Made by a program: the position numbers and the translations under genes. 64,000 nucleotides of DNA from Candidatus Thalassarchaeaceae archaeon (lineage in GTDB: Archaea; Thermoplasmatota; Poseidoniia; Poseidoniales; Thalassarchaeaceae), in the NCBI GenBank assembly GCA_029250605.1, contig JAQXEZ010000004.1, positions 35,378-99,377 of the forward strand, given 5' to 3'. Under the pieces are notes generated by a model that saw only the letters and a list, made by a program, of their open reading frames with translations, did no database searches and had not been told where the DNA came from. Positions 1 through 64,000 of the stretch are shown here, in pieces; the stretch's first letter is position 1, and each line of letters opens with the position of its first letter.

Positions 1-387
1 CTAAGCGTCGGTACAACTCTCGATTAGGTTCGAGACCAGTATTCGTATGGCGTCTCGTGTTTTTCTGTAGACTTCCCTTTCCCCTCCATGAGGGTCCTCC
101 AAACCCCAGTCCTCGTCTATTGGTAGGGAGGGACAACTCACTCCGCATCCCATGCTGATTATCGCATCGTAATCCCCCGGGTATACTGTGTCTATCTTTT
201 TCGGACGGAGGTCAGAGGTATCAATTCCAACCTCCTCAAGTGCCTCTATGGCAAACTCGGCTACTCGATCGGATTCTGATGCATGGGTCCCGGCCGAAGC
301 AGCCTCGTGCCCAAGATATCTTGCAATGCCCTCAGCCATTTGACTTCGACAGGTATTTCCCACGCAAACGAATAAGAGACGCACCAA
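1..387 (-). CDS. arsC: Arsenate reductase, LMW-phosphatase family (thioredoxin-coupled ArsC type)
   Basis: 128-aa ORF with the CX5R P-loop LFVCVGNTCRSQMAEG and a downstream Cys pair (GCGVSCP) typical of ArsC-type LMW-PTPs. It has a TTG start, and its stop codon lies at the window edge. Confidence 0.7.
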   Translation of the reverse strand: MVRLLFVCVGNTCRSQMAEGIARYLGHEAASAGTHASESDRVAEFAIEALEEVGIDTSDLRPKKIDTVYPGDYDAIISMGCGVSCPSLPIDEDWGLEDPHGGEREVYRKTRDAIRILVSNLIESCTDA

Positions 388-488
388 ACACTCTATGTGT
401 GAGTCACTAATTAATCAATTGATAATTATTAACAATAGAAGAAATAATCCAGAATAGGTTTCAATAATGCCCACTTAAACGGAGTGAT

Positions 489-1502
489 ATGCCGGACTCT
501 CCAGTGTCTCACCATCAGGCTGGTTCCCCTTCCGAATCTCCCGATTCCGGGGCGTCCAATGAGCAGAGGGCTCAGATGGAGCAGGCATATCAACAGATGC
601 AGAGGAAGATGAGAATCAGTAAGATGGATGAGAACATAAAGCACAAGATTATGGTTCTCTCGGGCAAAGGCGGGGTCGGAAAATCAACTGTAGCCACGGG
701 CCTAGCCCTTTCTCTAGCTCGCCAGGGAAAGAAGGTCGGTCTGATGGATATTGATATCACAGGGCCAAACGTCCCAAAGATGCTCGGACTAGACCAAGCC
801 GATCTGAATGTCGAGGAAGGTCGGATTCATCCTGCTGATGGCCCAAGCGGTCTGAAGGTAATCTCGATGGCGTTCTTGTTGGAGGACCCGGACAAACCTG
901 TGATTTGGCGGGGCCCGATTAAACTCGGCGCAATCCAGCAGTTCATCGGAGATGTTGCTTGGGGGGAGTTGGATGCTCTGATTATTGACTTCCCTCCAGG
1001 CACAAGTGACGAGCCTCTTACAGTTAGTCAGAGCCTTCCAGGGATAGATGGGGTCGTAATAGTCACAACTCCTCAGGAAGTCGCTCTTCTAGATAGTCGA
1101 AAATCGATAAACTTCGCCAAAACGATTTCTGTCCCTGTTCTGGGAGTGGTTGAGAACATGAGGGGTTACACTCTGAATGGGACGGCCACGCCCAACTCCA
1201 AGATATCAGTAATGGGTCCCGGCGGAGTGCCGATAGATTGCCACTCTGATGAGGATGGAAAGTGGCAAATCACCCTTGACGTATTCAAGTCAGGAGGAGG
1301 GGAAGAAACCTCGAAAGAGATGGAGGTGCCGTTCCTAGGTTCCCTGCCATTCGACCCCGGAATTGTTAGAGGGGGCGACGATGGTGTTCACAGAATCATC
1401 GCCGAGCCAGACGGAGAAACAGCAAGAGCCTTCGAATTGATAGTGGAACGCGTACTCGAGCAGCTTGACAAGGGCTCTCAGCGTACTCTAAGGATAATCT
1501 GA
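489..1502 (+). CDS. Mrp/NBP35/ApbC-family Fe-S cluster carrier ATPase
   Basis: 337-aa ORF with the deviant Walker A motif VLSGKGGVGKSTVA and a DFPPGTSDE segment, as in the Mrp/NBP35 family. It has a low-complexity N-terminal extension of about 55 aa. Confidence 0.85.
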   Translation: MPDSPVSHHQAGSPSESPDSGASNEQRAQMEQAYQQMQRKMRISKMDENIKHKIMVLSGKGGVGKSTVATGLALSLARQGKKVGLMDIDITGPNVPKMLGLDQADLNVEEGRIHPADGPSGLKVISMAFLLEDPDKPVIWRGPIKLGAIQQFIGDVAWGELDALIIDFPPGTSDEPLTVSQSLPGIDGVVIVTTPQEVALLDSRKSINFAKTISVPVLGVVENMRGYTLNGTATPNSKISVMGPGGVPIDCHSDEDGKWQITLDVFKSGGGEETSKEMEVPFLGSLPFDPGIVRGGDDGVHRIIAEPDGETARAFELIVERVLEQLDKGSQRTLRII

Positions 1503-1556
1503 CCCCCCAATCTTTGCGTTGGCTTGATGACATAGTCTCACTCCCACAAGGTCGTA

Positions 1557-3650
1557 ATGGTTGCTGAAACAGGCATCTACATCACTTGGGTGACTGGAGC
1601 TATTCTGATTAGTATAGCAATGATGCCAGTTTTCAAACCACCCTATGCAAGAATCAGTGCTGACGGCTTCATCGACATGTTCAGAAGATACTGGGCGCAT
1701 ATGGTGGTTGTCTTCTCGGTCTACCTTTGGAAGGATCTGCTCGATGGGCTAGACAGGATTTTGATGGCTAATACCCAACTAGACATGACCTTCCTGGTTT
1801 ATGCAATAGAGGGGGACTCGGTTCTTTGGGTTCAAGAAGGTCTGAGGAGCGACCTCTTGGACGTTTTCATGACCCATTTCTATGTCATGGGATTCATGAC
1901 TGCAACATTCGCTTCATTCGTTTATCCCATTTACTTCGATGACAGACACATGGCTGACAGAGTGTCTCTTTCGATGTTCTGGGTGTACATTTTGGCGATT
2001 CCATTCTACTTGTTCCTTAACGTCAAGGTCACAGGGAACTATGTTGACGGAATGGAGACAATTGCTTACGACCTAACTCCAGAAATCCACAATTGGTTCA
2101 ATAGGATTGATCCATTTACTAATGGAATGCCTAGTTTGCACATTGGTCTGCCGTTTGCAATTTGGCTCTCCATGCACAGATGGGACGAGGACGGAAGATG
2201 GCATAGGTTCCGGAATTTCCTGATTTTATTCATAGGATTGACGTCAGTCTCAATTGTTTACTTGGGGATACATTGGTTCGTTGACATTATTGGGGGGATG
2301 ATCATTGCAATCTTGGCAGTAAATATCACTGCTAGGACGCATGAGCCAATTTGGCGATTCGCTGACGAGAGGCTCTTCACTAGGAGACTAGCCAGGACCC
2401 TTGAAGATCCCCGTGGATCCTTGCTGCGAACTATGCGTTCATGCATCAAGACTCTTGACCCTGTTAAGGAACCGGGCAAGAATCAAACGGGTGCGATCAT
2501 TCTATCTCTCATCATTTTGACAGGATCAGTTCTGCTTTGGGACGTAGCACACCAGAAGATCTCCATAGACGAGGCCGACTCTCCCATATCTGCCTCCGGT
2601 TCGGGAGAGTGGCTTGTGTGGGTCGAAGAATCAGAAGATGGAGTGGTAATAACTGCAGGGAACGTTACTTCAGAGACCAATAGGACCGTGGGCGGACAGC
2701 AATGGGCAGAAACTCCCAAGGTTGTTTCATCTGGCGACAGTTTCGTTATTTTCGACAATCACAGTGTCGATTACTTTGAGCATAATCAGGGCTCGGGAGT
2801 TCTTCGTCCAATTTTCGCAGAGAATTCAGACGAGGAAATTATTGACATAGCAATTTCCATCGATTCCAATGGAGGGAAGCATCTTGCAATCCTCTCATCC
2901 ACTAACCTCCAGCTAGTTGATACTTTAGACAAGTCAACCAATATTGTAGAATTGCATACTAACTCCTCAGTAGTTGCTTCATCAGGAGCCCTTGTAGCAA
3001 TCTCAGAAACATCGGATGCAGGACCACTCGTCAATATCACTTCCATTGATTCGGATCTCACAATTTCCATCCTTCTAGACCCCAAGTCTTCCGAACGAAT
3101 CGAAGAGTCAATAGTGAATTCGGGAACCTACCTTGATTTCCAGAATTCCACAATCGTAGACCTCGTAATGGACTCTAATTGGCTTGTAGCTACAGTTGAC
3201 ATCGGCCCATTCAACAGAACCGTAATAGTTGACACCCTTTCCATTAATCAGTCCCTCATTTCCAATCCACGTTGGGACTCATCATCCCCCAGTATTGGGG
3301 ATGGAAGAGTTGCTTTCCTTCAAGTGACTAGAGATGACATCATCTCAACCGCAAGCTCCTCTCAGAGGAACAACGATGTCTACGTTCACGAATTGGAATC
3401 CGGGGAAACCAAGCAATACACCTTTGACGAAGAAATTTCTCAGTCCCAGCCACAGATATTGTTCGAGAGGTTAGCTTGGATCGAAATCAACGAAGATGGA
3501 GAAAAGGAACTACTAGTGCAATCGTTCACCGACACAATCGAGCCAAGGAACTCACTCCTCCTCCAGGCTTCTATCCTGGCCATGATTCCGCTGATTTTCT
3601 TATGGACCCTACAGTCATACGGAACCGAGAAGATCACTCAGCGAGCCTGA
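1557..3650 (+). CDS. Multi-pass membrane protein with a PAP2-superfamily (PAP2_3/Aur1-like) domain, a large extracytoplasmic repeat domain and a C-terminal TM anchor
   Basis: 697-aa ORF. The N-terminal half is hydrophobic and carries the paired motifs MPSLHIG and GIHWFVDIIGG. The C-terminal ~350 aa are rich in Ser, Asp and Asn, look beta-strand-like, and end in a TM helix. Confidence 0.55.
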   Translation: MVAETGIYITWVTGAILISIAMMPVFKPPYARISADGFIDMFRRYWAHMVVVFSVYLWKDLLDGLDRILMANTQLDMTFLVYAIEGDSVLWVQEGLRSDLLDVFMTHFYVMGFMTATFASFVYPIYFDDRHMADRVSLSMFWVYILAIPFYLFLNVKVTGNYVDGMETIAYDLTPEIHNWFNRIDPFTNGMPSLHIGLPFAIWLSMHRWDEDGRWHRFRNFLILFIGLTSVSIVYLGIHWFVDIIGGMIIAILAVNITARTHEPIWRFADERLFTRRLARTLEDPRGSLLRTMRSCIKTLDPVKEPGKNQTGAIILSLIILTGSVLLWDVAHQKISIDEADSPISASGSGEWLVWVEESEDGVVITAGNVTSETNRTVGGQQWAETPKVVSSGDSFVIFDNHSVDYFEHNQGSGVLRPIFAENSDEEIIDIAISIDSNGGKHLAILSSTNLQLVDTLDKSTNIVELHTNSSVVASSGALVAISETSDAGPLVNITSIDSDLTISILLDPKSSERIEESIVNSGTYLDFQNSTIVDLVMDSNWLVATVDIGPFNRTVIVDTLSINQSLISNPRWDSSSPSIGDGRVAFLQVTRDDIISTASSSQRNNDVYVHELESGETKQYTFDEEISQSQPQILFERLAWIEINEDGEKELLVQSFTDTIEPRNSLLLQASILAMIPLIFLWTLQSYGTEKITQRA

Positions 3651-4719
3651 ACATCTCATCCAGGCTTTTCGAGGCTCTCTTCAGCGTCCCTTCTGGGATA
3701 TCTATAATCTGCTCCGGATATGGGTCAATTAGTACCTGAAGGATGTCCTCCAACTGGGTCTTCTTCATGTGCTTGCACATCACGCATGCCCCCATCAAAT
3801 TCAGATTACCCTCTGTCTCAGCTAGGACTCTGTCAGCAGTACCGCATTCCGTTATCAGCATCATGTCCCTATTGCCGATACTAGCTAGACGCTTTGCCTC
3901 GTTCATCAGCAACTCGCTACTACCTACGAAGTCACTTTCTTCAAGCACCTCCGAATCACACTCAGGATGACTTAGAACCTTCAGATCGACCCCATTCTCT
4001 GACATGTTCTTCTTCCAGTTCCTTATTTTTGGCCCAGTAAACTCTGCATGGACCTCGCATTCGCCGTCATAGAGTATCACTTCCTTCTTGCCCCAAAGTG
4101 AATTCTGCAGGTGCCTTCCCATGAATTTGTCAGGTACGAAGATCAAACTATCACCCGGCAACCTCTCACAAATTCTGAGATAATTGCTACTTGTTACGCA
4201 TACATCACACTCAGCCTTTACCGCGGCACTGGTGTTGATGTAGCATACAACCGGCACACCTGGGTTGTCCTCCTTCATCCTGATTACATCTTCTGCCTCT
4301 ATGCTATCACTCAGGGAGCATCCCGCATCTGGGGATGGGTGCAGCACGGTCTTGTTGGGGCTGACTATCTTCGCTGTCTCGGCCATAAATCTGACACTGG
4401 AGAACAGAATTGTCTGTTGAGGCGCATCTCGGGCCTCCTTTGAGAGGGCATAACTATCGGCAACAGAGTCTGCTACTCCATAGGTGATGTCAGGTGTCTG
4501 ATACGAGTGGGCAATTAGGAAAACGTCTTTCTCCTTCTTGAGGCGATTGATCTCAAGGGTTAGTGGGGCTAGGGATCTGCATACCTCCATGCTCCAACGC
4601 ATTGGTTGCCTGATTGCATACTGGAGCCTTACTGCTTCCTTGTCTATCTCCGACTCAGAATAGCCGAAATTCCCCAAGAAAACCCTTGGGATCGGGGCGG
4701 AGGGCATGTCCAGAACCAT
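3634..4719 (-). CDS. nadA: Quinolinate synthase
   Basis: 361-aa ORF with NadA-like motifs LIAHSYQ, SVRFMAETAKI and LSHPECDSEV..DFVGSS. Confidence 0.8.
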   Translation of the reverse strand: MVLDMPSAPIPRVFLGNFGYSESEIDKEAVRLQYAIRQPMRWSMEVCRSLAPLTLEINRLKKEKDVFLIAHSYQTPDITYGVADSVADSYALSKEARDAPQQTILFSSVRFMAETAKIVSPNKTVLHPSPDAGCSLSDSIEAEDVIRMKEDNPGVPVVCYINTSAAVKAECDVCVTSSNYLRICERLPGDSLIFVPDKFMGRHLQNSLWGKKEVILYDGECEVHAEFTGPKIRNWKKNMSENGVDLKVLSHPECDSEVLEESDFVGSSELLMNEAKRLASIGNRDMMLITECGTADRVLAETEGNLNLMGACVMCKHMKKTQLEDILQVLIDPYPEQIIDIPEGTLKRASKSLDEMFRLAE

Positions 4720-4798
4720 GTCTACCGGTCAATCGTCTGAGTGCAACCGCTTTCAAGTCATCTGGCATCGGATTTGCATGGCGAGCGGAGGGGTTCCA

Positions 4799-5443
4799 AT
4801 GTGGAAACCCGATAAAGTGCTCCACGAGGGGGCAGAGGCGACTGTTACCGCAGGCTCTTGGCTGGGGAGGAAAGCAGTCCTCAAGTCTCGAAGGGCTCGT
4901 TCTTACAGGCATCCAGATCTCGATCGCAGACTAACAAGGCAAAGATTGGCAGTTGAGGCTAGAGTACTATCCCGGCTATCTTCAGTTGGATTCCCATCTC
5001 CGAAACTGATGTTCTTGGATCAGCGCAATTCATCCATGCTTCTATCCAAAATAGAAGGGATGACCCTCTATGACTTGCTCAAGTCTGTCGATTATTCTGG
5101 TGACGAACTCTTCTCCCTCGGCAGTTTGATTCGCAGACTCCATGAGACGGGAATATCTCATGGCGATTTGACTACACATAACGTAATGTCAACCAACGAG
5201 GGGGATCTTCACCTCATTGACTTCGGTTTGTCTAGGCAATCCCCAGAATTGGAACACATGGGTCTCGACCTACAGGTACTCCGGGAATGCCTCGGCGCCA
5301 GTCATTCGGAAATTGATGGCGCCATCGACAGGGTCTGTAAAGGATACATGGAAGCCCAATCTCTCAACGACGATGCAGAGAGTGCGGAAAATGTGATAGA
5401 ACGCTTTCGCAAAATCGCAGGTAGAGTCAGGTATCACGGCTAG
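4799..5443 (+). CDS. bud32: Bud32/Kae1-associated serine-threonine kinase (stand-alone)
   Basis: Small RIO/Bud32-like kinase with catalytic HGDLTTHNVM and IDFGLS motifs. I chose the internal ATG at 4799. The ORF-track start at 4706 overlaps the divergent nadA start. Confidence 0.7.
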   Translation: MWKPDKVLHEGAEATVTAGSWLGRKAVLKSRRARSYRHPDLDRRLTRQRLAVEARVLSRLSSVGFPSPKLMFLDQRNSSMLLSKIEGMTLYDLLKSVDYSGDELFSLGSLIRRLHETGISHGDLTTHNVMSTNEGDLHLIDFGLSRQSPELEHMGLDLQVLRECLGASHSEIDGAIDRVCKGYMEAQSLNDDAESAENVIERFRKIAGRVRYHG

Positions 5444-5453
5444 GGTTGATAAA

Positions 5454-6047
5454 ATGCATATTCTTTTCGCTACTGGAAACAAACACAAAGTTTCAGAGGC
5501 GTCGGAAATTCTAACTCATCTCGGATATGGGGTGGGGCAATTGCTAATTCGGGGAAAGGCTCCGAAACTCATTGAGCCCCAGGCAGAAGGAATAGAGGAA
5601 GTTGCAATTTCCAAGATCAAGCAAGCGAGAGAGTTGGTGTTGGGTACGGAGCTAGAGGGCTCGATTATCTTAGCAGAGGACTCAGGCCTGTTCATCGATT
5701 CACTCAAGGGGTTTCCAGGCCCCTACTCATCGTATGTCGAGAACACTATCGGATTGCCCGGGATTCTACAACTAATGTCATCAGAGACTGGTAGGAGGGC
5801 CGAGTTCAGGGCCATCGCAGCAGCATACATAGACGGGAACATCGTCATCGGAACCGGGATCTGCACAGGCGCGATATCCGAAGAGATTTCCGGAGAAATG
5901 GGCTTTGGATACGATCCAATTTTCATTCCCGATGATGGTGATGGCAGAACTTGCGGCGAGATGTCTTCTAAGGAAAAATCATCAATTTCGCACAGAGGTA
6001 GAGCCCTTAAGGCGGTCTCAGAACTCCTCAATCCCCCGTCAAAGTGA
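5454..6047 (+). CDS. rdgB: Non-canonical purine NTP pyrophosphatase (HAM1/RdgB/ITPase family)
   Basis: 197-aa ORF with ATGNKHK near the N-terminus, EDSGL, GFGYDPIF and SHRG motifs. Confidence 0.85.
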   Translation: MHILFATGNKHKVSEASEILTHLGYGVGQLLIRGKAPKLIEPQAEGIEEVAISKIKQARELVLGTELEGSIILAEDSGLFIDSLKGFPGPYSSYVENTIGLPGILQLMSSETGRRAEFRAIAAAYIDGNIVIGTGICTGAISEEISGEMGFGYDPIFIPDDGDGRTCGEMSSKEKSSISHRGRALKAVSELLNPPSK

Positions 6048-6973
6048 ATAGAAGCAGTCCTCCGTGCCGTACTAGAATGGCTACGGCAACTAGGCTTCTT
6101 CTGATTGCAATGAGCATCGTTTCAATACCCATTTACCTCGTATTCATTGTTCCAGAGGGTCTAATCATGCAGGCTGCAGGAGCAGTGTTGATTCTACTAA
6201 TTATCTCAATGATACTTTTCACCGGTAGGAGGCCAATCCCTTCAACAAAGAAGAAAGATCCAGTTTTCATCGATCAAGAGTCCGACTTCGGCGACATAGA
6301 ATTGCCTCCTCCAGTTCACTCGGAGGAGTCATTGGAAGAAGTCCGTGCCTCAAAAATTCGAAGGAGTAGAGGTAGGAAGAACGTCTCAGAGATTCCCGCT
6401 CCAGCGATTCCAGACCCATCCCCAATTCCATCTCCCGGCATCTCCCTAGACACTCCATTAATCACTGCCGAATCAGATGTAGATGTCGAAGGTACAGCTA
6501 GAGTCCATATCGCAAACTCTGATCCTGAGCTTCAAGCCGAAGCCGAAGTCGATCTTTACCTCGCCCAACAGAGGGAGAGAAGAGAAATTTTCAGAGATCG
6601 ACTTCATCGTGAAAGACGACTAGAAATGTCCAAGCGAGTAGCCGATGAAGCCAGAAAGTGGGCACAGGTTGAGGACGGGGAAGACCTCTCTACCCTGACA
6701 AGTATCCCTGGGCATGGCTTAGCCGTCTTTTACGAACCAGAAGAACCCGACCCCTCTATTCCCCAGGGGGTTTCTTATGTCCGGATAGATGATGAGAGAG
6801 TACTGAAGGTCAGGATTTCCTTGGATGTGCCTAGATTGGAACCCATCACCTCTGAAGAAGAAATGATCGAATCTCGAGACATTGACTCACTCCCTCCCCT
6901 CCCTACTCCGGAGATGCCGATGCCACCGCCTCCTTTGCCAGATCTTCCCCCTCCAATCGGGTCAGAAGACTAG
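6044..6973 (+). CDS. Hypothetical membrane protein with a Pro-rich C-terminus
   Basis: 309-aa ORF that overlaps the upstream gene by 4 nt. It has two N-terminal TM helices, a charged helical middle and a PPLPTPEMPMPPPPLPDLPPP tail. No family was recognised. Confidence 0.45.
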   Translation: MNRSSPPCRTRMATATRLLLIAMSIVSIPIYLVFIVPEGLIMQAAGAVLILLIISMILFTGRRPIPSTKKKDPVFIDQESDFGDIELPPPVHSEESLEEVRASKIRRSRGRKNVSEIPAPAIPDPSPIPSPGISLDTPLITAESDVDVEGTARVHIANSDPELQAEAEVDLYLAQQRERREIFRDRLHRERRLEMSKRVADEARKWAQVEDGEDLSTLTSIPGHGLAVFYEPEEPDPSIPQGVSYVRIDDERVLKVRISLDVPRLEPITSEEEMIESRDIDSLPPLPTPEMPMPPPPLPDLPPPIGSED

Positions 6974-7014
6974 CCCTGTGATACGTTGAAGCGATATGTC
7001 GTGTCCGGCATAGC

Positions 7015-7851
7015 ATGACAGAGGATGTAATGACGGTCGAGGACATCGTAGTTGACGGCTCAAGTCCTGAAGGGGGGGTAATCTCAGTTTGGACACTCAA
7101 TAGGCCCGACAAACTCAATGCGCTTAATGCAGAGTCACACAGAGCCATCAAGGAGGCTTCGGCCAGAGCGAACTCAGATGACTCCGTCCGCTGTATCGTC
7201 ATCAGGGGGGCCCCTCCACCAGAGGCAGAGGAGGGAAAGAGGCCTAAGCCACATGCATTTGCAGCAGGTGCGGATATCTCGGAGTTCGCCGGAAAGGACT
7301 CGGATGACGTCCGCCCATTCTTCGAGGACAATGCTTGGGAAGCGGTTTGGAACATTTCCAAGCCAACTATAGCGATGGTAGACGGATTCGCACTAGGAGG
7401 GGGTACTGAGTTAGCACTCTCCTGCGATATCCGCATTGCTTCTAATAGGTCCACATTCGGACAACCCGAGATCAATCTTGGACTCATTCCAGGAGGGGGT
7501 GGGACTCAGAGACTATGCAGGCTAATTGGATATGGCAGGACCATGGAGATCGTACTCTCCGGAGGCATGGTGCAGGCCGAGGAAGCACTCAAAATGGGGA
7601 TCGTCAACAGAATGGTATCTCCGGAGGAACTTGAATCTGAAACCATGAATCTTGCAGAGGAGATCTCCCGAAAGTCACCATACACAACCAAGGTCGCAAA
7701 GCGCGTAGTAAGGGGTGCATTGGAATTGCCCTTCTCCGAGGGCGTTCTAATGGAACGTTCGGAGTTCGTGGCCTTATTCGATACCGAGGACAAGGAAGTT
7801 GGCGTTAGAGCATTCTTAGAACGGTCAGAAGCAGATTGGGTCGGAAGATAG
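7015..7851 (+). CDS. Enoyl-CoA hydratase/isomerase (crotonase) family
   Basis: 278-aa ORF with crotonase-fold motifs (AFAAGADISEF, VDGFALGGGTELALSCDIRIA, GQPEINLGLIPGGGGTQRL). Confidence 0.85.
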   Translation: MTEDVMTVEDIVVDGSSPEGGVISVWTLNRPDKLNALNAESHRAIKEASARANSDDSVRCIVIRGAPPPEAEEGKRPKPHAFAAGADISEFAGKDSDDVRPFFEDNAWEAVWNISKPTIAMVDGFALGGGTELALSCDIRIASNRSTFGQPEINLGLIPGGGGTQRLCRLIGYGRTMEIVLSGGMVQAEEALKMGIVNRMVSPEELESETMNLAEEISRKSPYTTKVAKRVVRGALELPFSEGVLMERSEFVALFDTEDKEVGVRAFLERSEADWVGR

Positions 7852-7855
7852 AGAT

Positions 7856-8440
7856 CTATCCAAGGCTATTGGATATGATTCCAGAAGCGTCGCTTTCCTT
7901 CGTAGGGTCTACGAGTAACCATTCTGACTGAGAGCCAGAAACAACCAGATTTTCCTGTATCCCTCTGATTCTATCCAAGTTGCCCAAGTAGTGATCGACC
8001 TGCTTCCCGTTGTGCTTCTCTCGGTTAGCGATCATTCCCCTGTGCATATTCTCACTGGTAACGTATAGTACCACGCCGGTGGCAATCCCGCCAGCATCAC
8101 GCCATTCGTCAATTATCTCCTTGTTGGGGATATAATGAACCCCTTCCAGAAGCAGATCACCCCTCTTTTCTAGTGCCCTCTGGATGACTGCCCGTATTCC
8201 CTCGGAAACAGCTTCGACCGTCTCCCCCCAGTCTTCAACTGCCGAACCACCAGCCGGCTCAAATGACGATCTGTGAAGTGATGGTTTTTCCGATGATGTG
8301 AGTTGTGTTCTGAGTACCTCTCTCACTGTATCCGTTGAGGCAACTTTACTGAAATTGAGTATTGAGGCCAGTTTTGCAGACATTGTAGACTTCCCGACAC
8401 CGCTAGTTCCAACGATGATCAGGAGTCTCGGTACTACCAT
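7856..8440 (-). CDS. P-loop kinase, 2-phosphoglycerate kinase-like (COG2074-type)
   Basis: 194-aa ORF with the P-loop GTSGVGKST followed by STDTVREVLR, a pattern I associate with archaeal 2-phosphoglycerate kinase. The family assignment is tentative. Confidence 0.5.
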   Translation of the reverse strand: MVVPRLLIIVGTSGVGKSTMSAKLASILNFSKVASTDTVREVLRTQLTSSEKPSLHRSSFEPAGGSAVEDWGETVEAVSEGIRAVIQRALEKRGDLLLEGVHYIPNKEIIDEWRDAGGIATGVVLYVTSENMHRGMIANREKHNGKQVDHYLGNLDRIRGIQENLVVSGSQSEWLLVDPTKESDASGIISNSLG

Positions 8441-8448
8441 CGAATCAC

Positions 8449-9912
8449 CTAACGCTGAATCGACTTCGTCTCGAGGAACTCTTCCATTCCATGGATGCCC
8501 AACTCTCTCCCCAATCCTGACTTCTTGTAACCGCCGAAAGGGGCTGTGATATTGAATGCGCCACCGTTGATGCTGACTTGCCCGGTTCTCAATTTTCTAG
8601 CGATATTCATTGCCCTGGCCTCGTCGCCAGACCAAACCCCTCCAGAGAGTCCGTATTCTGAGTCGTTGGCTAGTTCGATCGCCTCCTCCTCGCTGGAGTA
8701 TGTAGTGATGCAGAGAACAGGGCCAAAGATCTCCTCTCTGAATACAGTCATCTCTGGAGTCACATCGGCGAAGACGGTGGGCCTGACGTAGAATCCAGAA
8801 TCCAAACCATCTGGCATGCCCTCTCCACCAGCGACCAATGTAGCACCCTCGTCGATTCCAGTTGAGATGTATCTAGAAACACTCTCTTGCTGCCTTTTCG
8901 AGACAAGCGGTCCACACTTGCTAGTCCCTTCCATCGGGTCTCCGACGGTATAGCGACCGATCTTGCTCGAGATTATTTCCACTACCTCTTCTCTGGAATC
9001 TTCTGGAATCAACAATCGGGTCAATGCCGAGCACTCTTGTCCGGAGTTCCCGAAGCAGGAGTAAATTGCCGAGGAAGCAGCCCTTGGTATGTCTGCGTCG
9101 TCAAGGACGATGTTCGCACTCTTCCCACCAAGCTCCAACGTCACCCTCTTGACACTCGGAGCCGCCAACTCTGACACCCTTATGCCAGCATTCGTGGATC
9201 CGGTGAAGCTGACCATGTCCACTTCGGGGTGACTTGCCAGTGTCTCTCCGATTTCCCTGCCATGTCCCGAAATCAGATTGAACACTCCATTTGGAAGGCC
9301 GATTTCATCCAGAATGTCTGCGAGGACAAATGCATTCAGCGGGGCTTCCTTGGAGGGCTTCAGCACCATCGTGCACCCAGCTGCTATCGCAGGAGCGACC
9401 TTGCCAATTATCTGGTGTAGGGGGAAGTTCCAGGGGGTGATCATTGCCACCACTCCTATTGCCTCCTTCACTACGATTGAGTTTCTGACTTCCACTTCCC
9501 AGACAAAACTATCCAGAATCTTGGCATACGACCTAGAGACAACTCTGGGAGTACCGACCATTGCCATTCGGGAGTATTCTATCGGAGTCCCCACCTCAGA
9601 TGTGATTAGTTCCGCCATTTCTTCCCCTCTGTCCTTTAACGCCGAGGAAAGCAGATTGAGGTAGTTCGACCTCTCTTCGACCGTTGATTCCGACCAACTG
9701 GTGAATGCAGCCCTCGCGGCCTCTACGGCAGCATTTGCATCTGACTCGTTGCCTACTGGCACCGAGCCGATGATTTTCTCAGTAGATGGATTGACCACTT
9801 CTATGGTGCCCTCGCCATTGGGCTCGACCCAAGATCCATCGATGTAGAGGTGCTGGCGTTCGTGCATGTTTGACCCAGACTGCACCGTCTTATGATATTC
9901 ATGCAAATTCAA
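8449..9912 (-). CDS. NAD(P)-dependent aldehyde dehydrogenase
   Basis: 487-aa ORF with ALDH motifs VTLELGGKSANIV and FGNSGQECSA (catalytic Cys) and PFGGYKKSG near the C-terminus. Confidence 0.9.
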   Translation of the reverse strand: MNLHEYHKTVQSGSNMHERQHLYIDGSWVEPNGEGTIEVVNPSTEKIIGSVPVGNESDANAAVEAARAAFTSWSESTVEERSNYLNLLSSALKDRGEEMAELITSEVGTPIEYSRMAMVGTPRVVSRSYAKILDSFVWEVEVRNSIVVKEAIGVVAMITPWNFPLHQIIGKVAPAIAAGCTMVLKPSKEAPLNAFVLADILDEIGLPNGVFNLISGHGREIGETLASHPEVDMVSFTGSTNAGIRVSELAAPSVKRVTLELGGKSANIVLDDADIPRAASSAIYSCFGNSGQECSALTRLLIPEDSREEVVEIISSKIGRYTVGDPMEGTSKCGPLVSKRQQESVSRYISTGIDEGATLVAGGEGMPDGLDSGFYVRPTVFADVTPEMTVFREEIFGPVLCITTYSSEEEAIELANDSEYGLSGGVWSGDEARAMNIARKLRTGQVSINGGAFNITAPFGGYKKSGLGRELGIHGMEEFLETKSIQR

Positions 9913-9918
9913 TAGAGC

Positions 9919-10734
9919 GTGCCCTGCCCGAGTGCCATGCCAGTTTCTTCCGACATGCTGGACGGAGGGGTCGCGTTAGTCACCCTTTCTCCTGATGCTT
10001 CCGCAGACACATTCGCTCCAGCCAACTTTGAAGCTCTCCTTTCCACATTAGATGAACTAATGGCCGATCCACTGTGCAGATCAGTGGTGATTACCGGCTC
10101 AGGGCGTTTTTTCTCCGCAGGAGGAAACATCGACGATTTCGCCAGTGGAATTGAGTCCGGAGAGATTGGAGACAGGGTCCAGGAGATGACAGACAAACTC
10201 CATCCTTTGTTGCTGAGAATGAGGACATCCGAGAAAGTATTCGTTTGCGCAATTAACGGATCGGTTGCTGGCGGCGGCTTCGGTTTGGCATTGGCCTCTG
10301 ACTATCGCGTCTGCGTGCCCCGGGCAAAGCTAGCCTCGGCCTTCTTCCGCCTCGGGCTTTCTCCGGATGGAGGGATGACTTGGTTGCTACCACGTTTGGT
10401 TGGAAATCAGGTGGCAAAGAGATTCCTCTTCAATTCTGAAGTTTGGTCGGGTGAGAAGGCAATGGAAGTGGGTGCAGTGGATGAATTAGTGGAAGAAAGC
10501 AACCTCGTTGAGAGGTCCTTGGAAGTCGCCAGAGAGTGGGGCAAATGGTCAGTTAACAGCAGGAGGGGCACGAAGCAGTTGCTCGATGCATCCACTTCGA
10601 CATTCTTTGAAACACAACTTCAGTTCGAACAGTCGCTGATGGTCGCATCCTCAAAGACGGCCGACTTTGCTGAAGGTGTTAGATCCTTCAAGGAAAAGAG
10701 AGAACCGTCTTTCGGAGCCGAAGAGGAGGAGTAG
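9919..10734 (+). CDS. Enoyl-CoA hydratase/isomerase family protein
   Basis: 271-aa ORF with FFSAGGNIDDF and INGSVAGGGFGLALASDYRV crotonase motifs. The start is uncertain, with in-frame ATGs also at 9937 and 9955. Confidence 0.8.
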   Translation: MPCPSAMPVSSDMLDGGVALVTLSPDASADTFAPANFEALLSTLDELMADPLCRSVVITGSGRFFSAGGNIDDFASGIESGEIGDRVQEMTDKLHPLLLRMRTSEKVFVCAINGSVAGGGFGLALASDYRVCVPRAKLASAFFRLGLSPDGGMTWLLPRLVGNQVAKRFLFNSEVWSGEKAMEVGAVDELVEESNLVERSLEVAREWGKWSVNSRRGTKQLLDASTSTFFETQLQFEQSLMVASSKTADFAEGVRSFKEKREPSFGAEEEE

Positions 10735-10735
10735 A

Positions 10736-11197
10736 TTGTCCCGAAGACTCATTGTAATGCGTCATGCGAAGAGTAGTTGGAAAGAGACCGGAATAAGTGA
10801 TCACGATCGTCCCCTGAACAAGAGAGGACTTAGAGACGCTCCACGGATCGCAGATGCCATCCATGACAGAGGATGGACACCAGACCTGATTCTGGTTAGC
10901 AGTTCTAAGAGGACACTTCAGACTCTCTCACAGATGTCCAATAGGTTCGAAGGGGTGCAATCAGAAATCCGAACGGAGATATACCACGCCACCGTGAATG
11001 ACTTGCTGCTAGTATTGGAGGACACGGCCCAAGAAGGAACGACAATGGTTCTGGGCCATAACCCCGGTTCAGAGATACTAGTCAATCACCTGTCGGGGGA
11101 ATGGCACGTGTTGCCAACTGCGGCCGCCGTGCTATTGGTCGAGTCTACAGGGCAGTGGGAGATCCAGGAAGTTTTCCGCCCCAAGGAGATTCAGTAG
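10736..11197 (+). CDS. sixA: Phosphohistidine phosphatase SixA-like (histidine phosphatase superfamily)
   Basis: RHAKS catalytic motif close to the N-terminus and LGHNPG later in the protein. The probable TTG start at 10736 lies just after the upstream stop. The first ATG is at 10757. Confidence 0.65.
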   Translation: MSRRLIVMRHAKSSWKETGISDHDRPLNKRGLRDAPRIADAIHDRGWTPDLILVSSSKRTLQTLSQMSNRFEGVQSEIRTEIYHATVNDLLLVLEDTAQEGTTMVLGHNPGSEILVNHLSGEWHVLPTAAAVLLVESTGQWEIQEVFRPKEIQ

Positions 11198-12478
11198 TCA
11201 GGGATGTTCCGGAACCGCTTCCGACCAGTGTGACATCTTGTTCAGTGTTATAGTCACGTTAGTCACCTCACCCTCTTCCCAGTAGTCAACTGCTACGAAG
11301 GTGGGCCTGTTGTCCATCTCCTCCCAGCACTCCAGAGATCTGTTGAGCAGGGTCTCGTATTCATTCACCTCGTTTGCCAAAACTGGGTCCGGAAGCCCAT
11401 AGATGCTTGAAAGCCAGTTATTCAGATGCCAAACTGGTTGCGAGCCATCTCCACGATGAACGGTGCAGGACATCTCTTCCTTGCTACCCTCGGCATAGTT
11501 CGTCGTCCAACCGAACATTCCAAAGTCGTGCAACCAGGGGTAGTCATCGTTCTGTGATTGCTCCCAGAAAACAACCAGGTCCTTGCCATCAAGAACCATG
11601 TCGCCCAAGCTGGGCCATTCTTCCCCTAGGGTGTGTGTGTAAATTCGGTCAGACATGCCAGTCTCATTGAACAGGAACTGCAGGTGAGATGCCGGGACGT
11701 AGTTCTCTATAAGGAGGGTGACCACATCTCCACTCGAGTTGTTCATCAGGGAATTAAGGAGATTCAGCCACAGAAAAGCATCCACCTCTCCGAAATTGCA
11801 GGGGTGGAAGAACTGGCCAGTGCTGTGGCAGAACCTCACGTCCTCAGCAGAAGTATTGTCGTAGCTCCTGTGATGGGAATCGACCATGAATGCTCTGATC
11901 CCGTCATCCCACTGCCGTTGCAGTCCAGTGTAGTGATTAACCCCGACTAGAATTTGGTCCTCTATCGTAGAGTACGCGTTGTGAGTCTCTGCGAAGGTGA
12001 AGTCATCATAGGTCCTGAGACAGAAAACGGTGATTCCATGGCAAGTCATGAAATCATCTGAATCCATCGGATCGAAGCCCCTCTCCAACTCCCATTCGTT
12101 AGGCAGGCCATCTCCGTCTGCATCATCGTCCCACTCGTCGCAAATCATGTCTCCATCCAGATCCTCGGGGATAGAATACCGGTCTAGTGAATCAGTGCCA
12201 CATTCCACTTCGGCATCATCGGTCCAGGAATCATCATCGTCATCTCCATCCAAGACGTCGCACACAGAATCCCCATCGGTGTCCTTTGGAAAGCCATCTC
12301 CATTATTGGGGTCAGACGTGCAGTTCAACTCAACAGAATTCTCCCATCCGTCACCATCCACGTCAACATCCTCGGAGTCTTGAATCCCATCCCCATCCAT
12401 GTCGGGAGGAGATTTCTCCATGCAACCCGAAGTAATTAGTAGAGCGCACAATAATAGCGAACCAAGTTTTTCATGCAT
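11198..12478 (-). CDS. Secreted lipoprotein with thrombospondin type-3-like Ca-binding repeats and a PLC-like phosphodiesterase (PI-PLC X-like) domain
   Basis: Lipobox signal peptide MHEKLGSLLLCALLITSGC. There are at least three DxDxDGxxDxxD repeats, followed by ETHNAYS...GIRAFMVDSHH, which resembles the PLC-like catalytic core. I chose the ATG at 12478 rather than the TTG at 12517. Confidence 0.55.
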   Translation of the reverse strand: MHEKLGSLLLCALLITSGCMEKSPPDMDGDGIQDSEDVDVDGDGWENSVELNCTSDPNNGDGFPKDTDGDSVCDVLDGDDDDDSWTDDAEVECGTDSLDRYSIPEDLDGDMICDEWDDDADGDGLPNEWELERGFDPMDSDDFMTCHGITVFCLRTYDDFTFAETHNAYSTIEDQILVGVNHYTGLQRQWDDGIRAFMVDSHHRSYDNTSAEDVRFCHSTGQFFHPCNFGEVDAFLWLNLLNSLMNNSSGDVVTLLIENYVPASHLQFLFNETGMSDRIYTHTLGEEWPSLGDMVLDGKDLVVFWEQSQNDDYPWLHDFGMFGWTTNYAEGSKEEMSCTVHRGDGSQPVWHLNNWLSSIYGLPDPVLANEVNEYETLLNRSLECWEEMDNRPTFVAVDYWEEGEVTNVTITLNKMSHWSEAVPEHP

Positions 12479-12513
12479 CGTCCCAGCTCTACGTTTCGAT
12501 ACACCTAGAGATT

Positions 12514-13332
12514 TCAATCCATTATCATCTCGTGATGGTTCGGAACGAAGGTCTGCTCCGTCATCGGTGGCCTGACATACCCTCTAGCATTCTTCCGATT
12601 TGGGAGCTCAATTGGCTCAGGAGTAAGATCCTCGTATTCAATCATCGAGAGAAAGTGACTGATGCAATTCAAGTGAGCATGCCTCTTGATATCGGAGTTT
12701 ACCACGAACCATGGAGACTGCTTGGTGTCCGTATGAGCGAACATCACGTCCTTCGCCTCGGAGTAGTCTTCCCAACGGGTAAGCGACTCTAGGTCCATTG
12801 GACTTAGCTTCCACCTCTTGTGCGGTTCGGCTAGTCTTGCCTTGAAGCGCTTCAATTGCTCGTCATCGGAGACCGAGAACCAGTACTTGATCAGAATCGT
12901 CCCTGATCTCATCAGCATCCTCTCGAACATAGGGCAGGATCTCATGAATTCGTCATATTCGTCCTCATCACAGAACCCCATCACTCTCTCGACCCCTGAC
13001 CTGTTGTACCAACTTCTGTCGAACATCACTATCTCTCCGGCCGCGGGAAGGTGGTTGACGTACCTTTGGAAGTACCACTCGGTCTTTTGCCGCTCGGTTG
13101 GGGCTGGTAGAGCCGCGACCCTCACAACCCTTGGGTTGAGGTACTGGGAGATCCTCTTGATTACGCCGCCCTTGCCAGCAGCATCCCTGCCTTCGAAGAC
13201 AACAACGACCTTCAGCCCCTTTGCCTTCACCCACTCCTGCAGCTTGATCAACTCAAGCTGGAGTCTGAATAGCTCCGCATTGTACTCCTTCTTACCAATC
13301 CTCTCAATTTTCTTGCCCCCCTTGTCGCCCAT
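12514..13332 (-). CDS. ppk2: Polyphosphate kinase 2
   Basis: 272-aa ORF with the PPK2 Walker A region VVVFEGRDAAGKGG and FDRSWYNR and typical PPK2 length. Confidence 0.9.
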   Translation of the reverse strand: MGDKGGKKIERIGKKEYNAELFRLQLELIKLQEWVKAKGLKVVVVFEGRDAAGKGGVIKRISQYLNPRVVRVAALPAPTERQKTEWYFQRYVNHLPAAGEIVMFDRSWYNRSGVERVMGFCDEDEYDEFMRSCPMFERMLMRSGTILIKYWFSVSDDEQLKRFKARLAEPHKRWKLSPMDLESLTRWEDYSEAKDVMFAHTDTKQSPWFVVNSDIKRHAHLNCISHFLSMIEYEDLTPEPIELPNRKNARGYVRPPMTEQTFVPNHHEMIMD

Positions 13333-13401
13333 TGTTATCAGTCCTCCATGGCCGTCAGAGACAAAAGCCCTCTGGTCACCATTTTACAGAAATCACACTG
13401 C

Positions 13402-14064
13402 CTATAGCAGGCTGACAAGATCACTCAATGCCAGGGGTGGGTCATCCGATTTTGTGACTCCACTAGCCAGAAGAACCCCAGAAGTACCTAGGTCAATTGC
13501 CTTCGAAACGTCCGAACCGGCCTTCACTCCAGCCCCACAAAGAATACCCACTGCTCCTGAAACATCCTTCACTGCCCGGGCAGTGCCACTGACAATCTCT
13601 GGATCAGCACTAGTCACTGACACGTCCCCCCCGATCAACTCCGGTGGTTCCACGGCGATGAAGTCGGGTCCTAAAGCAGCGAGAGCCCTAGCCTCCTCTA
13701 CATCAGCAGCACATGCGCAGACTTCGAATCCTTCGGGGACCTGTTCAAGCAGCATTGCCACGTGCTCAAGACTGACCTTGTGCTCTGCATGGTTGACCAG
13801 TGTCCCCGAGGCCCCCCTCTCAATCGCGGTAGAGGGATGCAACCATCCCGTGTTCGAACCGAATCCGACGGGATCTAGGTGCTGGCACCAGACCTCAAGA
13901 CCGGGGGCTGCAGCCACTACAGCGGACAGGTCAAACGCAGAGACCGCGGCAATCATCCTTGCATCCGTTTCTATGTTGGCCATAGCCAGAGCCAGACTCT
14001 CAGCCGAGGCGCCATGAGCAGTCTGGTACGTCTTGAAGTTCACAACTACAAGAGGGTCGCTCAC
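13402..14064 (-). CDS. tpiA: Triosephosphate isomerase (short archaeal type)
   Basis: 220-aa ORF with NFKTY, LVNHAEH and AVEPPELIG, as in archaeal TIMs of about 220 aa. Confidence 0.85.
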   Translation of the reverse strand: MSDPLVVVNFKTYQTAHGASAESLALAMANIETDARMIAAVSAFDLSAVVAAAPGLEVWCQHLDPVGFGSNTGWLHPSTAIERGASGTLVNHAEHKVSLEHVAMLLEQVPEGFEVCACAADVEEARALAALGPDFIAVEPPELIGGDVSVTSADPEIVSGTARAVKDVSGAVGILCGAGVKAGSDVSKAIDLGTSGVLLASGVTKSDDPPLALSDLVSLL

Positions 14065-14137
14065 AGTATCCCGAGTCGTCCGGCCTCTTTGACCGTGTTG
14101 GGGATTAGTCCAATACCTAGGACTAGTTCTGGGGTCT

Positions 14138-15448
14138 ATGGCAGAGTCTCCAGAATGGACGGAGAGTAGCCTTTCTGAGCACTACTCAGATGGATATGGG
14201 ATCGATCTTTCGTGGTTGGATAAGCCAACCAGGCACCAATTCCGATGGAGGACTCTGAAGGGACCATGGGTTACATCGAGGAAGAGGATTTCATCAGGCA
14301 AATCACTAGTGAAGTCCTTCGACTCGATGCCCACTGATGTGTACGTTTCCACTTCCTCTTGGCTAGATCCAGTTAATCTCCCTAGGTTGAAGGACACCAA
14401 GCGCCCATCGCCCATTCTGATTGACCACATGGTCGTTTTCGACATCGATATGAGGCCATTCTGCACGAGTAGGTTAGAACTGGCGAGGAAAGAGACCCTC
14501 AGCCTAAGTGAATGGATCGCCGAGAATACTGATTTGGAAATTCGCCATGTCTCTTTCTCTGGAAGCAAGGGCTTCCACATAGTGGCCATTGACCCGGACA
14601 GGTCTCCTTTCGAAGAGCCAGACCCAGCAAAGAGGGAGTTAGCGGTAAGGGAGAACAGGAAGGCTCTGCTAGGAAGGGTGATTGAAGCAGGTCACGATGT
14701 CGACCCCGTGGTAACTGCAGACACGCGTAGGATAATCCGAGTGCCAGGGACATTGCATGGCTCAACCGGCTGGGTTTGCTCGGTTCTCGGGGAAGGGCTA
14801 CTTGAGAGGCCAGTAAGGGAGTGGATATCTGACATCCCGAAACATGAGATGTCCTCTTCGATGCCCAGAAGGCCTCCGATCAAGATTCCCCGATTTAAGC
14901 CCAGAAAGAAGGCAGCGGTTAGGACAAGCACAGTCATGGCAGGGAGTCATGAGTTTGTCAGCCTAGAGGTAAGCAGCCATGTCCCCGGAACGAAGGACCG
15001 TTCCGCCTTGGTGGCATGGCTTCCGGTTCGATGGGGAAATGTCTCTGAATCGATTGACAGGGCCCAAATGGAGTTTGACTCCATCGACCTAGGGCCCGTG
15101 GCCTACATGCACGATGGCGAGAGGGTTCTGGCAATCATCCCAAGGGCGATACCACGAGATTTCCTTCTGAGTAGAATTGGCATAATGGGGATTAGGGGAC
15201 TAGAGAATGATCTCAGGAGGTTCGAACACTCTTGGGTCAGGATTTCTGGCAGGATGGTCGAGGGTGATTGGGAGGCGGAGATGGAACCAATTACAGTGCT
15301 CGGCTACGACTCTAGTGAGAGGTGCATGCACCCTTGGTCCGCCCCCCATCTCGACCTTTGCAAGAGTCTCGGCCTACCTATCAGGCATGGTGCAGGCGAT
15401 ATCTCAGGGAAACCAAAGGCATCCATCAGAGTAGCCGTCCGGCGCTGA
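14138..15448 (+). CDS. priS: DNA primase small (catalytic) subunit
   Basis: 436-aa ORF with the three AEP primase motifs: VVFDIDM (DxD), FSGSKGFH and DPVVTADTRRIIRVPGTLHGSTG. Confidence 0.75.
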   Translation: MAESPEWTESSLSEHYSDGYGIDLSWLDKPTRHQFRWRTLKGPWVTSRKRISSGKSLVKSFDSMPTDVYVSTSSWLDPVNLPRLKDTKRPSPILIDHMVVFDIDMRPFCTSRLELARKETLSLSEWIAENTDLEIRHVSFSGSKGFHIVAIDPDRSPFEEPDPAKRELAVRENRKALLGRVIEAGHDVDPVVTADTRRIIRVPGTLHGSTGWVCSVLGEGLLERPVREWISDIPKHEMSSSMPRRPPIKIPRFKPRKKAAVRTSTVMAGSHEFVSLEVSSHVPGTKDRSALVAWLPVRWGNVSESIDRAQMEFDSIDLGPVAYMHDGERVLAIIPRAIPRDFLLSRIGIMGIRGLENDLRRFEHSWVRISGRMVEGDWEAEMEPITVLGYDSSERCMHPWSAPHLDLCKSLGLPIRHGAGDISGKPKASIRVAVRR

Positions 15449-15594
15449 GTTTATTTCCCGTCGTGCCAACCGCGTTTCGTCCCGAAGAAGGAGCCCAATG
15501 GGCAATGACTGCTGTTGCGTGCCGCAACCTTCGCTATCGTACCTCATCGGTCCGGGCGCCGGGACAGCGCCCGGGCCTCAAGGTTGTGCAACCT

Positions 15595-16374
15595 ATGTCT
15601 GCTGAGATTGTCCTAGGAATCATTTTCCTCTTCTTCAGTGGTGTCTGGGCTGCAATCAAGTTCGTGGACGATTACACAGACAACAGATTGGTGTTCTTCG
15701 TTCCAGCGGCGGTGCTGTCCCTGTTCCTTCTTTCTGGAATCGGAGAGGGCTTTGTGTTCTTCGCCTTCCTCTTCGCTTTCGGACCAATAATTGTCATGCT
15801 GATAATTGTCGGACTCGATCAGGGTGGTCAAAACTCAATTTCATCAACAAGAGCATGGGCTACATCGAGTTCAAGTCCAAGAAAGAAGAAGGACCTGAAT
15901 CGCAAACTCGCACCGAGTTACATGCGTGCGTATGACAGATTGATTGGTTATGTCCAAGCCAGGGGGGGAGAAGTCAAATCCCGGGATGACGGAATTCGCA
16001 GGCTTAACGAATTGGGATCTTTCGATGCGGAACGATTCTTTTCGAGCCCTTACGTTATCAAGACGCTAGGCTTTGCTCCCGACTCTACCTCCAAAAAACA
16101 GTCACATGTTTCTGAAGGCGGTGCCTCCAATGGATCAGAAAGAAAGGGTTCAGGTGATTTTTCTGAAATTGAAGGTGACGATTGGTGGGAGAAGGGTTAC
16201 GAGGGCGGAACAGAAAAATCAACTCAGGCATCAGATCCATCTGAGGAGTCATGTGGAAACTCACAGTGCTCTAATCCAGTGACGGCCTTCGACTTCCGTT
16301 GCTTCACGTGCCGAAAGAGGTTCTGCAGAGACCACGCGGGAGTAAAAATCGATTGCAATGTTTGCTCACAGTAA
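15595..16374 (+). CDS. Membrane-anchored protein with a C-terminal AN1-like zinc finger
   Basis: I chose the ATG at 15595 inside the longer ORF 15322..16374. The protein has three or four N-terminal TM helices and a Cys/His cluster CGNSQCSNPVTAFDFRCFTCRKRFCRDHAGVKIDCNVC. Confidence 0.5.
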   Translation: MSAEIVLGIIFLFFSGVWAAIKFVDDYTDNRLVFFVPAAVLSLFLLSGIGEGFVFFAFLFAFGPIIVMLIIVGLDQGGQNSISSTRAWATSSSSPRKKKDLNRKLAPSYMRAYDRLIGYVQARGGEVKSRDDGIRRLNELGSFDAERFFSSPYVIKTLGFAPDSTSKKQSHVSEGGASNGSERKGSGDFSEIEGDDWWEKGYEGGTEKSTQASDPSEESCGNSQCSNPVTAFDFRCFTCRKRFCRDHAGVKIDCNVCSQ

Positions 16375-19161
16375 TCAGAGGAAAACACTCTTCTTGTGTG
16401 TCGATGATCTGGGGGAAAGCCCCGCCCGCTTGATCTCGCCGACCATCTCCTTCCCGCTCCTGCTGTGTCCGTACTGAACCTCGCCGGGACTCACCTTCCA
16501 GTTCCACTGCTTCTCGAAGACCTTCGCATCCTCCATGTTGCGACAAAGCTTCTTGGGGACCGCATGGAACATCGAAAGGACGTTCCTCTTCCTCCTGAAG
16601 TACTTGCCAACAACCTCTGGGAGCAAGTCGCTTAGCCACGTTTCGCTCACCACCTTGACCTCTCTCTGAATGACGTACCTCGGATTTTCCAGTGGTCCGA
16701 GCACCTCCTCCATCGCCTCTGCGAAGATGGCCGACTCTTCTTCCGATGCCTCCTCCAGGTAGGTCCTCATCCAGCCCCCGCCTCTGCTGCCACCTCCAAC
16801 CTTGACGTCGAACCCGATGTGCCCTAGGGCCTGCAGCGAGGAGGCGACTGCGTCCGCAATTGCCAGGACAAGTGACTCATCGGACCATTGGGCCATCCCG
16901 ATCCTGTTTGTCGGGGGAAAACCCCCTCCAAGACCACTTCCTTTGATCTCTATTGCTTCCCTGGGAACCGCGCTGAAGGCCTCGCCGATGCCCCATAGGT
17001 CTCGGGTACGCTCCCGATTCCTGGATCTCATCAGCATCTCCTCGTTGAAAACGTCCATCGCCTCCGAGACCCCCTCCGGACGAGCCTCGGTGAAGGCGGC
17101 GTGGACATGGCCTACCCCCTTCTCTATTGCACCATCATCACAGACCCCGTAGAGCTGCTTGTGTTTCCTCTTGAATCGCAGGTAGTCGTCGAAACCCTTC
17201 TTGAACTCGTCAGCCAGGCAAACGATGTCCCAGTTGTTTGCAACCTTCTCCGGCCAATGCTTGTCCAACCTGAAAGACCTCCCTCTGAGTTGGTTGATGC
17301 TCATGCTGGTCGTGACTGTGGTCAGGTCAACGAGAACGTTGATCCTGCTGGCATCCCATCCCTCTCCCAGTAGCCCCCTTGTTCCCACGAGGCATTTCGT
17401 CACCCCCTCCTGAAACATCTCCGTGATCATCATCGTGTAGTAGCGAGGCAACCAGTCCTTGCCCTTGCCCCTGATCTCGAAGTAACCCTCATTCTCGACA
17501 TAGTCGAACTTGATTTTCAGGCCTCTTGACTCCACCCATTGCTCGAATCTAGGGAAGATCCTCTCCAACAGGTCGTCGTCGACTAGCACCGTCGTCCCCG
17601 TCATTAGCACGGGATCCAGTCTGTCAGTGGCCTCGCTCCCGAGGACCGCCCTGTATGCTGCGACCGCGCCGCCCGCCTCTTTGTCCAGAACCCCTTCGAC
17701 AAGTGCCGTGGCCGACGTCTTCTCGAAGTCGGTGACTATCACTGCCCTGATTTCAGGACCCAGCGCCTGCATCTCCGATTGCAGGATGTCTCGGAGCGCA
17801 TCGTACTTCGCGGAACCATATGCCATTACCCTCCCAACCGGTGAGGCACAGGCCCTAGCCCCTCCTTTGGTGATCTGGATTCCGAGCATCCTGAGCTTCT
17901 TCTTCGCATCCTCAGCAAGAGCATGGTCCTCCTTGCTCTCCGACCTCATCAGGCCGTTCCTGATGTATCGATCGAGTAGCGTGATGAGCGTGTCCATGCT
18001 GTTCCCCGCAGCGACCAACTCTGGAGATGGAATTGGGACCCCATCTGGTAGTCTCAGACCCCCAGATGTCAGGTATCCCCTAGCCGCATCCGCCAGAGAC
18101 GGGTCGCTTCGCCTGAATGAATTCCAGTCCTTGGCCTTACGGCCCGGCAGTGACAGCTCGTCCAGCACCCTTGCCAGCCAGACCTCGAGACGAGGGACCC
18201 TGCCACTAACATCATCGGGCCCTCTTCTAAGAGACTTGACCAATGATTCGAAGTCTTGGTCCACATTCGCAATGTAACTCAACTCATCAGAGGATGGACG
18301 GACGAAGTAAGCCAGATCCTGATATGGGGCAAGGTTGCTATCCCTGACCAATGCGGGTACTGGGACCTCGTAGTCCACTTCTCCGAAGAGTTCCAGATAC
18401 CTTCCTATTGAAGGGGCATCACCCTCCTCTGGAGGTGTTGCAGTAAGTCCTAGGATGATCGGATTGCCGAGGAATTCCCTCGCCTCGATGAGCACCTTGC
18501 CCCAGTGATCCATTAGGTGATGGCACTCGTCGAGAATGATCAGCCCCACTCCAACATCGGCGAGCTTCATCAGATTCTCCCTGGCTGACTCGTGAAGGAC
18601 CCATAGCGCATTGCCGTGATCGGCCAGGGAATCCCTCACCTTCTTTCTATAGTGCCCCATGGTCTCCGCGTGATGCTTGGGGTTCTTCTGCTCGAGATCA
18701 TTGATCCAAGCCATGGCGCTCTCCATATCGTCCGCCTCTATCACTCCGGAGTCGGAGGGGATCATCAGTTTCGAGATCCACATCTCCAGAGCGGACTCGT
18801 CCAGATTTCCCCCTCTCCTCTTGGGCAGGGTTACCGACTGGTACGTTAGCGAAGTCAGGATCCCAGGATTCTTAGGGTCGGTGCCAATCTCTGATGCCCT
18901 CCCATCTAGGTGGAAGAGCTCCTTCGCCCTCTCGACCCATTGCGCCTGAATTGCCGAGTTCGGACTGAGAACGAGCGTGGGTTTCCTGACTATGTCGGAC
19001 CAGACATATAGTCCCAGAACTGTCTTTCCGGAGCCCGGCGGAGCGACGATTAGGAGTTCCTTTGAGCCATCATCCAGATCTTTCTTGATGACGCTTGATG
19101 ATGCGACTTGGGATGGTCTGAGAGTTCCAGAGAACTGGATTCCTCCGAATTCATCAGTCAT
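16375..19161 (-). CDS. Large superfamily-2 (DEAH/DExH, type III restriction Res-like) helicase with an uncharacterised ~250-aa C-terminal region
   Basis: Motif I VAPPGSGKT, motif II ILDECHH, motif III LGLTATP and motif VI QLRGRSFR. The ATG at 19161 is two codons inside the ORF-track TTG start at 19167. Confidence 0.85.
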   Translation of the reverse strand: MTDEFGGIQFSGTLRPSQVASSSVIKKDLDDGSKELLIVAPPGSGKTVLGLYVWSDIVRKPTLVLSPNSAIQAQWVERAKELFHLDGRASEIGTDPKNPGILTSLTYQSVTLPKRRGGNLDESALEMWISKLMIPSDSGVIEADDMESAMAWINDLEQKNPKHHAETMGHYRKKVRDSLADHGNALWVLHESARENLMKLADVGVGLIILDECHHLMDHWGKVLIEAREFLGNPIILGLTATPPEEGDAPSIGRYLELFGEVDYEVPVPALVRDSNLAPYQDLAYFVRPSSDELSYIANVDQDFESLVKSLRRGPDDVSGRVPRLEVWLARVLDELSLPGRKAKDWNSFRRSDPSLADAARGYLTSGGLRLPDGVPIPSPELVAAGNSMDTLITLLDRYIRNGLMRSESKEDHALAEDAKKKLRMLGIQITKGGARACASPVGRVMAYGSAKYDALRDILQSEMQALGPEIRAVIVTDFEKTSATALVEGVLDKEAGGAVAAYRAVLGSEATDRLDPVLMTGTTVLVDDDLLERIFPRFEQWVESRGLKIKFDYVENEGYFEIRGKGKDWLPRYYTMMITEMFQEGVTKCLVGTRGLLGEGWDASRINVLVDLTTVTTSMSINQLRGRSFRLDKHWPEKVANNWDIVCLADEFKKGFDDYLRFKRKHKQLYGVCDDGAIEKGVGHVHAAFTEARPEGVSEAMDVFNEEMLMRSRNRERTRDLWGIGEAFSAVPREAIEIKGSGLGGGFPPTNRIGMAQWSDESLVLAIADAVASSLQALGHIGFDVKVGGGSRGGGWMRTYLEEASEEESAIFAEAMEEVLGPLENPRYVIQREVKVVSETWLSDLLPEVVGKYFRRKRNVLSMFHAVPKKLCRNMEDAKVFEKQWNWKVSPGEVQYGHSRSGKEMVGEIKRAGLSPRSSTHKKSVFL

Positions 19162-19167
19162 TGCCAA

Positions 19168-20130
19168 TCATCCCACGTGGGAGTCGTGACCCACAATTTT
19201 ACCATTCATTTCGACTCCCTCTGGTATCCTTGCTCCTCTGCCAATAAGGCACCCATCCAGAATACTTCCAGCACCTACCTCAGCATCGTCGAGAATTACA
19301 GAGTTCGTGACAGTTGCACCTTCCCCTACAACGGACGAATGCCCCACGGAACTACCAGAGACAAGACCTAGGTTATCCGAGTCTTCACCGAACCAAGAAT
19401 CGCCATAAACCGACCCGCTGTCGAATTTGCACTCGGCTATGCAAACCTGAGTCGCCTCGATGAAGGAACCTGGAGTGCCTGCATCCACGAACCACCCCTC
19501 GTAAGGGAAACCATTCAGTCCACCAGTTTCAGCCAGATCCTCGTAGATGTCCTTCTCTATGCTGTGGGCACCCATTGGCATTAGATTGAAAATCTCCGGC
19601 TCTAGGATGTAAGTTCCCGCATTAATGAGATTTGAGTACGCCTCCTCAATCGGAGGCTTCTCTTGGAATCTCATTATCTTCCCACTTTCTTGCCGATAGT
19701 CGGCCACTCCGAAACGAGACGGGTCCTCCACCTCCCACAGCGCAATGGTTCCAATACCTCCGTTGCTTCTGTGGAAATCTAGCATTTCTTCGACCCTCAA
19801 ACTGGTGATTAGGTCACCATTAATTACACAGAAGGTGCCACCAGAGAGATGACTCTTGCAGTTCGCAATTGCGCCCCCCGTCCCAAGGGGTTCGGTCTCT
19901 TCGATAATTCTCACTTCATACGGTAGCTGGGTGTTGGCGAAGTGGGTTCGCATCTTCTCAATACCATAACCAGCAGCAATTAGGACTCTGTCCACCAAGG
20001 ATTCTGGAAGGACGTCTACTACGTGCTCAATCATCGACTTATCCAGAATCGGCAGAAGGGGTTTTGGAACACTCTCGGTCCATGGTCTTAGCCTGGTCCC
20101 GAATCCTCCTGCTAGAACGATAACGTCCAC
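19168..20130 (-). CDS. Sugar-1-phosphate nucleotidyltransferase with a C-terminal left-handed beta-helix
   Basis: 320-aa ORF with VIVLAGGFGTRLRPWT...PKPLLPI and hexapeptide-like repeats at the C-terminus. Confidence 0.85.
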   Translation of the reverse strand: MDVIVLAGGFGTRLRPWTESVPKPLLPILDKSMIEHVVDVLPESLVDRVLIAAGYGIEKMRTHFANTQLPYEVRIIEETEPLGTGGAIANCKSHLSGGTFCVINGDLITSLRVEEMLDFHRSNGGIGTIALWEVEDPSRFGVADYRQESGKIMRFQEKPPIEEAYSNLINAGTYILEPEIFNLMPMGAHSIEKDIYEDLAETGGLNGFPYEGWFVDAGTPGSFIEATQVCIAECKFDSGSVYGDSWFGEDSDNLGLVSGSSVGHSSVVGEGATVTNSVILDDAEVGAGSILDGCLIGRGARIPEGVEMNGKIVGHDSHVG

Positions 20131-20229
20131 GACTACCCCAGCACCTCACTCCCTTTCATCGCTTCGTGACTCTTCTTCGGAAGATTGGGTTCCGCATCTT
20201 TCAAGACCATACCTCGGCTGGGTCGCCCA

Positions 20230-21441
20230 ATGAACATTCATGAGTATCAGGCAAAGGCCATGTTCAGGGAGTCGGGAGTGTCTGTCCAACGTGGAGTTCA
20301 CTGTACTACAGTCGAACAAGCACTTTCCGCATACGACTCCCTCGACTCAGATATTGTCGCAGTAAAAAGCCAAATTCATGCCGGAGGGAGGGGCAAGGGG
20401 GATTTGTTTAAACCCGATTCTGGAGAGTTGGTGATGCAAGGGGGGGTGAAGGTGGCCTTCTCCAGGGAGGAAGTGGAAACCTTTGCCTCAAATATCCTAG
20501 GTCACAGGCTCGTAACCAAGCAGACTGGTCCTTCTGGGAAGATTGTCAGCAACTTGTACGTGGAGTCTGGTTGTGACATTGCTCACGAGTACTATCTTGC
20601 ACTCCTAGTTGACAGGGAGGAGGATGCGATTCTGGTCATGGCTTCTACTGAGGGCGGAGTGGATATCGAAGAGGTCGCCGAGACGTCTCCAGAAGCCATC
20701 CACAAAGCCTGGTTCTATCCATCGGAAGGCCTTAGTGAGGAGGTTGCCCATTCCCTAGGGGGTTCCCTCGGGCTATCAGGAACTTCCCGAAGTTCGTTCG
20801 CGGAGATGATGGTAAGACTAGCATCTTTGTTCATCGAGAAGGACTGCTCGATGATCGAGATAAACCCCCTTGTCAGAGATGGAAATGAATCCATGGTGGC
20901 TTTGGATGCAAAGGTCAGCTTCGATGAGAATGCCGCATTCAGGCATCCATGGAGGGAAGCTCTCAGAGACATCTCGGAGGAGTCAGATGTGGAAGTAAGG
21001 GCGCATGAACACGGGCTCTCATATGTTGATTTGGAAGGGAACATCGGCTGTTTAGTCAATGGTGCCGGCTTGGCAATGGCTACGATGGACGTAATCAAAT
21101 TGTACGGAGGAGAGCCAGCAAACTTCCTAGACATTGGAGGGGGTGCCGATAGCGAATCAATCACGGCTGCATTCGAGATTATTCTTGAGGACTCACGTCT
21201 GGAAGGAATCCTCGTCAATATCTTTGGGGGGATTATCAGATGCGATATGGTTGCACGGAGTATCATTGAGGCCTCAGAGGAGATCGGCCTGAGGATTCCT
21301 CTGGTGGTCAGATTCTCCGGTACTAATCACGAAGAAGGCAGGAAGGTTCTGGAAGAATCAGATCTCGATGTGATTACTGTCAGCACCCTAGGAGATGCTG
21401 GTGAAGCAATAGTCAATGCAATTGGGGGGAATCAGGCATGA
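20230..21441 (+). CDS. sucC: Succinyl-CoA synthetase beta subunit
   Basis: [13 protein letters not shown]-terminus at the ATG at 20230, an ATP-grasp domain and NIFGGI. The gene overlaps sucD by 4 nt. Confidence 0.9.
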
Positions 21442-22367
21442 GCATTTGGATCAATGAGGAGACGAGGGTCCTGATACAGGGGATTACGGGCAGCCAAGGA
21501 ACTTTTCACGGGACAAGGATGGTCGAATACGGTACTGACATTGTCGGCGGAGTCACCCCAGGAAAGGGAGGGCAAGTTGTTGAACTCCCTGGCAGATCGG
21601 TTCCAGTATTCGATACGATGTCAGAAGCAGTTTCCTCAACCAGGGCAGAGGCTAGTGTGATTTACGTTCCAGCACGATTCGCAGCCCCTGCAATAATTGA
21701 GGCTGCTGACTCATTCCACGAATTGAACGAAGGCGGACTAATTGTCTGCATCACGGAGGGAATCCCAACTCTTGACATGGTGAAGGTAGTTTCTCACTTG
21801 GAAAAAAGGCCGGGAGTTAGGTTAATCGGACCAAACTGCCCTGGAATAATTTCCCCCGGTTCCAATGGGGGGTGTAAGATAGGGATAATGCCAGGATACA
21901 TCCACGCCAAAGGTAGGATCGGAATCATTTCTAAGTCAGGCACCCTCACTTACGAGGCCGTTGCGCAAACCATGAGCGTAGGAGAGGGGCAAACAACCTG
22001 CGTTGGAATCGGGGGCGATCCAGTAAATGGGACTGGTTTTATCGAGTGCCTAGAAGCCTTCGAGAATGACTCCGACACCGAGGCAGTGGTAATGATTGGC
22101 GAGATTGGAGGTACTGCGGAAGAGGAAGCTGCAGCATGGTCCAAGGCGAACTTCTCCAAGCCTCTTGTAGGGTTCGTTGCAGGAGCTACTGCACCACCCG
22201 GCAAGAGGATGGGGCATGCTGGAGCAATCATTTCAGGAGGCAAGGGAACCGCGGAGGAGAAGTTCGCAGCATTCGAAGCCGCAGGAATTCACATTGCTCG
22301 TGACCCCTCAAAGATTGGCGAGGCTCTGGTATCAGCCTTGGTAGAAGCAGGCCTACGAGAGTCTTAG
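21438..22367 (+). CDS. sucD: Succinyl-CoA synthetase alpha subunit
   Basis: 309-aa ORF with [31 protein letters not shown] and the phosphohistidine loop RMGHAGAII. Confidence 0.95.
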
Positions 22368-22393
22368 GAACAGAAACCTCTAGCGAGACCAAG

Positions 22394-23404
22394 TTGGTAT
22401 CCATGTCGAGCATATTCAACTCGGAGTTAGACTCTATTCTGGAAGGGACCTCTCGCTCATTCTATCTATCTCTCAAGGAGTTGCCCAATTCGATAAGACC
22501 CCAAGTAAGTCTTCTGTACATGCTTGCTCGGACATCTGATACAATAGCCGACTCAGAGCAAGGAGATGCGAGTGATCTTTTGCTGGCACTCGAGTCATAC
22601 AATGATTTCTCCCAGGGAAAAACTTCCAGTCTACTGGACATATCTTCACTAGCAGAATCACAAAGAAACAAATCAGAAGCCTCACTACTAAGGAATGTAG
22701 GAAAAATCGTCTCAAAGATTGCGGACTTTTCGGAATCCGACCAGAAAGCGATTCGTCACTGCCTCGGCACCATCATCGGAGGGCAGATTCTCGATCTACA
22801 GAGGTTCTCATCCGACGAAGGAACAATTCTCTCACTAGAATCAGACGAAGAATTGGACGACTACGCCTATCGAGTAGCAGGCAGCGTAGGGGAGTTCTGG
22901 ACTAGGATGTCACTAGACCACATTTTCAAACTCAAAGAGGAAAATTTGGAGGTAGAACTCTTTGAGAAGGGAATCAGATTCGGCAAAGCCCTCCAGATGA
23001 TCAACATCCTTAGGGACATCCCTGCAGATTTGTCCCTTGGCAGATGCTACATCCCTAGAAGTAAACTGGAGGGGTACGGAATTACTCCGGCCGACCTTCT
23101 GGAGCCCTCGAGAATGGACACATTCAGACCGCTCTATGATGAATATCTGGATTTGACTGACGAATATCTGACTTCAGCAGTCCAGTATATCGAGATGTTG
23201 CCTCATTGGAAGTTCCGACTCAGAGCTGCTTGCATGTTCCCTGTAATAATTGGGAAGAGGACGGTTTCCAAGCTCAGAGAAGGCAATGTCCTAGATCCAA
23301 GTAACAGAATAAAGATCGACAGATCAGAAATCAAAGACGTCATCAAGAAGGTCGTATTATCAGTCCCATCCAGACAAGCCAGCACGAGGATCTTACGTAG
23401 TTAG
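22394..23404 (+). CDS. Squalene/phytoene synthase family protein (squalene synthase / HpnC-like)
   Basis: 336-aa ORF with TSRSFYLS near the N-terminus and the first Asp-rich motif ARTSDTIAD. The second Asp-rich motif is not obvious. Confidence 0.65.
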   Translation: MVSMSSIFNSELDSILEGTSRSFYLSLKELPNSIRPQVSLLYMLARTSDTIADSEQGDASDLLLALESYNDFSQGKTSSLLDISSLAESQRNKSEASLLRNVGKIVSKIADFSESDQKAIRHCLGTIIGGQILDLQRFSSDEGTILSLESDEELDDYAYRVAGSVGEFWTRMSLDHIFKLKEENLEVELFEKGIRFGKALQMINILRDIPADLSLGRCYIPRSKLEGYGITPADLLEPSRMDTFRPLYDEYLDLTDEYLTSAVQYIEMLPHWKFRLRAACMFPVIIGKRTVSKLREGNVLDPSNRIKIDRSEIKDVIKKVVLSVPSRQASTRILRS

Positions 23405-23509
23405 GTTCCGAAACTCTTGTTTTCCCTCCTCCCAATCTTTCGATGCAGCATAGAAACCCGCCCGGGAGACATTCAAGTGGGCCCAGACTCCGCCCGATTC
23501 TGAAACTAC

Positions 23510-24760
23510 ATGGCGCAGGATAGGGAATCCGGGAGCGAGATCATCCTCGATGCTGAGATTTATGACAGAGTGTATGCCGAACAACCAGACCTCCAAGAAG
23601 AGCAAATAGACATCGTCAGGGCTGCAGTCAATATTACCAAGGAAGCAGCTAGAGCCATCAGTATCACAGCCATCGAGGCAGTACGAGAAAGCGCTCTTTT
23701 CATGGGGGTAATTGGATCAAGGGGGGAATTGCTGGACCCCTTCAAGCACATTGACGCCCCTATCTGGACTGAACCAGAAATACCCCAACACATGATAGAA
23801 ACATCATACGAATTCTGCGAGGAGCTCACTCGTAGGGAAGCAGGAAACTTCTATCACTCTTTCAAGTATCTACCCGAGGAAAAGCGACGCTCAATAATGG
23901 CATACTACGCGTTTTGTCGTAGAGCGGACGATATTGCCGATGGTGACTTCGAAGACGTCTTCCCAGGAGGCTCCTCAGATGATCCAGAATCTGTAAATTA
24001 CAGATCCGACATCGAAAGGTTGAGCCCGGGGAACCCGGTGTTGGACAGATCGGCATACAACGACAAAATGACTCAATTGTTCTACTACCGTAAGAAACTA
24101 TCAACTGCATACGGGGATTACACATCTACCGACCCAATTTTCATCGCTCTCAAGGACACCGTGCAGAAGTATGGAATTCAGAGGCAATTACTGGACGATA
24201 TGATCAGCGGGATGGAAAACGATTTCCATAAGAACCGATATCAAACCTTCGAAGAACTATACTCTTACTGCTATCGAGTAGCTTCCACCGTGGGTCTGGT
24301 GTGTATAGAAATATACGGATACGACAATCCCAAAGCTAAGGAATACGCCGAGTCTTGGGGGGTCTTTATGCAACTAATCAACATCATCAGGGATGTCTCC
24401 GAGGACGCTAAGAGAGATCGAATCTACCTTCCTCTCGAAGATCTCGCGCGATGGGGGATATCGGAGGAAGACGTCAAGAGTGGCGAGGCTCTTCTCGAAC
24501 ACCCTGGCTGGGCACCATTTGTAGAGGAGTACTTGGAGAGGGCCGATGGATACCGACAAAGGGCATTCAAACTTCTCACGCACTTGGATAAGTCTGCTCG
24601 ATACTCTCCGGCCGCAATGGCTTCATTCTACCAATCCATAATGGCCAAGATTACCAAGAATGATGGTGATGTTTTCTCTGAGAGAATCCAACTCACTAAA
24701 ACCGAGAAGATTCTGCTTGCTGGATACGTGTACATAAGGTACCGATTCTTCGGTTTCTGA
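23510..24760 (+). CDS. Phytoene / presqualene-diphosphate synthase family protein (CrtB/HpnD-like) with a ~90-aa N-terminal extension
   Basis: 416-aa ORF with NFYHSFKYLP, YAFCRRADDIADGD and MISGMENDF Asp-rich motifs, and YCYRVASTVG. Confidence 0.8.
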   Translation: MAQDRESGSEIILDAEIYDRVYAEQPDLQEEQIDIVRAAVNITKEAARAISITAIEAVRESALFMGVIGSRGELLDPFKHIDAPIWTEPEIPQHMIETSYEFCEELTRREAGNFYHSFKYLPEEKRRSIMAYYAFCRRADDIADGDFEDVFPGGSSDDPESVNYRSDIERLSPGNPVLDRSAYNDKMTQLFYYRKKLSTAYGDYTSTDPIFIALKDTVQKYGIQRQLLDDMISGMENDFHKNRYQTFEELYSYCYRVASTVGLVCIEIYGYDNPKAKEYAESWGVFMQLINIIRDVSEDAKRDRIYLPLEDLARWGISEEDVKSGEALLEHPGWAPFVEEYLERADGYRQRAFKLLTHLDKSARYSPAAMASFYQSIMAKITKNDGDVFSERIQLTKTEKILLAGYVYIRYRFFGF

Positions 24761-24825
24761 TGTAAAAGAACTCGTACTAGCTATATGATGGAAGAAGTAT
24801 TAGTCAATGGTAAGGAGGGTCGGAC

Positions 24826-26595
24826 ATGAGAGTGGCAGTTCTTCTGGAGGAACGTTGCAAGCCCAACAGCAATGCGTTTGCATATCTGAAGAAGTACTCC
24901 GCCATGTGTGACAGGGAATGCATACAGGTCGAGGGGTCAAAGTGCAAGATACTCGAGACAGCATGCCCGGTTTGCTTCACGAGGGCAAAGCACTGCCCCG
25001 ATGACGCGGTAAAAATCATCAATCTCCCAGAGGAACTGGATACTGATTTGACTCACTCTTTCGGGGAGAACTCATTCAGACTATTCCGACTACCCTCCCC
25101 TCGTCAAGACCAGATTGTGGGGGTACTAGGGCCGAATGGTATCGGAAAATCAACTGCAATAAACCTCCTATCAGGCGTATTCAGGCCTAATCTGGGGGAT
25201 TGGGCCAACCCTTCACCAGAGTGGGAACAGGTAATCTCCACATTCCCCAGAGGGGAGCTGAGAGACTACTTGGCTTTGGTTTCAGAGGGAGAAGTTAGCA
25301 TAGCGGTGAAACCACAGTACATCGACAAACTCCCTCGTATTTTCGAAGGAGAAGTCAATGAACTTCTGACTAGGGTAGATGACAGGGAGGAGATTGTCAA
25401 ATACTCCGAACTGATGGGAATCTCCCATATCATCGACAGAAAGTTGGGCGATCTATCAGGGGGAGAATTGCAGAGGGTAGCGATATGCGCAACTCTACTA
25501 AAGGAAGCGGACGTCTACTTCTTTGATGAGCCATCTTCCTACTTGGACATTTACGAGAGGATGAGAATGGTTGGAGTGGTTAGGGAACTGACTGAGAGGG
25601 GCAAGAGAGTTCTCGTAGTAGAGCACGATCTGGCAATCCTGGATGTTCTATGCGACCTAGTTCACGTAATTTATGGAGATAGATCGGCATATGGGATCTT
25701 TACTCCTCCCAGATCTACTAGAACTGCAATCAATGCGTACCTGGATGGTTATCTACCAGAGGAGAATGTCAGGATTAGAGACAAACCAATCCGATTTCTA
25801 AGGGGGAGAACACGTGTGGAGGAGGTTGGCGCCCCGGTCCTCAAATGGGGTTCAATACAGAAAAATCTCGGGGACTTCAATCTTAAGACCGGAGAAGGTG
25901 AAGTCAAGTCTGCTGAGGTCGTTGGCGTAGTCGGCCCCAATGCGACCGGCAAGACCACTCTCGTCAAGATAATCGCTGGAGAAATAGATCCAGATGAGGG
26001 ATGGTGTACTATGGATGCCAAGGTCTCGTACAAACCTCAGCATGTACGGACTGAGTTCGAAGGTACGGTCCGAGACTGGCTCGATTCCGAATTGGGAGGT
26101 AAATGGCGCAGTGGCGAATTCCATACTCAGGTTATCAGAGCGCTTCAAGTTGACAAGATGCTGGATTTACAGGCCTCGAAACTATCTGGTGGGGAACTAC
26201 AGGCGGTCAGTATAGCCATTTGTCTAGGGAAGGAAGCAGACCTGTACCTATTCGATGAACCTAGTGCGCATCTGGACGCAAACGCAAGAATGGAAGCAGC
26301 AAAGGCAATCAGGAGGACTATGGAAAGCAATGAGAAGGCTGCAATGGTCATCGATCACGACACATATTTCCTCGACATAGTGAGTGACTCAATCCTTGTT
26401 TTCCAAGGCGAAGGTGGCAGTCATGGCCATGCAGTTGGGCCTCTTTCCCCCAGGAAGGGCATGAACCTCTTCCTATCCGATGCCGATGTCACCTTCCGCA
26501 GGGATGTGGAATCCCACCGGCCACGAATAAACAAACCCTCAAGCAGGAAGGACCGCGAACAGAAGTCATCCGGAGAATACTTCTACTCTGACTAG
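24826..26595 (+). CDS. abce1: ABCE1 / RNase L inhibitor ribosome-recycling ATPase
   Basis: 589-aa ORF with an N-terminal Fe-S Cys cluster region (CDRECIQV..CPVCFTRAKHCP) and two ABC cassettes (GPNGIGKST / LSGGELQR and GPNATGKTT / LSGGELQ). Confidence 0.95.
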   Translation: MRVAVLLEERCKPNSNAFAYLKKYSAMCDRECIQVEGSKCKILETACPVCFTRAKHCPDDAVKIINLPEELDTDLTHSFGENSFRLFRLPSPRQDQIVGVLGPNGIGKSTAINLLSGVFRPNLGDWANPSPEWEQVISTFPRGELRDYLALVSEGEVSIAVKPQYIDKLPRIFEGEVNELLTRVDDREEIVKYSELMGISHIIDRKLGDLSGGELQRVAICATLLKEADVYFFDEPSSYLDIYERMRMVGVVRELTERGKRVLVVEHDLAILDVLCDLVHVIYGDRSAYGIFTPPRSTRTAINAYLDGYLPEENVRIRDKPIRFLRGRTRVEEVGAPVLKWGSIQKNLGDFNLKTGEGEVKSAEVVGVVGPNATGKTTLVKIIAGEIDPDEGWCTMDAKVSYKPQHVRTEFEGTVRDWLDSELGGKWRSGEFHTQVIRALQVDKMLDLQASKLSGGELQAVSIAICLGKEADLYLFDEPSAHLDANARMEAAKAIRRTMESNEKAAMVIDHDTYFLDIVSDSILVFQGEGGSHGHAVGPLSPRKGMNLFLSDADVTFRRDVESHRPRINKPSSRKDREQKSSGEYFYSD

Positions 26596-26638
26596 CATTG
26601 ACCATTGGATTCTTGAGGGGTCATTCCAGCCCATTGAC

Positions 26639-27139
26639 GTGACAGAAGAGGCGCCGGTTGATGAAACAGCGACTATCGTTGAAGAGGATCCTGACTTTGA
26701 GGCAATGGTTTCAGAACTTGAGAAGGAAATCCAATACGCAAAGGCAGAGACAGCAAACGCTGTTCAGAGGGCATCCAGAGATAGGTCCGAGGCACTAAAG
26801 TATGGAGGGTCATCACTTGCTCGGCGCATAATACCGGCAATAGATCACCTATCCAAGGCAGTCGATGCATCCGAAGGGGACCAAGGTGCCGAGTCTGTAA
26901 TTGAGGGAGTGAGGATGACTCTAGATGGTCTGAGGGCTTCTCTTGAGGCCGAGGGAATATCCCAAATAGACGCATTAGGGAAGAAATTCGACCCTACCTG
27001 CATGGAGGCAATCGCCACGATTCCCTGCCCGGAGGGCGAGGACCCGGGAAGTGTGATAGAAGTGATTGAGAGTGGTTACAGAATGCATGATCGCATCCTT
27101 AGAGCGTCTAGGGTTATTGTAGCCGAGGGTGATTCGTGA
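26639..27139 (+). CDS. grpE: Nucleotide exchange factor GrpE
   Basis: 166-aa ORF with a coiled-coil N-terminus and the C-terminal beta domain pattern FDP..MEAI....G.V.EV...GY....R.LR...V. GTG start. Confidence 0.8.
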   Translation: MTEEAPVDETATIVEEDPDFEAMVSELEKEIQYAKAETANAVQRASRDRSEALKYGGSSLARRIIPAIDHLSKAVDASEGDQGAESVIEGVRMTLDGLRASLEAEGISQIDALGKKFDPTCMEAIATIPCPEGEDPGSVIEVIESGYRMHDRILRASRVIVAEGDS

Positions 27140-27633
27140 CCAAGAAATGGCGACTTCCCCTTTTCGCAATAGGGATTGTTTCGGTATACTTCCTCTCCAT
27201 ACTATCAATCCATATTGCAGCACCCGATGAAGTAATCGAGCCTGAAAACTTCCCAACTAAGTGCCCCGAAGATTCGCTCAACTGCTCAATGATTGGACCT
27301 AACCCCTATAGAAGCGAAAATCTCACTGAATTGAGAATCAACTCCAGTCTGGAGGATGTAATGGAAGAGGTGAGGGGGTGGATAGACTCTCAACCCGGAA
27401 CCGAAGTAATCGGCGAGTGGCCAGGACAAACTCACTCCGTCTTCAGAACTTTAATGTTCAGATTCCCGGATGATTTTGTAGTCATGGGGTTTTGTGACGA
27501 TGGAGACTCTGTTCTTCACATATACTCCAAGTCACGTCTCGGAGTCTCAGACCTCGGTGTCAACAAAGCTCGAGTCCTGAGCTTCAATGATTACATGTCA
27601 AACGTCGAAATGGCTACATCACATTGCACCTAG
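27136..27633 (+). CDS. DUF1499-like protein with an N-terminal TM/signal anchor
   Basis: 165-aa ORF with FRFPDDFVV and YSKSRLGVSDLGVNKARV, a pattern I associate with DUF1499. It overlaps grpE by 4 nt. Confidence 0.55.
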   Translation: MTKKWRLPLFAIGIVSVYFLSILSIHIAAPDEVIEPENFPTKCPEDSLNCSMIGPNPYRSENLTELRINSSLEDVMEEVRGWIDSQPGTEVIGEWPGQTHSVFRTLMFRFPDDFVVMGFCDDGDSVLHIYSKSRLGVSDLGVNKARVLSFNDYMSNVEMATSHCT

Positions 27634-27651
27634 GAACTACTGGCGCTAACC

Positions 27652-28707
27652 TTGTCCAAGACCATTGATCCAGATATCCGGAAGGCTCAGGCCCTCCCTT
27701 CCTCATACTATACCGACCCAGAGAAATTCTCAGAAATCAAACACAGATTCAGGAAATATTGGCACTTCGCTGCTCACAAAAACCAACTCGTGGAAAGCTC
27801 ATCGATTGAGTTGAAACATTTGGAGAAACTCATCGACGAGCCCATAATGATGACTGCTGACAGAAAAATCCGATGCATTTCCAACGTTTGCACACATAGG
27901 GGGATGTTAGTGGTAGATGGCCACTGCTCCAAGACCACCCTACGGTGCCCTTACCATGGGAGGACCTTCGGTCTTGATGGTTCCATGAGGGCAATGCCTG
28001 AGTTCGAAGAGGTAGAAGATTTTCCCACCAATAAGGACGATCTTAGGAACTTCCCAATCCTAGATTGGAAAGGGCTCATCTTCTCAGGTATCGAGCCTTC
28101 CGGTTTCGAATCTTCCTTGGAAGAGATGGAAAGAAGAGTGGGTTGGATGCCAATAGAGACATTCGAATATGACAATTCTAGAAACCGAAGTTACGATATC
28201 AATGCAAACTGGGCACTATATGTGGACAATTATCTGGAGGGTTTCCATATACCATTCGTGCACAAGGACCTCAATAGAGCATTGGACTACGATAACTATC
28301 AGACTGAACTTTTCGACGGAGGGGTCCTCCAGATCGGTATCGCCAACGAAGGGGAGTCAACCTTTGACATTCCCGAAGGGTCCCCCGACTCTGGACTCGA
28401 TGTAGCAGCTTACTACTACTGGTTATTTCCAGGCCTAATGCTAAATTTCTACCCATGGGGGCTCTCCGTAAATTTGGTCGTCCCATTGTCAGTTGACAGT
28501 ACTCGGATCATCTATCGCGGATTCGTCTGGGACAAGAAATTCCTCGGGAAGGGTGCCGGCGGGGACTTGGATAAGGTTGAAGCCGAAGACCAGCACATTG
28601 TGGAGTTCACACAGAGAGGGGTCTCATCAAGATCTTATGAAAGAGGACGTTACTCCCCAACGAAGGAGACGGGGGTCCATCACTTCCACCAAATTCTAAC
28701 TTCTTAG
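27652..28707 (+). CDS. Rieske [2Fe-2S] non-heme iron oxygenase, alpha subunit type
   Basis: 351-aa ORF with the Rieske motif CTHRG...CPYHG and a downstream mononuclear iron region (NYLEGFHIPFVH). Confidence 0.85.
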   Translation: MSKTIDPDIRKAQALPSSYYTDPEKFSEIKHRFRKYWHFAAHKNQLVESSSIELKHLEKLIDEPIMMTADRKIRCISNVCTHRGMLVVDGHCSKTTLRCPYHGRTFGLDGSMRAMPEFEEVEDFPTNKDDLRNFPILDWKGLIFSGIEPSGFESSLEEMERRVGWMPIETFEYDNSRNRSYDINANWALYVDNYLEGFHIPFVHKDLNRALDYDNYQTELFDGGVLQIGIANEGESTFDIPEGSPDSGLDVAAYYYWLFPGLMLNFYPWGLSVNLVVPLSVDSTRIIYRGFVWDKKFLGKGAGGDLDKVEAEDQHIVEFTQRGVSSRSYERGRYSPTKETGVHHFHQILTS

Positions 28708-28742
28708 ATTCAATTCATAACTAGTCGGCCATTCGTGATACT

Positions 28743-30800
28743 GTGCGTATGTCTAGTCAAAGAACAATCGCAACTCTGCTTGTCTCTCTATTGTTGCTAT
28801 CCGGATGCCTAAGTGATGAAGCATCAGAAGGCACGGAAAATGAAGATTGCAGTGTGATGGCCGTGGGGGAAGGCGTGTTCGATGACTGTGTCGAAACAAT
28901 CGAAGAAGAGATCATAGAGGAAGAGGTGATTTCCGTTTCAGGAACAAGTTTCTGCGATAATACCAACCCGGACCATTGCCTTCTGCCATTCCCCTCCTCT
29001 GCATTCCTTGACTCCGATTCAGGAACTGCTACTGGATATAGGTTGGACATCGACGGCCAGGCTATTCCTGACTCTGCTTCTGCTCCATCCGAAGATTTCC
29101 ATATGCTCGATAACAAGGACGGCCACTCCCCATCAACACAGGTTTTTACAACATTTAGTAGCCTTCCAAATATCTCCGGCCTCGCTTCTCAGGACTCCAT
29201 TCACCTGTCTTCCCTCCCAGATCACAATAGTGTTCTGCTCAATATGGACACTGGCCAGATAGAGGAACATTGGGTGGAAATTTCGTCCCGAACACAGGAA
29301 GAAGAGCCTTCTCTCGTCCACGTTCGATCACTCAGGGGGCTTGATCACAACACCCAGTACGCAGTAGCATTCAGAGGCCTGTCAGATGAGAACGGAGATC
29401 CCATCGAACCATTCCCGGGATTCAAGGCATTGAGGGATGGAATTGTCACTGACAACCAACAGATTGAGTCCCTCAGATTAAACTACGAAACTATGTTCAC
29501 CTTGCTCTCCGAGATTGGCTACGAAAGGCAGGTTCTGACTAGTGCGTGGTGGTTTCACACGGCATCAATCCAATCAATTACGGGAGACATAATTTCCATG
29601 AGGGACGATGCAACACAACGTCTAGGAGAAACTGGGATAGGGTGCAATGTAACATCAGTAATTGAGAACTATGCCGAAGACAATACAACCCTCAGGAGAA
29701 TCAGCGGGACCATCACTACTCCTCACTATCTTGAATCGACCTACCCCCCTACTCCCATGACTCGTTCCGAGGATGGAACTCCAAAATTCAACTTCCTGGC
29801 AGAGGTTGTCTTCACTGTGACTATCCCCATGTCGGCCGCAGAGTCCTCACAACCAGCACCACTTGTTGTTCTAGGGCATGGTTTCCTGGGAAATGGCGAG
29901 GGGATGGTCTCCGGATTCAGAGGATGGGCGAATGAATCGGGAGTAGCCACAATCGGAACCGACTTCAAGGGCTGGAGTTCAGACGGGGACTTCGATGCTG
30001 TAACCTTTGGATTGATGAATGTGAACTATCTACAGCATCAGTCTGAGAGACTCCAGCAATCTGTGATCAACCATCTTGCAATGATTACCACAATCAAAGG
30101 AGTCTGTTCCGATATCCCAGAATTCCACCACAACGGGGTAAACCTGGTAGACACTACAGATATCGATTACATGGGAGTCTCACTAGGGGGAATTAGAGGG
30201 CCATCAATGCTGTCCCTAATCCCAGAAATTGACCGTGGAGTGCTTTGGGTGGCAGGGTCATCTTTCGGGTTCATTGCCGAGAGGTCCACCCAGTATACTC
30301 AATTCGAGGAGCTTTTCTCATCCCCTCTTGCTTACGAATCGACGATGGACAGATCCATACTGATTGCATTGATGCAGTCTATGTGGGACACTACTGAACC
30401 AGAAACCTACCTCCCTTTCATTGACGGGGGCTTGGATGGGGAACTGCACCCTTACGAAGTCCTCTACGTGGTTTCAATCAACGACGCCCAAGTTACTACC
30501 CTATCTGCAGACCGTGCCTCAAGGACTTCTGGAATACCGGTTCTCGCCAACTCCACCTATTACCCTCACGGACTGGAGATTGTCGATGCACCGGCTTCGG
30601 GATCAGCCATCGTTTACTTCGATGGCAACTTCCCAGTCGTTCCTTCAGGGAACATACAGGGGCCAATGGCTTACCACTCTCTAGCGCATAATCAGGTGCT
30701 GGGATATGGCCCTGCAGTTGACTTGGCTACTGATTTCCTCTTGAGCGGTCAGATTACAGATACTTGCTCAGGAAAGTGCTACTTCGAAGGGACATGGTAG
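28743..30800 (+). CDS. Secreted lipoprotein, possible alpha/beta-hydrolase
   Basis: 685-aa ORF with the lipobox LLLLSGC. A candidate nucleophile elbow GVSLGG follows VVLGHGFLGNG. No family was firmly recognised. Confidence 0.45.
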   Translation: MRMSSQRTIATLLVSLLLLSGCLSDEASEGTENEDCSVMAVGEGVFDDCVETIEEEIIEEEVISVSGTSFCDNTNPDHCLLPFPSSAFLDSDSGTATGYRLDIDGQAIPDSASAPSEDFHMLDNKDGHSPSTQVFTTFSSLPNISGLASQDSIHLSSLPDHNSVLLNMDTGQIEEHWVEISSRTQEEEPSLVHVRSLRGLDHNTQYAVAFRGLSDENGDPIEPFPGFKALRDGIVTDNQQIESLRLNYETMFTLLSEIGYERQVLTSAWWFHTASIQSITGDIISMRDDATQRLGETGIGCNVTSVIENYAEDNTTLRRISGTITTPHYLESTYPPTPMTRSEDGTPKFNFLAEVVFTVTIPMSAAESSQPAPLVVLGHGFLGNGEGMVSGFRGWANESGVATIGTDFKGWSSDGDFDAVTFGLMNVNYLQHQSERLQQSVINHLAMITTIKGVCSDIPEFHHNGVNLVDTTDIDYMGVSLGGIRGPSMLSLIPEIDRGVLWVAGSSFGFIAERSTQYTQFEELFSSPLAYESTMDRSILIALMQSMWDTTEPETYLPFIDGGLDGELHPYEVLYVVSINDAQVTTLSADRASRTSGIPVLANSTYYPHGLEIVDAPASGSAIVYFDGNFPVVPSGNIQGPMAYHSLAHNQVLGYGPAVDLATDFLLSGQITDTCSGKCYFEGTW

Positions 30801-30809
30801 TCCTGGGGG

Positions 30810-31688
30810 TCAAACCCTCTCCACCTTATCTCCTGATGTCCAGTCGTAGATCCCTCTTCCAGACTTCTTCCCTAGATTGCCCGATTCGACCAGACTTTTC
30901 AGAAGTGGGTGGGGCCTGTATGAATCGTCCTGGAATGCCTCAGCCAAGCTGTTCAGGATATCCATTCTGACATCAAGGCCAACTAGATCTGACAATTCCA
31001 GAGGTCCCATTGGATGCCTGTATCCCAGGCGCATCGCAGTGTCAATGTCACTTGCAGATGCCACACCCTCGGCAAGCATCCTAATCGCCTCATTACCCAG
31101 AACAACGCCAAGCCTGCTCGTTGCGAATCCCGGTACGTCACTGACAAGTATGGTGGTCTTACCCATCGCCTCACCTACTTCCTTTGCAACAGACACGGTA
31201 CGTTCGTCGACTGCTTCGTGACGCACGATCTCCAGGAGTTGCATCAATGGTACTGGATTGAAGAAATGCATCCCTATCACTCTCTCGGGACAACTAGTGT
31301 GTGCAGCAATCTCAGAAATTGGCAGACCAGATGTGTTGGTGGCGAGAATCGCATTTGGAGGTGCTAAGCCCTCTAACTCTTCGAAAATTGACCTCTTCAG
31401 TTCCATCTTCTCTGGCACTGCTTCTATTACAATATCCGAGTCCCTCACCGCTTCTGACATCTCTCTGGTCGCAATGAGGTTGGCCGACCACTCTTCCTTC
31501 TGTCGAGAGGTAGTCTTGCCCTTGGATATCCCCTTCTCCCAGAACTTTTCTATATTCTCCACTCCTCTCTCCAGGGACTCGGAAAATGCATCGAAGAGAC
31601 TGGTCTCCCAACCAGTCTGGGCACAGACTTGGGCTATTCCAGAACCCATCGTCCCTGCTCCGATTACAGCAACCCTGCGTATTGTCAT
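30810..31688 (-). CDS. 3-hydroxyacyl-CoA (3-hydroxybutyryl-CoA) dehydrogenase
   Basis: Rossmann motif VAVIGAGTMGSGIAQ immediately after the ATG at 31688, then NTSGLPISE and HFFNPVP. The ORF-track start at 31784 adds an implausible 32-aa leader. Confidence 0.9.
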   Translation of the reverse strand: MTIRRVAVIGAGTMGSGIAQVCAQTGWETSLFDAFSESLERGVENIEKFWEKGISKGKTTSRQKEEWSANLIATREMSEAVRDSDIVIEAVPEKMELKRSIFEELEGLAPPNAILATNTSGLPISEIAAHTSCPERVIGMHFFNPVPLMQLLEIVRHEAVDERTVSVAKEVGEAMGKTTILVSDVPGFATSRLGVVLGNEAIRMLAEGVASASDIDTAMRLGYRHPMGPLELSDLVGLDVRMDILNSLAEAFQDDSYRPHPLLKSLVESGNLGKKSGRGIYDWTSGDKVERV

Positions 31689-31722
31689 GAGTGTCGGATG
31701 GTCTGCTGGGAAATAAGAAGTG

Positions 31723-32292
31723 CTAACTCTCACGTCCATATGCTGCCAGAGCAGACTGGAACAGCCTCTGCCGAGGCACGTCATGCTCTAAGAAGCAAGT
31801 GAAGGGGGCTACGTCCTTCAGAAGCTCGATTGAAGAGACGTACGCTCCGTAGACGAATGGGTCTGCCTCCTTCATCTCTGGGATATCTATCCCAAGCTTC
31901 CCCAGGCCCTTTCTGGTGTCATCGTCCCATATGGAGTATGTATGATGAGTAAAATGTAGGTATGCGGAGAGCCTTCGCATGTCAGATCTAGCCTTGTCGG
32001 TCAGGCTCTCGATCAGCAGAGTGTCGGGATAGCGAATCGCATACAGCGATAGGAGGACTTCTCGTTGCGTCTCGGCCCTCCATGCTCGCGCTTCAAGGCC
32101 CATCCATCGGTCAATCATGTCAAGCATTTCTGGGTTGTATGGTCTATAGATACGGTAGAGCAGGTTCTCGTATCCGTTCGGGTCCTGTTCCTCTGAGTGG
32201 TGATGCTCGTGGAATAGATCGGTCAGCCTGTCGAAGAATGGCCGACAGAGGTCCTTGTCGAAAAGGGATAGAGCGACGTGCTGCATGGGCAT
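31723..32292 (-). CDS. Hypothetical His-rich protein inside the oxygenase operon
   Basis: 189-aa ORF lying 10 nt downstream of the diiron oxygenase gene on the same strand. It contains FHEHHHSEE and HFTHHTYS. No family was recognised. Confidence 0.45.
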   Translation of the reverse strand: MPMQHVALSLFDKDLCRPFFDRLTDLFHEHHHSEEQDPNGYENLLYRIYRPYNPEMLDMIDRWMGLEARAWRAETQREVLLSLYAIRYPDTLLIESLTDKARSDMRRLSAYLHFTHHTYSIWDDDTRKGLGKLGIDIPEMKEADPFVYGAYVSSIELLKDVAPFTCFLEHDVPRQRLFQSALAAYGRES

Positions 32293-32302
32293 TCCTCCGT
32301 GA

Positions 32303-33457
32303 CTAGTTGTCCTTCCACTCTCTGTACTGGATCCATTCCTGCTTCAAGTAGTCGTTAAGCAGCCTTTCCTCGTCTTCGTCTGTCGGAAGGACTGTCGTTA
32401 GGTAGTCCTTCCACTCTTGGTCACTTCCATCGAAAGGCTCTCCCTCTACTGTGAAATTCTTCCCAGCGTACTTCCCGATGCCTCTTTTGAATTTGTCCGA
32501 GGGGATGAATAGCTCTGGCTCGCCTTCCTTGCGGGCTTTGCTGATCCTCCTCATCTCCTCACTCAGTTCTTGGAAGTATAGGTCCCTGCTAGCCTCGTTG
32601 AGGTGATCCCTGTCTGCAGAATCAGTCGCTTCCCTCTCGTCATAACGGCCCTTTATCCCATAGACGTAGGCCCATTGTGCGCTGGTCGAGTCATCGGTCC
32701 CGAACAAGTCAAGTCCTGTGCTGACCCATTTGTTTACGTATTTCTGGACAAGAGCACAGGGGATGACGCCCTGCTTCACTATCCTCCTGAGGCCATTGGC
32801 CCCTGTACCTAGGTGGAACGACTCCTCCTTGAGCATTGGACCCATGCTGGCTGCAAGCGGTTTGAAAGAGGAAGTACTGAGCATCTTCAACTGATACTTC
32901 CCATCTCTGTCAATGAAGTGTGTGAACATGAAGAAGTCCAGCCAGTGGTCTATTGGCTCGTTGAAAGACCCCAGGATCCTCGTCCCCTCCTGTGCGTTTC
33001 TCTCTAGGAGCTTCGCGGCCTCTCTGACTCCCTGTTCTCCGAAGAATGTGCAAAGTAGGTAGGCCATTTGCCATCCATGCCTCTGTTCTTCACACATGAT
33101 TCTGAGTGCAGACTTCTTGTCGTACTCAGTTGGCGCTGTTTCCAGAAGATGATTCTGCTGCTCGACGCTAGCAAACTCAGTGTCACCTTGGACACTAACC
33201 ATGGTGATTATCGCATCCATGATGTTCTGTTGGGGGATTTGCATCCTCCGATCCCACTTAGGCATGCCTTCGAAATCACCGAACTCTATCTCATTGCCCG
33301 CGGTGTCCCAGTCGAACTTTATGTCGAATCTGTAGTCTCCCAGCCAAGAGGGATCGAATCCAATCCTCGTCTGCCAGTCATTGAATTCTTCAATCCATGT
33401 CTCAAAGTTCGTCGGGTAACTCTCTACTACCTCGGTATCAGCCATTGAGCATCCCAA
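32303..33457 (-). CDS. Ferritin-like diiron oxygenase of the PaaA/BoxB (acyl-CoA ring epoxidase) family
   Basis: 384-aa ORF with two ExxH-type motifs, MCEEQRHGWQM and MLKEESFHLGTG. They match the paired QDEAGHG / CKEESFHQRQG motifs I recall from E. coli PaaA. Confidence 0.6.
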   Translation of the reverse strand: MGCSMADTEVVESYPTNFETWIEEFNDWQTRIGFDPSWLGDYRFDIKFDWDTAGNEIEFGDFEGMPKWDRRMQIPQQNIMDAIITMVSVQGDTEFASVEQQNHLLETAPTEYDKKSALRIMCEEQRHGWQMAYLLCTFFGEQGVREAAKLLERNAQEGTRILGSFNEPIDHWLDFFMFTHFIDRDGKYQLKMLSTSSFKPLAASMGPMLKEESFHLGTGANGLRRIVKQGVIPCALVQKYVNKWVSTGLDLFGTDDSTSAQWAYVYGIKGRYDEREATDSADRDHLNEASRDLYFQELSEEMRRISKARKEGEPELFIPSDKFKRGIGKYAGKNFTVEGEPFDGSDQEWKDYLTTVLPTDEDEERLLNDYLKQEWIQYREWKDN

Positions 33458-33509
33458 TACAAACGGGTATTTCAGCGATTGCTTCTCTCAATTACGAAGC
33501 GTTCCCGGG

Positions 33510-34403
33510 CTACTTTCCTTCGAACCTAGGTGTCTGCTTGTCTACGTAGGCCTTGATTCCAGTCTTCGCATCATCCGACTGGAATAAGTCAGACTGCAAT
33601 TCCCGCTCCAAAGCCAGATGATACTCCAGTGGAATCTCGAGCCCGCTCTGTACGCTGCGCTTGATGTTACCGATAGCCTTTGCAGCAGCGAATGGTAGTG
33701 TGAAGCGGCTCGAGTAGTCAAGGACGTCCTGGTGGAACTCCTCCAGAGTCATGCTATCATAGACGTCATGAACCAAATCCATGTCCTTCGCTTCTTCGAA
33801 GGAGAACTTCCTACCAGTCACCATAATTTCCATTGACTTCGCCTTTCCGACAAGTCGTGAAAGCCTAGCCGTACCACCGGTTCCCGCTAGAACACCTAGG
33901 GATACCTCGGGTAGTCCGACCTGGAAGTTGCCCTTCCTAGCAATCCTGATGTCTGCAGCCATGGCGATTTCCAAGCCTCCTCCTACGGTGTGTCCATTCA
34001 GAGCGGCAATGACTATCTTTGGCGTTTGTTCCAATCTCGAAAGAGTCTCGTTGGCATGTAGGCAGAAGAAATACTTGTATCGAGGGGTGAGTTTGTTCAG
34101 ATACTTGATGCTAGCCCCGGCAGAAAAGAACTTCTCTCCATGGCCAGTAAGAAGAATAACTGAGACATCATCATCGAACCTAGCGCTCAGGATAGCATCA
34201 TCAATGTCATGCCACATCTCCCTAGTGTAGGTGTTTACCGCTGTTCTATCTCCCTCCAAGGGCTCCCCGTCAGAGTCAGAAACCAATTCTATTATCGCTA
34301 CCCCGTTTTCTGTTACCCCGTAGTTTACGAGGCGGTTTTTCATGGGCTTTAACTCGGGCCATGTTGTCATACTCACACGACCGAGTTCCGCCATATCAAC
34401 CAA
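33510..34403 (-). CDS. Enoyl-CoA hydratase/isomerase (crotonase) family
   Basis: 297-aa ORF with FFSAGASIKYL, LNGHTVGGGLEIAMAADIRIA and GLPEVSLGVLAGTGGTARL. Confidence 0.85.
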   Translation of the reverse strand: MVDMAELGRVSMTTWPELKPMKNRLVNYGVTENGVAIIELVSDSDGEPLEGDRTAVNTYTREMWHDIDDAILSARFDDDVSVILLTGHGEKFFSAGASIKYLNKLTPRYKYFFCLHANETLSRLEQTPKIVIAALNGHTVGGGLEIAMAADIRIARKGNFQVGLPEVSLGVLAGTGGTARLSRLVGKAKSMEIMVTGRKFSFEEAKDMDLVHDVYDSMTLEEFHQDVLDYSSRFTLPFAAAKAIGNIKRSVQSGLEIPLEYHLALERELQSDLFQSDDAKTGIKAYVDKQTPRFEGK

Positions 34404-34420
34404 ACGGAGGACGAACTAGG

Positions 34421-35659
34421 CTAATCATCCGACTCTTTGAACGAAAGCGCCCCACCGTCTTTCCTGACCGATTTCCACTCTTCACGAATTTCTTTTGCCC
34501 TTTCGCTGGACTCCCAAATATCTCTGTTGAGAGGTTTCCTGAATGGCATCCTGTGGACGACCCTACCATCCGAGAGGACTTTTCTCCTTAGCATCCCAAT
34601 TTTCACAACTGGCCAAAGTGCTCTTCGAATCAGACCCGGTTTGTACAGCCAACGCATGAAACTCAAACCATCACCCTTCCTTTTCTGATCCCTCATCCAT
34701 CGATTCGCCACAATTTTGAACCCCCTGTCTCCGACCCTATTCATCAGGAATCGATTTATCGCACTGGCTCTAACTAATGGGACTAGGCGCTTCCTGACTT
34801 CTTTCTCGTAATCGAACTCACCTAGTATGGCTTTGGCGGAAAGCACCCCGCTCGTGATTGCGTACCTCATTCCAAAACCCCACATGAAGTCTTGCAATCC
34901 CCCAGCCTCGCCTACGTAGAACCTTCCTTCGTGTTCGTATTTGGTCGGTAGCCCAAAGTCCCCCTTACCACCGACCCTCTTGAGTGGTTTCCTATTCAGA
35001 TCGTAGTTCTCCTCGTACCAAGCTATTGTTTCGTCAAGATAACGCCCGCTATTCCTCTGCTTCCTCCAGAGGCATGTGCAAATCAGACCTATGCCGTCGA
35101 TGATGATCAAGTAAGAATACGCCCCTGGGGCCAATTTGTCGTTAAGTTGGAATGCCACAATGTTTTGATGCGACGTCTCAAAGATCTCCCCGTAAGCGAC
35201 TGCACTGGATTCTTTGGGCCCAGCAGCAACAATGTCGCATTCTTCGGGCGCCTTTCTGGTACCATAGTGGATGTTAACCCCCGCTTCCAGAGCCATCCTC
35301 TTGAATCCCTGATCTATTGTATGACTGGAGGTCCCCCTCTCTACCACTCTGAAAGCCACACCCTCTGTTTCTGGATGTGTGATCACATCATCTGGATGGA
35401 TGAGGTCGATTATCCCAAATGCATCAGATTTGAACTCGTTTGCGTCAAAACCCCATTCGGCCAATTCGTCAAAGAAGTCTACCTCACTAGTCCAATTCTC
35501 TATTCCCTGGAAGTCACCATCAAATCTAGCCCCGCTATCCTTCCTAATCTCATGAACGTGAACCTCTTTTCCGGATCGGGCTAATATTGTTGCAGCCGCC
35601 AATCCAGATAGTCCAGCCCCCAGGACATGCACTTCATCGTTCACAATATTGCGAATCAT
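34421..35659 (-). CDS. FAD-dependent oxidoreductase (geranylgeranyl reductase / flavin monooxygenase-like)
   Basis: Dinucleotide-binding motif VHVLGAGLSGLAAATILARSGKEVHVHE right after the ATG at 35659. The 99-aa upstream extension of the ORF track overlaps moaE, so I dropped it. Confidence 0.7.
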   Translation of the reverse strand: MIRNIVNDEVHVLGAGLSGLAAATILARSGKEVHVHEIRKDSGARFDGDFQGIENWTSEVDFFDELAEWGFDANEFKSDAFGIIDLIHPDDVITHPETEGVAFRVVERGTSSHTIDQGFKRMALEAGVNIHYGTRKAPEECDIVAAGPKESSAVAYGEIFETSHQNIVAFQLNDKLAPGAYSYLIIIDGIGLICTCLWRKQRNSGRYLDETIAWYEENYDLNRKPLKRVGGKGDFGLPTKYEHEGRFYVGEAGGLQDFMWGFGMRYAITSGVLSAKAILGEFDYEKEVRKRLVPLVRASAINRFLMNRVGDRGFKIVANRWMRDQKRKGDGLSFMRWLYKPGLIRRALWPVVKIGMLRRKVLSDGRVVHRMPFRKPLNRDIWESSERAKEIREEWKSVRKDGGALSFKESDD

Positions 35660-35720
35660 GACGTTCGCTTGAACAGTTGGGTCATCCGTCGATTTCAAGC
35701 GAGAAATCTCATGGGGCACT

Positions 35721-36140
35721 GTGACCGTGCATATCGAGGTAGCCAGAAGACCTCTCGACGTCGCTAAACTGAGAGGCCTAGTTGACACGCAAGGATGTGG
35801 CAGCATAGTTAGTTTCGTCGGAGTTACTAGAGGCATGGAAGAAGGCTTCTCAGTGAAGAGCCTCGAATTTGACGCATGGGGGGACAGACTACCGGATGTG
35901 CTTCGCAGCATAGCCAACCAATCGATAACTGAGTTTGGGGTAAAATCAGTTGTCATTGCTCATCGGATTGGTTCAGTTGAACCCAGTGAGGACATTGTCT
36001 GCATCCATGTGGGCTCCGCTCACAGGGAGGAGGGTTTCTCTGCATGCTCCTGGCTAATTTCTGAATTGAAGAAGCAAGCCCCACTTTGGAAGAAGGAGAT
36101 TAGAGAGGACGGGGAATTTTGGAAGGCAGGCCTGGGTTGA
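35721..36140 (+). CDS. moaE: Molybdopterin synthase catalytic subunit
   Basis: 139-aa ORF with the MoaE pattern: HRIGSVEPSEDIVCIHVGSAHREEGFSACSWLISELKKQAPLWKKE. GTG start. Confidence 0.8.
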   Translation: MTVHIEVARRPLDVAKLRGLVDTQGCGSIVSFVGVTRGMEEGFSVKSLEFDAWGDRLPDVLRSIANQSITEFGVKSVVIAHRIGSVEPSEDIVCIHVGSAHREEGFSACSWLISELKKQAPLWKKEIREDGEFWKAGLG

Positions 36141-36670
36141 TCGGGCAAAAACTCCAACGTCCTCTTTCCGAGCCTCTGAATAGGGATTGCCTCATCCGAG
36201 ACTTGTATAACGGCAGAGGTGACATAGTGGGGATAGTGGATGTTGGATCAAAGCCGATTTTAGAGAGAGAAGCTACGGCTACTGGTTTCATTCGCCTATC
36301 GAAGGAGTCCATCGACTCTGTTATCACTGGAAATTCCCCCAAGGGTGACGTTCGGGGAGCATCTACAATATCTGCAATTCAGGCTGTCAAGGAGACGCCT
36401 CGCACACTTCCCCATTGCCACCCGATTCCAATCGAGGGTTGCAATGTTGAATGGGGGGTGCTTGAGGGGGAACTGCATTGCACAGTGACTGTTCGGACGC
36501 ATTGGACAACGGGAGTTGAAATGGAGGCTCTCTGTGGGGTTAGTGCTGGATTACTTTGTGCATGGGATATGCTGAAACCCATTGAGAAGGATGAAGATGG
36601 CCAGTATCCAACTCTCTCAATTGAGGGAATTAGAGTACTGCGAAAGAAGAAGTCACACCCACAGGGTTGA
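36119..36670 (+). CDS. moaC: Cyclic pyranopterin monophosphate synthase
   Basis: MoaC motifs IVDVGSK, KGDV...AIQAVKET and LPHCHPIP. The true start is probably later, at TTG 36206 or GTG 36230. Confidence 0.85.
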   Translation: MEGRPGLIGQKLQRPLSEPLNRDCLIRDLYNGRGDIVGIVDVGSKPILEREATATGFIRLSKESIDSVITGNSPKGDVRGASTISAIQAVKETPRTLPHCHPIPIEGCNVEWGVLEGELHCTVTVRTHWTTGVEMEALCGVSAGLLCAWDMLKPIEKDEDGQYPTLSIEGIRVLRKKKSHPQG

Positions 36671-36694
36671 TTTCCCGAACCCCTTCACACGGGC

Positions 36695-37642
36695 ATGCCT
36701 ACCGCTGATTTGATTCCGGAATTTCTGAAGGCTACTGAAGCAGCAGCAATTGCCGCCTCAAAATGGAAGGGAATGGGCGATGGGAAGGCTGCTGATGGAG
36801 CAGCGGTGGAAGCAATGCGGGAAGTCTTTGATTCGGTACCATTTGATGGGCGGGTCGCAATCGGAGAGGGAGAGCGCGACGATGCCCCCATGCTTTGGAT
36901 AGGGGAGCCTCTAGGTTCGAAGCAGGGCGATCCAAATGCCCCATCTATCGACATTGCAGTAGACCCTCTCGAATGCACAAATCATGTAGCTTCTGACCTG
37001 CCAAATGCGATGGCCGTTCTTGCTGCAGGGCCAAGAGGGACACTTCTCCATGCTCCTGACTGCTATATGGATAAGATTGCAGGACCAGCAGAAATCTCAG
37101 GCGTAACTAGTCTGGAAGCGGATGTCGATTACAACATAGAGGGTGCCTCAAACGCACTAGGAAAGAGACCTGACGAGATGAAAGTTGTAGTAATGGATAG
37201 ACCCAGGCACGATGAACTAATTAGGGACTTGAAGCGTCTTGGAATCAATCCAATATTAATCGGGGACGGCGACATTGCTGCTGCGCTAAATGCAGCAGAT
37301 CCAAATTCGGAAATAGACATGCTAATGGGAATCGGAGCCGCGCCAGAAGGGGTGATTACTGCCACAGCATTGAGGGGGCTGGGGGCTTCATTCGAAGGCC
37401 GTTTAGTTTTCAAGAATGAAGGCCATAGGGATAGGGCAGAGAAAATGATCGACGGGGATATTGAGAGAATATGGGCTCGAGATGAATTATGCTCCTCCGA
37501 CGATTCGGTTTTCATTGGAACCGGTGTTTGTGATGGTAGGACAAAGGGAGTGGAAGATATCGGAGATGGCGGTCACAGAGTATCTTCGGAGGTAATCGAC
37601 GTCCTTTCAAAAAATCACTACATTTCTTCAAAAATTGTTTAG
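36695..37642 (+). CDS. glpX: Fructose-1,6-bisphosphatase class II
   Basis: 315-aa ORF with a GlpX-like N-terminus (ATEAAAIAASKWKGMGDGKAADGAAVEAMR) plus DPLECTN and GIGAAPEGV. Confidence 0.85.
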   Translation: MPTADLIPEFLKATEAAAIAASKWKGMGDGKAADGAAVEAMREVFDSVPFDGRVAIGEGERDDAPMLWIGEPLGSKQGDPNAPSIDIAVDPLECTNHVASDLPNAMAVLAAGPRGTLLHAPDCYMDKIAGPAEISGVTSLEADVDYNIEGASNALGKRPDEMKVVVMDRPRHDELIRDLKRLGINPILIGDGDIAAALNAADPNSEIDMLMGIGAAPEGVITATALRGLGASFEGRLVFKNEGHRDRAEKMIDGDIERIWARDELCSSDDSVFIGTGVCDGRTKGVEDIGDGGHRVSSEVIDVLSKNHYISSKIV

Positions 37643-37724
37643 TCTGAAATTCTAATCTAGGAAAATATCCACGATGACGATGGTTTCTTTTCTCAGAACG
37701 TTTTCCACATAGCCGGGGAAACGG

Positions 37725-38744
37725 ATGGACAAGCAATTATTGGAGAAAAATGCGAGAGAATTGGTATCTCCGGGTCGAGGGATACTGGCTGCAGATGAGA
37801 GCAATGGAACCATGTCAAACCGTCTTGAGGCGGTTGGCATAAAACCCTCTCCCGAAGCCAGACGAGCTTATCGCGCCAATCTATTCTCTACAGAGGGATA
37901 TGAATCCGCAATAAGTGGAGTGATACTATTCGATGAAACAATCCGCCAATCTATGGACAATGGGAAACCCATAACCCAAGAACTCTCCGAAAGAGGAGTT
38001 CTTCCAGGGATTAAAGTTGATACGGGTGCAAAGGAACTTGCCAATCACGAAGGTGAGAAGATAACCGAGGGCCTTGATGGCCTTAGAGAAAGGTGCACAG
38101 AATATTTTGCTTTGGGAGCAAGATTCGCAAAATGGCGAGCAGTAATCAGAATTGGTGATGGGATTCCAAGCTCAGCATGCCTCTACACAAACGCCCATGC
38201 TTTAGCTAGATACTCTGCAATTTGTCAAGAGCAGGGACTAGTTCCAATAATCGAGCCAGAAGTTCTCATGGACGGTGACCATGATGCTACTGTGTGCTTC
38301 GATGTCACATCTTCGATTCTCGCCGCTACGTTCACAGAGTGCGAGGAACAGGGGGTTCACATTCCTGGGGCACTATTGAAGCCAAACATGATCATTGCTG
38401 GGAAGGATTGCGAAGACCAGGTTTCCAGAGAGGAAGTTGCTAGGATGACTGTCGAATGCCTAACAAAAAATGTTCCACATGCATTGCCAGGAATAGTTTT
38501 CCTTTCTGGGGGGCAGTCCGATGAAGACGCAACAGCACATCTCAATCTAATGAACAAAATGGGGGTCGAACATCCTTGGCAACTATCCTACTCATACGGC
38601 CGGGCCCTCCAAGCAGATGCTTTGAGGAAGTGGTCAGAGAACGCCGAAGACTCGGATATCTCCAGCTGCTCGGCGTTTTTACACAGAGCAAAAATGAACA
38701 GTCTAGCTAGAAGTGGCGATTGGAGTGAAGACCTAGAAGGTTGA
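37725..38744 (+). CDS. fba: Fructose-bisphosphate aldolase class I
   Basis: 339-aa ORF with ILAADESNGTMSNRL, the LLKPNM Schiff-base lysine region, VFLSGGQS and SYSYGRALQ. Confidence 0.9.
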   Translation: MDKQLLEKNARELVSPGRGILAADESNGTMSNRLEAVGIKPSPEARRAYRANLFSTEGYESAISGVILFDETIRQSMDNGKPITQELSERGVLPGIKVDTGAKELANHEGEKITEGLDGLRERCTEYFALGARFAKWRAVIRIGDGIPSSACLYTNAHALARYSAICQEQGLVPIIEPEVLMDGDHDATVCFDVTSSILAATFTECEEQGVHIPGALLKPNMIIAGKDCEDQVSREEVARMTVECLTKNVPHALPGIVFLSGGQSDEDATAHLNLMNKMGVEHPWQLSYSYGRALQADALRKWSENAEDSDISSCSAFLHRAKMNSLARSGDWSEDLEG

Positions 38745-38999
38745 TCAGGACTTTTCTTCCAATGCCCCGGGTCGAACCTGCCAGACACAGATTTCGTATC
38801 TCCCCGAAAGTGCTCCACCTCTTTTTGTGGTAGCCACCTTGAGGATATCCTTGTCTTTGGATAGTACATTTCCAAGCTGCTGTGGTGTTGTTCCATGCCT
38901 CATCGTTGAGTTCACATGCTCCAGAATTTCAGTGGTGTTCGCTTCCCCTCTTTCGTCCAGGAATTTTTTGATCTTTTGCCTTAGTCTTGTAGTCCTCAT
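38745..38999 (-). CDS. Small winged-helix DNA-binding protein (hypothetical)
   Basis: 84-aa basic ORF with a three-helix plus beta-wing pattern (RLRQKIKKFLDERG / TTEILEHVN / TPQQLGNVLSK / RYEICVWQV). It is transcribed divergently from the 876-aa gene out of the AT-rich spacer. Confidence 0.5.
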   Translation of the reverse strand: MRTTRLRQKIKKFLDERGEANTTEILEHVNSTMRHGTTPQQLGNVLSKDKDILKVATTKRGGALSGRYEICVWQVRPGALEEKS

Positions 39000-39164
39000 A
39001 ATTTCACTCTACTCTTTTCTGGACTCCACATTGTCCACTTTTTACAGGATGGCGGAGGGTAATATAATGCTTCTGTATGTATTTCCGCTCTTTGGTTACA
39101 AATAATGACATATTTATTCCAACTTTTTCTGAATAACTTTTGCGTATCCTTGGAGATGGGTAAA

Positions 39165-39177
39165 TTTCCACTGGAAA
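39165..39177. promoter_or_regulatory. Perfect 6-1-6 dyad TTTCCAcTGGAAA (ORB-like / operator-like site)
   Basis: Read directly from the sequence at 39165-39177 in the AT-rich spacer. The half-site TTTCCA(C) recurs in the orc1-adjacent spacer. Confidence 0.5.
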
Positions 39178-39252
39178 CATATAACTAAATGTAACAAAAA
39201 CAAATAATTTATTACTATCTTACAGATAGTCCCATTCCGTAGGTGTTTTTTG

Positions 39253-41880
39253 ATGTCAGATACTTCCTCTGTCGATCGGAAAAAAACTCCAAGAAAAATT
39301 AGAAGTAAACATCGAAGAAGGTTGCTCTCGATCCTCGCTCAGGGCGAGGCGACTGTATCCGAGCTTTCCCTCAAGTCTAATCTAAGGATGCCTCACGTTT
39401 CTGCTGAAGTAAAGAGGATGAGGGAAGATGGCTTAGCAACTAGCGATCTTCCCCCTGGTTCTAGGGGGGCTAGAATTAGATTAACCGAGAGTGGTTGGGG
39501 TATTCTGGAGGGTGACGAGTGGTCGAAAATTTTGGGATTACAAGATATACCTGTAGATAGGGATAGCTGCTGTGTTCTTACCAGGGATGAAGAAAATCTT
39601 ACTCTGTGTTTTCTGAGTACTCCAAGGGAAACAATGGTGCAGATTCCAAACCGCACCCAGCAACCTTCTCCAGATAACGAAATGTCCACCAGAAATCAAG
39701 GGGTGTCATGGAATTGGGCTGTTCTCTCTGAACACTCACCCAGGTGGTTTGATTTTAGAAAAATGGAGATCCTAGATTCACCGCCAGAATTAGCAGGGCC
39801 AGGAAGTATTGACGCCTATTCAGACAAAACCCCAATTATCGGAGTAGTTAGGGCTAAATTACTCGACGCAAACACCACCCCAATCATTTCCCCGGGAGTT
39901 TGGTTCACCCAACCCCATCAAATCCAACGTGCACCACTGGATGAGAGAACCTATCACAGAGGGGATTGGATTCTAGGTTCGCCACACAGAAAATCTCCCG
40001 ATATCAGGCCTTCACAGCCAGTTGCTGCCATAATTAAGGAGAGACTTCCAAGGTCAGTTCTTCTTAGATCAGCTAGGATAAATTCTCTCTTACTCGCAGA
40101 TTTGAGCGGTTTGGATTTGGAGGGGGGCGAGTATCCAATAGGGGCTCTGGATTATTGGATTGAGATTGCCCACCCAAGATTAACAGAAACAGAGAGGAAT
40201 AGGAGGTTGGTATCCCTAAGAGATCGAATTTCCACTTCCAGGAGAACTAAGGTTGAGGAATCAACACTTAGGAAATTCCGAAAGGAGTGGGGGGACAGAA
40301 ATTTCTCCAGCGACGAGTCAACAATCAGATCCATTGATTTGAGAGGACTTGGCAAGTCTGTAACAGAGTCCCTAATTAGATGGTCTATAGATAGGAATGA
40401 CAAACCACTGGTAGTTGAACTTCAGCATCAATTGCCTGATTCGATGTTGTCTAAAATAGCCTCAGATTCAAATCTAAGATTGGTTATAATGGAAAAGACT
40501 TCCAATCACTTTTCTTCTTTCGATATCCTGAAGATCGATCCAATTAGGACTCTGCCTTGGTTGAGTTACCAAACGAGCTCCGGAGCAACGATTCCAGTCA
40601 GAATGATAGAGCAGGGGAAATCAACAATAGATTATCCCGAAGAGGATGAGAGTAAAACAATCTCTCCTTGGGAAATATTGGGCATCTCCTCATTAAATGA
40701 AGAATTTCAACATGTAATCGAACCTTCTTCTGAATCCATAGTCAGGTCAGCATTATCCCAATTTCCCCATGGGGATGAAGAATGGGCAAACCAAATGGAG
40801 GCAAGATATCCTCTTGCAGCATGGATCGCATCCCCCAGAGAAACCAGATGGCAAAGATGGCAGCGCATCTCATCAAGATTAGAATCAGAGTGGATGGCAC
40901 TCTTAGATCTGGATTATCTGCCAATAGAGAGAATTTCCGAACTTGCAGACCAAGCCCCAGAATCAGTAAAGCAGGTTTTCTCAGAAAGTATCACATCAAA
41001 ACTTAGGGCCGATCCGGACAATCTTCTCAGATCCTGGCCAGCGATTGATCCAAACCATGCAAATAGTGGGGCAGCATGGCTTGCTTCCCACTTTATCCAG
41101 AACTCAGCTTGGCTCCCTAGGGAGGCTTATTCAGATATTCTTGGCTGGGCAGTCGAGGCTTGGCTTTCTCACCCTCCTCACGAATCTCTTGGGGCCCTCA
41201 CCGGACTAAAGTGGTTATATGGAGTCGAAAAAAAATCTCAAGAAGACCTCAACAGAGTTATGCTTAGAATCAGAGACGTTGGTTCAGAACTCCCTGAGGG
41301 GCATCATCTAAACACGTGGTCAAGGCTCTACGATTTATCTTCAGGAAAAAGAGAAAATAATCTAGATGATGTTGCTCTTTTCATCCGTGATCTCCCCAAT
41401 TCGTGGTGGGCCCCATTCTCCTCAGAATTCCTAATCATGATTTTGAATAGTCATGAAGTTGGAGGTTACCTAGAATTAGCAATCCCGTGGTGTTCAGCAG
41501 TTCTCCATCCAATAGGTGAGATTTCCGAGGCCCCCGGTCTCTCCTCGATTAGACATAAGGGGTGCGATGCGGAATTATTGTCACACCTGCAGTCATTTAT
41601 ACGAAAAAACCCAGAGGTCGATGATTCCACCTCTTTCAATCATCTTTGGGATTTACTCAATGCCATGGAATCTGCAATAGCCAAAAGAACACCTTTGGCC
41701 GGCCGAGCTCACAAATTCTCTGGATGGTTGGCTCAGCCCGAAGACAAATGGCCAGATTTCACAATGAAGATGATGATGGATGGGGATGTCAATATCTCAC
41801 AGAGACTAATCTTGGGAAAGTCCGGTTTCCATCCAGGACTAGCAGAAATAGAAGATTTATCGAAACCGTTGGGTTCTTGA
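39253..41880 (+). CDS. Large orphan protein with an N-terminal winged-helix (ArsR/MarR-like) domain
   Basis: Continuous 876-aa ORF. Residues ~20-70 (RRRLLSILAQGEATVSELSLKSNLRMPHVSAEVKRMREDGLA) look like a wHTH. No Walker motif, nuclease motif or other signature is visible in the remaining ~780 aa. Confidence 0.7.
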   Translation: MSDTSSVDRKKTPRKIRSKHRRRLLSILAQGEATVSELSLKSNLRMPHVSAEVKRMREDGLATSDLPPGSRGARIRLTESGWGILEGDEWSKILGLQDIPVDRDSCCVLTRDEENLTLCFLSTPRETMVQIPNRTQQPSPDNEMSTRNQGVSWNWAVLSEHSPRWFDFRKMEILDSPPELAGPGSIDAYSDKTPIIGVVRAKLLDANTTPIISPGVWFTQPHQIQRAPLDERTYHRGDWILGSPHRKSPDIRPSQPVAAIIKERLPRSVLLRSARINSLLLADLSGLDLEGGEYPIGALDYWIEIAHPRLTETERNRRLVSLRDRISTSRRTKVEESTLRKFRKEWGDRNFSSDESTIRSIDLRGLGKSVTESLIRWSIDRNDKPLVVELQHQLPDSMLSKIASDSNLRLVIMEKTSNHFSSFDILKIDPIRTLPWLSYQTSSGATIPVRMIEQGKSTIDYPEEDESKTISPWEILGISSLNEEFQHVIEPSSESIVRSALSQFPHGDEEWANQMEARYPLAAWIASPRETRWQRWQRISSRLESEWMALLDLDYLPIERISELADQAPESVKQVFSESITSKLRADPDNLLRSWPAIDPNHANSGAAWLASHFIQNSAWLPREAYSDILGWAVEAWLSHPPHESLGALTGLKWLYGVEKKSQEDLNRVMLRIRDVGSELPEGHHLNTWSRLYDLSSGKRENNLDDVALFIRDLPNSWWAPFSSEFLIMILNSHEVGGYLELAIPWCSAVLHPIGEISEAPGLSSIRHKGCDAELLSHLQSFIRKNPEVDDSTSFNHLWDLLNAMESAIAKRTPLAGRAHKFSGWLAQPEDKWPDFTMKMMMDGDVNISQRLILGKSGFHPGLAEIEDLSKPLGS

Positions 41881-41886
41881 GCGAAT

Positions 41887-42200
41887 CTACCTGCGGAGTA
41901 TTGCCCAACAGGCAACACCGTGTGGACAAAACCCCCACGCCGGAGGCAGAGGATGAAACACGGTACCACTGATTGGGTGACCATCCGTCGAAGACCATCG
42001 AGACTCTTCCGAGAGAATGATCGTTGGCGCAAATCGGGTGGCCGGATTGCGTTAGGTCCCCTGAGGACGGAATAGAATGAATCAAGGGACTACCCCGCAG
42101 TCCGACAGACGTCCCGGGGTGGGTCAGGCGCCTGAGCGAAGCAGTGAAGGTGGCCGTTACGCCCCGGGGCACACTAAACTAGAACGACCCCAATAGGTAG
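41887..42200 (+). ncRNA. Structured ncRNA of unsettled identity: RNase P RNA candidate (it may extend 5' to ~41783), alternatively SRP (7S) RNA
   Basis: A gap of ~320 nt that is GC-rich relative to its flanks and has no credible ORF. Pairings found by hand: 41891-41900 with 42091-42100 (9 of 10 positions), hairpins 41901-41915, 41918-41943 and 42028-42051, and a 7-bp GC helix 42113-42119/42162-42168. Motifs for both RNA families are listed in the findings. Confidence 0.55.
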
Positions 42201-42207
42201 GAAGACG

Positions 42208-43230
42208 ATGCACGGAATCGGACTAATTGGCGGAACCTTCGATAGATTTCATTCAGGGCACATGTCCCTCATCGAAACTGGTCTTTCTCATTGTGAGAAG
42301 ATTCAGGTATGGTTGACGAGCGATGAGATAGCTCAATCAAAGGATAACCGGATTAAGAAATGGGATGAAAGAAAATCCGATTTGGAAAGTGCCACGTCTG
42401 AACACTCTTCCAGGATTTCTATCCACTTACTTAGTGACGAATTCGGTCCAGCACTCGAAACTAGACATGCCACCGCTATAATTTGCTCTAATGAGACAAT
42501 GCCTAGTTGCCTAGAAATTAACTCACAGAGGGAGAAAAGTGAGCTTGAGCGATTGGATCTGATCCTGGCGGAAAGCGTTTTTTCCTGGAACGGAAATACA
42601 ATCTCGAGTTCCCAAATTAGGGCAGGTTTGATGGACAGGGAAGGAAAACCATGGATCCCTCGAAAAATAAGTGATTCTGACGCAAGGATTACTCCTCGAG
42701 TGGAATCAGAACTAAAGCAACCCTTTGGGAGACTAATTGAGGGTCCCGAAGAAGACACTTCAATTGCGATAAAAGAAGCCCTCTCCCATATCTCGGACAC
42801 CCCAGATTTCAATGGCCTGTTAATTGCAGTTGGAGATGTAACTGTTCTGGGCTTCCAGAGAGTAGGTAGAATTGCCGATCTGGCATTTATTGATGGCCAA
42901 ACAAAGCGTTCTCACTGGGCTAGTAGTAGTGAGATTAATCGAGATCTTTATGATAATATAATTGAGTGCACTAGTCCAGCAGGATCGTTGACAAAATCAC
43001 TTCTTGAGGCTTGCAGGGAATCAGTATCTTCATGGCTAGAAAATGGGGATAGTTCCCTCATTATTGTCACAGGTGAAGAGGATCTTGCACCGTTGCTTTT
43101 GCACCCTCTGGCTCCAATTGGATCTGCAGTAGTCTACGGCCAACCAGGCAAGGGCGTGGTAGTTAGGTGGTGCGATGAGGAATCCAAGGATAGGTGTAGA
43201 AATCTGTTATCTGATTTCGATGTCAATTAA
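42208..43230 (+). CDS. Bifunctional CoA biosynthesis protein: phosphopantetheine adenylyltransferase fused to an archaeal DUF359-type dephospho-CoA kinase
   Basis: The N-terminus has the cytidylyltransferase motif GGTFDRFHSGH. The C-terminal half has LKQPFGRLIEG, AVGDVT and AFIDGQTKR, as in the DUF359/COG1909 family. Confidence 0.75.
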   Translation: MHGIGLIGGTFDRFHSGHMSLIETGLSHCEKIQVWLTSDEIAQSKDNRIKKWDERKSDLESATSEHSSRISIHLLSDEFGPALETRHATAIICSNETMPSCLEINSQREKSELERLDLILAESVFSWNGNTISSSQIRAGLMDREGKPWIPRKISDSDARITPRVESELKQPFGRLIEGPEEDTSIAIKEALSHISDTPDFNGLLIAVGDVTVLGFQRVGRIADLAFIDGQTKRSHWASSSEINRDLYDNIIECTSPAGSLTKSLLEACRESVSSWLENGDSSLIIVTGEEDLAPLLLHPLAPIGSAVVYGQPGKGVVVRWCDEESKDRCRNLLSDFDVN

Positions 43231-43763
43231 TTATCTAACTTAGCATCCTGGACCCAATTCAGACCGACCCCGACCATCACAAAGGAAATCATAACTGAGT
43301 AAACTCCTGGATCAACCCATGTTGATTCCAAAGTGCTCCAAACGAAGTAATAAGCAGCTCCTGAAACAATCATCCAACTAGAGAAAGTTCTTCCAAGACC
43401 ATCCTTAGTGGAAAAAAGACTAGTAAAAACCCTATCCCGAGGTAATTCGGTGAACCAACCACGAAAACCATCTTCTCTGGCTGAACCCATTCCCATTACC
43501 CCAGCAGCAATGAGTAAAGAACTCAGTATAACGAATAGAATATCATCCGGAAACGACAATGTAATCTCATGTACTGAATTGGTCTCATCACCATTGGTTA
43601 GAAAATCAATCCAATTCACCCTTCTACCACTTGAATAGGCACCAAATGCAATATTTACTATCGTAAGAAAAGCCATCCAAACTCCAACAACAAATGATCC
43701 GGCTGATAGGGTGCTACTAGGTCTCATCAGAGATCCCATCCATTCTCGGTCAGCCTCTGACAT
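43227..43763 (-). CDS. Hypothetical integral membrane protein
   Basis: 178-aa ORF with about five hydrophobic helices. No family was recognised. Confidence 0.5.
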   Translation of the reverse strand: MSEADREWMGSLMRPSSTLSAGSFVVGVWMAFLTIVNIAFGAYSSGRRVNWIDFLTNGDETNSVHEITLSFPDDILFVILSSLLIAAGVMGMGSAREDGFRGWFTELPRDRVFTSLFSTKDGLGRTFSSWMIVSGAAYYFVWSTLESTWVDPGVYSVMISFVMVGVGLNWVQDAKLDN

Positions 43764-43810
43764 CGAGCCGCCGTCCTGAAGCCTCGGTTTAATCGTTGCC
43801 GGGACAAAAT

Positions 43811-45049
43811 CTAGAGATGGCCCTGAAGATTGTACTTGGCCATCGACGCCTCATTTACCATTGGTTCACTCTCACTCATCAGACTAATCGCATCAATTGC
43901 TTTTGGGATCGCTGAGTTAACCTGCTTGCTCCTGCCCCCCCTCCCCTTGCTAACATTCCTAGCCATAATCAGCCCCATTGTGTCAAGTTCGTTAAGTAAT
44001 GAAGAAACCCTTCTTGTGGTCAGTGGTTCGGTCCCAATCTTAGAGCAGGCTTCAGAATATGTCCTGTACACCTCGCCTGTGGAAATGTTCCTCAACCCGT
44101 TTTCTTCATTTAGACAAATCGAGAAAAGAACTAATTTTTGATGAAGGGGGAGCGTCTTGATTACCGGCGTAACCTGATCATATTCTAACTGGCTTTGAGC
44201 CAATCTAACATGCTTGGTGTCCACATTACCTTGTGCCCTTTGCTCTGCCTTTTGGACAGAGATTCTTAGAAGATCCAAAGCCCTCCTTGCATCTCCATGT
44301 TCTTGGGCGGCTAGAGCAGAACAAAGCCGAATCACCCCATCATCGAGAACCCCTTCTTTGATTCCCATCGATGCCCTCTCACTCAAAATGTTCTGAATTT
44401 CAGTTGCCACATATGGGTGGAAGACAATATCCTCCTGACTCAGCCTCGAGCTCACACGTGGATCTAAGTGCTGAGTAAAGTGCAGATCGTTACTGATGCC
44501 GATAATGGAGCATCTCCCATTCTCTATCAGTGTGTTCAGGCTAGTAAGTGCATAAAGAAGATCATCCCCGCCTTTATCGACTAGATTGTCAACTTCATCA
44601 AGCACGATAATGTGCACCCCTCCGACCCTGCTCATCCTTGAAACGACTGTCTCCAGGACACGGTCCGTAGGCCATCCAGTGAATGGTACCGGAGCATCTC
44701 CTCTCTGTGCTAATTGAGTTGCAATAGTTTGAACAACTCTATATTTTGTGTCAACATTCCTGCAATTGATTTCGTAGGTCTTTACGGTCTGACCCATCTC
44801 CAGTCCCTTTTCCCTTAGTTGACTTAGGACGAATCTTGTTACCACGGTTTTACCCGACCCAGGAACTCCATAGAGGAGCATATTGGATGGTATATGGCCA
44901 TTTAATGCGTCAACAAGATTTCGAACTAGAGAATCCACTTCATGTTCCCTATGGGGGAGACGAGCTGGTTCGAATGCGTGGTCAAAGGCCTTTCTGTCGA
45001 CAAACAGACTATCCTGCCCAAGAATCTCTTCGAAAATATTTCCTCTCAT
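43811..45049 (-). CDS. cdc6: Orc1/Cdc6 replication initiator
   Basis: 412-aa ORF with the AAA+ Walker A motif YGVPGSGKT, Walker B IIVLDEVD, the sensor GISND, the conserved LPHRE N-terminal motif and a C-terminal winged helix. Confidence 0.95.
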   Translation of the reverse strand: MRGNIFEEILGQDSLFVDRKAFDHAFEPARLPHREHEVDSLVRNLVDALNGHIPSNMLLYGVPGSGKTVVTRFVLSQLREKGLEMGQTVKTYEINCRNVDTKYRVVQTIATQLAQRGDAPVPFTGWPTDRVLETVVSRMSRVGGVHIIVLDEVDNLVDKGGDDLLYALTSLNTLIENGRCSIIGISNDLHFTQHLDPRVSSRLSQEDIVFHPYVATEIQNILSERASMGIKEGVLDDGVIRLCSALAAQEHGDARRALDLLRISVQKAEQRAQGNVDTKHVRLAQSQLEYDQVTPVIKTLPLHQKLVLFSICLNEENGLRNISTGEVYRTYSEACSKIGTEPLTTRRVSSLLNELDTMGLIMARNVSKGRGGRSKQVNSAIPKAIDAISLMSESEPMVNEASMAKYNLQGHL

Positions 45050-45451
45050 TTTTTTTCACTTCGGTAAATCCATAACGAAATGGCATTCTACCCCCCCATT
45101 GGGTTGATTGCTTCTCGTGAGGTTTCCACAGCGACTATGTTTGTGGTAATAAGAGTGACTCGCTTCGTCAAATAATAATCATGTTTTGATTACAATATTA
45201 TACACTTCTCTCCTTAGTCATCTTATACCTCAGCTATGTAATGAAATATAATTCAGTATCGTCTTTTTCTTAAATTATTACTGGTGCATTTTCCACATCG
45301 ATAGAAGAGAAATTTTGTTTTCCAGCAAGTAAACAAGGGATTCCAAATTAAACCCTCCAAGCAAAGCATTAGGATCTGAAATATTTTTTCCAAAATCAGA
45401 TATGGCCTATCTAATATCAATTCAGATATATATAATGGAAAACTTATTCTC
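45050..45451. other. Candidate replication origin (oriC): AT-rich unwinding region with repeated ORB-like half-sites
   Basis: A 402-nt non-coding spacer directly upstream of orc1/cdc6. TTTCCACA occurs at 45123-45130 and 45290-45297 and flanks a very AT-rich block (~45170-45285). There are further TTCCA sites at 45320, 45341 and 45388 and an inverted TGGAAA at 45436. Confidence 0.5.
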
Positions 45452-46240
45452 TCAATTATTAACAGTAAAATTTCCAGAATCGTCTATTTCTATACTATCT
45501 CCGTCATTCAATTGGACGATATCAATAGGCAATTCTGGAATTTCGAAACCAGACTTACTATTGGGGGACTTTGCATAGTTGTGAGTAACCAGAACCTTAG
45601 CCTCTGGAAACCTCTCATTGAATGAGACTACATCCGAAGGCCGGTGGTGATGGGGGAAGTCACCAATGTCTGGCATCCCCATCTCCAATATTACCACATC
45701 AACCTTATCAGCCCGACTTTCAATCTCCGGACACGGCCCAGAATCACCACAGTGGAGGAGGCGAAAGCCACTTTCATGTTCCATTTCATATCCATGAGGG
45801 TCTGTCTCGGGAGTGTGATGTACTGGAAACCTGTCATACTTCCATCCTGTGTCTCCAATAATTGCTGACTCCTCTTCATTCCAATTCACTCTACCTTCAA
45901 GAGAATCATCAAGGCTTCCCGGGAACCCCATCTCACAGAGTGTCGACAGATACTTCCTTCCCCTTGGACGAAGATGAACTTCCAAATTCTCCTCCCCATT
46001 GGGATCCGAGAGAAATTTCCTATCTAGAAGTAAGAATGGGAATCCGAAGGAATGATCGCCGTGCCAATGCGTGAAAAGAATATGCTGCAATTGTCCAGGA
46101 GATACACCTACTCTTCTTAGTTGAGTGACAACGGTCGGAGGGGCATCAATTAGGACCCGATTATCAATAAGCGCCAAAGCATGCATTCTTCCTTGAGGGG
46201 AGAAAGCATTCCCAGTGCCGAGGAAGTCTATGCGCGCCAC
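45452..46240 (-). CDS. Metallo-beta-lactamase fold hydrolase
   Basis: 262-aa ORF with the HxHxDH motif FTHWHGDHSFG and downstream His and Asp ligands. Confidence 0.8.
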   Translation of the reverse strand: MARIDFLGTGNAFSPQGRMHALALIDNRVLIDAPPTVVTQLRRVGVSPGQLQHILFTHWHGDHSFGFPFLLLDRKFLSDPNGEENLEVHLRPRGRKYLSTLCEMGFPGSLDDSLEGRVNWNEEESAIIGDTGWKYDRFPVHHTPETDPHGYEMEHESGFRLLHCGDSGPCPEIESRADKVDVVILEMGMPDIGDFPHHHRPSDVVSFNERFPEAKVLVTHNYAKSPNSKSGFEIPELPIDIVQLNDGDSIEIDDSGNFTVNN

Positions 46241-46350
46241 ATGTTCCGACAGGAGTCTTCTGACTTGACCCCATCGTTTGTCGCTGCAGAGTCATTACTC
46301 TACGCATTTGTTCATATATCCTAGTTAAGTCGGAAATATCGGGGATATGG

Positions 46351-47646
46351 ATGGCAGGTAAGTCGACTAAATCTGAGTGGTCTGCTAAGAACCCTTATTT
46401 CACAAATATTACAGAGAATTATGTCCTAAATGGCGAGTCCTCGAAGAAGGAAACCCGGCATATCGTGTTCAATCTGGGAGATTCTGGATTGGCGTACAAA
46501 GCAGGAGATGCACTAGGGGTAGTCCCAAGGTGCCCTCCCGAGATAGTTGAGCAGATGTTGCAGATTTGTGGATTCACAGGGGAGGAAGAGGTAGAAACAA
46601 ACCTGGGACAATGCCCACTAAGGGAAGCATTGACAGATAGATACGAGACTCACCGAGTTTCAAAGAAGTGGCTAAAGGGCATCGCCGAAAGAAAAGGCGA
46701 TTCTCCTGCCAAATTGGAGATGAGAATTGTCTCAAGGAAGCGTTTCTCCTCCCTCAATGGGACGATGATTGTTGACTGGGAATCCATTAGTGAACAAGAC
46801 ATGCCAGAGGGATATGTGGAAATGGGAGAAGTCGGAGATAATTCTGCGATACTATTGCAGGAACTGATCTCAAATAATGATGCAATGGAAGATTACATTT
46901 GGTCTAGAGATTATGTCGATGCATTGGGAGATTTCATTGGTTTTGGCTTCACTCCGCAGCAACTATTGGAAGGGATGGATAGACTGAAACCACGGCTGTA
47001 TTCGATTGCCAGTAGCCCCGATTTTGAGAAGGGAACAGTCCATCTGACTGTGGCAATAGTCAGGTATAACCACCATGAAAGGGATAGGGCTGGACTTTGC
47101 ACTGGATTCATGGCCGATAGATGCGAGATCGACAAAACACAGATTGGAGTTTACATGTCCCCAACACGGTCATTTGTACTCCCAGATGATGGTAGCAAGG
47201 ATGCGATTATGGTTGGCCCGGGAACTGGAATTGCTCCATTCAGAGCTTTCCTTCAGCAGAGAGAGATAAACAAGGATTCGGGTAGGAACTGGCTCTTCTT
47301 CGGAGACTGGACAGAGGAAGGCGAATACCTCTACCGCGATGAGATGGATGCCTGGAAAGAAAGAGGAGTAATTTCGAAACACGACTTGGCTTGGTCACGC
47401 CAAGGATCTGAGAAGGTTTACGTTCAGCATTTGATGAAGAAGAATGGTGAAGAAATATGGAATTGGATTGAAGGCGGGGCATATTTCTACGTTTGTGGTG
47501 ATAAACAGTACATGGCCAAAGATGTCCACTCCACTCTAATTAATATCTGTTCAGAATATGGGGAGATGTCTCCTGAAGAGGCTAAGGATTTCGTTGAGAG
47601 CGGTCTGATGAAATCTGAGAAGAGATATCTGCGAGACATATATTGA
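46351..47646 (+). CDS. CysJ/CPR-like FAD- and NADPH-binding flavoprotein without an FMN (flavodoxin) domain
   Basis: 431-aa ORF with KETRHIVFNL, RLYSIASSP, MVGPGTGIAPFRAF and a C-terminal RYLRDIY. Confidence 0.8.
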   Translation: MAGKSTKSEWSAKNPYFTNITENYVLNGESSKKETRHIVFNLGDSGLAYKAGDALGVVPRCPPEIVEQMLQICGFTGEEEVETNLGQCPLREALTDRYETHRVSKKWLKGIAERKGDSPAKLEMRIVSRKRFSSLNGTMIVDWESISEQDMPEGYVEMGEVGDNSAILLQELISNNDAMEDYIWSRDYVDALGDFIGFGFTPQQLLEGMDRLKPRLYSIASSPDFEKGTVHLTVAIVRYNHHERDRAGLCTGFMADRCEIDKTQIGVYMSPTRSFVLPDDGSKDAIMVGPGTGIAPFRAFLQQREINKDSGRNWLFFGDWTEEGEYLYRDEMDAWKERGVISKHDLAWSRQGSEKVYVQHLMKKNGEEIWNWIEGGAYFYVCGDKQYMAKDVHSTLINICSEYGEMSPEEAKDFVESGLMKSEKRYLRDIY

Positions 47647-47688
47647 GAAGCCGATTCACTCAAACGAAGGTGCACCTAGCATAGTAAT

Positions 47689-49032
47689 GTGTTCCGTCGA
47701 GTACTAGTCTCGAACCGAGGTGAAATTGCTCTTCGAATAGTTAGGTCATTGAGGGGGCTGGGGGTTGAATCAGTCGTCATTCATGGCCGCGAAGATAGGA
47801 TGTCCCTCCCAGTTAGGCTTGCTGACGAGGGATTCTTTATCCCCCGGGAAGATCCACTAGCGTCGTATCTCGATATTGAAGCTATTATCTCTGCCGCGAA
47901 AGAGGTCGGTGCAGACGCGGTTCATCCTGGATATGGTTTTCTTTCTGAGAACGCGACCTTTGCAGAGCGTCTCGATGAAGAAGGAATAACCTTCATTGGT
48001 CCTTCGCCGGACTCGCTTAGGCTTCTGGGGGACAAGATAGCAGCCAGGGAAGCCATGTCAAAGGCCGGAATACCAGTGGCAAAGGGCACCAATGAACCAA
48101 TTTCTGATTTCCAGGAGGCACTAGCACTTGCCTCAGAGATAGGCTTTCCACTTATGATCAAGGCAGCCTCTGGTGGGGGAGGAATAGGCATGCAGGTGGT
48201 CAATGAAGAATCAGAATTCGAATCTGCTCTGAGGCTATGCCAAGGGCGCGCCGAGTCAGCCTTTGGAGACAGCAGAGTCTTCATTGAGGAATACGTCAGC
48301 ACAGCAGAGCATATCGAATTTCAGGTAGTAGGGGACGGTTCGAAAGCCATCCATCTCGGCGAAAGATTCTGTTCCATTCAGAGGCGGCATCAGAAGATTT
48401 TGGAAGAAGGGCCATGGTTGAGCGAGAAAGAAAGAGAGGACATCGGTGCCAAGGTCGTGGCAGGGGCCGAAGCAATCGGTTACAGAGGACTTGCGACATT
48501 TGAGTTCCTGAGAAACTCTGAGGGGGAGTTCTACTTCATGGAGGTGAACCCTAGGGTTCAAGTTGAACATACAGTAACTGAAATGTTAACAGGTATCGAT
48601 CTTGTTTCTCTTGGAATTATCGTTTCTTCTGGGATTGAATTGCCAATAAAACAGGAAGAAGTAATCTGGAGTGGTCATGCAATCCAGGCTCGGATAAATG
48701 CAGAGAACCCAGTAACTCTCGAGCCTTCTCCAGGAAAATTGTGGGAATGCCACTGGCCGGGGGGACCCGGAATCAGAGTCGACTCTCATGGATTTTCGGG
48801 TTATGTAATGCCCGAAGCGTTCGACTCTCTACTTGCCAAAATAATCTCATGGGCTCCAACCAGAAACCAGGCAATAGCAAGACTAGACTCTGCCCTAGAA
48901 GAAACCATACTTCTGGGCGTGGACACACTGATCCCCCTACACAGGGCCATTTTACAGGAACCAGACTTCTTAGAAAAGAAGATTAACACCGACTATCTAG
49001 ATTCGCATGCAGATTTACTGGCTGGTGATTAG
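47689..49032 (+). CDS. accC: Biotin carboxylase (ATP-grasp subunit of a biotin-dependent carboxylase)
   Basis: 447-aa ORF with VLVSNRGEIALRI, HPGYGFLSEN, MIKAASGGGGIGM, EVNPRVQVEHTVTE and KIISWAP. GTG start. Confidence 0.9.
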   Translation: MFRRVLVSNRGEIALRIVRSLRGLGVESVVIHGREDRMSLPVRLADEGFFIPREDPLASYLDIEAIISAAKEVGADAVHPGYGFLSENATFAERLDEEGITFIGPSPDSLRLLGDKIAAREAMSKAGIPVAKGTNEPISDFQEALALASEIGFPLMIKAASGGGGIGMQVVNEESEFESALRLCQGRAESAFGDSRVFIEEYVSTAEHIEFQVVGDGSKAIHLGERFCSIQRRHQKILEEGPWLSEKEREDIGAKVVAGAEAIGYRGLATFEFLRNSEGEFYFMEVNPRVQVEHTVTEMLTGIDLVSLGIIVSSGIELPIKQEEVIWSGHAIQARINAENPVTLEPSPGKLWECHWPGGPGIRVDSHGFSGYVMPEAFDSLLAKIISWAPTRNQAIARLDSALEETILLGVDTLIPLHRAILQEPDFLEKKINTDYLDSHADLLAGD

Positions 49033-49995
49033 TTGGAATTGGTGATCGTAGGTAGTATTGGTTATGATGACATAGAAACTCCAATGTCCACAGGTTCGGA
49101 TATCCTCGGCGGCTCTGCAGTACACGCCGGCGTCTCATCTTCATTCCACCTCCCAGAGACTCCAGAGGGAGTCAGAAGAGTCGGACTAGTAGCGCCAATC
49201 GGCAATGATTTCTCAGATTCTCATCAATCCAAATTAGAAGATTTAGGGCTAGACCTCTCTGGAGTGGAGAAACTACCTGGAAAGACGTTCCGATGGTCAG
49301 GAAGATATTCGGGAACGATGGAGAACGTGGAGACAATTTCAACAGAGGTCAATGTTCTGGGGGACTTCTCCCCCCAAATCCCCGAGCCATGGAGATCCCC
49401 TACTGTCCTTTTCTGCGCCAATACCCATCCAGCATCACAGGTCCTCGTTCTCGATCAGTGCCCTAGCTCGGAGATCACAGCTATTGACACCTTCATGTTG
49501 TGGATTGAAACTGAGTTTGAGTCTCTCTCAACTGCACTTAGAAAGGCAGACTTGGCAATACTCAATGAAGAAGAGGTCTGTGCAATATCCGGTGAAGATT
49601 TCTTCATGAAAGCCATAGGTCCAATTTTGTCCGGTGCCTGCCTCCATGGGGGTGAATCAGCAGGTCGTGGACCTAGTGGCTTGGTTATCAAGAGGGGATC
49701 TTCTGGAGTGTTTGCCCATCTTCCATGTGGGATTATTTCCCTACCCTCTTATCCAATCTCGGAAGTGGTCGATCCAACTGGGTGCGGAGACTCCTTCGCA
49801 GGAGCACTATTGGCCCACATCTCTCAGAGGAAGGGAGTATTGAATGATATTGAATCAATGAGGGACGCAATGGTCCATGCAACGGTCACTTCTTCGTTTA
49901 CAATTCAAGGACTGGGTACTAACAAACTCCAAGGACTCGAAAGGGGACTCTATCATGCGAGAGTGGACAACTTCCGGCGAATAGTCGGCTTGTGA
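49033..49995 (+). CDS. PfkB-family carbohydrate/nucleoside kinase
   Basis: 320-aa ORF with the C-terminal signature DPTGCGDSFAGALLAHI. TTG start directly after the accC stop. Confidence 0.8.
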   Translation: MELVIVGSIGYDDIETPMSTGSDILGGSAVHAGVSSSFHLPETPEGVRRVGLVAPIGNDFSDSHQSKLEDLGLDLSGVEKLPGKTFRWSGRYSGTMENVETISTEVNVLGDFSPQIPEPWRSPTVLFCANTHPASQVLVLDQCPSSEITAIDTFMLWIETEFESLSTALRKADLAILNEEEVCAISGEDFFMKAIGPILSGACLHGGESAGRGPSGLVIKRGSSGVFAHLPCGIISLPSYPISEVVDPTGCGDSFAGALLAHISQRKGVLNDIESMRDAMVHATVTSSFTIQGLGTNKLQGLERGLYHARVDNFRRIVGL

Positions 49996-51615
49996 TTATC
50001 CTAGTCGCCTTAGTCCGGGAAGGGGGTTGGGATCTTCCCTAGAAGAGGTCGGTTTTAGTTGACCGAATCTCAATGAGTCGTTTGATCCATCCGGCAGAAG
50101 TGCCATCTCTTCTACTTCTCCAGATACCCTCTTCACAATTAAATCGAGCTTATCTCTAGCGGTTGAAGGGTGGTTGGCCTTTCGCATTGCATGAACACGT
50201 GATGCGATATCGGCTTGGTGATCTTGATCGCTCCTCAATCTCATATGTTGGGTAGTTTGGAACCTCTCAGTTTCAATGTCATTGATAGGCACTGCGTCTT
50301 TCGCCTCTGAACTTCTAATATTGCCCCCGGGCCTCAGGAGGCGAGAAAGCCAGCCACCCGATATTGCACCTCCCGACTTCACTCCAGTCTGGCTGTTACT
50401 CGACATAGTGGAGGCTAGTCCCTTCAAAGCCGGGTAGTCATCCAAATTAGCAGCTTTCATAGACCTTGGACTATTCAAACCCTGAGTCCGCAACTCTTGT
50501 CTGGCCTTTGCTTCCCTCACTACTCCTGCTTTGCACTCCTCCCTCACCGCTTCTTCAGTTGGAGGTGGAAGCAACGTTCTCGGGAATGGTTCAGAAGGGG
50601 CACCAAATTCCTGATGGGCCCGCTTTATCATCTGAGAACTGGAATGGGACATTTCGGTTGGTTCTGAAACAAGGACCTCGGAATCAAAATCGAAAAGACC
50701 CATGTCATTGGAATTAGAAAATTCTGAGGACGCCCCCGTGTCGAAAATCCCTCCCGGGGAAAACATATCGAGATTCTCTGCAGCATCAGAGAAAGCCGAA
50801 TCCATCCTACTCCCCCTCCTGGAATCAGACTCCTTCTCCTTGTACCAGTTTGGTGCCTCTTTCACTCCCCAAGCTCTCTCGTAGGCATTCTGTTTGAGTG
50901 GATTGGAATCAGTAGAGATCACTTCCGAAGTATCACTAAATGGGGATTCTGGTATCTCTGGCGGTATATGTCTCCCAAATATTTCCGAATCAGAATCGAC
51001 CCCAAATCCGAAAATAGAATCGTGACCCTCCTCAGAATCTATTCCATTTGTCTTGGTGGTCATTGGCAATGCAGCAACTGGTGTTTTCTCAAACTGCCCA
51101 GTGACATCTCTTAGCGTGGGGAAAGTCGGAACATCCGAATCTAGATTTTCTAGACCCAATACGGCCTCTTGCATATCGCTACCATGTCTTACTCTGTCAA
51201 CAATAAGACATAGTTTCAGTAGATTCGACTCACTTCCTGAGACTAAGTGTCTGTCACCAGGGCCAGTTTCAATGGCCAGTATAGAATAACGAGACACAAT
51301 GTTCGAGATAATTATGGATGCACCTAATCCAATCGCTAACCAATTCATCGGTGAGAAAATTGTTGTTACTCCCAGGTATATCGAAATTAGCCCCAGGAGG
51401 ACGGTTCCGGAGGGAAGCATTGGGATCTTGAGGTGCCTCATTCTTTCAATTGCGGCTAAGTCTAGTCTGACTCCTTTACCATCGAATCTTTCTATGGTTA
51501 GCTGACGTTCCGTTATCACTGCACAAAACTTTCCCCTCGCGCCGACTAAGTAGAGGCCGCCGATCAACTCGGCTTCCCTCTTCTTAGTCGGGCCATTAGG
51601 CCCGGCTAATCCCAT
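49996..51615 (-). CDS. Hypothetical membrane protein with a long disordered C-terminal region
   Basis: 539-aa ORF. It has an N-terminal ~60-aa soluble module, two TM helices, then ~380 aa rich in Ser, Pro, Glu and Asp. No family was recognised. Confidence 0.45.
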   Translation of the reverse strand: MGLAGPNGPTKKREAELIGGLYLVGARGKFCAVITERQLTIERFDGKGVRLDLAAIERMRHLKIPMLPSGTVLLGLISIYLGVTTIFSPMNWLAIGLGASIIISNIVSRYSILAIETGPGDRHLVSGSESNLLKLCLIVDRVRHGSDMQEAVLGLENLDSDVPTFPTLRDVTGQFEKTPVAALPMTTKTNGIDSEEGHDSIFGFGVDSDSEIFGRHIPPEIPESPFSDTSEVISTDSNPLKQNAYERAWGVKEAPNWYKEKESDSRRGSRMDSAFSDAAENLDMFSPGGIFDTGASSEFSNSNDMGLFDFDSEVLVSEPTEMSHSSSQMIKRAHQEFGAPSEPFPRTLLPPPTEEAVREECKAGVVREAKARQELRTQGLNSPRSMKAANLDDYPALKGLASTMSSNSQTGVKSGGAISGGWLSRLLRPGGNIRSSEAKDAVPINDIETERFQTTQHMRLRSDQDHQADIASRVHAMRKANHPSTARDKLDLIVKRVSGEVEEMALLPDGSNDSLRFGQLKPTSSREDPNPLPGLRRLG

Positions 51616-51712
51616 CCGATACGCCGAGCGGATTATCCAAGGTATAAGTTCATGGGGGCTTTCCTATTGAAATCCCAATACTTAGGCACGTTTCCTTTTT
51701 TGCCGTTTTCAC

Positions 51713-52171
51713 TCAACGCATGGCGTTCCTTGCTTCATTAGCCATACTCCACATTTCCTTCTCATCATCTGTTTTTGGTTCGAATTGTGGAATCTGAACA
51801 GGCTTCATAGTCTCGTCAATCGCAACCATGAAGAAGAAACCAGAACAGATTTCTTCTCCAACCCATTCCGAACGAGAAAGCCTACAGGAAGTAACATGGA
51901 CACCCACAGTTCTCGGAGACGTCCAAACTATCCTAGATGTCGTCCGAATTATGTCTCCTTGGAAAGCTGGCCTCCTGAACTTCAGAGCATCTACGGAGAC
52001 TGTCACGAAAACCCTGTGTGCGAACTTCGAGGCAACCATTCCAGCAGCAGTATCCATGATGGCCATTAGCCTACCGCCGAACAGGGTATTCAGCGCATTT
52101 GTGTGTCCGGGAAAAACTTCGTCCAGTACTACCACAGGTTCTTCTGAGTATGGCCCATCAATCTTCATCAA
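51713..52171 (-). CDS. Acyl-CoA thioesterase (hotdog fold, YciA-like)
   Basis: 152-aa ORF with NALNTLFGGRLMAIMDTAAGMVA and a single hotdog-domain length. Confidence 0.75.
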   Translation of the reverse strand: MMKIDGPYSEEPVVVLDEVFPGHTNALNTLFGGRLMAIMDTAAGMVASKFAHRVFVTVSVDALKFRRPAFQGDIIRTTSRIVWTSPRTVGVHVTSCRLSRSEWVGEEICSGFFFMVAIDETMKPVQIPQFEPKTDDEKEMWSMANEARNAMR

Positions 52172-52270
52172 TCGTTCTCAGCGAGCCACACTCCTTGAAT
52201 ACTTCAGTTTCAGAACGCAAAAAATGAGGTTTTACCGCTTACTTCAATCGAGCGACCACCTCGGAGAAAC

Positions 52271-53062
52271 ATGGGTGTGCCCGAACTTAGGTGGGAATCC
52301 TCAGTCTTTGATGATCCAAATGGTGGTTCAGTTTTGCTCTGGCCATACCTGCCATGTGTTCGGATGCCTGCAAAGATGCGTCCGAGAGTTTGGGATGGAC
52401 TAGCGCTCCTGTCATCAGCCGATGAGTTGGTTTCTCTGAAGGAGGAGGAGGAGCAGGATAAATCCAGCCCAGGAATTCACATGGAGTCGGCATTGGCATC
52501 GGGAACCACCCTGGGAATGCTTGTCAGAGATCTCTCGGAGCTAGATCTAGAGGGCCCATCTATACCTGATCCGGAGAGGATTAGACTTCTGAGACACGCT
52601 GAAAACTCAAGAGGGGGTATGCCAATTTATGCAATCGAACCAGGAATCGATGATCCCGAATGGGCTGATTGGCAATCAAGATGGGCAGATGAACAGGTCA
52701 GATTCCGAAACCTACTAGCCACACTCGGGAGATCAAGGAGATGGTCAAGGATTAGAAAGGAGTCCATAGAAAAGGTCTATCATTCAATACTAGCAACCCC
52801 AGATCTTGGAGCGGCATCAACTGTATGCGCTGCTTGGTGGGCCGAAGAGTCGATGTGCCTGACTACGGAACTCATCTTTGAGAGAGATTCGAGATTTTCC
52901 TCAAGGATTAGAGGGGCCTTATCCAACCTCAGAGATAGTGGTGGTGACTGGGATGAAGGCGGACCAACTCTACTAGTCCCAATTCAACAGGCTCATGTGC
53001 CCTCATTAGAGAATAGCCTAATTGCCTGTGAGTCTGTCGAGTCACTGGAGATGGAGCGATGA
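52271..53062 (+). CDS. Hypothetical protein, first gene of the TBP-like operon
   Basis: 263-aa acidic, Trp-rich ORF. It overlaps the next gene by 4 nt (ATGA). No family was recognised. Confidence 0.45.
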   Translation: MGVPELRWESSVFDDPNGGSVLLWPYLPCVRMPAKMRPRVWDGLALLSSADELVSLKEEEEQDKSSPGIHMESALASGTTLGMLVRDLSELDLEGPSIPDPERIRLLRHAENSRGGMPIYAIEPGIDDPEWADWQSRWADEQVRFRNLLATLGRSRRWSRIRKESIEKVYHSILATPDLGAASTVCAAWWAEESMCLTTELIFERDSRFSSRIRGALSNLRDSGGDWDEGGPTLLVPIQQAHVPSLENSLIACESVESLEMER

Positions 53063-53580
53063 GCGGTGTCGAAATAGAAATCGAGACCCAGTCTTTTCGA
53101 GTCATTCCCTCCGAACCAGTCAATCTAACCGACGCTGTGAAGTTCGCAGGAGCCAGGAGCAACGGCGCATTTGGAGTAATTGAACACGAGGAACCTAGGG
53201 CCCTAATTGTTGTAGACATCGACGGGTCATTGTTGATTCACGGCATCTCCAATTTAGAGGCCGCTTCGTTAATCGCCAAGGAGACTCTACTCAGAATCGG
53301 CATCTCCGAAAGTGGCCTTGTGATAGAAAGAGGTGAAGTGCTTGCCAGCTTCTCAGTTGGGAGGGCTGTATTGATTGGCTTGGCAGCCGAGAGATTCAAG
53401 GATGCAGATTACGATTTGAGACTAGATGCACTTCGGATCGTCGCAAAGAGGCACAACTGCACAATACTGCTTTTCAACAATGGTCGCGGTATCGTGATGG
53501 GGCAGTCATCTCGAAAGGTCGCTGAAATGGCAGTCTCGCACTGGGTATCAGAATTGTCCGAAGAAGGCGCCTTGGCGTGA
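53059..53580 (+). CDS. Highly divergent TATA-box-binding-protein-fold (two-repeat TBP-like) protein
   Basis: 173-aa ORF built from two ~80-aa repeats. Each follows the strand-helix-strands-helix pattern of TBP. ALIVVDIDGSLLIHGISNLEAASLIAKETLLRIG and CTILLFNNGRGIVMGQSSRKVAEMAVSHWVSEL parallel the canonical LLIFSSGK.V.TGAKS....A..K....L segments. Confidence 0.5.
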   Translation: MSGVEIEIETQSFRVIPSEPVNLTDAVKFAGARSNGAFGVIEHEEPRALIVVDIDGSLLIHGISNLEAASLIAKETLLRIGISESGLVIERGEVLASFSVGRAVLIGLAAERFKDADYDLRLDALRIVAKRHNCTILLFNNGRGIVMGQSSRKVAEMAVSHWVSELSEEGALA

Positions 53581-53584
53581 GAAA

Positions 53585-54469
53585 ATGCTGGCTGATGGGA
53601 AGTGGACTGGGCCCATCTTCGACCAACATATGCATTTGGATAGGGCCAATCGATTTCTGGATGCAGTTTCTGATTTCTCAAAATCAGGAGGAACAGCCAT
53701 TATGCTGGTCCACAAACCAGCATTCTCCAAGTCTTTGCCTACTGATTCCCAAGGATACAGGGAAGCCTACTCAGAAACAATCTCAATGGCAGAGGAAATT
53801 CGTAGAAATTTCGACTTAGAGGTTGGTGTAGTTCTCGGACCTCATCCAGTCTCTTGGGAGAATCAGATTGCAGAGTTGGGTCTTAAGAAATCTACAGAAC
53901 TTCATCTGGAAGCAGTCTCATTGGCATTGGAACACATCGATTCTGGAACTGCTCATTGCCTCGGAGAAGTGGGACGCCCTCACTACCCTGTCGTTGAGGA
54001 GACATGGGAGGCAGCAAATGAAATGCTCCTCGAAATATTGTCAATGGCATCTTCTGCAAAGACATCGGTCCAACTTCACGTTGAGGATAATGGCGAGGGC
54101 ACCTGTCAAGAATTGAGTCAGATATGCAGATCAGCAGGTCTCCCACTAGATCGTGCAATTAGGCACTATGCACCTCCAAATATCAGCTCAGAATTCACAC
54201 ATGGACTCTCAGCTACCGTCAATGTCGGCAAGGGGAGTATTGCAACTCTCACCGAAACAGCTGGCAGATCCAGTGCTCCTTGGGGGATGGAGACCGACTT
54301 CCTAGACGATAGGAATAGGCCAGGAGCAGTATTGGGTCCGAAGACGGTCCCAAAAAGAACTCAAGATTTGGTCTTCAGCCTTCTTTCCTCTGGGTGGGAA
54401 GAACCCAAGGTTGAATCTCTGATTCAGAACATCCATTCAGATTGGCCAAAATCACTCTATGGCCTCTGA
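53585..54469 (+). CDS. TatD-related metal-dependent hydrolase (TIM-barrel, COG1099-like)
   Basis: 294-aa ORF with FDQHMHL near the N-terminus, LGEVGRPHYP and VQLHVED metal-ligand-like motifs. Confidence 0.6.
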   Translation: MLADGKWTGPIFDQHMHLDRANRFLDAVSDFSKSGGTAIMLVHKPAFSKSLPTDSQGYREAYSETISMAEEIRRNFDLEVGVVLGPHPVSWENQIAELGLKKSTELHLEAVSLALEHIDSGTAHCLGEVGRPHYPVVEETWEAANEMLLEILSMASSAKTSVQLHVEDNGEGTCQELSQICRSAGLPLDRAIRHYAPPNISSEFTHGLSATVNVGKGSIATLTETAGRSSAPWGMETDFLDDRNRPGAVLGPKTVPKRTQDLVFSLLSSGWEEPKVESLIQNIHSDWPKSLYGL

Positions 54470-54679
54470 GCCAAATCTCTTTATCGGTGGTGTAAAAATC
54501 ATCAATAGTCCAATTACAAGCATAATTATTGAGATTCCTAGGAACCGTAATTCCCCAATTGGCGATACGCCCTGGGATTCCATCAACATCCTCAATATGG
54601 GTCCGTTAATTGGAAGGAAAAATAACACTAAAAAAACTCCAAGCATTTGTCTTAGATTCACAAATATCCGTGTAGGCAC
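54452..54679 (-). CDS. Possible small two-TM membrane protein
   Basis: 75-aa ORF with two clear hydrophobic helices in the 275-nt gap before the tRNA. The region is T-rich, so it could be a chance ORF. Confidence 0.3.
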   Translation of the reverse strand: MPTRIFVNLRQMLGVFLVLFFLPINGPILRMLMESQGVSPIGELRFLGISIIMLVIGLLMIFTPPIKRFGSEAIE

Positions 54680-54743
54680 ACGCTTTTCAAGTCATTCAGT
54701 AAACCGAATCGATTTAGAGATGACAGGTGCCCGCTGAGCACAA

Positions 54744-54818
54744 GCGCCTGTAGTGAAGGGGTTATCACAAGAGGTTTCCAACCTCTTGTCCCGGGTTCGA
54801 ATCCCGGCGGGCGCACCA
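54744..54818 (+). tRNA. tRNA-Gly (anticodon UCC), genomically encoded CCA
   Basis: Hand-folded cloverleaf: acceptor GCGCCTG/CGGGCGC, D-arm GTGA..TCAC, anticodon arm AGAGG-TTTCCAA-CCTCT, T-arm CCGGG-TTCGAAT-CCCGG, then discriminator A and CCA, followed by a T-rich tract. Confidence 0.9.
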
Positions 54819-54892
54819 TTTTCTTTCTTATGCAATAACAAATCGTAAATTAGGACTGAAGCATTGAAACGCCCCTTGCCTTTGGAAAGCCT

Positions 54893-56788
54893 GTGTCAGA
54901 AAGCGAGCAAGAGGATAGGGATATCGGAGCTTCACTGAGCAAGGACATGTCAGAGCTTGAAGATGTCAACCAAGTAGTAGGTAGGAAGATTTGGAGGGTT
55001 GTACCTTATGTCACTAGGTATTGGAAAAAGGCACTTGGTGGAATTCTGGCAAACGCCGGAGCCCGTGCTTTCGATCTCATCCCATTCATCGCAATAGGGA
55101 TGGCCGCAGATTATTATCAATCCAAGACATTTACCAACTCGAGAATAGAGAGAATAGTGAATTGGGGTCCAATCCCTGACTTAGGCCCAATCGACTCCAT
55201 AGAACTCGGATTCGGACTTCTGATTATGGTTTCGTTTACTTTCCTGGCCCTTTTCCAGGGAATCAGCAATCAGCTTTGGCAATCCACTGCATATATGGCG
55301 CAGCACGATATTCGAATGGATGCTACAAATTCACTATTGAATATGGAAGCATCGTACTTTGAAAGTAGACAGACCGGTAATCTGATGTCTGTTCTCTCAG
55401 CAGATGTGGCCCAACTTGAGGATATAATTTCAGACGCAAGTACTAGTATGATTCGAATCACCATAACATTCTCAACTGCATTCATCATAATGTTCTGGAT
55501 GTCTCCAAAACTTGCTCTGATCTTGTTTGCCCCATTGGTAATCATTATTCCAATGGTGATTTGGTTCTCCACTAGAGTTCAGAGGAAGTATAGGAAACAA
55601 CGTGAGAGTACTGGTGGGATTGTTGCAATCTTGGAAAACGTGCTTACTGGCGTAACCGTTGTACAGGCGTATAACGCTAAGGAGTTTGAGAGCGATAGAA
55701 TCGGAAGACAAAGTGGAGACTACCGTGACGCAGCCATTCAAGCCGCATTCATCCGGAATCGATTCATCCCTGGGATTTACGTTGTCGCAGGAATCTCATT
55801 CGGCTTGCTGACCTCGGCAGGTGGTTGGGTCATGGAATCAGGAGAGATTACTGTCGGTCAGTTCGTTACATTCCTCCTAATCTCCACTAGGATGACAATG
55901 CCGATGTTCATTCTTGGAATGCTGCTAAATCAAATCCAGAAAGGCGAAGCTTCGTCGAAGAGAGTTTTCGCAATAATAGACTTGGAACCGTCTATTTTTG
56001 ATAAGGAGGGAGCAGTACCACTAGAAGGGCCAATCGAATCTCTCAGATTCGATAATGTCTCCTTCGCATATCCTATATCGAAGACAAATGTCCTGAACGG
56101 AATCACACTAACTGCCTCTTCTGGGGAGTTCCTTGGAGTGATGGGTCACACTGGAGCAGGTAAGAGTACGATACTGAAACTGATTGAGAGGTTCTACGAG
56201 CCACAGGGAGGGCGCGTGATGATCAATAATAGGGATATTAACGACTATCAGATAGAATCGATAAGGGAGAGAATAGGATTCGTTTCACAAGACCCATTTC
56301 TTTTCTTTGGGACTATCGGGGAGAATGTGGCATATGCTAGGGATTCCAACAATGATCAGATTCTCGGTGCTCTAGAAGCAGCCGGTGCAACTGAGTTCGT
56401 CTCCAGCCTCCCCGATGGTTTGGATACGATGGTTGGCGATAGGGGAGTGATGCTCTCAGGCGGACAGAGGGCTAGAATTAGCCTAGCTAGGGCACTATTG
56501 AAGGATCCCGACCTACTTATCCTCGATGAGGCCAGTGCAGCTCTTGATGCTGAGACGGAGAAGCGCATTCAGGAGTCTCTGTTCGGCAGCTCAAATGGCG
56601 GAAAGAAGAGAATTACCATAGCAGTAGCACACCGTCTATCCACCATTAGGAATGCTGATGAGATTGTTGCAATGGTCGACGGGGCAATTGTGGAGCGTGG
56701 AACGCACAGTAATCTGTTAGCTAATGACAACGTCTACGCATCACAGTGGTCAATCCAGACTGGAGAACTTGTTTCATCGGGGGAATAA
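54893..56788 (+). CDS. ABC exporter, fused permease and ATPase (MsbA/MdlB-like)
   Basis: 631-aa ORF with six N-terminal TM helices, Walker A GHTGAGKST, the signature LSGGQRARISLARAL and Walker B LLILDEA. GTG start. Confidence 0.9.
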   Translation: MSESEQEDRDIGASLSKDMSELEDVNQVVGRKIWRVVPYVTRYWKKALGGILANAGARAFDLIPFIAIGMAADYYQSKTFTNSRIERIVNWGPIPDLGPIDSIELGFGLLIMVSFTFLALFQGISNQLWQSTAYMAQHDIRMDATNSLLNMEASYFESRQTGNLMSVLSADVAQLEDIISDASTSMIRITITFSTAFIIMFWMSPKLALILFAPLVIIIPMVIWFSTRVQRKYRKQRESTGGIVAILENVLTGVTVVQAYNAKEFESDRIGRQSGDYRDAAIQAAFIRNRFIPGIYVVAGISFGLLTSAGGWVMESGEITVGQFVTFLLISTRMTMPMFILGMLLNQIQKGEASSKRVFAIIDLEPSIFDKEGAVPLEGPIESLRFDNVSFAYPISKTNVLNGITLTASSGEFLGVMGHTGAGKSTILKLIERFYEPQGGRVMINNRDINDYQIESIRERIGFVSQDPFLFFGTIGENVAYARDSNNDQILGALEAAGATEFVSSLPDGLDTMVGDRGVMLSGGQRARISLARALLKDPDLLILDEASAALDAETEKRIQESLFGSSNGGKKRITIAVAHRLSTIRNADEIVAMVDGAIVERGTHSNLLANDNVYASQWSIQTGELVSSGE

Positions 56789-57531
56789 TCTTGGATGAAA
56801 CCCAGATTCCCTGGGTTTCTGTTGAGCCCGGTTCGGTCCTGGTCGGTTCCGATGATCGTTCAATTCTTTTCGGAGGAATCGGACCACGTCACGAGGTAAA
56901 CATTGATTATTCATTTAGAATTTCGGAAAGGCCGTTGGATTTCGAAGAAGTAGTTAGTATTGAACAGAATTCTGATATGGAGATTGCTTCCGACTCCGAG
57001 TGGCAGTTGGCATACTCCAGAGGTCTATTATCGGGAATTGACGGCTCTTCTGAGTCATTGGCAGATTCTGCACGAGACTACTGGGGGAAGCCCTGTGATG
57101 GCAGACCTTTCGTAAATGATAACAATTGTCCGACGTTGATACGAATATGGAAGTCGGGAAAAGCAGAAACACTCACCGTTTTCTCCAAGAGAAATAATGT
57201 AGAACCAGTTGCAGATGGGGTTAGAATGGTAGTGAGGGAACACTCCGGTTGGAATGAAAATCCCTTGTTCATCCCCATTGGTGGTAATCGCTCGAAGGTC
57301 ATTATGGAAGAAATACTGATTTGCACCATCATCGGCATTCTGCCTTCATTTGTCTGGGCATTTTTCAATGCCAGTCCAGGTTACATCACAGAAGGTTGGC
57401 TGAATCTAGTTCTCGGTGGTCTGTTCCTCGGCATGTTAACAATGCTATTCTGGCGTCCAAGACAACCAACTTGGCGAATTGAGTCTGACCGCATGATTCC
57501 TTCACGAAGAAAAAGGAGAAGGGATCACTAA
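56746..57531 (+). CDS. Hypothetical protein with C-terminal TM helices (weak FGE/SUMF1-like resemblance)
   Basis: 261-aa ORF. The start is probably the TTG at 56791, just after the ABC gene stop. SEWQLAYSRG weakly recalls FGE-sulfatase domains. There are two C-terminal TM helices and a basic tail. Confidence 0.4.
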   Translation: MVNPDWRTCFIGGIILDETQIPWVSVEPGSVLVGSDDRSILFGGIGPRHEVNIDYSFRISERPLDFEEVVSIEQNSDMEIASDSEWQLAYSRGLLSGIDGSSESLADSARDYWGKPCDGRPFVNDNNCPTLIRIWKSGKAETLTVFSKRNNVEPVADGVRMVVREHSGWNENPLFIPIGGNRSKVIMEEILICTIIGILPSFVWAFFNASPGYITEGWLNLVLGGLFLGMLTMLFWRPRQPTWRIESDRMIPSRRKRRRDH

Positions 57532-58616
57532 CCCCTATCTCTATCATCAATCTGTGAATTCGGACTCCCTGTTGCGATGCTTATTCTGGCTTTGTTGATT
57601 CCAATCCCATAATCCCATAATAGCATTAACGAAACAATCGAAGAAAGAAAAATTGTAACCGGACTTTTGTTGGGAGATGGCCCTAGAATAGCTCCAGACC
57701 ATGCAATGATATTGAACAAGACTACCAGAGTGGGCAATTGGTGTACAGAAGCCCTTTCCACACCCAGTGGAACTGTTTCGGTTGAAATATCCCAGAATGA
57801 AGGCCAAGCAAGACCCCCATTTAGACAACCCCAGATGAAAGCCACTAGCGAAAAAAACACTAGAACCGGGAATGCAGAAACCAAGCCATGGCTCCATCCC
57901 CAAAGTCTCGGGTACCTCTTTCCCGCTAGGGTCCTAACAAGTCCGTAGTTCCTAATCTGTTTCCTTACTCTTGAGACTCCTCGTCTTCGATGCCACATAG
58001 TTGCACTGCCATCTGACCAGAGACGATGCCCCAATAATCTGATTCGATGATCCAGCATCACATCTTCTGCACCTATCGCCCCTCGGTCAAATCCACCAAC
58101 TTCTTCCAAAACCTCTCTCCTGTATGCTGAGTTCACCCCAGGAAGTTGCTCCACTTCCTCGAGAGCCGCCCCTTCCGACCTTCTGCCATAATTCGTTCCA
58201 GCGGTGAGGAATTTGTTGCAGAAAGCAACATCAATTGATTTCTGCCAGATATTGGATTCATCAACAGGTGCGAAGTTTGGCCCACCTACTCCGGATACCT
58301 CGGGACGCTGGAACCACCTCTCCAATTTCTCGACCCAGTCTTGAGGGACGATCACATCATCATCCGTGAAGAAGACTAATTCAGATTCCGTCTCTTCAAT
58401 AGCTACATTACAGGCGTCTGCTCTGTTCCTAGAACCCCTGTCATCGATGTACCTGAACCCCCTATCCTCAGTCACTTGCCTCCCTTGATCCCCGGTAGGT
58501 CCGACGACCACCACATCTAGTTCTTGGAAAGTTTGGTTCGCCAACCCATCCAATACCACTGCAAGCTCAGTGGAGTTGTCCACTGTGGGGATGATGACGC
58601 AGACCCTGCTAGTCAC
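57528..58616 (-). CDS. Family 2 glycosyltransferase with C-terminal TM helices
   Basis: 362-aa ORF with VCVIIPT, FTDDDVIV (DxD) and a GT-A fold pattern, followed by about four TM helices. Confidence 0.8.
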   Translation of the reverse strand: MTSRVCVIIPTVDNSTELAVVLDGLANQTFQELDVVVVGPTGDQGRQVTEDRGFRYIDDRGSRNRADACNVAIEETESELVFFTDDDVIVPQDWVEKLERWFQRPEVSGVGGPNFAPVDESNIWQKSIDVAFCNKFLTAGTNYGRRSEGAALEEVEQLPGVNSAYRREVLEEVGGFDRGAIGAEDVMLDHRIRLLGHRLWSDGSATMWHRRRGVSRVRKQIRNYGLVRTLAGKRYPRLWGWSHGLVSAFPVLVFFSLVAFIWGCLNGGLAWPSFWDISTETVPLGVERASVHQLPTLVVLFNIIAWSGAILGPSPNKSPVTIFLSSIVSLMLLWDYGIGINKARISIATGSPNSQIDDRDRG

Positions 58617-58654
58617 GAGAAGTCCGGAGAGGGGGGCATTGATGAGTTCACGGG

Positions 58655-59401
58655 TCAGTCATTGACAATTCTCGGTGCTAGGAAGTAAGTCCACCTAGCC
58701 CCACCTTCGTTGCTCATCCACGAAAGTCTGAGGGGATACTTCTCTTCAAACTCAAGTGATACTTCATTCGTGAAGCCACCAGCAAGCTTCTTGGTCAACT
58801 CACCAAGATACTGGAGGGAATAGGTAGAATGTGTTGGCGATACACAGATTAATTCACTCAACTCGCCCGATTCGAATTTCACATTTACCCCCTCGCCAGC
58901 CTCAACAGTAACAGAGACTGCTAACTCATTCTTGTCCATACTGAGGTCTACTTCCCCACCAACAAACTTTGCAGCCCTCAAAGCCCTGGAAAGCTTCTCA
59001 GAGTCAATGGTTGCCTTTGACTTGAATTCTAGATTTGGTTGGTTGGGATTGTCCATCGTGCTGGTGTCAATCCCTCTGAGTATCATTAGGACCTCTCCAA
59101 CTCTGACGTTTATCGCCCCAACCGCATCATCATAATCCATCTCAACAAGATCACTTGGGCCTGCAAGTGTCAGAAGATCTCTCATTTTTTGGAGATCAAG
59201 CCCAATCTCTACCGGTTCGATTTCGTATGTTTCGAAGCACTCATCTGCAATTGTTGCTGAGAGAAGCGCTACGTGCGAACCATCAACTACTGATACGCTC
59301 AGGCCTTTTTCACCCCATACCAGTTTAGCCTCAGAGGTAAGTACCGACAGGATATCTACTATCTCCCTCATTAGTTGCTGCTTGGCTGTAATTCTAAGCA
59401 T
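58655..59401 (-). CDS. pcn: DNA polymerase sliding clamp PCNA
   Basis: 248-aa ORF with a two-domain PCNA pattern and the C-terminal YFLAPRI motif. Confidence 0.9.
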   Translation of the reverse strand: MLRITAKQQLMREIVDILSVLTSEAKLVWGEKGLSVSVVDGSHVALLSATIADECFETYEIEPVEIGLDLQKMRDLLTLAGPSDLVEMDYDDAVGAINVRVGEVLMILRGIDTSTMDNPNQPNLEFKSKATIDSEKLSRALRAAKFVGGEVDLSMDKNELAVSVTVEAGEGVNVKFESGELSELICVSPTHSTYSLQYLGELTKKLAGGFTNEVSLEFEEKYPLRLSWMSNEGGARWTYFLAPRIVND

Positions 59402-59470
59402 CCACTCGCCTCGATTTCCATCTACTGCATAGGAGGCTCTTGATGCTTATTGGCATCAAACCAGAATAAT

Positions 59471-59917
59471 CTACTGGTACTCCCTCCACTTATGCTTGCA
59501 CTCGAGATTCGCACATGAGCAGAACTTAGTCTCCGGCTCATCAGAAGATCTAGTTTGCTGCAAGTGAACGTAAGCATTCCTTCCATTGCACTTTGGGCAA
59601 ATGTAGTCGCCCTCTCTCAGAGTTCCTTGAGGTCCGTCTTCTTCTACTACCTCGGTCAGATGCTTTAGAGACTTTGAGCCAGTAGTCGCCATGGTCTTGG
59701 AAAGATCGATGGTCTCACCCGTCATAGGATCAGTAAATTCTGACCCCTTACCATCTTCTCCTGATAGGGGCCCCTCGTATCCACATTTGTAATCCGGGCA
59801 CTTAATCCAACCCTTATCATCGGGATATGAAAGCGCTCCACACTCAGGACAAAACAACTCTATCACCATTGTCGTATTAACGAGAACCAAACTAGCCTGA
59901 GACTTCCGACTATTCAA
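59471..59917 (-). CDS. tfs: Transcription factor S / RPB9-like zinc-ribbon protein
   Basis: N-terminal ribbon FCPECG...CPDYKCG and the C-terminal TFIIS-type ribbon CPKCNGRNAYVHLQQTRSSDEPETKFCSCANLECKHKW. At 148 aa it is longer than typical TFS. Confidence 0.8.
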   Translation of the reverse strand: MNSRKSQASLVLVNTTMVIELFCPECGALSYPDDKGWIKCPDYKCGYEGPLSGEDGKGSEFTDPMTGETIDLSKTMATTGSKSLKHLTEVVEEDGPQGTLREGDYICPKCNGRNAYVHLQQTRSSDEPETKFCSCANLECKHKWREYQ

Positions 59918-59962
59918 CTATTCGTCTATCGTTACATAGGTTGCCGCACCGTTCAAGCCATC

Positions 59963-60982
59963 GTGCCTATTGGAGGGGCCATGAAAATCATCTTCGATTG
60001 GCGTCTATCACGTGTTGTCGATGATCAAGGCAACATTGTAGACGAGATTGTGTGGGATGGCCGAATGTCACCATCTGGAGTAGCAAAAAGACTGTGGAAG
60101 ATACAACAAGGTCGCCGACTTCCCGAGGTCATAACCCTCTCTGAGAGATTCCCAGAAGCAAAAATAGATCCTCTGGGGGTTCTTTCAGAAACAAACTGGC
60201 CCAAGGGGGATGACTCGGAAGAAATTTTCCAAAGAGCCACATTGGTACTAGCGAAGATGGGGGTCGCCGACTCTTCCAAAGACATGGATAGGAGGCTTGA
60301 CATGCTAGTTTCAGCAACACTGGAAGCTCGGTCATCTTGGACGACATCGGAATCGCGTTGCATCGAATGGGCCGGGCTTTTCATCACAGAGGCAGACCTA
60401 GATTCCCAGCGGGGCGAAATCCCTCCTGCCATTGCGTCCTCAGAAACCATTGTCGATGCTTCGGAGAAATTAGGGGTAACGCCACCAATACATCTGCCCT
60501 CAGATTCTGAGTGGGCATCCATGGTCTCACATGCCCTTTCTGTCACCTCATCATCAAAAATCCTCGAACAATTGGAGGATTCGATTAGGGAAATTGCTGC
60601 CATCCATGTTCCATCACTAAGTGCACTACTGGGTCCGATATCAGCCGCCAAGCTGGTCTCTCTTGCCGGAGGGAGGGAGAGACTCGCTCGAATGCCATCT
60701 GGCTCTCTCCAGGTTCTCGGTGCCCACGCTGCAATGTCTGCGCACAGGAGAGGGGCCCCTCCTCCAAAACATGGAGCAGTCCTCTTCTCTATGCCCCAAG
60801 TAAGCAGATCTCCAAGATGGGTGAGGGGGAAGATTGCAAGATATATTGCAGGCAAGGCAAGCATCGCTACCAGAGTCGATCACTTCGACGGAGAGACTTG
60901 GGGGAAAGCCAAGATCGATGAGATAAATAGTGAGATTGAGGCAATCAAGGCAAAGTTTCCCAAACCGCCAAAGAGGGGTTGA
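59963..60982 (+). CDS. nop5: Nop5 (Nop56/58) box C/D RNP core protein
   Basis: NOP domain motifs AAKLVSLAGGRERLARMPSGSLQVLGA and a basic KKE-like tail. The start is probably the ATG at 59981 (MKIIFDW). Confidence 0.85.
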   Translation: MPIGGAMKIIFDWRLSRVVDDQGNIVDEIVWDGRMSPSGVAKRLWKIQQGRRLPEVITLSERFPEAKIDPLGVLSETNWPKGDDSEEIFQRATLVLAKMGVADSSKDMDRRLDMLVSATLEARSSWTTSESRCIEWAGLFITEADLDSQRGEIPPAIASSETIVDASEKLGVTPPIHLPSDSEWASMVSHALSVTSSSKILEQLEDSIREIAAIHVPSLSALLGPISAAKLVSLAGGRERLARMPSGSLQVLGAHAAMSAHRRGAPPPKHGAVLFSMPQVSRSPRWVRGKIARYIAGKASIATRVDHFDGETWGKAKIDEINSEIEAIKAKFPKPPKRG

Positions 60983-60985
60983 GAG

Positions 60986-61690
60986 ATGGCAAACAAGTCA
61001 AAACCAATCGTATGGGGAGTCAGGAGGGAGGGGAGAACCCTCTGGACTAGGAATGCAGTGAAGGGAGTTTCAGTAAGAGGCGAGAGGAGGAAAAGAGACG
61101 GCAGAATTGAGTGGAGGAGGTGGGATCCGACCAAGTCGAAGGTCGCCGCTGCAATCCTCAGAACAAGAGCCGAACAATCTTCTCTGCTTCCAACTCCTGG
61201 TTCGACATGCCTATACCTGGGCGCATCCAGTGGTGGAACTGTCAGCCATATTCACGATTTCGTCTGCGGTGCAGACAACCACCACAGCGGACAGTTGGTG
61301 GCAGTGGAGATTTCTCCTCGCATGGTTCGAGATTTAGTCAAACTCTCAGACAGAAGGCCTGGACTTGTCCCAGTATTGGGCGATGCTAGGAAGCCAGAAC
61401 AGATTGCTGCCTTCATCAGGGGCAAGGCAAATTGGATCCATCAGGACCTCAGCATAGCAGACCAAGCTGAGACATTCGTAAGAATGGCAACTTCGTTCCT
61501 CGCCCCTGGTGGAATCGGCCTACTTAGTCTGAAGGCTGCAAGCGAGAGGTCATCCGAAGGAGACGACAACTCAAGATTCCAGAAGGCAGAACAGATTCTA
61601 ATGAATTCAGACCTTGTTCTTGAAGAAAGAATAGATTTGACTGGTTTGGAGGAGCAACATGTGGTTTTCACTTGTTCTTCATGCACCTGA
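60986..61690 (+). CDS. flpA: Fibrillarin rRNA/tRNA 2'-O-methyltransferase
   Basis: 234-aa ORF with the SAM motif LYLGASSGGTVSHIHDFV and GDARKP. It lies immediately downstream of nop5, the conserved archaeal arrangement. Confidence 0.9.
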   Translation: MANKSKPIVWGVRREGRTLWTRNAVKGVSVRGERRKRDGRIEWRRWDPTKSKVAAAILRTRAEQSSLLPTPGSTCLYLGASSGGTVSHIHDFVCGADNHHSGQLVAVEISPRMVRDLVKLSDRRPGLVPVLGDARKPEQIAAFIRGKANWIHQDLSIADQAETFVRMATSFLAPGGIGLLSLKAASERSSEGDDNSRFQKAEQILMNSDLVLEERIDLTGLEEQHVVFTCSSCT

Positions 61691-62080
61691 GAGGACCATG
61701 GCCGTGAACAGGCCGCCATAGACCACCATCATCAGAATAAATAGGCCAATTCCAATCCAGGCAACAATCTGAGCGGCCTTCGCGAGACCTTGATCGGGGT
61801 GGCCAGGGTACTGGCTAGTTGTAGCTAGGGCTCCATTTGCCAGGATTAGAGCCGGAAGTGCCGTGCAAACCGAGCAAGCCACTATGCCTAGGATTCCAAG
61901 TACTAGAGCCAGAACGGCATTTGTCGTGGGCATTATCATCCCAGGCCCCCCATGCCCCTGCACGAAGATCTGTTGCGGCGCTTGACTCGTAACGCTCGGA
62001 CTCCCCTCTAGAATTACCGTCTCAGGAGGTTCGTTTGCTTCTTCGGTTGAAACCCAGTCGGGCACCTTACTCTCTTCCAT
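61679..62080 (-). CDS. Small membrane protein (DUF4190-like)
   Basis: 133-aa ORF with an acidic N-terminus and two long hydrophobic helices. Confidence 0.45.
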   Translation of the reverse strand: MEESKVPDWVSTEEANEPPETVILEGSPSVTSQAPQQIFVQGHGGPGMIMPTTNAVLALVLGILGIVACSVCTALPALILANGALATTSQYPGHPDQGLAKAAQIVAWIGIGLFILMMVVYGGLFTAMVLSGA

Positions 62081-62163
62081 TAGTTGAATGCGTTAGGGCT
62101 CGGGGGAATAACTCTGTCGAAGTCACTACGAAAGGTAATGGCCCACCTCTTAGACCAATATAC

Positions 62164-63057
62164 ATGCCAGAGTTACCCGAGGTCGAGACCGTACGCCTTG
62201 GCTTGGAGAGGCACCTCATTGGCCGGAAGATTACGTCAGTAGATCTGAGGCGAAGTGACCTCAGGTTCCCATTCCCGAGAGATTTCGTTACATCACTTAG
62301 GGATCGTTTGGTGCAGTCAGTAGATCGTCGGGCAAAGTACCTGCTCATTCGCCTTGAAGGTGGCATTACGTGGCTCTGCCATCTTGGGATGAGTGGAAGG
62401 TGGACGCTAATCGGGGAAGGAATTGAGAGCAGACCCGGTAGTTTCTCCAACGGAGCCCCGGTGGGTAGCGGGGATGGCCCTCATGATTGGGTGGTCGTTC
62501 ACCTAGACAACGGAAGCAAGGCAGTCTACTCTGATCATCGAAGATTTGGATTCATGGATTGCTTCCCAACATCGGAACAAGACAGCCACAAATTGCTTTC
62601 CAATCTTGGTCCCGAACCAACTCCAAACCATCTTGTTCCAGGAGAATTAGGCGACGGCCTAAGGGGGAAGAGGACCCCAATCAAGTCTGCATTGTTAGAT
62701 CAGCGAGTTATCGCTGGACTCGGAAATATCTACGTTTGTGAGATTCTACACAGGGCAGGAGTGTCTCCTAGAAGAAAGGCGAACAGCGTAGCGGGAAAAT
62801 CAGGGGTCTCAAGAAGAGTGGAGAGGATTACTGCCGCCACCCATGATGTAATCACCGAGGCTATTGATGCAGGGGGGTCAACACTGCAGGATTTCCGAGG
62901 AGTCGGCGGAGAAGAGGCTATGGGTTATTTCGTTCATAATTTCCAGGTTTATGGCAGGGAAGGAATGAGTTGCATGAAGGAAGGCTGCCACGGTTCCATC
63001 AAGAGAATTGTTCAGTCAAACAGATCCACCTTTTACTGCTCAACCTGCCAACGCTGA
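62164..63057 (+). CDS. mutM: Formamidopyrimidine-DNA glycosylase (Fpg/Nei family)
   Basis: The catalytic N-terminus MPELPEVE starts at the ATG at 62164. It also has an H2TH region (LLDQRVIAGLGNIY) and a C-terminal zinc finger C..C...C..C. Confidence 0.85.
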   Translation: MPELPEVETVRLGLERHLIGRKITSVDLRRSDLRFPFPRDFVTSLRDRLVQSVDRRAKYLLIRLEGGITWLCHLGMSGRWTLIGEGIESRPGSFSNGAPVGSGDGPHDWVVVHLDNGSKAVYSDHRRFGFMDCFPTSEQDSHKLLSNLGPEPTPNHLVPGELGDGLRGKRTPIKSALLDQRVIAGLGNIYVCEILHRAGVSPRRKANSVAGKSGVSRRVERITAATHDVITEAIDAGGSTLQDFRGVGGEEAMGYFVHNFQVYGREGMSCMKEGCHGSIKRIVQSNRSTFYCSTCQR

Positions 63058-63062
63058 GTTGG

Positions 63063-64000
63063 CTAGTTGTGATCCTGGGACATCTCTATCCCCTTGACAA
63101 GAGCAAGAAGAATCTCGTTTCGCGGAGTATGGATTCCAAACTCCTCGCCCTTGGAAATTACCGCTCCACAAATCACATCAATCTCGGTTTTCCTCCCTGC
63201 CATAAGATCCTGTAGCATGGAGACCCTATTTTCAGCAGTAGCAGTGACCACTTTCTTGAGGTAATCCTCGATATTCATTGACCCCAGATCAACGCCCGAT
63301 GCCCTTGCAACTGTCTCCGCCTCTCTCATCGCCTCAAGAGACTGAATCCAGAGCTCGGGGATTTCTAACAGGCTTCCGTTCCTGATTCCTGCTATTGCGC
63401 ATATCGGATTGATTGCTACGTTGATCATCAGTTTCCTCCATATTTCCTTATTGATATCTGATGACCAAATTGGATTCAAGCCCGCCTCTTCCAATAGCGA
63501 AACAAACTCAGCCTCAGTTGGATTTGGACCCGACCCATCCAGATTTCCTATGGACATCGAACCCCTACCTGTCCAATGCACTCCGCCTTCGCTGTCTCTC
63601 CATGCCGAGTGCGTAGTTGAGCCACCGACCACTCTCTCCCAACCAACTCTGCTAGCGATTTTTCCAGCATTTCCTAGGCCATTTTGAATACTAACAACAA
63701 CTCCTCCCTCCGTCACAATGTCTTCAGCTATGGAGGAAAGTGCAGATGTCGAGTCTGCCTTGCCAGCAATAATGGCCACATCACAGGAATTGTACATAGC
63801 CTCATTCAGTGGACCCCTTTGACTGTCTATGAGCACATAGCGACCTCCTGGGATCATTTCAACGGCACCCTCGGGTGTGAAGATGGTTAGCCCCGTTTCG
63901 AGAATTTCTGCCGTCCCCCCCCTAGATACGCAGACCAATTCTGCCCCAGTATCCGCCAGACAACCAGCAATGACCCCCCCCAAGGCTCCAGTTCCAAGTA
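63063..64000 (-). CDS. panE: 2-dehydropantoate 2-reductase (PanE/ApbA family), N-terminus cut by the window edge
   Basis: The reading frame stays open to the window end. The Rossmann loop GTGALGGVIAG is visible at the edge, and the C-terminal ApbA_C-like region contains SMLQDL..GRKTEID. Confidence 0.75.
   Translation of the reverse strand, partial: LGTGALGGVIAGCLADTGAELVCVSRGGTAEILETGLTIFTPEGAVEMIPGGRYVLIDSQRGPLNEAMYNSCDVAIIAGKADSTSALSSIAEDIVTEGGVVVSIQNGLGNAGKIASRVGWERVVGGSTTHSAWRDSEGGVHWTGRGSMSIGNLDGSGPNPTEAEFVSLLEEAGLNPIWSSDINKEIWRKLMINVAINPICAIAGIRNGSLLEIPELWIQSLEAMREAETVARASGVDLGSMNIEDYLKKVVTATAENRVSMLQDLMAGRKTEIDVICGAVISKGEEFGIHTPRNEILLALVKGIEMSQDHN

Follow-up and report, generated by a model that had tools for sequence, protein, structure and literature searches.

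A palindromic mini-ORB-like dyad and an intragenic ORB as a conserved candidate Orc1-1 locus near orc1 in Poseidoniales

Canonical origin recognition boxes (ORBs) are hallmarks of origins. The archaeal consensus ORB is CTTCCAGTGGAAACGAAAGGGGT, and ORB3 of 'Ca. Methanomethylophilus alvus' reads TTTCCACTGGAAACAG-AGGGGT (PMC4153887). The 13-bp mini-ORB of Pyrococcus, TTCCAGTGGAACT, contains the invariant core motifs TTCC and GAA. A lone Pyrococcus mini-ORB binds Cdc6 weakly and an isolated genomic copy was unbound in vivo; a second ORB cluster, located inside the dp1 coding gene near orc1, was bound by Cdc6/Orc1 in vivo (PMC1904270). In Sulfolobus oriC1, an AT-rich unwinding element is placed between ORB2 and ORB3, which are occupied by Orc1-1 monomers of defined polarity (PMC12141716). 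A G-string (GGGGT) 4-5 nt 3' of the dyad distinguishes the full ORB from the mini-ORB.

The window analyzed here, a stretch of 64,000 nucleotides, is derived from a metagenome-assembled contig of a Poseidoniales (Marine Group II) archaeon. This group ranks among the most abundant archaea of the plankton and, to our knowledge, has no cultured representative. A full-text literature search returned nothing on a replication origin or on Orc1 sites of Marine Group II. A preliminary description of the window had singled out the spacer at 39000-39252, in which it recognized a perfect palindrome with an ORB core, and had considered this spacer a possible second Orc1-bound site, be it an origin, an Orc1-controlled promoter or an operator of the flanking proteins. 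We compared the spacer and its surroundings with orthologous Poseidoniales loci at the species level (n = 80; some counts on 78).

The locus and its promoter dyad

The spacer separates two divergent genes, encoding a DUF3860 protein (minus strand) and an 875-aa protein (plus strand). The gene order was constant in every one of the 80 loci that was long enough to show it, and comprised glpX, a class-I aldolase gene, the DUF3860 gene (minus), the 875-aa gene (plus), a CTP-transferase/DUF359 gene, a 178-aa gene (minus), orc1 (minus) and a metallo-beta-lactamase-fold gene (minus). The features of the locus are as follows.

38745-38999, minus strand: gene of the DUF3860 protein, 84 aa (Pfam E 4e-40; related to PDB 2od5)
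39045-39077, minus strand: conserved block CAGGAtgGCGGagGGTAATATAAtGCTTCTGTA, holding the TATA-like box TTATATTA at 39060-67 (alignments)
39095-39110, no strand: GTTACA-N4-ATGACA, found by inverted-repeat search and alignments; GTTACA-N4-GTTGCA in other genomes
39165-39177, no strand: palindromic mini-ORB-like dyad TTTCCAcTGGAAA (sequence and orthologue comparison)
39179-39228, no strand: AT-richest 50-mer of the 64-kb window (16% G+C), directly right of the dyad
39241-39255, plus strand: Shine-Dalgarno-like AGGTG (39241-45) and ATG start (39253) of the 875-aa gene, conserved in the spacer alignments
39253-41880, plus strand: gene of the 875-aa protein, found in 80 of the 80 Poseidoniales loci fetched
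39683-39704, plus strand: full ORB TGTCCACCAGAAATCAAGGGGT (= TCCACCAGAAATCAAGGGGT), composed of a dyad remnant, a 4-nt spacer and GGGGT
43811-45049, minus strand: gene of the Orc1/Cdc6 initiator, Orc1-1 class by PDB matches, presumed binder of ORB elements

Full-length relatives of the 875-aa protein have about 840-876 aa, with identities down to 42%, and in many orthologues the gene starts with GTG, compared with ATG in the window. The N-terminus displayed an ArsR/MarR-like winged helix, detected by weak Pfam HTH_5 matches and by structural matches, and the remainder of the protein matched no Pfam or NCBIfam family, PDB sequence or fold. The DUF3860 protein was 89-100% identical in all loci carrying it except one. 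Its helix-helix-helix-strand-strand topology is compatible with a winged helix; the single-sequence model was poor, making a fold search meaningless. Of the two flanking winged-helix genes reported previously, the 875-aa gene was upheld for its N-terminal domain, and DUF3860 is a putative winged-helix protein.

The best PDB matches of the Orc1 encoded in the window were 2v1u (A. pernix ORC1 on ORB DNA; E 2e-93) and 2qby_A (S. solfataricus Cdc6-1; E 6e-92). Weaker matches were obtained with Cdc6-3 (E 6e-43) and ORC2 (E 2e-23). These sequence matches assign the predicted protein to the ORB-binding Orc1-1 class. The 3' end of orc1 is 4.1 kb away from the intragenic ORB and 4.6 kb away from the dyad, and three genes and a structured RNA lie between these sites and orc1.

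All sequence features listed in the preliminary description were recovered at their positions, namely the dyad, two TCCAC copies (39025-29 and 39034-38), ATTTCCG (39081-87), the inverted repeat ACTATCT-tac-AGATAGT (39214-39230), TTTATTA (39208-14) and the ATG at 39253. The AT-richness of the spacer was also borne out, with 33% G+C compared with 45-48% in the flanking genes, and the AT-richest 50-mer of the window adjoins the dyad.

Alignment of the orthologous spacers, which the preliminary description had proposed as a check, showed strong conservation of the dyad at a fixed place. In 41 of 80 loci the exact motif TTCCANTGGAA preceded the start codon of the 875-aa gene by about 88 nt, and the relaxed form TYCA-N3-GAAA occupied this place in 74 of 78 loci; in the window, the dyad is 76 nt upstream of the start codon. 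The exact motif was essentially confined to this place: away from it, one copy was present in 1.25 Mb, compared with 1.3 expected by chance. The palindrome is 6-1-6, often extending to 7-1-7 among the orthologues, any of the four bases can stand at its centre, and the best-conserved bases in the alignment are TTCC and GGAA. Among the loci, the dyad always co-occurred with both the DUF3860 and the 875-aa gene.

The sequence at 39165-39178 in the window, TTTCCACTGGAAAC, is identical to the first 14 bases of ORB3 of M. alvus and fits the consensus CTTCCAGTGGAAACGAAAGGGGT; the dyad is also close to the Pyrococcus mini-ORB TTCCAGTGGAACT. The ORB core named in the preliminary description agrees with a published ORB dyad (PMC4153887). 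No G-string was found on either strand next to the dyad, where the flanks read ...GGAAACATATAACT and ...GGAAATTTACCCAT. Because the G-string is missing, the dyad ranks as mini-ORB-like, and on sequence grounds 39165-39177 would be at most a mini-ORB.

Within the window alone, none of the listed motifs exceeded chance in shuffles and near-match counts. Some perfect 6-1-6 palindrome was present in 9.6% of the spacer shuffles, and the dyad with up to two mismatches had three matches in the 64-kb window, compared with 2.4 expected. The orthologue alignments, in turn, revealed the approximately 250 nt upstream of the 875-aa gene as a mosaic in which near-invariant blocks alternate with scrambled segments, the dyad being kept where neighbouring segments are scrambled. 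Judged from these alignments, the dyad is a real DNA element conserved order-wide in marine Group II archaea. In many genomes a degenerate second element resembling GGTGyrGAAATGAAAC was located about 30 nt upstream of the dyad.

The AT-rich 50-mer at 39179-39228 doubles as a conserved promoter block, with the hexamers TATAAC/TGTAAC at 39180-85 and 39190-95 and the TATA-like TTTATTA at 39208-14. The centre of the dyad (39171) lies 40 nt upstream of the centre of this box, and the distance between dyad and TATA is fixed across orthologues. The block at 39095-39110 has the conserved form GTTACA-N4-rTGrCA across the alignments and represents the inverted counterpart of TGTAAY-N4-TGTAAC at 39180-39195; both have a 10-nt period. 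The box at 39060-67 on the minus strand is presumably the TATA-like element of the DUF3860 promoter. The same TTATTAC-type box is also seen ahead of the 875-aa gene and ahead of orc1.

Several other candidates in the spacer were rejected. Both TCCAC copies and ATTTCCG, formerly listed as supporting half-sites, were not conserved in the orthologous spacers. The inverted repeat at 39214-39230, formerly taken to be operator-like, lost its standing in the alignments: its right arm AGATAGT was not conserved, and its left arm was conserved solely as part of the promoter block TTTATTACTATCT. Block A (39039-39061) scored 8-9.6 bits as a third, diverged ORB in eight loci with the matrix of published ORBs and was unsupported by the matrix of the lineage (both matrices are described below). 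Rfam gave only a spurious sub-threshold match for the spacer, and RNAalifold gave no consensus structure for a hairpin in the DUF3860 leader.

The intragenic ORB and its codons

A 22-nt ORB matrix was built from ten published Methanomassiliicoccales ORBs. The top match of this matrix in the window was 39683-39704, located 518 bp downstream of the dyad and 430 nt into the 875-aa gene, and its score of 18.3 bits exceeded the best value in any of 20 shuffles. In the 80 loci together, 114 matches reached at least 12 bits; 76 of them fell into one 250-nt bin (+250 to +499 of the gene), and those listed for this bin sit at +409 to +442, mostly at +430. Some of the Poseidoniales sites are near-perfect ORBs, such as GTTCCACTGGAAATGATGGGGT with 32.8 of 34.8 possible bits. 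With a matrix derived from the lineage's own ORBs, the intragenic element was detected in 77 loci, and nothing comparable was conserved within 8-10 kb, the minus strand included. GGGGT was invariant in 45 of 45 unique sequences.

In the window, the intragenic ORB encodes S145-T-R-N-Q-G150-V, and the encoded box reads S-T-(R/G)-(N/S/R)-x-G-V across the loci. Ser145 was encoded by TCC in 67 of 68 sequences (47 of 48 in another count) and Gly150 by GGG in 67 of 67 (49 of 49 in another count). The Arg or Gly at the third position always used an NGA codon, and the fourth codon always started with A, whichever amino acid it encoded. Outside the box, the invariant Ser two codons further on used TCT, TCA, TCG and TCC, and the Ala six codons further on used all four Ala codons. 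The test of codon usage was extended to 244 conserved degenerate columns over the whole 875-aa gene in 69 sequences. The mean relative entropy was 0.87 over the 244 columns and 0.85 over the 4- and 6-fold columns, and synonymous variation was almost absent from just two of the gene's 4- or 6-fold columns, Ser145 and Gly150, both in the box. Residues 138-150 around the encoded box are a predicted disordered loop. This codon pattern indicates that the constraint at the intragenic ORB acts on the DNA and not on the protein.

Other ORB-like matches did not hold. The minus-strand match at 39878-39899 was without synonymous-site constraint. The glpX match GTTCCAATGAAAAC (37500-37521) scored above the threshold in just 9 of 80 loci. 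AAACGATGGGGT at 46269-46290, considered as an inverted ORB half, was limited to the subclade of the window, and its conserved part was TCAAGTC and not the G-string; this stretch was also ruled out as the start codon of the metallo-beta-lactamase-fold gene, the frame being different.

The spacer adjacent to orc1 (45050-45451) contained conserved blocks but no ORB-like element with either matrix. Two copies of TTTCCAC occur there, one of them just downstream of the inferred TATA box of orc1, and both vary in the orthologues. This heptamer had been put forward as a half-site common to both spacers. We discarded this link: the window holds 20 scattered copies, mostly outside both spacers, compared with 10 expected, and its two copies by orc1 vary as described.

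The promoter and the intragenic element appear to be related. Identical 11-mers, CTCCATAGGAA, TTCCACAAGAA and TTCCATAGGAA, were shared between them, occupying the promoter position in some genomes and the position inside the gene in others. The clade of the window combines a perfect promoter dyad with a degenerate intragenic one, and the other clade tends to show the reverse. The perfection of the two elements was negatively correlated (r = -0.56), a value confounded by phylogeny. From their shared sequences, both elements appear to be recognized by the same protein.

Predicted Orc1 binding and rival explanations

We infer that the dyad is probably a conserved mini-ORB-type site for Orc1-1, predicted to be bound together with the full ORB in the 875-aa gene. 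Orc1-1 would bind the intragenic ORB as an oriented monomer, and it could sit on the palindromic dyad in one orientation or in both. With both sites occupied, the divergent promoter region and the AT-richest DNA of the window would be enclosed between them. Such binding could have two outcomes. The pair may form the Orc1-recognition part of the Poseidoniales chromosomal origin, where the AT-rich block would be the place of unwinding or MCM loading, an origin-associated function that we propose tentatively. A purely regulatory function, in which Orc1 occupancy would govern how the divergent 875-aa and DUF3860 genes are transcribed, is a possibility of rather low probability. As for the earlier proposal of a second Orc1-bound site, the conserved ORB-like dyad, the full ORB 518 bp away and the Orc1-1 class of the initiator support a candidate Orc1 site here; the word "second" does not apply, the orc1 spacer being without an ORB.

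For the origin, the evidence is divided. The locus has a single polar ORB, which lies on the plus strand and is partnered by a palindrome of ambiguous polarity; an inverted ORB pair around an unwinding element was absent from the 8-10 kb searched. The AT-rich element adjoining an ORB-type site is present at 39179-39228 and is itself conserved promoter. The strand term of the G/C asymmetry at 4-fold sites was -0.11 overall, -0.09 left and -0.14 right of 39.1 kb. A model without a switch reduced the weighted residual from 105.7 to 58.5, compared with 105.3 for a switch at 39.1 kb and 100.4 for a switch at 45.25 kb. Strand composition showed no polarity switch at the locus or the orc1 spacer in the 64-kb window, the sign being the same on both sides, and the strand term was negative on both sides in most of the 54 loci tested. 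Most genes are on the plus strand on both sides of the locus, and the asymmetry could reflect expression-linked codon choice instead. The missing switch lowers the origin reading, with the weight of a weak indicator: compositional skew is described as unreliable for origins in several archaeal groups (PMC4640148). Our sequence searches suggest no better origin candidate within 8-10 kb of orc1-1.

A more far-reaching form of the origin reading, which we regard as doubtful, is that this locus and not the orc1 spacer would be the chromosomal origin of Poseidoniales, composed of a palindromic promoter mini-ORB and a polar ORB in an order-specific gene. The 875-aa and DUF3860 proteins would then be lineage-specific origin-associated factors that bind the phased GTTACA/TGTAAC hexamers. 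Analogues of such factors are WhiP at Sulfolobus oriC3 and the ucm-binding protein UBP.

Alternatively, the dyad may be the site of a local dimeric winged-helix factor, either the N-terminal domain of the 875-aa protein or the DUF3860 protein, which would activate or repress the divergent promoters, its likeness to ORBs being coincidental or convergent. We judge such an operator rather unlikely; the symmetry of the site and its constant placement with respect to the promoter keep it a serious rival. The 6-1-6 (often 7-1-7) symmetry around a variable base, the constant TATA distance inside a densely conserved divergent promoter, the winged-helix domain confirmed in the 875-aa protein, the constant company of both genes and the lack of a skew switch backing an origin all agree with it. 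However, an operator leaves unexplained the motif twin with an A-rich ORB spacer and GGGGT, which lies 430 nt into the gene and is kept unchanged at synonymous sites. Archaeal repressors usually sit over TATA or the transcription start, whereas this site is about 40 nt upstream of TATA. In addition, neither the 64-kb window nor the other 1.25 Mb contained further copies pointing to a regulon.

Orc1 may also bind without an origin, the mini-ORB and the intragenic ORB making the 875-aa and DUF3860 genes respond in their expression to the initiator's state, for example by a loop or a roadblock, comparable to the Orc1-bound ORB cluster in dp1 of Thermococcales. This explanation, too, seems rather unlikely to us. 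A precedent exists in the in-gene ORB repeats by orc1 of Pyrococcus, which are bound by Cdc6/Orc1 in vivo (PMC1904270). The fixed promoter geometry is in accordance with it, as are the absence of a switch in the 4-fold asymmetry at the locus or the orc1 spacer and the predominance of plus-strand genes on both sides. Against it, canonical ORBs are otherwise found as the hallmarks of origins, the region around orc1-1 offers no better origin candidate, and the missing switch is read from an indicator that is unreliable in several archaeal groups, as noted above.

That the palindrome is a functionless chance feature of an AT-rich spacer, as its frequency in shuffles and the expected number of near matches would allow, is highly improbable and is excluded by the comparative data, which show it kept at one position in 41-74 species-level genomes next to a protein diverging to 42% identity.

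The preferred reading, Orc1-1 binding at both elements, has practical implications. An order-wide conserved and sequence-defined candidate Orc1 locus is a target for tests with recombinant Orc1 and could anchor coverage-based (peak-to-trough) estimates of in-situ growth from metagenomes. The locus is also a clean natural example of a coding sequence constrained at synonymous sites by an overlapping predicted initiator-binding site. In Poseidoniales, the orc1-adjacent spacer should not be taken for the origin by default.

Comparison with known systems

In the terms by which ORBs are described, the core TTCCA-N-TGGAA(A)(C/T) with the invariant TTCC and GAA is present at 39165-39178, the dyad is accompanied by a full ORB 518 bp away (77 loci), and an Orc1-1-class initiator is encoded nearby (43811-45049). 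The locus shares with the operators of ArsR/MarR autoregulators a perfect short palindrome in the promoter region of its own winged-helix gene. It differs from them in its position upstream of TATA, in its ORB-dyad sequence and in having a G-string twin under DNA-level selection in coding sequence; according to the inferred promoter assignment, the dyad overlaps neither TATA/BRE nor the transcription start.

The locus resembles Sulfolobus oriC1 (PMC12141716) in its Orc1-1-class initiator, its ORB-type sequence and the AT-rich stretch adjoining a site. The inverted polar ORB pair that is essential in oriC1 is absent here, and the spacing of 518 bp spans the promoter and 430 nt of coding sequence.

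The closest sequences are the ORBs predicted at the origins linked to orc1/cdc6.1 in Methanomassiliicoccales, which also belong to the Thermoplasmatota (PMC4153887, Table 2). One of them contains TTTCCACTGGAAAC verbatim, and several intragenic elements of Poseidoniales match the whole 22-nt box almost perfectly. The Methanomassiliicoccales ORBs by orc1 are intergenic, mostly paired and in several cases inverted (PMC4153887), whereas in Poseidoniales the dyad is without a G-string, the full ORB is in coding sequence, the distance to orc1 is 4-6 kb and there is no inverted polar pair.

The arrangement in Pyrococcus and other Thermococcales is similar with respect to the 13-bp TTCC...GAA dyad without a G-string and to the in-gene ORB near orc1 with order-wide conservation. 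However, the oriC of Pyrococcus is intergenic, lies directly beside orc1 and contains many mini-ORBs and two long inverted ORBs (PMC1904270), compared with one or two mini-ORB-like elements and one ORB here, with orc1's own spacer empty. The class of ORBs and mini-ORBs is thus already known; what is notable in Poseidoniales is the empty spacer on the orc1 side together with a full box inside a coding sequence.

Conserved elements beside DUF3860

The spacer between the divergent DUF3860 gene and the gene encoding the 875-aa protein contains two hexamer pairs conserved throughout the order, in addition to the palindromic mini-ORB-like dyad (ORB, origin recognition box), and a self-complementary element in what is presumed to be the DUF3860 5' leader:

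39021-39038, GGAC-N8-GTCC, presumed DUF3860 leader
39095-39110, hexamer pair GTTACA-N4-ATGACA
39180-39195, hexamer pair TATAAC-N4-TGTAAC, immediately adjoining the dyad

Each hexamer pair has a 10-nt period, and the two are inverted relative to each other and lie about 85 nt apart. They probably constitute a site for a different DNA-binding protein. At the leader element, the orthologues differ in sequence and retain self-complementarity (GACCC...GGGTC; CGGCTCC...GGAGCCG). RNAalifold did not predict a consensus structure from 22 sequences of this element, possibly due to register shifts.

The spacer was about 300 nt longer in the more distant clade (L038-L082, spacer of about 550 nt), and the promoter architecture beside the 875-aa gene was unchanged. 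The extra part comprises the first 300 nt or so after the DUF3860 start. It is conserved, perhaps in a coding-like manner, which suggests that a further small gene precedes DUF3860 in these loci and is encoded on the strand that carries DUF3860.

The DUF3860 protein itself (84 aa; 38745-38999, minus strand) displayed 89-100% identity across the order in all carrier loci but one, even where the identity of the neighboring 875-aa protein fell to 42% and that of Orc1 to 75%. It matched the solved structure 2od5, which came from an ocean metagenome and is annotated as "hypothetical protein". Conservation this high suggests that DUF3860 could have a core chromatin or regulatory role.

The orc1 upstream spacer, a second ORB-like sequence and strand composition

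Conserved sequences were also found in the spacer upstream of orc1, and a weaker second ORB-like sequence was located within the 875-aa gene:

39620-39640, plus strand, CTCCAAGGGAAACAATGGTGC, ORB-like, in the same orientation as the intragenic ORB, which lies 63 nt further downstream
45091-45111, block in the orc1 5' leader region, a run of C residues and then the 4-1-4 palindrome CCCAtTGGG
45145-45157, minus strand, conserved block GGTAATAAGAGTG, a TATA-like box at a distance of roughly 100 nt from the start of orc1
45425-45438, GATATATATAATGG, directly past the metallo-beta-lactamase-fold gene on its 3' side

The palindrome CCCAtTGGG shares the core CCAnTGG with the dyad. Together, the blocks at 45091-45111 and 45145-45157 are possibly an autoregulatory site of orc1, and this candidate site does not score as an ORB. 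The TATAnATA core of GATATATATAATGG was near-invariant in an alignment of 24 sequences from the clade of the window, within an AT-rich stretch that was otherwise variable. The second ORB-like sequence was present in only 13 loci, among them the closest relatives of the window.

At 4-fold degenerate sites across the whole window (1-64000), the plus strand was rich in C relative to G regardless of gene orientation, the coding-strand skew being about -0.19 in plus-strand genes and about +0.03 in minus-strand genes. This pattern was uniform over all 64 kb.

A structured RNA downstream of the 875-aa gene

The spacer that separates the 875-aa gene from the CTP-transferase/DUF359 gene encodes a structured RNA and was found in all 64 loci measured:

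41903-42173, plus strand, structured RNA of about 270 nt, G+C-rich (58%)

RNAalifold analysis of 14 diverse loci yielded 69 pairs, 21 of which displayed compensatory changes, and 97.6% of cells were paired. The observed covariation was reached by none of 500 shuffles, and slid controls gave 1-8 compensatory pairs, compared with the 21 at the RNA itself. Searches against Rfam 15 returned no family match for the window's copy of the RNA, even with the cutoff relaxed to E<=1, and none for the copies in seven other loci at gathering thresholds. The RNA carries a GGUCAGG...AGCAG motif that may resemble helix 8 of SRP RNA.
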